DNA of 20,000 bases, taken from Chloroflexota bacterium. Lineage in GTDB: Bacteria; Chloroflexota; Chloroflexia; QHBQ01. The translations under genes were made by a program, and so were the position numbers. Under the pieces are notes generated by a model. That model searched no databases and was not told the origin of the DNA. It saw only the letters and a program-made list of their open reading frames with translations. The stretch lies in assembly GCA_043754535.1 (NCBI GenBank), contig JAYUUN010000120.1:60997-80996 (forward strand), written 5' to 3'. The stretch's first letter is position 1. The number at the start of each line of letters is the position of its first letter. This document shows, one piece after another, positions 1 through 20,000 of the stretch.

Positions 1-475
1 GGAGGGTCTCCTCTTGCACAAGGTCGCCGACGCGGATGCCAATGCGGGCTACCTTGTCCTGGTAAGCCGGGCCGATGCCCCGCTTGGTGGTGCCTACCGA
101 TTGGCCGCTGGCGGCACGGTTGGTCTCCTCCAACTGATCGAGCAGCGCATGGTAGGGCATGAGGACGTGGGCGCGTTCGCTGACCAGCAGGCGGTTGGTG
201 GGGATGCCCCGCGCCTCAAGCTCAGCCATCTCACCCAGCAAGGCAGCCGGGTCAACTACCACGCCGTTGCCGATCACTGCGATGATGCGGGGGTTGAAGA
301 TGCCAGAAGGGATCAGGCGCATCTTGAAGGTACCATGCTGGTTGACGATGGTGTGACCGGCGTTGGTGCCACCCTGGTAGCGCACTACTACCCGCGCCTG
401 CTCGGCAAGGAGGTCAACGATCTTCCCCTTGCCCTCGTCGCCCCACTGCGCGCCGATAATTGCCACGACTGCCAT
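1..475 (-). CDS. purA: Adenylosuccinate synthetase, 5' part (runs off the window start)
   Basis: Manual minus-strand translation from ATG 475 gives [23 protein letters not shown]...[11 protein letters not shown]...[21 protein letters not shown], the PurA signature motifs. Not in the ORF track because it has no stop in the window. Confidence 0.97.
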
Positions 476-527
476 GCTTGCCACTCCCGCCTCTCGTTTT
501 GACCCTCACTGCTGCCATCCTGGTCAA

Positions 528-536
528 TTATAACAC
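528..536 (-). promoter_or_regulatory. Putative extended -10 (TGTTATAAT) for purA
   Basis: Minus strand reads TGtTATAAT about 50 nt upstream of the purA ATG. Confidence 0.55.
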
Positions 537-561
537 AGACGGCGTGGCTGGGAGGGCGTGG

Positions 562-2661
562 CTACTTGACCACGTGCAGGCTGCCGCGTCTCTTTGGCGT
601 TAGCTTAGTGGGCGGCTCCGCAGGCTCGGCGTGCTGGCCGTTGCCGTTGGCAGCACTGAGGCTACCGCTGGCGGGGTTGGGGCTGCCGTTGGCAGGCGGC
701 AAGGCGTTCTTTGGTGGGCGGCCCCGTCGCTTGCCGTTGGGATTGAGGGTGATGATGTTGCTGCCCCGACCTTGACCAGCCTCCGCCTCGTAGGATGAGC
801 TAGCAGGCTGACGGCTGCGCCTCGGCTCATCTGGGACAGAGCCGGGCAGTTTGCGCGGACGACCACGCTTCTTCTGCTCTGGTTGAGCGGGGCGGTGACG
901 GGCGGCTGCCTCAGCTTGTTCGACGATGAAGCCGACCGACCGGGCTAGTTCGCTGGGGTCTAGCAGTTCGCTCGCGTCCATGATCGTGTAGTGGTAGCCC
1001 TGCTCGGTGAGGAACAGTTGGCGGTTAGCGGCGAAGTCCTGATCGTTGCTGTCGCGGGTGACGATGCTGTAGAAGTGGGCGATCTGGCCGTCCTTCTTTG
1101 GGCGTAGGATGCGGCCCAGCCGTTGCGCCTCCTCCTGCCTGCTGCCAAAGGTGCCGCTCATCTGGATTGCTACGCTCGCATCGGGCAGGTCAATGGCGAA
1201 GTTCGCCACCTTGCTGACCACCAACACTTTTACCTCGCCAGTGCGGAACTGCTCGTATAGCACCTCGCGCTCAGAGTTAGGGGTTTTGCCAGTGACGAGC
1301 GGCGCGCCCAGCAAGTCGCTGATCAGCTTCAACTGCTCAAGGTACTGGCCGATCACCAGGATTTGCTCGCCTTCATGCTTCTTCAGCAGCTTCTGCATCA
1401 CCAGTAGCTTACGCACGTTCTCGGCGGCTAGTCGATACTTGATTCGGCTGTCCTCGGCAACAACGTACTCGCTGCGCTGCTCGTCGTCCAGGCCAATCCG
1501 TATCTCTGTGCAGTCGGCGGTGGCGATCCAGCCCTGCCTCTCCAAATCCTTCCAGGGGACATCGTACTTCTTCGGCCCGATCAGGCTGAACACGTCGGTC
1601 TCGCGGCCATCCTCGCGCACCAGGGTTGCAGTCAGGCCCAGGCGACGGCGGGCCTGGATTTCGGCGGTGATGCGGAAGACAGGAGCGGGCAGCAGGTGGA
1701 CCTCGTCGTAGATGATCAGCCCCCAGTCGCGCTCGTTAAAGAGGCCAAAGTGAGGGAACTCGCCGATCTCGCCCGTCTGCTCGTCCACCGTGAAGGGGCG
1801 GTAGGTCATGATCTGGTAGGTAGTAACGGTGACGGGGCGCACTTGCTTCTTCTCGCCAGTGTACTCACCCACCTGATCAGGGGTAAGGTCGGTCTTCTCC
1901 AACAACTCCTCGATCCATTGGCGCACCGCAATCGTGTTGGGGGTCATGATCAAGGTCTGGCATTGCAGCTTGTTGATCGTGCCAATGCCGACTACCGTCT
2001 TGCCCGCCCCGCAGGGAAGGACGATCACCCCACTGCCACCCCGGCTGCTACCACCCGCCCAGAAGGTATCTACCGCGTCCTGCTGATAGTGGCGCATAGC
2101 GAAGGGCTTGCCTGGCTCAAGTTCGCTGACGAGGCTGAGGACTAGCGGCGCACCCTCCACATAGCCCGCCAAATCCTCGGCAGGGTAGCCAAAGGCAACC
2201 AACTCCTGCTTGACGTGGCCGCGCTTAGCTGGGTCAACCAGGATGGTGAAAGCGTCCAACTGGCCGAGCAGGTAAGCAGCCATGCGCTTGCGGTGCATGA
2301 TCTCGGTGATCAGCAGCCTGTCCTCACTCTTGAGGACGAGCAGGCCATCGTCAGTCTTGAGCAGCTTGACACGACCGAAGCGGGCGACATACTCGCGCAC
2401 CTCGACGGCGACGTTGCTAGGCAGATCGAACTTGCTATACTGGGCCAGCACTGCTACTATTTGCTCCGCCGTCTCACCAGCCGCCGCCGCATTCCAAAGG
2501 CTGAGCGGGGTAATGCGGTAAGTATGGATGTGTTCGGGCGATTTCTCCAACTCAGCGAAGCGGGCCAGGTAATCGCGGGCTTCGCTGTAGAGCGGGTTGT
2601 CTACTTCGAGCAGCAGCGACTTGTCGCTCTGCACGACCAGCGGATTTTGTGGGTTGTACAT
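562..2661 (-). CDS. XPB/Rad25 (ERCC3)-family SF2 DNA repair helicase with a long basic disordered C-terminal tail
   Basis: N-terminal PLVVQSDKSLLLEV...FAELEKSPEHIHTYRITPLSLWNA typical of bacterial XPB. Walker A LPCGAGKT, DEVH, GLTATLVRED, QEEAQRLGRILRPK. Start is probably ATG 2661 (the ORF extends to 2718). Confidence 0.95.
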   Translation of the reverse strand: MYNPQNPLVVQSDKSLLLEVDNPLYSEARDYLARFAELEKSPEHIHTYRITPLSLWNAAAAGETAEQIVAVLAQYSKFDLPSNVAVEVREYVARFGRVKLLKTDDGLLVLKSEDRLLITEIMHRKRMAAYLLGQLDAFTILVDPAKRGHVKQELVAFGYPAEDLAGYVEGAPLVLSLVSELEPGKPFAMRHYQQDAVDTFWAGGSSRGGSGVIVLPCGAGKTVVGIGTINKLQCQTLIMTPNTIAVRQWIEELLEKTDLTPDQVGEYTGEKKQVRPVTVTTYQIMTYRPFTVDEQTGEIGEFPHFGLFNERDWGLIIYDEVHLLPAPVFRITAEIQARRRLGLTATLVREDGRETDVFSLIGPKKYDVPWKDLERQGWIATADCTEIRIGLDDEQRSEYVVAEDSRIKYRLAAENVRKLLVMQKLLKKHEGEQILVIGQYLEQLKLISDLLGAPLVTGKTPNSEREVLYEQFRTGEVKVLVVSKVANFAIDLPDASVAIQMSGTFGSRQEEAQRLGRILRPKKDGQIAHFYSIVTRDSNDQDFAANRQLFLTEQGYHYTIMDASELLDPSELARSVGFIVEQAEAAARHRPAQPEQKKRGRPRKLPGSVPDEPRRSRQPASSSYEAEAGQGRGSNIITLNPNGKRRGRPPKNALPPANGSPNPASGSLSAANGNGQHAEPAEPPTKLTPKRRGSLHVVK

Positions 2662-2731
2662 ACTTTGCGAATATTCCCCAGCGCAGTGTGAGATTTGCTG
2701 CGGCCCTGTCTGGCTCATTACAGCACTTGCC

Positions 2732-2761
2732 AGTTTATCATAAGCGTAGTATTGCTGTCAA
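2732..2761 (-). promoter_or_regulatory. Sigma70-type promoter for the XPB gene
   Basis: TTGACA (2761-2756), 18-nt spacer ending in TGA, then TAAACT (2737-2732). Confidence 0.6.
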
Positions 2762-2765
2762 ATAT

Positions 2766-3623
2766 TTAGCCCCGGTTGAGGAAGGCGGTGAGGTAGACGA
2801 AGACCATGCCCAGCCCTGCGACCACGCTGAACTCGACCACCGCCCTGCTGGTCAGCCCCTCGGTCAGATAGAGAGCCATCAGGCCATAGAGGACGTAGAG
2901 GCTGAGGAGCAGGAACATCCCGCCAACCAGCGGTACTACCGGCCAGTAGTTGATTGCCCAGGTCACCTGCCCCAGCAGCAGCCCCGCCGCGCCCGCCAGC
3001 AGGAGGGAGCGGGTGTTTAGCCGTTCGGCCTCCTCGAAGCTGAAGCGACTGACCCCCGTCCCCAGCACACCGTAGCCGAGGCCACCCGCCCGCGTCAGCA
3101 TCTCGTAGATCAACAGCCCGCCAACGAACACTACCATGCCGCCTGAGAGGAGGGTGCGTACCTTGAACTGGTAGATCGAACTGAATAGGGCGAAGGCAGT
3201 CAAGTGGCTGATCAGGTTGAGGCTAGAGTTTGCCAGGCCGTAGTAGGTGTCGCGGCTATCCAGGCTGTGGTACTGGGCGATGAAGGTGACGCTGAGCGCG
3301 ATTACGGTGACGACCAGGATCACGCCGATAGCCACGCCGTCGCGGAAGATACGCAGAAAGAGGGCAGAGCCTAGCGTCAGCAAGGCAGGCAGCGACCAGT
3401 AGCGGGGGGCAATCTCGATCCTGGCAGTGCCGAAACGCAGGCGGGGGAAGGGCCAGAGTTGCGTGTGTGGGTGTGAGTGGACTGTATTCTCGGCCCCCAG
3501 TGCAGCAACGACCACCAGCACGGCCACGATTGGCAGCACAAGATTGGCCTCGGTGACGAAGAAGGTCAGGCCGAGGCCGACCATCAGGATCACCACTACG
3601 GTGGCGACCCGCTCAAGCCGCAT
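2766..3623 (-). CDS. Polytopic membrane protein (about 9 TM helices), possibly DUF5656-like
   Basis: Multiple hydrophobic segments and a WAINYWP motif near the C-terminus. The family name is from recollection only. Confidence 0.7.
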   Translation of the reverse strand: MRLERVATVVVILMVGLGLTFFVTEANLVLPIVAVLVVVAALGAENTVHSHPHTQLWPFPRLRFGTARIEIAPRYWSLPALLTLGSALFLRIFRDGVAIGVILVVTVIALSVTFIAQYHSLDSRDTYYGLANSSLNLISHLTAFALFSSIYQFKVRTLLSGGMVVFVGGLLIYEMLTRAGGLGYGVLGTGVSRFSFEEAERLNTRSLLLAGAAGLLLGQVTWAINYWPVVPLVGGMFLLLSLYVLYGLMALYLTEGLTSRAVVEFSVVAGLGMVFVYLTAFLNRG

Positions 3624-3683
3624 GGTGGGGCGGGGCCGCTGAAGTTTGGCTGGACTGCTGCATCGCTTACCTTCCCTTATCCT

Positions 3684-5033
3684 CTATAGCGCAACGATCT
3701 TCGCGCCAGCCCTGGCTCGCACGGCACGGGTGGCATTGCGAGTGTCCACTAGCAGGTCGCTTTCGGCCACGATGCTGTCCCAGTTGAACGCACTGTGGTC
3801 GGTGATTACCAGCAGGCAGTCGTAGCTGCCTAGGTTCGTCAGCGGCACGCTCGCTAGTGTGGCCCCACGCGCCTGCCCATGCTCGGCCAGGCTGATGCTG
3901 GCTACGTGCGGGTCGTGGTAGCTGATCACTGCGCCCTTCGCCTGCAAGAGGCGGATGATCGGTAGGGCGGGCGACTCGCGCATATCGTCTATGTCGCGCT
4001 TGTAAGCCACGCCGAGAACGAGGATGCTTGAGCCGTTCAGCGGCTTGCGGCGGTCGTTCAGTGCGTCGGCCACCTTGTTGACCACGTGCAGGGCCATGCC
4101 GTCGTTGATCTCGCTGGCAAGATCGATGAAGCGGGCAACCCCACCGATCTGCTTCATTTTCCAGCTAAGGTAGAGCGGGTCAACCGGTATGCAGTGGCCG
4201 CCGATGCCAGGGCCAGGGTAGTGAGCCATGAAGCCGAACGGTTTGGTGCTGGCGGCGGCGATCACCTCCCACACGTCGATACCGAGGCGGTCACACATCA
4301 TCGCCACTTCATTGATGAAGCTGATATTGACCAGGCGGAAGGTGTTTTCCAGCACCTTCGCCATCTCTGCCGCTTTGGTGGAGGAGACCGCCACTGTGCT
4401 GTCTACCGCTGCGGCGTAGAGCGACTGGGCCAGGGTTGTGCAGGCAGGGGTCGCGCCACCGATCACTTTTGGGATATTGCGCGTGTTGTAGTTCTTGTTG
4501 GATGGGTCAACCCGCTCTGGTGATGTGACAAGGAAGAAGTCCTCGCCAACGGTGAGGCCGAGGGCCAACAGGCGCGGCAGGATGATCTCGTCGGTGGTGC
4601 CGGGGTAGGTGGTACTCTCCATCGAAACCAGCTTACCAGCGGTGAAGTTGGCGGCGATGCTCTCGGCGGCGGCGATCACGTAGCTGAGGTCAGGGTCACG
4701 GGTGGCGTTGAGCGGGGTTGGTACGCAGATGATGATCGCATCCGCCTCGCGTAGGGCGGCATAGTCGCTGCTGGCGGTAATACGCCCTTCGCGCACGAGG
4801 GTAGCTAGGGCCTCACCTGGCACGTCGGGGATGTAGCTCTGGCCCGCGTTGACCGCTGCGACCTTCGGCCCGCTCAAATCTACGCCAATCACCTGGTAGC
4901 CGCTGCGGGCAAACTCGACCGCCAGCGGCAGGCCAACGTAGCCCAGGCCAATCACTGCGACGCGGGCGCGCTTGCTCTCGATTTTCTCTTTCAGTTCGCT
5001 GTAATGGGACAATTTAGAGGACTCCTCACTCAT
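3684..5033 (-). CDS. UDP-N-acetylhexosamine/nucleotide-sugar 6-dehydrogenase (WbpA/WecC/TviB family)
   Basis: GLGYVGLPLA Rossmann motif, CVPTP, ESTTYPGTT, SPERVDP, catalytic GGHCIPVDP, GVAYK..DDMRESP. Start is probably 5033 (the ORF extends to 5060). Confidence 0.95.
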   Translation of the reverse strand: MSEESSKLSHYSELKEKIESKRARVAVIGLGYVGLPLAVEFARSGYQVIGVDLSGPKVAAVNAGQSYIPDVPGEALATLVREGRITASSDYAALREADAIIICVPTPLNATRDPDLSYVIAAAESIAANFTAGKLVSMESTTYPGTTDEIILPRLLALGLTVGEDFFLVTSPERVDPSNKNYNTRNIPKVIGGATPACTTLAQSLYAAAVDSTVAVSSTKAAEMAKVLENTFRLVNISFINEVAMMCDRLGIDVWEVIAAASTKPFGFMAHYPGPGIGGHCIPVDPLYLSWKMKQIGGVARFIDLASEINDGMALHVVNKVADALNDRRKPLNGSSILVLGVAYKRDIDDMRESPALPIIRLLQAKGAVISYHDPHVASISLAEHGQARGATLASVPLTNLGSYDCLLVITDHSAFNWDSIVAESDLLVDTRNATRAVRARAGAKIVAL

Positions 5034-5067
5034 TGCTGACAACATAAACGGGTTAGGCACTCCGCTA

Positions 5068-5097
5068 ATTATCGCATTTAGGACGCGGGGCTGTCAA
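5068..5097 (-). promoter_or_regulatory. Putative promoter for the nucleotide-sugar dehydrogenase
   Basis: TTGACA (5097-5092), 18-nt spacer, GATAAT preceded by TGC. Confidence 0.5.
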
Positions 5098-5523
5098 ATG
5101 GTATCAAGCTCACAACTATCGCCTACACCCATACTGGCGCAAGGGATTATGGTAGCTAACTCACAGTGTGTACAGTTCTATGGTTCTACCTTTATACAGC
5201 CAGCCAATAAGTGGGCGGGTACGATAGATGGGCAGCCCGGTGGTGTACTGGCTGGCACTATCAGGGGCTCCTGGGTGCAAGCGGCTGGCGGTATCGGAGT
5301 CTACGTGGGCTATGGTGTGGCGGCAGACACACTGTTGGAGTATTACACTACAACCAGCACCACTGCCCTGCATATCGTCAACGTAGAAGACGGCCTACTA
5401 ATACTTCTTAACGACGATCTATCTCTACGCTTCAACTTCGATCTTCGCACTCGCCGCTTTGCTGAAGCCCCGACTCCAACCCCTGAAGATGACAGTCGCC
5501 CCTACCTTTGGGCTAGCCCTTGA
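5098..5523 (+). CDS. Hypothetical beta-rich protein, lower GC, possibly a fragment
   Basis: 141-aa ORF filling the gap between two minus-strand genes. About 50% GC by hand count of the first 120 nt. Overlaps the ProDH 3' end by 11 nt. Confidence 0.55.
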   Translation: MVSSSQLSPTPILAQGIMVANSQCVQFYGSTFIQPANKWAGTIDGQPGGVLAGTIRGSWVQAAGGIGVYVGYGVAADTLLEYYTTTSTTALHIVNVEDGLLILLNDDLSLRFNFDLRTRRFAEAPTPTPEDDSRPYLWASP

Positions 5524-6430
5524 CCAGCCCGGTGAGGAAGAACATGATGTTGGCGGGCCGCTCCGCCAGGCGGCGCATGAAGTAGGGGTACCAGTCTATG
5601 CCGTAGGGGACGTAGACGCGCATATTGTAGCCCTGGGCGGCCAGTTCTTCCTGTGCATCACGGCGGATGCCGTAGAGCATCTGGAACTCGAAGCGGCTCG
5701 GCTCGATCTTGTGCTGCTGGGCGTACTTCTCAACCGCCGCAATCATCAGCGGATCATGCGTGGCGATAGCCGGGTAGTTGCCCTGATCCAGCAGCTTCTC
5801 GGCCAGCAGTACGTAGTTGTCGTTCAGGTTCTTCTTCACTGGGAAGGCGATTTTCGGCTCCTCCCGGTATGCGCCTTTGCAGAGCCGCACGCGGATGCGC
5901 CGCTCGTTCAGCTTCTCTAGGTCGCTCTCGCTGCGGTAGAGGTAGGCCTGGATTACGGTGCCGACATTGCTGAAACCATCCTCGCGCAGGCGGTAGAGCA
6001 TCTCTAGCGTGCGCTCGGTATAATCCGACCCTTCCATGTCAATGCGGACGAAGGTGCCGCCCAGGTCGCAGGCCCGTTGCAGCACGCGGCTGATGTTTTG
6101 GTAGCAGAGGTTCTCGTCAATGTCCAGGCCCAATTGGGTCAGCTTGATCGAGATGTTGGCCTTCAGGTCGTTCTCGGCAATCGCCTCCAGCGCAGCGATG
6201 TAGTTGTCAGTCGCCAGTTTGGTTGCTGCCGCCTCGGTTACGTTCTCGCCCAGGTGGTCAAGGCTGACGGTGATCCCCTTTGCGTTAAGTTCGCGGGTGA
6301 CAACCACCGCCTGGGCCAGCTTCTCGCCCGCAACGAAGCGCATCGCGGTGCGGCGGGCTGCGGGCAGGCTCATGATCAACTTGTATGCCGTCTTGTTGCG
6401 CGACATCGCAACCAGCAACGCTCGTAGCAT
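5513..6430 (-). CDS. Monofunctional proline dehydrogenase (PutB/ProDH)
   Basis: RFVAGE, SLDHLGE, SIKLTQLG, VRIDME, RLCKGAY, IATHD, EFQMLYGIR, YVPYG.DWYPYFMRRLAERPAN. GGAG RBS upstream. Confidence 0.96.
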   Translation of the reverse strand: MLRALLVAMSRNKTAYKLIMSLPAARRTAMRFVAGEKLAQAVVVTRELNAKGITVSLDHLGENVTEAAATKLATDNYIAALEAIAENDLKANISIKLTQLGLDIDENLCYQNISRVLQRACDLGGTFVRIDMEGSDYTERTLEMLYRLREDGFSNVGTVIQAYLYRSESDLEKLNERRIRVRLCKGAYREEPKIAFPVKKNLNDNYVLLAEKLLDQGNYPAIATHDPLMIAAVEKYAQQHKIEPSRFEFQMLYGIRRDAQEELAAQGYNMRVYVPYGIDWYPYFMRRLAERPANIMFFLTGLVKG

Positions 6431-6470
6431 CGGTTAACTCTCCTTTGAGTTGGGGACGCAGCAACGCGCC

Positions 6471-6950
6471 CTACTTATGGCCCTGGTTCTCGTTGCTGTT
6501 CAGCACGAACAGCAGGTATCTGAGCTTGTCTTCTACCTTGTTGATCTGCTTACGAATGGCAGCGTAGCTAATAGGCTCCTGCGCCGCCACCCACTCGCGC
6601 ATATCCTCCTCTGAAACGTCCAACCACTTGCGCTCGGCAGCCAGTCGGTTACTCACCTTGCGGATTGGGTCTTGGTCGAGCTTGCGCTTGGCCGGGGTCA
6701 CCTTGCTGCTCACATCCGCGCTGCTGTCCTCTGCACCTACAGTAACGGGTTGGGGGTCTTGTGGGTTCATCAGCCCCATTCCCTGAGCGATCTTCAGCAC
6801 ATCGGTGGTCAGGAAGATGGCGGTCATGCCCTCGCCAGTCTTAGGCCGCAACTGGCCTTGAGCTACCAGGTCTAGCACGGCAGTGCGCTGCACGTTCAGC
6901 AGTTCAGCAGCCGCTGGTAGGTCTACAAACTTGAACTTCGGCTTGTCCAT
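6471..6950 (-). CDS. Protein with an N-terminal excisionase/MerR-like HTH and a C-terminal helical region
   Basis: VDLPAAAELLNVQRTAVLDLVAQGQL matches the HTH_17-like pattern. GAGGG RBS upstream. Confidence 0.65.
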   Translation of the reverse strand: MDKPKFKFVDLPAAAELLNVQRTAVLDLVAQGQLRPKTGEGMTAIFLTTDVLKIAQGMGLMNPQDPQPVTVGAEDSSADVSSKVTPAKRKLDQDPIRKVSNRLAAERKWLDVSEEDMREWVAAQEPISYAAIRKQINKVEDKLRYLLFVLNSNENQGHK

Positions 6951-6990
6951 ACACCCTCACCCTAAACCCGCGCCAAAGGAAGCGGGAATA

Positions 6991-7827
6991 TTACTTGATC
7001 TTCGCAGCTAGCCGCGTTGCTAGCGGATAAACATCCTGTACTTGCAGGTTGGCCCCCACCACGGTGACACGAGCCACCAGCAGGCTGCTCTGAAAGAGCA
7101 AAGCGCAACCCATTGCCCCGCTCCCTGCTTTGTAGCAAAGCAGGGCTGAGTGGTCACCAAAGTGGGTTGCGTCCTCCACCTCTTGCATGGGCAGGGTAGG
7201 AGCCGCTTTGAGCCGTTGCACCACGTCTGCGAAGCTGGCCGCTGCCCCCTCGCTGCTAGCGAAGGCGGCAATGGTGCTGTCTACCATGCTCATCTGTCCG
7301 CCTGCTCCTTCAAGCAGCGGGTCAGCACGATGGTAGATCGCCTGATAGCCAGCAGTGCGGCCCCACTGGTCAAGGGTACGCATCCGCAGCTCTGCATTGC
7401 CTTCCGTGCTGGCAACCTGCTGGTTGGATACTTCGCCGCTTCGCCCCACATCGAGGGTGAAGCCAGCGGGCAGATCGCTGCTGTCGAGCAGCATGGCGCG
7501 CAACTGCCCTGTGCTGCTAGGTACTATCGTCGGTGGTGGAGTAGTAGTCGGCAGCGGTGTGCTGGTCGGTAGCGGCGTAGCACTGGCGGGTAGTGGTATG
7601 CTGGTGGCGGGTAGGGAGGTACTGGTGGCGGGTAGCTGACGAGCAGCAAGGACAGTGTTAGCCTGCATAGTTGGCGGTAGGAGACCGAGAGTGCCTGGGC
7701 TGCTGCTGCTACTGCTGCGGATCATGCCACCAGCTAGCGGCGGAGCGGTTGGCTGACTAACCTCATTGCAACCAAGCAGCAGAGCAGCAAGCAACAGGGC
7801 AGTGGCGATCAACGAAGGACGCGGCAA
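6991..7827 (-). CDS. Lipoprotein with a Pro/Thr linker and a PknH/LppH-like extracellular domain
   Basis: Lipobox LLLG-C, repeated PTSTPLP-type segments, then LLDSSDLPAGF...FASSEGAAASF...FGD. Confidence 0.75.
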   Translation of the reverse strand: MPRPSLIATALLLAALLLGCNEVSQPTAPPLAGGMIRSSSSSSPGTLGLLPPTMQANTVLAARQLPATSTSLPATSIPLPASATPLPTSTPLPTTTPPPTIVPSSTGQLRAMLLDSSDLPAGFTLDVGRSGEVSNQQVASTEGNAELRMRTLDQWGRTAGYQAIYHRADPLLEGAGGQMSMVDSTIAAFASSEGAAASFADVVQRLKAAPTLPMQEVEDATHFGDHSALLCYKAGSGAMGCALLFQSSLLVARVTVVGANLQVQDVYPLATRLAAKIK

Positions 7828-7882
7828 GCTGGTATCTCTCCTCGTTTGTGAATGTTGGTTGGCGCATAATCAGCCATAACAA

Positions 7883-7911
7883 TGATACAACATCGCCTGC
7901 CCCATTGCAAG
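7883..7911 (-). promoter_or_regulatory. Putative promoter for the lipoprotein gene
   Basis: TTGCAA, 17-nt spacer, TATCAT on the minus strand. Confidence 0.5.
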
Positions 7912-9123
7912 CTAAGGGCGCAGCAACCCCCAGAAGAAGGCGGGCCTCAGGATGCTGCTTGGTGGCGCAAGGTCGCCCATCGCACTGGCAAGGCGGGCGC
8001 GAACCGGTTCGCGCTTAGCCAGACGTGGCGCAATGTAGTTCATCGCGGCGGGGACGCGGACAAACAGTTGCACCAACTCTGTCGCCTTGCGCTTGAGGGC
8101 AAACTCGCGGCGGCGACGTTGCTGGTACTCGCGCTGCACTTGTGCATCCGCCCAGCCCTCAGCCAGTGCCTCAGCCAGTACTGCCGCTGCCAGTTCGCCA
8201 CCGCGCAAAGCACTGTGGACACCCTCCCCAGTGAAGGGATCGTAGAAGCCAGCGGCATCGCCGACCAGCAGCCAGCCTGGGCCAGCCTGTCGCTTGCTGG
8301 CTGAAGACATCGGCCCGACCCCGCGTACTGGCCCGACCCGCTCTGCTCCACGCAACTGTTCGCGCACGCCAGGGAAGCGGGCGCAGACAGCCTCGAAGTA
8401 CGACTCGATCCCCCCTGCCGCTGCCACCACGCCCGCTGCTGGCAGATCAACCACTGGCCCGACATTCACGATCCCGCCCGCCAGCGGATTGAGCGCGCAG
8501 TAGTCACCGCCCAGCAGGTGCATCTCGCCTACCGCTCCCATCTTGAGGCCAACATAATGAGCGGCCAGCCCCAGGCGGCGCAGTGGTGGGGGAGCCTCTA
8601 CCTCCAGCAGACGGGCAACGGTGGAGTGTACCCCGTCGGCCCCAACTACCCAGCGGGCGGTAACATTGCACTCCCCCTCACGCCCGCGCAGGCGCACCCC
8701 AGCCACCCGCTCACCATCGCGCAGCAGAGTGACCAGTCGGGTAGCGGGCTGAAAGTCGGCACCACTGGCAGCGGCATGATGGGCAAGAGCGTAGTCTAGG
8801 TTAGCACGGTCGGTGGCGAAAACTGGCTGAGGCTGACCTGCCTGATCCTTGTACTCGATGGTGAAGCGCGCCCCCGATTGGGCGACGATCATCATGCCGT
8901 TATGCGCCTGCGCGCCCGCGCCTAGCACGGCTGGCAATGCCCCCAACCGCTCATAGATCGCCCGACTGTCGGGGCTAGTGTACTCGCCGCAGGCCTTGCT
9001 ACGGGGGAACTGCGCCCGGTCTAGCAGCAGCACCCGCGCCCCCGCTCGTGCCAGGAAGCCCGCACTGCTACTTCCCCCCGGCCCAGCCCCTACCACGATC
9101 ACATCGTAATCTGTCGTTGCCAT
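7912..9123 (-). CDS. FAD-dependent oxidoreductase, geranylgeranyl reductase/halogenase-like family
   Basis: DVIVVGAGPGG, FPRSKACGE, VVGADGVHS, LLVGDAAGFYDPFTGEG. Start is probably 9123 (the ORF extends to 9165). Confidence 0.9.
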   Translation of the reverse strand: MATTDYDVIVVGAGPGGSSSAGFLARAGARVLLLDRAQFPRSKACGEYTSPDSRAIYERLGALPAVLGAGAQAHNGMMIVAQSGARFTIEYKDQAGQPQPVFATDRANLDYALAHHAAASGADFQPATRLVTLLRDGERVAGVRLRGREGECNVTARWVVGADGVHSTVARLLEVEAPPPLRRLGLAAHYVGLKMGAVGEMHLLGGDYCALNPLAGGIVNVGPVVDLPAAGVVAAAGGIESYFEAVCARFPGVREQLRGAERVGPVRGVGPMSSASKRQAGPGWLLVGDAAGFYDPFTGEGVHSALRGGELAAAVLAEALAEGWADAQVQREYQQRRRREFALKRKATELVQLFVRVPAAMNYIAPRLAKREPVRARLASAMGDLAPPSSILRPAFFWGLLRP

Positions 9124-9171
9124 AAGTTTCGCCCTGTCTCCTTGATCTGTGTCAGCCAACGGCAATCAGTC

Positions 9172-10893
9172 CTATTCGGGTGGTGGTGCCACGCTCTCCT
9201 CAGCGGTGGGCTGCGCGACAGCAGGCTTGCGGCGCGGCTTGACTTGTGGGGCAACTGGCAACTCAACCAGTTGCACACTGGGCTGCTCACCAGTTGACTG
9301 CGCGACGGCTGGCTTCGGTTTGCGCACACGCTTGGGCTTGGCTGGCCTAGCCATCACCTGCTCGTTGGCGGTCGGAGGCTCGTTGGGGCCGACGATCTCG
9401 ATTGCTCGCCCATACGCGCGCAGAAAGAGATCGGCCTTCACTCGTGCCTTCGCTACATCCTCGCTGAGGTCGGCCTCACCGATCAGGCGCAACGTTACCA
9501 GTTCGGGGCCAACGGTCAGGCGAAGCTCCGTCACCTCATGGGCGTGTTGGTAGTCTAGCGCGTCGGCGATACGGAGCAGGGCAGCCAGTCTCTCTACCCG
9601 CCCCTGCACTTCCTTGCTGAGGGCGGCAAACTCTGGGTGGCGCGGGTCGGGTAGGGAGCGGCGGTGATAGCGAGCGATCACCGCCACTTCCTCGCTCTGT
9701 GCTGCATCAAAGCCCGCCAGCTTTGCCTTGCGGATGATGCGGTATGAGTGCTTGTGATGCTCTTTCTCGTTGACCACTGCCCCAGCGTTGTGCAGGAAGG
9801 CGGCGATTGCTAGCAGCCTGCGCTCCTCTGCGTCGGCAGGGCGTAGTGCCGCTAGCTGGTCGTAAAGGCTAAGGGCTAGCTGCTCGGTTTGGCGGGCGTG
9901 GGGCCAATCCTCGACGGCCACACCGCCGCTGCGGTTTAGTTCTGCTTCGGTAGGGCCAGGCTGCTGGCTGAGGAGGGCTGCCCACGACGACTCGATCCGC
10001 TGCCACTTGCCGCTGCTTTGTAGGCGAGCCATGTAATCCTCGTACTCTTTGTGCAATGTCGCACGTCGGGCAGTGACTGTCGCCTGAGCAGGGCTGTCAG
10101 CGGTCAACAGACCGAGCAGTACGTCGGCATCATGAATCTCACCGAGCATAGTCTGCACCTCACGCAGCACCTTGAGGGTTGCGTCGGCGGGCGGGAGGAA
10201 GTAGCTGAACAACTCAACCGTGTAGCGCAGTTTCTTGACCGCGATCCGTAGCTCGTGTAGAGCCTTCCCATCGGGGTCGCTCTCCGCGGCGGCCATTGCC
10301 TCAACCACCGTGCCGAGGCGGAAGCGGAGCAGGGGTGTCACCGCTGGGCCAATTTCATCGCCCGGTTGGCCCTGCACGCTGTCTGCCTCGTCAACGGAAC
10401 GGTTAACCCTGCCACTGAGCAGCATATCGCTGATTGGCACCAGCCTCTCTTTGCCCTCATGGCCCGCCACAGTGCTGAGGTAATCCAGGGCTTCCAGCTC
10501 GCGTTCGCGCAACTCGCTGAGGGTGTCGGTCAGGCTCTCCACCTGCGGGCCGAGCCACTCGCGTAGGCGCAGTTGCAAGACAGCGGCATCGCGCGCCTCA
10601 CCCAGGGCGGCGGTCATGCTCTTGAGCCAGGCGCGCACCCCCTTCACCCGCTTGCGGTGCTTGTAGAAGGGGCCAAAAGCGTCCACTGCTGCTTGCAATC
10701 GGCGGCTGGCTACCCGCATCCGCTTGACGCTCTCGGTGTCCTTGTAGCTAAGTTCGTCCCAGCGTTCGCGGAAAGCCGCAAGCCGTTCTGCAATTACCGT
10801 GCGGGCAGTCTCCTCAATGGAGCCGCGCCCCTGGTCGTGAACTACAGCCTCCACTTCGTCACTCATCGCCACCACCTTTGCTCTGTCCGCCAC
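9172..10893 (-). CDS. CHAD domain fused to the Ppx/GppA C-terminal HD-like domain
   Basis: CHAD motifs RVASRRL, LGEARD, LHELRIAVKKLRY, QTMLGEIHDADV. Then HARQTEQLALSLYDQL...AAFLHNAG...HHKHSY...ARYHRR...LLRIADALD, typical of the Ppx C-terminal region. Confidence 0.88.
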   Translation of the reverse strand: MADRAKVVAMSDEVEAVVHDQGRGSIEETARTVIAERLAAFRERWDELSYKDTESVKRMRVASRRLQAAVDAFGPFYKHRKRVKGVRAWLKSMTAALGEARDAAVLQLRLREWLGPQVESLTDTLSELRERELEALDYLSTVAGHEGKERLVPISDMLLSGRVNRSVDEADSVQGQPGDEIGPAVTPLLRFRLGTVVEAMAAAESDPDGKALHELRIAVKKLRYTVELFSYFLPPADATLKVLREVQTMLGEIHDADVLLGLLTADSPAQATVTARRATLHKEYEDYMARLQSSGKWQRIESSWAALLSQQPGPTEAELNRSGGVAVEDWPHARQTEQLALSLYDQLAALRPADAEERRLLAIAAFLHNAGAVVNEKEHHKHSYRIIRKAKLAGFDAAQSEEVAVIARYHRRSLPDPRHPEFAALSKEVQGRVERLAALLRIADALDYQHAHEVTELRLTVGPELVTLRLIGEADLSEDVAKARVKADLFLRAYGRAIEIVGPNEPPTANEQVMARPAKPKRVRKPKPAVAQSTGEQPSVQLVELPVAPQVKPRRKPAVAQPTAEESVAPPPE

Positions 10894-10977
10894 TACAAAC
10901 TTTCCCTAAAAATTGGGAATGACCTACATCATACCATAGCCTGTCAAGTAGCCTTATAACAACAAGCGTGCCACCCT

Positions 10978-12783
10978 TCAACCAAGCAGGCTGGTTTCGT
11001 CGCTGCTAATCGCCAGCAAGGCAGCGGCAACTGCTGGTAGATCGGCTGCATAACTGGCCGCCCGTTCCACCAGGTACTGCACTGCGGCGGGGTGGCGGTC
11101 GAGTTGCGGTAGCAGGTTAGCGATAATCGCGTCCTGCAAAGCCGCACGCAGGTCAGGGTAGGCGGCACGCGCAACCACGCAATAAGCCAGCACTTCGATC
11201 AGCAAGGCGGTGCCAACTGCCCTTCTTTCTCGCACCAGGGCAGTGAAGGCCAGCAGCGGCTCTAGCCCTACTGCCAGCACCTCGGCGATAGCGGCTGGCA
11301 GGTCGGTGACTGTAACCGCCCGCCGCTGCAAGTTCTCGGCAACGGCAGTGGGTAGGATCGCCCTCTCCTGCGCTGCATCCGGTAGGCCAACGCTGACCAG
11401 GGCGAAGCGGCGGCGCAGGGCGAAGCCGACGGCGTAGAGGCTGTTCAGGTCGTCGCTGTTCAGCGTCCCAATCAGGCGGAAGCTGGCGGGGATTGTGAGG
11501 TCGAAGGGTGCGCCTGCCGCCCGGCTGAGGAGCGGTACGTTGGGGTATTCGAGGACAGTGAACAGTTCGCCAAAGGCGCGGTCTAGGTTAGCGCGGTTGA
11601 ACTCGTCTACGATCAGGTAGTGTGGCGCGCCCGTCTCGGCCACGCTGGTCGTGCAGGCAAGGGCAGCGCGGCTGACCACCCCCGGTGCGTACTCGTAGGC
11701 TAGCCCCCCTGCGCCCGCCTGTGGCCGCAGGCCGCCTACCACCTCGTATGCGCTCCACTCTGGGTTGGCAGTAGCAGTACTGTAGTTGGCCGCCCCGCAG
11801 AACTGCTCGGCCAGTAGCATAGCGAGGCGCGTCTTGCCCACCCCTGGCGGCCCAGCCAGCAGCAGATGCCGCCCAGCCAGCAGGTGGGTGTAAGCCGCCC
11901 GCACTGTCTTCTCATCCACCGCCAGCACTCCTGCTACTGCTGCTCTAACCTGCGCGTAGCTGGGCGGCTGGTAGGTTGTGGGGGTGGCTGGCAGGGGGTA
12001 AGCAGCGGCAGCTTCGGCGATCTGCGTGTTACTGTTGGTCGCAGGCTCGTAGCCAGGCTCACTATCCTCCTCCTCGTCGCCAGGCTGGTCGTCACTAGTG
12101 GCTAGCGTGCGGCTGTTAGCGGCTAGCAGCGCAGCCTCGTAGAGCGGAAAGAGCGAGCGGAGCGTCTGAGCGATGCTCCCCACCACAGCGAGGCTGGCTA
12201 GTAGCGGGTCGTCTGCTGCATAATGCACCCCGACGAAGAAGGGTTCGTTGCCTACCTGCTCTGGGCTGGCAGGGCGCGGCTGCTGACCGAGGGTGTAGAG
12301 GTGTTCATCGGCACGGGCGAGGGTGGCGGCAAGCTGGCGGGCAAGCTCCCCCTCCTGCCACTGCTGTGCCGGGCTGAAACCAGGTAGCTGGCCGGAGTAG
12401 TAGCCCACATAGAGGCCGTCGCCGCTGATCCGCACCTGCAACTGCGGCGACTTGCTGACCGCGAAACGCGCCTGCCGCTCTGGTTGCCAGACGGAGAGCC
12501 ACATTTCCTCTCGCCAACGGCGCGGCTCGTTGTGGACGGCGCGGGCCTCGCTTGGCCTGACCTTGAGGCCCAGTTCGTAGGACTCGTAGCTAAGTTCGGG
12601 GCGCAGGGCTGCACTGAGTTCCTTCAGCCTATTGTAGGCGATGCGGGCGTGCTGCTCGGCGTGGACGGCGGCGGCAGCATCGGGGTAGCCCTCGCTGCCC
12701 GCGACGGCATTGAGGCGGGTGTTCTCCGCCAGCCCGTCGAAGTCGGCAGGTTGGAAGCCGCTGAAGCTGTTTGCTGCTGGCAT
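10978..12783 (-). CDS. McrB-like AAA+ NTPase with an uncharacterised N-terminal domain
   Basis: Walker A GPPGVGKT, Walker B LIVDEFNRA, AFGEL, NxxD signature (GTLNSDD), ALRRRF. Strong GGAGGTGA RBS upstream. Confidence 0.88.
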   Translation of the reverse strand: MPAANSFSGFQPADFDGLAENTRLNAVAGSEGYPDAAAAVHAEQHARIAYNRLKELSAALRPELSYESYELGLKVRPSEARAVHNEPRRWREEMWLSVWQPERQARFAVSKSPQLQVRISGDGLYVGYYSGQLPGFSPAQQWQEGELARQLAATLARADEHLYTLGQQPRPASPEQVGNEPFFVGVHYAADDPLLASLAVVGSIAQTLRSLFPLYEAALLAANSRTLATSDDQPGDEEEDSEPGYEPATNSNTQIAEAAAAYPLPATPTTYQPPSYAQVRAAVAGVLAVDEKTVRAAYTHLLAGRHLLLAGPPGVGKTRLAMLLAEQFCGAANYSTATANPEWSAYEVVGGLRPQAGAGGLAYEYAPGVVSRAALACTTSVAETGAPHYLIVDEFNRANLDRAFGELFTVLEYPNVPLLSRAAGAPFDLTIPASFRLIGTLNSDDLNSLYAVGFALRRRFALVSVGLPDAAQERAILPTAVAENLQRRAVTVTDLPAAIAEVLAVGLEPLLAFTALVRERRAVGTALLIEVLAYCVVARAAYPDLRAALQDAIIANLLPQLDRHPAAVQYLVERAASYAADLPAVAAALLAISSDETSLLG

Positions 12784-14228
12784 AAGCCGATCACCTCCTG
12801 CAATTGAGTTCGTAGTTGTGCCTGCATCGTCGCGAAGTCCCCCCCTGGGCGGAGTGGTAGGGCGTAGACCACCTTGCCCGCCTGGGCTGCGGGGTAGGCT
12901 ACCAGGGGGCCGTCACCAGGGTAGATGATGCCACCCACCGCCACGTTGAGGTCGTTCATGTAGGCCAACATCTTCATCATGTCATCGGTGCGGGCCTGCT
13001 CATTGTCGATCCGGTATTTGACATCCAGTAGCAGCCTCTGCTGGCCCACTTGCAGCAATAGGTCGGGTCTGGGGGCGCGGTTGCGGGCTAGCTGGCTGGT
13101 GAACCAGCCGCCTGCCACCGGCTGGTCGTAGCGTAGCAGCACCGACTGGCCGCCAAAGCTGCCGCTGAAGCTAGCCCCTCGCCTCAATTCTGCGTCGTCC
13201 TCGTGCAGACCGAGAGCCGCCGCCACCTCGCAGACGCACCAGAGTTCGTACAGCTTGTGCATCGGTTGCAGCCCGCTGAGATGCGCTGTCGGGTCGAGCG
13301 TCACGTAGCGGGTGGCAAAGTCGCGCCACAGCTTCAGCAGCCTGCTATACGCTGGGCTGCCGCCCGTCACCCCCTCACCGCTGCTGGCTGTGGTTAGTGG
13401 GCCTACGGCTGCTAGCAACTGCCGCTGCGTCCAGCCCTCGTGGGATACAGCGCGGGCGCGCAGGTCGGCGGCGATAGCAGAGTACTTGCCGCCTACTGCC
13501 CCGGCCATAGCGCGCATCTCTGCTGCTAGCTGACGGTGGAAGGCGACGAAGATACGATTGGCCTGTACATCATAGCTCTTGACCTCGCGCTGGCAGTCGT
13601 GCAGCAGGCCAGTGCTGGCGGGCTGGTTGGCCCAGCGGCGGGCGGTGGCTGCCCAGGACACGTGGCCGCGCAAGGGCAGGCTGACGAAGCGTTCACTCTC
13701 GCTGCGGTAGGCTAGCCGCTCGTAAATCGCGGGGCTGCCACCTAGCAGGTCGCGGCTGAAGGCCAATAGGCGTTCGACCGAGTAGGGCAGGCTGTAGAAG
13801 TGGTAAAGGCGGTCGCCGTCCGCGTCATAGCGCAGGCGGATCGCATTGCGGGCCTGCAAACGAGCGAGCAGTTGCGGGATGCGCTGCTCCTTGATCGCGG
13901 CCACCTCCGCCGCTGTCAGCTTGCTGGGCAGCACGGTTAGCTCCGCCGCTGCCAGCGATCCACCTCGCGCTGAGGGATCGCGCAGCTCCCAGCGCAGCAA
14001 ACCGCAGTAGTCTTCTACCTCAAAGCGATAGCTGGCCGACCCGCGCAGGCTGAGCGCAGCGGCCAGCAGTTCACCGCCTACGTAGAGATCGAGGCCATCA
14101 CGGGGCTGGTCAGCCGCAAGCTGTACCTCCACCGTGCTGTACTCGCGTACGGCAGCGAGTGGTTGGCGTAGGCCACTGCTGAACGGCGCGGCGGTTGGGT
14201 AGAAGGTTATGTCAACGTTGGTGGACAT
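12624..14228 (-). CDS. McrC-like (DUF2357-type) PD-(D/E)xK nuclease
   Basis: SYDVQANR, LYELWC, RPDLLL...LLDVKYR, DDMMKMLAY. N-terminal beta-rich domain ending LTVLPSKL. Confidence 0.85.
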   Translation of the reverse strand: MSTNVDITFYPTAAPFSSGLRQPLAAVREYSTVEVQLAADQPRDGLDLYVGGELLAAALSLRGSASYRFEVEDYCGLLRWELRDPSARGGSLAAAELTVLPSKLTAAEVAAIKEQRIPQLLARLQARNAIRLRYDADGDRLYHFYSLPYSVERLLAFSRDLLGGSPAIYERLAYRSESERFVSLPLRGHVSWAATARRWANQPASTGLLHDCQREVKSYDVQANRIFVAFHRQLAAEMRAMAGAVGGKYSAIAADLRARAVSHEGWTQRQLLAAVGPLTTASSGEGVTGGSPAYSRLLKLWRDFATRYVTLDPTAHLSGLQPMHKLYELWCVCEVAAALGLHEDDAELRRGASFSGSFGGQSVLLRYDQPVAGGWFTSQLARNRAPRPDLLLQVGQQRLLLDVKYRIDNEQARTDDMMKMLAYMNDLNVAVGGIIYPGDGPLVAYPAAQAGKVVYALPLRPGGDFATMQAQLRTQLQEVIGLCQQQTASAASNLPTSTGWRRTPASMPSRAARATPMLPPPSTPSSTPASPTIG

Positions 14229-14233
14229 AGCCT

Positions 14234-14239
14234 ATTATA
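14234..14239 (-). promoter_or_regulatory. -10 element TATAAT implying a leaderless mcrC-like transcript
   Basis: Perfect TATAAT with 5 nt between it and ATG 14228, and no Shine-Dalgarno. Confidence 0.6.
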
Positions 14240-14288
14240 ACCGAGAATGGGGAGAGGAGAAAGGAGAAACAGCCTCCGCTGCTCACCT

Positions 14289-14651
14289 TTAATAACTGCG
14301 CGACTCCTCGATCATTAGATGGTCGGCAAGGATCATGCGCTGGTTGATCAGGTCATTGGCTTCGGGCAGAGCCTGGCTGAGGATGACTACGCAACGAGCG
14401 ATGCTGTCCATCACCACCTGGCTCTTGATGCCTGCGTTGTAGACGACGGCCATTGCCTGCTGGCGGGTCTGCTGGTAGTCTTCCTCGTCGCCCTCAACCA
14501 GGTAGTGAGCGAACGCGTCGTATATGGCGACCGCGGTCTGCTCCAGGTTGATCGGGTAGGCTTTGACCGAGAGCGGCAGGTGGGTGATCAGGTCGGCGAG
14601 GATAGCTGGACGGAGACCGAGCAGCCGTTCGCTCAACACTTCTTTATTCAA
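14289..14651 (-). CDS. Small all-helical hypothetical protein, possibly a non-heme globin/RsbR-N-like fold
   Basis: TTG start with GGGAG RBS and amphipathic helices. The fold assignment is a pattern-based guess. Confidence 0.6.
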   Translation of the reverse strand: MNKEVLSERLLGLRPAILADLITHLPLSVKAYPINLEQTAVAIYDAFAHYLVEGDEEDYQQTRQQAMAVVYNAGIKSQVVMDSIARCVVILSQALPEANDLINQRMILADHLMIEESRSY

Positions 14652-14681
14652 GGTGTACTTCTCCCTGGTTGTTGATCGCCG

Positions 14682-15962
14682 TCAAGCGGTGTAACGGCGG
14701 AAGATGAGGGCCGAGTTGTGGCCGCCCATGCCGATTGAGTTGGAGAGGGCGATGTTGACCGCCGCTGGGCGCGCCTCATTCGGCACGTAGTCGAGGTCAC
14801 ACACCGGGTCAGGCGTGCGGTAGTTGATCGTTGGTGGCAACATCTGGTCACGCAGGCTGAGGATGGTGGCAACTGCCTCTATCGAACCAGCGGCCCCCAT
14901 TGCGTGGCCGATCATGGACTTGATGCTGCTGACGGCCAGCCTGCGGGCGTGGTCGCCGAAGACCTCCTTGATCGCCAGCGTCTCCGTGCGGTCGTTCATC
15001 TGCGTGCTGGTGCCGTGCGCGTTGATGTAGTCTACCGCTTGCGGCTGGATGCCGCCCTTGCGGATCGCCATTGCCATGCAGCGGGCCGCCCCACCACCAG
15101 CCTCGTCGGGGCTGGCGATGTGGTATGCGTCGTTGGTGCTGCCATAGCCGATGATCTCGGCGTAGATGCGCGCGCCCCGCTTGCGAGCGTGTTCCAGTTC
15201 TTCGAGGACGAGGCAGGCGGCTCCCTCAGCGAGGACGAAGCCATTACGGTCGCGGTCGAAGGGACGGCTGGCGGCGATGGGGTCGGCATTGTCGGCCAGA
15301 GCCTTCATGTTGCCAAAGGCAGCAACGGCCAGGGGCAGAATGATGCTGTCGGCACTGCCAGTGATCACCACGTCCACATCACCACGCCGCACGATCTCGC
15401 TGGCTTCACCGATGTTGTGGCCGCCAGTGGCGCAGGCAGAGACTATCGCCATATTAGTGCCACGCACGCCATACTTGATCGCAATGTAGCCACTAGAACT
15501 ATCCACCAGCATATTGGGGATCAGATGGGGGCTGACTCGGCGGTGGCCGCGCTCAAGCAGGGTATGCTCCTGGTTCAGCACCGAGGTCACGCCGCCCATG
15601 CCACTACCAAAGATCACCCCGATGTTGTCGCGGTTAGCGTCGTCGATCTGCAAGCCAGAGTCGCTGATCGCTTGCTGGGCGACAGCCAGGGCGTAAGTCA
15701 CACTAGGATCGAGGTTGCGGGCTTCCTTTGCGTCGGCGTAGCCAGCGGCCACCGGGTCGTAGCCGCGTACTTCGCCCGCAAAGGTGGCAGGGTAGCCAGT
15801 CGCGTCGAAGCTGCTGATTGGGGCAATGCCGCTCTTGCCCGCGAGCAGCGCGCTCCAGGTCGTCTCTACATCGTGGCCGAGGCAGGTGAGCAGGCCGAGG
15901 CCGGTGACAACCACCCTGCGAGCTGGCGGGTTCTGGTTTGTAGTTTGTGCATTGTCGGTCAC
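14682..15962 (-). CDS. fabF: 3-oxoacyl-ACP synthase II
   Basis: RRVVVTGLG, SACATG (catalytic Cys), SRPFDRDRNGFV, NAHGTST, KSMIGH, SNSIGMGGHN. Confidence 0.96.
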   Translation of the reverse strand: MTDNAQTTNQNPPARRVVVTGLGLLTCLGHDVETTWSALLAGKSGIAPISSFDATGYPATFAGEVRGYDPVAAGYADAKEARNLDPSVTYALAVAQQAISDSGLQIDDANRDNIGVIFGSGMGGVTSVLNQEHTLLERGHRRVSPHLIPNMLVDSSSGYIAIKYGVRGTNMAIVSACATGGHNIGEASEIVRRGDVDVVITGSADSIILPLAVAAFGNMKALADNADPIAASRPFDRDRNGFVLAEGAACLVLEELEHARKRGARIYAEIIGYGSTNDAYHIASPDEAGGGAARCMAMAIRKGGIQPQAVDYINAHGTSTQMNDRTETLAIKEVFGDHARRLAVSSIKSMIGHAMGAAGSIEAVATILSLRDQMLPPTINYRTPDPVCDLDYVPNEARPAAVNIALSNSIGMGGHNSALIFRRYTA

Positions 15963-15981
15963 TGCTCTATGCTCCTTGCCA

Positions 15982-16740
15982 CTACATATACAGGCCGCCG
16001 TTTACGCCGATCACCTGTCCGGTGATGTAGGCAGCGCGGTCACTGGCGAGGAAGGCGATTGCGTCGGCCACTTCCTCTGGCTTGCCGACCCGCTCCAGGG
16101 GGATCGCCTTGAGCATCTCCTCACGCAGGTTAGCGGGGATGGTGGCGATGATGTCGGTCTCGATGTAGCCGGGGGCAACGGCGTTGACGGTGATCGTGCG
16201 GCTAGCGACTTCGCGGGCAAGCGACATGGTAAAGCCTACTACCCCGGCCTTCGCCGCTGCGTAGTTAGCCTGGCCCGCGTTGCCGGTCAAGCCAACCAGC
16301 GAGGTGAGATTGATGATCCGCCCCGCCCGCTGGCGCAACATCCCGCGCAGGGCGGCTTTGGTGCAGAAGAACATGCTTCGCAGGTTGGTGTTAAACACTA
16401 TATCCCACTCCTCCACGCTCATCCGCAGCAGCACGTTGTCGCGGGTGATACCGGCATTGTTAACCAGGATATCTAGCCTGCCGAACTTGCTGTTCACCCC
16501 GCCGATCAGCTTATCCACAGCCTGCTGGTCGGACACATCGGCGGCGAAGGCGGTTGCCTGCCCACCAGCCGCCGCGATCTGTTGGCACACCTCCTCGGCT
16601 GGCCCAGCACTGCTGTTGTAGTTGACCGCCACTTGCGCCCCCATTGCCGCGAGGCGCAGAGCGGTAGCCCGGCCAATACCCCGCGACGCGCCCGTGACCA
16701 GCGCGACCTTCCCGGCAAGCTCTTGCTCTGCCATCATCAT
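15982..16740 (-). CDS. fabG: 3-oxoacyl-ACP reductase
   Basis: TGASRGIG, NNAGITRD, GNAGQANYAAAKAG, NAVAPGYIET, YITGQVIGVNGG. GGAGG RBS. Confidence 0.95.
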   Translation of the reverse strand: MMMAEQELAGKVALVTGASRGIGRATALRLAAMGAQVAVNYNSSAGPAEEVCQQIAAAGGQATAFAADVSDQQAVDKLIGGVNSKFGRLDILVNNAGITRDNVLLRMSVEEWDIVFNTNLRSMFFCTKAALRGMLRQRAGRIINLTSLVGLTGNAGQANYAAAKAGVVGFTMSLAREVASRTITVNAVAPGYIETDIIATIPANLREEMLKAIPLERVGKPEEVADAIAFLASDRAAYITGQVIGVNGGLYM

Positions 16741-16775
16741 CCTCCACTATAGGGCTTCCACACGGTGTTGGCTTG

Positions 16776-16805
16776 ATAATAGCACAGCCACTGTCCCTCT
16801 GTCAA
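16776..16805 (-). promoter_or_regulatory. Promoter for fabG-fabF whose -35 overlaps the E1 stop codon
   Basis: TTGACA (16805-16800), 18-nt spacer, TATTAT (16781-16776) preceded by TGC. Confidence 0.6.
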
Positions 16806-18262
16806 ACAAACCGCCCGATTGCGTACTGCTGGCCGCAACTGGGGCATGACTGTGCCTGCTGACCGTGGCTGCCGAGGATATCGGCCACGCCATAGCGCAC
16901 CACCTGCCCCGGCCTGGCAATGCCGTAGGCCCAGCCGCCTGCTGTTTGCTGCGCGATATTGCCGCCAATATAACAGATGGCAGCGGCTGCTTGCCCTTGC
17001 TGAAACCAGGCTGCCCGCTCGGTCGCTGGGCGGGCAAGCTGGAGGGCGAGACGAGCCGCCACGTTCGCCGCTCGTCCGCTCTCCAACAGGGTTGCTGGCT
17101 CAGCCTGCAATGTGCTGGGATCACGGTCGTAGGCGGCCCGCTGCTCAGGGGTCAGTGCTGCTGTGGGGCCAGTGTAGAGGTGGCCGCGCACGCAGTCGAA
17201 GCACGGCCCCTGCGCGCCGTCCACCACCGTCACCTCAAAGTATAGGGCGCGGGGGTAGCAGCGGGCGATCAGGTGCGGCACCCCCAGCCGCCGCAGCACG
17301 CGGGCCGCTGCATAGTCAGCGTGGGTGCCAGTTGCCAGCAGCACGCAGGCGGGCCGCTCCCGCTCGATCAGCAGGGCAAAACGGCGCAGGCTACCCGGCT
17401 CGTCGCGCAGACGCAGGTGCCGTCCCCTTGCCCTGCCACCCAGTCGCCGCAAGTTGGCTGCCAGCGCGCCTGCCTTGCCATACCCAATCTGTAGCCGCTG
17501 GTAGAACTGGCGCGCTGGGTTGGCCGCCTCCATCTGCTCGTAGTCCAGGCAGACCACCGCCTGCCCCGCCAGCACGAGCGCGCGGGCGGCATAGCTGCCC
17601 ACGCTGCCGCAGCCGAGGACGACCACTGGCTGGCAGTTGAGGCTCGTAGCTGGCGGCAGGGCTGGCGCAGGGCTAGGCTGCTGGGCGTAAGCAACCCGCC
17701 AGGGCCAGCTTCCGCCTATGTGCAGCGTCATGGGGGTGCGCTCGCCAAGCAGGTAGGCACGGGCCACCTGGGCGGCATGATAGGCAAGGTCTAGCCCATC
17801 CAGGGCAGAGGGGTTGTAGGCAGATAGCTCCCTCTCCGCCTCCGCTTCAATCTCGGTGGCGTATAGGTAGAGGCGCACCTTGCCAGGCTGGACGAGCAGC
17901 AGCGGCACGGTTAGTGCTGCGCTAAGGCTGGCTAGCAAGGCCACTGTCACCTGATCGCCTGTGCCAAGTAGCAGGTGGGGACGGTAGCCAGCGAGTTGAC
18001 GGCGGGCGCGGGCGTAGCTAGCGGCGGTTAGCGGTGGCAGGCAGCGGTAGGCAGCCACGCCATAGCGGGCGCGCAGTTCGCGGGCGATGGGCGGCCCACC
18101 GACGGCGCAGAAGTCGGCTAGCCGATTGGCGGCCAGCAGGTGCAATACCTCGGCCAGGTTGCCGACCGCCGCCACCCGCTTGCCCGCCAACCCCGCGCCG
18201 ACGACTGGGACGACGCGGGCGAAGTAGATTTCTTCGCTCGGCTCCATCGTTTCATCGCTCAT
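16802..18262 (-). CDS. E1-like (ThiF/MoeB superfamily) enzyme: degenerate N-terminal adenylation domain plus C-terminal adenylation domain with a Zn site
   Basis: C-terminal half has VVVLGCGSVGS, LDYEQMEAANPARQ, IGYGKA, GPCFDC and a terminal CPSC. The N-terminus YFARV...LAGKRVAAVG resembles a ThiF start with a broken Gly loop. Confidence 0.85.
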   Translation of the reverse strand: MSDETMEPSEEIYFARVVPVVGAGLAGKRVAAVGNLAEVLHLLAANRLADFCAVGGPPIARELRARYGVAAYRCLPPLTAASYARARRQLAGYRPHLLLGTGDQVTVALLASLSAALTVPLLLVQPGKVRLYLYATEIEAEAERELSAYNPSALDGLDLAYHAAQVARAYLLGERTPMTLHIGGSWPWRVAYAQQPSPAPALPPATSLNCQPVVVLGCGSVGSYAARALVLAGQAVVCLDYEQMEAANPARQFYQRLQIGYGKAGALAANLRRLGGRARGRHLRLRDEPGSLRRFALLIERERPACVLLATGTHADYAAARVLRRLGVPHLIARCYPRALYFEVTVVDGAQGPCFDCVRGHLYTGPTAALTPEQRAAYDRDPSTLQAEPATLLESGRAANVAARLALQLARPATERAAWFQQGQAAAAICYIGGNIAQQTAGGWAYGIARPGQVVRYGVADILGSHGQQAQSCPSCGQQYAIGRFV

Positions 18263-18926
18263 AGTAAGGGTCGTACTCGCCGCCGTTGCCGTGCGCTGGC
18301 CCGATGAAGGCTTCTGCGCTGGCCTGCCCGCTGGCGACGCGGATCAGGCTGGCAAGGTGGTTGGCTACCCGCTGCTGCAAGACGACGCGGGCTGTCACCT
18401 GCCGCCAGCCACCGCCGCTGTAGAGGCAAAGTTGGTTGTTGCCCACGACGTGGTTGCTGGTCGTGGCTGCTACCTTCAGCAGGGTAAAGATGCGGGGGTC
18501 GTACTGCACTATCGGCGGGTAGCTCGGCCACTCGGCGGGATAGCTGAGTAGGAGCGGAGCGAGCAGCCAGAGGTTGCGGCCCACGCGGATCAGCGGGTGT
18601 GAAGGCACGATCTGCCGCTGCACCTTCACTGCGGCCCTGGGTCGTAGCATAGTGGGTAGGTAGCCATACCAACAGAGGGCTGCTACCCCCTCCTTCTTCA
18701 GTTCGCGGCCACAGCGCGGGCAGGTGGGCTTGCTGGCCCCCGCCTTGCTAAAGCCATAGGGGAGGTGGCAGGTAGGGCAGCCGAGCAGTGTGCCTGCCTC
18801 GCTCATCCCCAGTTGCCAGTGGGGGAAGTGGGCTGCCATCTCTGCCACCTCCTGCTCAAGCAGAGCGGGCCGCTGCTTCGCCCATTTCTGCGCCTTTGCT
18901 GCCGCTGCCAGATTCAGTTCGTGCAT
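18252..18926 (-). CDS. Prokaryotic E2/UBC-fold protein with a Zn-ribbon insertion
   Basis: LLEQEVAEMAAHFP helix 1, WYGYL, SYPAEWPSYPPIV, NHVVGNNQLCLY...W, plus CPTC/CPRC. Start at ATG 18926 with an AGGAGGT RBS (the ORF extends to 18956). Confidence 0.8.
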   Translation of the reverse strand: MHELNLAAAAKAQKWAKQRPALLEQEVAEMAAHFPHWQLGMSEAGTLLGCPTCHLPYGFSKAGASKPTCPRCGRELKKEGVAALCWYGYLPTMLRPRAAVKVQRQIVPSHPLIRVGRNLWLLAPLLLSYPAEWPSYPPIVQYDPRIFTLLKVAATTSNHVVGNNQLCLYSGGGWRQVTARVVLQQRVANHLASLIRVASGQASAEAFIGPAHGNGGEYDPYYER

Positions 18927-18979
18927 GGTATAATACCTCCTACTTGTCATCTTCACTAAAAGGAGTATCCTTGATGCTA
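18926..18979. promoter_or_regulatory. Compact divergent promoter region
   Basis: Plus-strand extended -10 TGGTATAAT at 18926-18934, AAGGAG RBS at 18960-18965, minus-strand AGGAGGT RBS, and a candidate minus-strand -10 TAGCAT at 18979-18974. Confidence 0.5.
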
Positions 18980-20000
18980 AAGAGGGTCGCTATTCTGCTC
19001 ATCTGTGCAGCCTGGCTGGTCGCCTGCGACAACAGCAGTCCCGTTCAGCCGACTAGCCCCAGTCAGCCACCAGTCCCCGCCACTGCCACCGTCGCTGCCC
19101 CAGCCACTGCCACCCCAGCCCGCGCAGAGCCGACTAGCACCGCGTCCATTCCTGCGACCAGCGTTGCTGTGCCGTCCAGCAGCCCGATCAGTAGCACGGC
19201 CAGCGTGCCAGTTGGTGGCCTGGGCCGCGAAGCGATCACCGTGGACGGCGTGCCAGTGGTCGCTATCAGCCTCGCGCCCAATGGGGCTGTCTACGCTGCG
19301 ACCAGCAAGGGCTTCTACCTGCGGAACGGTGACGACAATCAGGCGGCAGCCGACTGGGACTGGCAGCAAGTCAGCAACCGGGCTGGGCTGACCAACCTCG
19401 TTGCCCTCGACAACGATGTGCTGTTGGCGGGTGGCAAACCCCCCTGCGCCAGCGAGCAAAAGAGCATTCCCTTGCTGCGCTCGGCAGACGGAGGACGTAC
19501 CTGGAAGGAGAGCGGCATCTTCGCCCGTCCGGTAGAGACCCTCAGCGACGACGTGTTTGCTATCGGCTGCGAAGGCATCTACCGCTCGACCGACAACGGT
19601 GAGAGTTGGCAGTTGCAGCCCGATCTGAAGGCAGCCAACGGCGAGATCAGCGATCTGACTACTACTGCTGATGGCAAGAGTCTCCACTTCGTGGCAGTTA
19701 GCGAAGGCGGTAGCAGTGCGCTCTACTATGCGCCCAGCAAGATAGACCGCTGGCAGACCCCCACCCTGGTAGCCTCTAGCTGGGGTGGAGGCTTCGTGCG
19801 CCTCGGCCCGCCAGAGGCCACCATCTACTTCGGCTCCCCGCTGGGGTTGCTGTACGCCGAGGGAGCGCAGTGGCAGGCCGACAACGTCGGGCTGGACGCG
19901 GTGCGGTTGGTGGGCGACCCCCGCACCGCAGCCCTGAGTGCGGCTGACCAGGCAAAGATGCAGAGGGGTACCCTCACTGACCTGACCACCTACCAGCAAG
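18974..20000 (+). CDS. Lipoprotein with a Pro/Thr/Ser linker and BNR/Asp-box beta-propeller, partial
   Basis: Manual translation gives MLKRVAILLICAAWLVA-C lipobox and Asp-boxes LRSADGGRTW and IYRSTDNGESW. Open to the window end. Confidence 0.85.
   Translation, partial: MLKRVAILLICAAWLVACDNSSPVQPTSPSQPPVPATATVAAPATATPARAEPTSTASIPATSVAVPSSSPISSTASVPVGGLGREAITVDGVPVVAISLAPNGAVYAATSKGFYLRNGDDNQAAADWDWQQVSNRAGLTNLVALDNDVLLAGGKPPCASEQKSIPLLRSADGGRTWKESGIFARPVETLSDDVFAIGCEGIYRSTDNGESWQLQPDLKAANGEISDLTTTADGKSLHFVAVSEGGSSALYYAPSKIDRWQTPTLVASSWGGGFVRLGPPEATIYFGSPLGLLYAEGAQWQADNVGLDAVRLVGDPRTAALSAADQAKMQRGTLTDLTTYQQ

Follow-up and report, generated by a model that had tools for sequence, protein, structure and literature searches.

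A conserved bacterial E1-like protein with a tyrosine-bearing, cysteine-free crossover loop is encoded beside a cysteine-keeping E2-like protein

Introduction

To our knowledge, a catalytic cysteine was regarded as indispensable to all E1 enzymes before the work on the bacterial Bub systems. In ATG7 this residue lies in or just past the crossover loop. The available text of PMC2888440 gives the same placement for the catalytic cysteine of UBA5 and describes the Mg-binding aspartate of E1 enzymes as strictly conserved and required. For Bub, the available portion of the preprint (bioRxiv 10.1101/2024.11.21.623953) describes a Tyr/Ser oxyester route. The crossover loop of the Bub E1 (BubCD or BubBD) carries a tyrosine, Y370 or Y342, which is the proposed and mutationally supported site of a Ubl~Tyr oxyester and whose exchange for phenylalanine abolishes conjugation. 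For Y370 of BubCD, a distance of 3.7 Å to the adenylation site is reported. In Bil operons, as far as the source at hand describes them, the gene order is Ubl-E2-DUB-E1.

Here, we analyzed a window of 20,000 nucleotides from a Chloroflexota bacterium (the whole stretch of DNA under study) that encodes an E1-like and an E2-like protein. The E1-like gene with its tyrosine loop and its cysteine-keeping E2 is real and conserved; it forms part of a gene set, so far undescribed in bacteria, that resembles protein-tagging systems. A literature search that included the available text of PMC1779556 found no description of the family, relatives of which could be listed in supplements such as Table S1 of the Bub report.

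Fold and family of the E1-like protein

The features of the locus are collected in Table 1. Against Pfam, the E1-like protein matched ThiF (PF00899) over residues 211-359 with an E-value of 2e-09 (37.4 bits, cut-off 28.1). Its AF2 model (pLDDT 82.5, pTM 0.88) was closest, by VIA-align, to the bacterial E1 BilD (8tyz_A; Z 24.8, rmsd 3.2), with 351 residues aligned over model positions 13..479 at 13% identity. MoeB (1jw9_B) matched positions 150..477 with Z 22.9, and UBA5 matched the adenylation domain with Z 22.7. By sequence, the best PDB match was ATG7 (E 1.7e-10), the NPVRQ motif included. MccB was among the sequence matches as well (E 2e-08) and 3h9g_C among the structural ones, while residues 296-486 searched by sequence against the PDB gave a chance match only. 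Traits of the E1/ThiF-MoeB superfamily present in the protein are the fold, the Gly-rich loop, the conserved ATP aspartate, the Arg-Gln pair and the lysine. Judged from its model, the protein is an inactive-plus-active adenylation pseudo-dimer in a single chain, closest to bacterial BilD, and it is devoid of the helical Cys domain known from Bil or eukaryotic E1s.

Conservation was assessed in 27 aligned close relatives and in a superfamily set of 97 sequences, for which 1.84 billion representatives were scanned. In the N-terminal domain, R16 is arginine in 73/74 sequences of the superfamily alignment and G22 is conserved in 74/75; by analogy with E1 architecture, R16 is a candidate arginine finger. 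The first-pass annotation of the window had read C354/C357 and C473/C476 as zinc-binding pairs, and both are indeed present in the translated ORF. The two knuckles are lost together in one subclade (L010-L019), which reads GPAFEAIRG.

Table 1. Positions of the features discussed, numbered from the first letter of the window
Feature	Position	Strand	Basis or remark
E1-like gene	16802..18262	-	ORF, 486 aa
E1: N-terminal inactive adenylation-like domain (about residues 1-200) and C-terminal adenylation domain (about 205-486)			
E1: R16 in N-terminal YFARVVPVVG	18215..18217	-	candidate arginine finger of the inactive domain
E1: nucleotide-binding elements G217-x-G219-xx-G222, D240, N248, R251, Q252, K263	17474..17614	-	superfamily conservation
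E1: LLATGT, residues 308-313	17324..17341	-	G312 at position of E1 Mg-binding Asp
E1: RCYPRA, residues 334-339, with C335	17246..17263	-	end of strand beta5
E1: first zinc knuckle, C354-x2-C357	17192..17203	-	C354 at 17203-17201, C357 at 17194-17192
E1: crossover loop, residues 358-391, Cys-free	17090..17191	-	between helix 355-358 and long helix 392-410 of the model
E1: Y378, conserved loop tyrosine, candidate nucleophile	17129..17131	-	27/27 relatives
E1: PATLLE, residues 389-394, capping the long helix past the loop	17081..17098	-	conservation
E1: C430, opening core beta-strand CYIGG	16973..16975	-	strand 430-434 in model
E1: second zinc knuckle, C473-x2-C476	16835..16846	-	sequence
E2-like gene (P0039)	18252..18956	-	directly upstream of E1; 234 aa from GTG
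E2: zinc-ribbon insertion C60, C63, C79, C82	18711..18779	-	conservation
E2: C177 in NNQLCLYS, canonical catalytic-Cys position (H169-x7-C177)	18426..18428	-	conservation
Lipoprotein-like gene with BNR repeats, opposite orientation	18788..19999	+	signal MLKRVAILLICAAWLVAC
Promoter-like site between E1 and fabG	16776..16805	-	TTGACA-18-TATTAT, 11/12 matches, with TG

A cysteine-free crossover loop beside a cysteine-bearing E2

From V358 to P389, the crossover loop reads VRGHLYTGPTAALTPEQRAAYDRDPSTLQAEP. The lack of cysteine that the first-pass annotation had claimed for it was borne out over residues 358-391 and extends to the whole superfamily, in which none of 82 crossover loops contains one. 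Hence the canonical trait of thioester-forming E1s, a catalytic cysteine in the crossover loop or in an inserted domain, is absent from the protein. At the Cys frequency of this E1 (0.025), 32 residues in a row without cysteine are expected by chance with a probability of 0.45, so that the stretch is unremarkable by itself and the observation draws its weight from conservation. Mean pLDDT along the loop is 79 for residues 361-370, 70 for 371-380 and 53 for 381-390, so that the loop is modelled as flexible.

Y378, the loop tyrosine singled out at first reading, proved to be kept in all close relatives, whereas Y363 was rejected as nucleophile since its position varies (Q/V/H/A/R in seven relatives). 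Across the superfamily, 84 members have the PAT motif, and in 82 of them it is preceded by a tyrosine at a distance of at most 22 residues; the two exceptions are a mis-anchored regular expression (P0011, which reads AAYG) and a fragment of 166 aa. By hhalign (probability 99.9), Y378 is aligned to a tyrosine that is invariant (13/13) in the closest outgroup of canonical E1-like proteins. A plain alignment of all superfamily members by MAFFT has phenylalanine in the Y378 column in 30/85 sequences, and universality of the tyrosine requires accepting shifts of one or two columns in two subfamilies. As the loop tyrosine is never swapped for Cys, Ser or Thr, a structural aromatic role fits it as well as a catalytic one. 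The PATLLE motif past the loop is likewise conserved, with P389 in 85/88, A390 in 87/88, T391 as 81 Thr plus 5 Ser of 88 and E394 as 78 Glu plus 7 Asp of 88; T391-x-x-E394 probably forms a capping box.

The E2 ORF overlaps the start of the E1 gene by 11 nt, and its database form begins at M11 and comprises 224 aa. With the AF2 model (pLDDT 85), all 50 matches listed in a structural search of the whole PDB were UBC, UEV or RWD folds, among them Tsg101 UEV (Z 9.8), UFC1 (Z 8.4), CdnG-E2 (Z 7.7) and BubB (9eav_D, Z 7.2). PADLOC gave an E2 match (3.2e-06) for residues 19-59. According to the model, the protein has a UBC fold with a conserved cysteine downstream of a conserved histidine. C177 is cysteine in 42/43 rows, the sole exception being an alignment shift in a row that reads MCLY, and H169 is found in 43/43. 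The cysteine is also kept in the three E2s of the sister subfamily, and it aligns with that of GHLCLY in the outgroup E2. The zinc-ribbon cysteines are just as constant (C60 and C63 in 42/43, C79 and C82 in 43/43); the ribbon itself is not present in the outgroup E2. The first-pass reading of a Cys177-bearing E2 next to a Cys-less E1 is therefore supported. Because the loop, Y378 and the E2 cysteine are all conserved, the pairing is a conserved design and not the accident of a single gene.

On these grounds we propose, with a probability of roughly 0.45, that the protein is a working E1-type enzyme of an undescribed family that acts by adenylation, a Tyr378 oxyester and an E2 Cys177 thioester. 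The E1 would bind ATP and adenylate the C-terminus of a partner, most likely the small CxCC protein with a zinc ribbon whose gene lies upstream of that of the E2. The hydroxyl group of Tyr378 on the flexible crossover loop would then attack the adenylate to form an aryl oxyester of the kind reported for the tyrosine of Bub E1s. From there the acyl group would be transferred to the UBC-fold E2, carried as a thioester on Cys177 and finally passed to a target.

Since a good nucleophile is retained in the E2, the chemistry does not demand that the E1 form a covalent intermediate. The E1 might only adenylate, with E2 Cys177 attacking the adenylate directly and Tyr378 clamping or gating the substrate tail under the crossover loop. 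We regard this as somewhat unlikely. It would agree with the retention of the E2 cysteine in the window's subfamily and the sister subfamily and with the failure of the loop tyrosine ever to be exchanged for another nucleophile. The conserved aromatic residue of the substrate tail could stack on the tyrosine, and relatives of the MoeB and ThiF type, which adenylate without an E1 thioester intermediate, match the domain at Z 22-23. However, the E2-partnered E1s described in the sources at hand use an E1-bound intermediate, with Cys in Bil and Tyr in Bub, and the tyrosine sits on the mobile segment where the nucleophiles of Bil and Bub are located.

The nucleotide-binding site

The oxyester route proposed above would include adenylation in spite of a missing magnesium ligand. 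In the first-pass annotation the DxxD segment had been read as LLATGT; the absence of the Mg-binding aspartate stands, but profile alignment puts the position of MoeB D130 on G312 rather than a DxxD pair. By hhalign, LLATGTH lies opposite IAATDDP of the outgroup, the aspartate of which is aligned to that of MoeB (in DCTDN) and that of UBA5 (in CVDN). The Mg-binding aspartate after strand beta4 (D130 in MoeB, D183 in UBA5) is thus replaced by G312, and position 312 is glycine in 81/91 superfamily sequences, so that adenylation may be altered or lost.

If it were lost, the domain would be dead, and the E2, the chaperone and the other operon products would be served by the protein as a scaffold or as a sensor of nucleotides. 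Besides the glycine, the Pfam ThiF score of just 37 bits and the lack of any Pfam match at E 0.01 for the subfamily B E1 would fit such a role. Inactive adenylation domains normally lose their ATP-site residues, whereas in three deeply diverged subfamilies the Gly-rich loop, D240, R251, Q252, K263 and R16 are about 99% conserved (G217 86/87, G219 87/87, D240 90/90, R251 88/89, Q252 89/89, K263 88/89). The loop tyrosine and the PAT..E cap are kept as well. A dead enzyme is argued against by the conservation of these ATP-site residues, at least 86/87 for each, together with that of R16, and we consider it quite improbable.

Gene neighborhood and the small CxCC protein

In loci with room for the comparison, the E2 gene lies directly upstream of the E1 gene in 11/13 cases and is in turn preceded by a gene for a small protein in 9/10. 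The small protein is a CxCC zinc-ribbon with a conserved tail, (I/V)DLSxxxY(A/S), and an aromatic residue near the C-terminus; it occupies the position of a Ubl gene and ends in YA or YS with no terminal glycine. It is accompanied by an Hsp70-like gene in the window's subfamily (subfamily A) and by JAB and ClpB-like genes in the sister subfamily, where the genes for the small protein, the E2, a JAMM-motif protein and the E1 follow one another in this order. The JAMM-motif protein was seen only in the subfamily B operon, where the small protein has further residues beyond a conserved FY, and its motif was seen directly in the sequence. The operon with the Hsp70-like gene comprises six genes, for the Hsp70-like protein, a hydrolase-like protein of 262 aa, a zinc-ribbon repeat protein, the small protein, the E2 and the E1. 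Pfam matches to JAB or Ubl families were not found among the subfamily A operon proteins scanned. Atlas look-ups gave weak JAB rows (TM about 0.32 on a poor model) for a 313-aa protein and 0.87 for an isochorismatase-like family for the 262-aa protein; we take both as leads only, and for the 313-aa protein the JAMM motif is the better evidence. The predicted complex of E1, ATP, Mg and the small protein (46-130, from L001) scored 0.01 against a mark of 0.32, a value that counts neither for nor against binding as the fold of the partner is uncertain.

In the window's lineage, the lipoprotein-like gene, whose BNR match in Pfam (1.3e-05) is below the cut-off, parts E2 and E1 from the remaining operon; in L001, a relative with 94% identity, it is located between the genes for the small protein and the E2. 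The genes fabG and fabF were rejected as members of the system: they follow the E1 gene only in the window and in L001, and a strong promoter-like site precedes fabG. The system occurs in 12/151 sampled genomes of the class, or 6/52 genera, a patchy spread typical of accessory stress or defence modules.

The properties of the small protein bear on another possibility, namely that the E1-like protein modifies its C-terminus in place in the manner of MccB or PaaA, by adenylation followed by cyclization or nucleotide attachment, while the E2 acts as an adaptor. The candidate substrate is short and apparently non-Ubl with a conserved tail not ending in glycine, and the matches by sequence and structure include both MccB and PaaA. 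The chances of this are nevertheless slim, as the catalytic Cys and His of the E2 are strongly conserved, the sister subfamily carries a JAMM-motif peptidase in the order Ubl-E2-DUB-E1, and the fold of the whole chain is closest to conjugating E1s.

Other candidate nucleophiles

C335 in the ARCYP stretch had been named in the first-pass annotation as a residue to be weighed against Y378. RCYPRA is kept in 27/27 close relatives, but C335 is invariant only within its own subfamily; among 90 superfamily sequences the position is Cys in 55 and Ala in 33, and it stands opposite Leu in the outgroup. C430 is cysteine in 68/87 superfamily sequences and elsewhere F, V, L or Y. That the nucleophile is C335 (within its own subfamily) or T391 at the head of the long helix is the least probable of all readings, for although T391 is Thr or Ser in 86/88 sequences and lies roughly where UBA5 has its catalytic Cys250, T391-x-x-E394 reads as a helix-capping box with Leu in the outgroup (EPAL/EPGL), and C335 sits at the end of a core strand.

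Comparison with known systems

By sequence, the adenylation domain is most closely related to proteins encoded in prokaryotic E2-JAB-E1 triad operons (ThiF, Prok-JAB and an E2-like protein; outgroup locus L033). The E1-like protein of this outgroup shares the loop tyrosine and an EP(A/G)L cap (hhalign probability 99.9), its E2 is homologous to the E2-like protein and has the same cysteine (probability 93.8), and SPFH/Band_7 genes occur in both the outgroup and the subfamily B operons. In contrast to the window's family, the outgroup keeps the Mg-binding aspartate (ATDD/S) and lacks both an inactive N-terminal adenylation domain and an E2 zinc ribbon, and a small CxCC protein was not seen in it. 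DUF6527, which according to the Bub text available is always present in Bub operons, was found in 0/3 outgroup-bearing genomes (98-100% complete), and by this test the outgroup is not Bub. Searched against the PDB, the outgroup profile had MoeB, UBA5 and ThiF as its leading matches, and BubCD was not among the best 60 of 82; the C-terminal part of P0158 gave nothing relevant. With regard to a link between the outgroup and Bub, a scan of viral_contigs revealed no relative and tblastn against plasmids found nothing. As a separate observation, the spacing from Arg to Tyr ranges from 119 to 123 over six measured outgroup members and is 123 in five of them, the same as for R219/Y342 of E. coli BubBD in the available Bub text, which is a lead at the level of coincidence only.

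Together with this outgroup and its canonical aspartate, the family suggests that E1s of the tyrosine-loop kind occur more widely and can work with ordinary cysteine E2s. A Tyr-loop E1 acting with a Cys-E2, if true, would be a third chemical layout of the E1-E2 relay. With its loss of the Mg-binding aspartate from a retained ATP site, a candidate modifier that is apparently not beta-grasp and its linkage to chaperones, the locus offers a compact test case that bears on the minimal needs of an E1 and on what can act as 'ubiquitin'. It is conceivable, albeit unlikely, that the gene set constitutes an unrecognized conjugation system in which the modifier, instead of a beta-grasp Ubl, is a small zinc-ribbon protein whose flexible tail ends in a conserved aromatic residue. 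Trimmed by JAB where needed, it would be passed from an E1 without Cys and Mg-Asp as a tyrosyl ester to a Cys-E2, in a mixed relay from oxyester to thioester that works with an Hsp70-like or ClpB-like chaperone.

The link to Bub drawn at the outset holds for the mechanism and fails for the operon. As far as the Bub preprint is available, Bub E1s and the E1-like protein have in common a Cys-free crossover loop with one invariant tyrosine. The Bub E2, by contrast, has an invariant catalytic Ser (plus His/Asp or Lys/His) where a conserved Cys is found here, Bub E1s are homodimeric and fused to JAB or E2 whereas the E1-like protein appears as a pseudo-dimer of inactive and active adenylation domains, and Bub Ubls are beta-grasp proteins that terminate in Gly, in contrast to the YA or YS of the small CxCC protein. 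DUF6527 (PF20137) was not detected in the window's own genome (88.9% complete) or in four of five relatives' genomes, the fifth containing a weak, lone frame of 41 aa with no E1 nearby. Lacking a Ser E2, DUF6527 and a fusion of the E1 to JAB or E2, the operon is not Bub.

ATG7, UBA5 and MoeB-ThiF differ from the E1-like protein in keeping the Mg-binding aspartate. With regard to Bil, as described in the sources at hand, the modifier-E2-JAB-E1 order of the sister subfamily matches that of Type I/II operons. Bil operons contain a beta-grasp Ubl and a JAB peptidase, for neither of which a Pfam match was obtained with the subfamily A proteins scanned. BilD (8tyz/8tz0) resembles the E1-like protein in combining inactive and active adenylation domains with a four-Cys zinc site; yet it carries a mobile helical CYS domain of about 80 residues with the catalytic C417 in the crossover loop, where the E1-like protein has a short, Cys-free insert that bears a tyrosine.

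An invariant tyrosine in the cysteine-free loop of E1

The first-pass annotation had described an E1-like protein with a crossover loop that lacks cysteine and carries Tyr378, with the zinc pairs C354/C357 and C473/C476 and with the motif LLATGT. All of these features were confirmed where it had placed them, with LLATGT at residues 308-313. At the composition of E1, a 32-residue run free of cysteine has a chance probability of 0.45, so that the loop matters only through its conservation.

A word-indexed search for relatives returned only 11 proteins. The 19 E1-related genomic loci comprise 16 from MAGs labelled Chloroflexia, Chloroflexales, Chloroflexi, Roseiflexaceae, Herpetosiphonaceae, Oscillochloris or Chloroheliaceae, and one each labelled Anaerolineae, Ardenticatenales and 'bacterium'. 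The family has a scattered distribution, being present in 12 of 151 genomes sampled from the class and in 6 of 52 genera, and no description of it was found in the literature searched. In the 27-row E1 alignment, R334, C335, Y336, P337, R338, A339, E343, R359, G365, P366, T371, E373, Y378, P389, A390 and T391 are invariant, a set unchanged when L012, L016 and P0004 were left out. Tyr378 is thus kept throughout, as the first-pass annotation had asked of it, and Y363 is variable (Q, V, H, A or R in 7 rows).

Scanning 1.84 billion representatives with a profile gave 97 proteins at E <= 1e-30. Alignment of the window E1 with 96 of the best matches (MAFFT) shows three subfamilies: A, which contains the window E1 ('ATGT', 'RCYPRA', '..AAY[SD]..EPAT'), B ('AMGR..DDNF', 'AFPGxTHFK', '..MFYGGTQPAT') and C ('ATGTHHH', '..FLY....LVAEPAT'), the last including one protein from a Pseudomonadota MAG. 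Column 378 of the raw alignment reads Y 50, F 30, L 3, A 1 and P 1 (n=85); in the Phe rows a tyrosine lies 1-2 columns away, as judged by eye and by motif-anchored count. Of the 84 PAT-bearing sequences, 82 have a tyrosine no more than 22 residues ahead of the motif; a 166-aa fragment and P0011, which was mis-anchored ('ELAAYG'), account for the other two. None of 82 loops running from the zinc knuckle (or the corresponding position) to PAT holds a cysteine; only Tyr-containing loops were taken, which biases the count for tyrosine and not that for cysteine.

The E2-like partner and the surrounding genes

Cys177 of the E2-like neighbour lies in 'NNQLCLYS'. The model of this protein is good (pLDDT 85), and all 50 structural matches listed are UBC, UEV or RWD folds, among them Tsg101 UEV (Z 9.8), UFC1 (8.4), CdnG-E2 (7.7) and BubB (7.2); a four-Cys zinc ribbon is inserted in the fold. 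Cys stands at position 177 in 42 of the 43 rows, the odd one being an alignment shift, and H169 is His in all 43. E2 directly precedes E1 in 11 of 13 loci with room; L008 and L014 have upstream sequence and no E2, and six further loci were too short to be counted.

Nine subfamily A loci share a gene set further upstream of E2 (see table). Of the 10 loci with room for the small CxCC protein, 9 encode it, and its tail usually forms the very C-terminus. The 262-aa protein, with 'QFGRHCVPGE' and 'GGWSIIK.LFCGVWEL.HHGIPD', shows much stronger conservation than either E1 or E2. It has no Pfam match; an atlas look-up (0.87) offers, as a lead only, an isochorismatase-like family and fold, and it could be the hydrolase of the system. 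In two of the 170-270-aa proteins the CxCC module of the small protein occurs twice internally (HMM matches); the versions in L001, L002, L004 and L006 have no CxCC copies and a weak fn3 match instead. In the window's own genome the upstream half of the operon lies at the very end of contig C132 (G000:C132) and E2-E1 on C120; the assembly does not join the two. In L001, the 94%-identical relative, a lipoprotein gene in opposite orientation stands between the upstream half and E2.

Coordinates of the features discussed (window positions unless a locus or contig is named)
Feature	Location	Strand	Remark
E1-like gene	16802-18262	-	486 aa
Tyr378 of E1	17131-17129	-	in Cys-free loop
Cys-free loop VRGHLYTGPTAALTPEQRAAYDRDPSTLQAEP	E1 residues 358-389	-	holds Tyr378
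E2-like gene	18252-18956	-	directly upstream of E1, 11-nt overlap
BNR-repeat lipoprotein gene	18788-19999	+	inverted; splits operon in this lineage
Small protein, 75-130 aa	directly before E2		invariant C-x-C-C...C, tail '(I/V)DLSxxxY(A/S)'
Hsp70-like gene	upstream of E2, nine loci		Pfam HSP70 4e-70
262-aa protein gene	upstream of E2, nine loci; L021 (own genome, contig C132) 6643-7431; L001 4403-5191; eight other loci		very conserved
170-270-aa protein	upstream of E2, nine loci		
Internal-CxCC proteins, third operon gene	L012 5240-6031; L017 5270-6073		tail absent
JAMM-motif protein, subfamily B	L022 6054-6995; L024 5939-6940; L025 6081-6989		302-333 aa, between E2 and E1
Outgroup operon L033, Chloroflexia genome	G020:C3:136000-148500		two RWD-type proteins, 162-aa Cys-E2 ('GHLCLY'), Prok-JAB, ThiF E1 with loop Tyr, Band_7, HerA-like ATPase
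XPB/ERCC3-type helicase gene	562-2718	-	ERCC3_RAD25_C 1.1e-43, Helicase_C_3 6.6e-36
DUF5656 protein gene	2766-3623	-	2.8e-34; adjoins helicase
573-aa protein gene	9172-10893	-	CHAD 4.8e-34, Ppx/GppA domain III 3e-23
McrBC-like gene pair	10978-12783; 12624-14228	-	
120-aa ORF	14289-14651	-	between fabF and McrC-like gene

Among the other genes of the window, fabG and fabF follow E1 only here and in L001 and have their own promoter-like site; they were rejected as system members. The 120-aa ORF, conserved only in L001, has no match in Pfam or PADLOC. The McrBC-like pair, which lies a few kb downstream of E1, is probably a defence module of the restriction type; its 601-aa member carries AAA_5 (4.4e-18), and the 534-aa one gives weak McrBC (1e-3) and PD-(D/E)XK (3e-3) matches, both below cut-off.

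In four metagenomic loci of subfamily B the order is SPFH-like protein, membrane protein, small CxCC protein, E2, JAMM-motif protein, E1, ClpB-like protein (double AAA+; AAA_2 7.7e-66) and TPM protein. The E2 cysteine is kept. The protein between E2 and E1 carries E...HxH-x7/8-S-x-x-D, a JAMM motif, and no Pfam JAB match at E 0.01. Small proteins here end in '..DLNRDQFYSN', '..DLSNQKFYKPNGDCR' or '..NLEGDGFY', that is, in a conserved aromatic position followed by 0-7 variable residues, a pattern shared with peptidase-trimmed Ubl precursors.

In the best-supported reading, with a probability of about 0.45, E1 would adenylate the C-terminus of the small CxCC protein, Tyr378 would attack the adenylate to give an oxyester, and the small protein would pass from Tyr378 to Cys177 of E2 and from there to the target. 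Less likely, and first among the rivals, is that the E2 cysteine attacks the adenylate directly, with the tyrosine retained as a clamp, a course that would draw on the same conserved Cys177.

Nucleotide site and architecture of E1

ATP-site residues are near-invariant across all three subfamilies: G217 (86/87), G219 (87/87), D240 (90/90), N248 (86/89), R251 (88/89), Q252 (89/89) and K263 (88/89). The inactive domain has an N-terminal 'YFARV' motif whose arginine, R16, is a candidate arginine finger and is found in 73 of 74 sequences. In the profile alignment 'LLATGTH' pairs with 'IAATDDP' of the nearest outgroup, the Asp of which aligns with the D of MoeB 'DCTDN' and UBA5 'CVDN'; G312 therefore occupies the position of the Mg-binding Asp, and it is Gly in 81 of 91 sequences. 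The UBA5 study (PMC2888440) describes this Asp as strictly conserved and needed for adenylation; the first-pass remark that the usual Mg-binding segment is replaced was right in substance. D316 or E394 (PAT..E cap) may provide substitute carboxylates. A dead or sensor adenylation domain would fit the missing Asp; beside the near-invariant ATP site we consider it improbable.

Pfam ThiF covers residues 211-359 (2e-09). The profile of E1 relatives best matches the ATG7 adenylation domain in the PDB (1.7e-10), followed by Uba1, TcdA, Cap2, MccB and UBA5. In-place modification by E1 in the manner of MccB would agree with that match; it is improbable. The AlphaFold2 model, for which 24 relatives were used, has high confidence (pLDDT 82.5, pTM 0.88) and aligns nearly full length (13..479) with BilD (8tyz_A; Z 24.8, rmsd 3.2, 351 residues); Uba1, UBA6 and UBA7 also align over almost all of it (Z about 23), and MoeB, ThiF and UBA5 cover residues about 150-479 (Z 22-23). 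E1 is therefore one chain that pairs an inactive with an active adenylation domain as a pseudo-dimer. In one subclade, L010-L019, all four zinc cysteines have been lost as a set (e.g. 'GPAFEAIRG') and the C-terminus is truncated, with the loop Tyr, RCYPRA and PAT retained; the zinc site is therefore dispensable.

The first-pass annotation had named another conserved cysteine, such as that of ARCYP, as an alternative; C335 proved invariant in the 27 rows but is C in 55 and A in 33 of 90 superfamily sequences, and a nucleophilic role for it or for T391 is the least probable of the readings. At position 430, 68 of 87 sequences have Cys and the rest F, V, L or Y, as suits a buried residue of a strand.

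The next-best scan matches are ThiF-type proteins of the ordinary kind, with the Asp still in place ('ATDD/S'). Their tyrosine in 'DYG...EP(A/G)L' is invariant (13/13) and aligns with Y378 (hhalign probability 99.9); JAB-E1 fusions occur among them (P0158, PADLOC JAB match; P0187, motif by eye). The E2 of L033 is homologous to the window E2 and has the same Cys (probability 93.8). In view of this Asp-keeping outgroup the loop Tyr is older than the Asp loss, and it already stands alongside a Cys-E2. SPFH/Band_7 genes in both L033 and the subfamily B operon hint at shared cassette ancestry.

Comparison with Bub and Bil

According to the Bub report, Bub E1s have a loop with no Cys and a single invariant Tyr (Y370 and Y342), the change of which to Phe abolishes conjugation, Bub E2s use Ser, and DUF6527 is present in all Bub operons (bioRxiv 10.1101/2024.11.21.623953). 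Of these features, only the Cys-free loop with its invariant Tyr is common to Bub E1 and the window E1. The Bub E2 has Ser, whereas ours has Cys, and the Bub E1 is a JAB- or E2-fusion, whereas ours is an IAD-AAD chain (inactive and active adenylation domains). DUF6527 was not found in the window's own genome (88.9% complete) and is absent from four of five relatives' genomes, the fifth having an isolated 41-aa frame. It was likewise found in none of three outgroup-bearing genomes, so that by this marker the outgroup is not Bub. Given the Cys-E2, the absence of DUF6527 and the IAD-AAD chain, the window system is not a Bub member; if a Tyr oxyester is formed, E1 would work like Bub at the E1 step only.

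The pseudo-dimer is the architecture of BilD and of eukaryotic E1s, as described in the Bil report (bioRxiv 10.1101/2023.09.26.559546); BilD has a helical Cys domain of ~80 residues, which the window E1 lacks. The subfamily B order small protein-E2-JAB-E1 equals the Bil order Ubl-E2-DUB-E1 in the same report, and on positional evidence only the zinc-ribbon protein would therefore occupy the modifier's slot. If confirmed, this candidate non-Ubl modifier would set the family further apart from known E1 systems.
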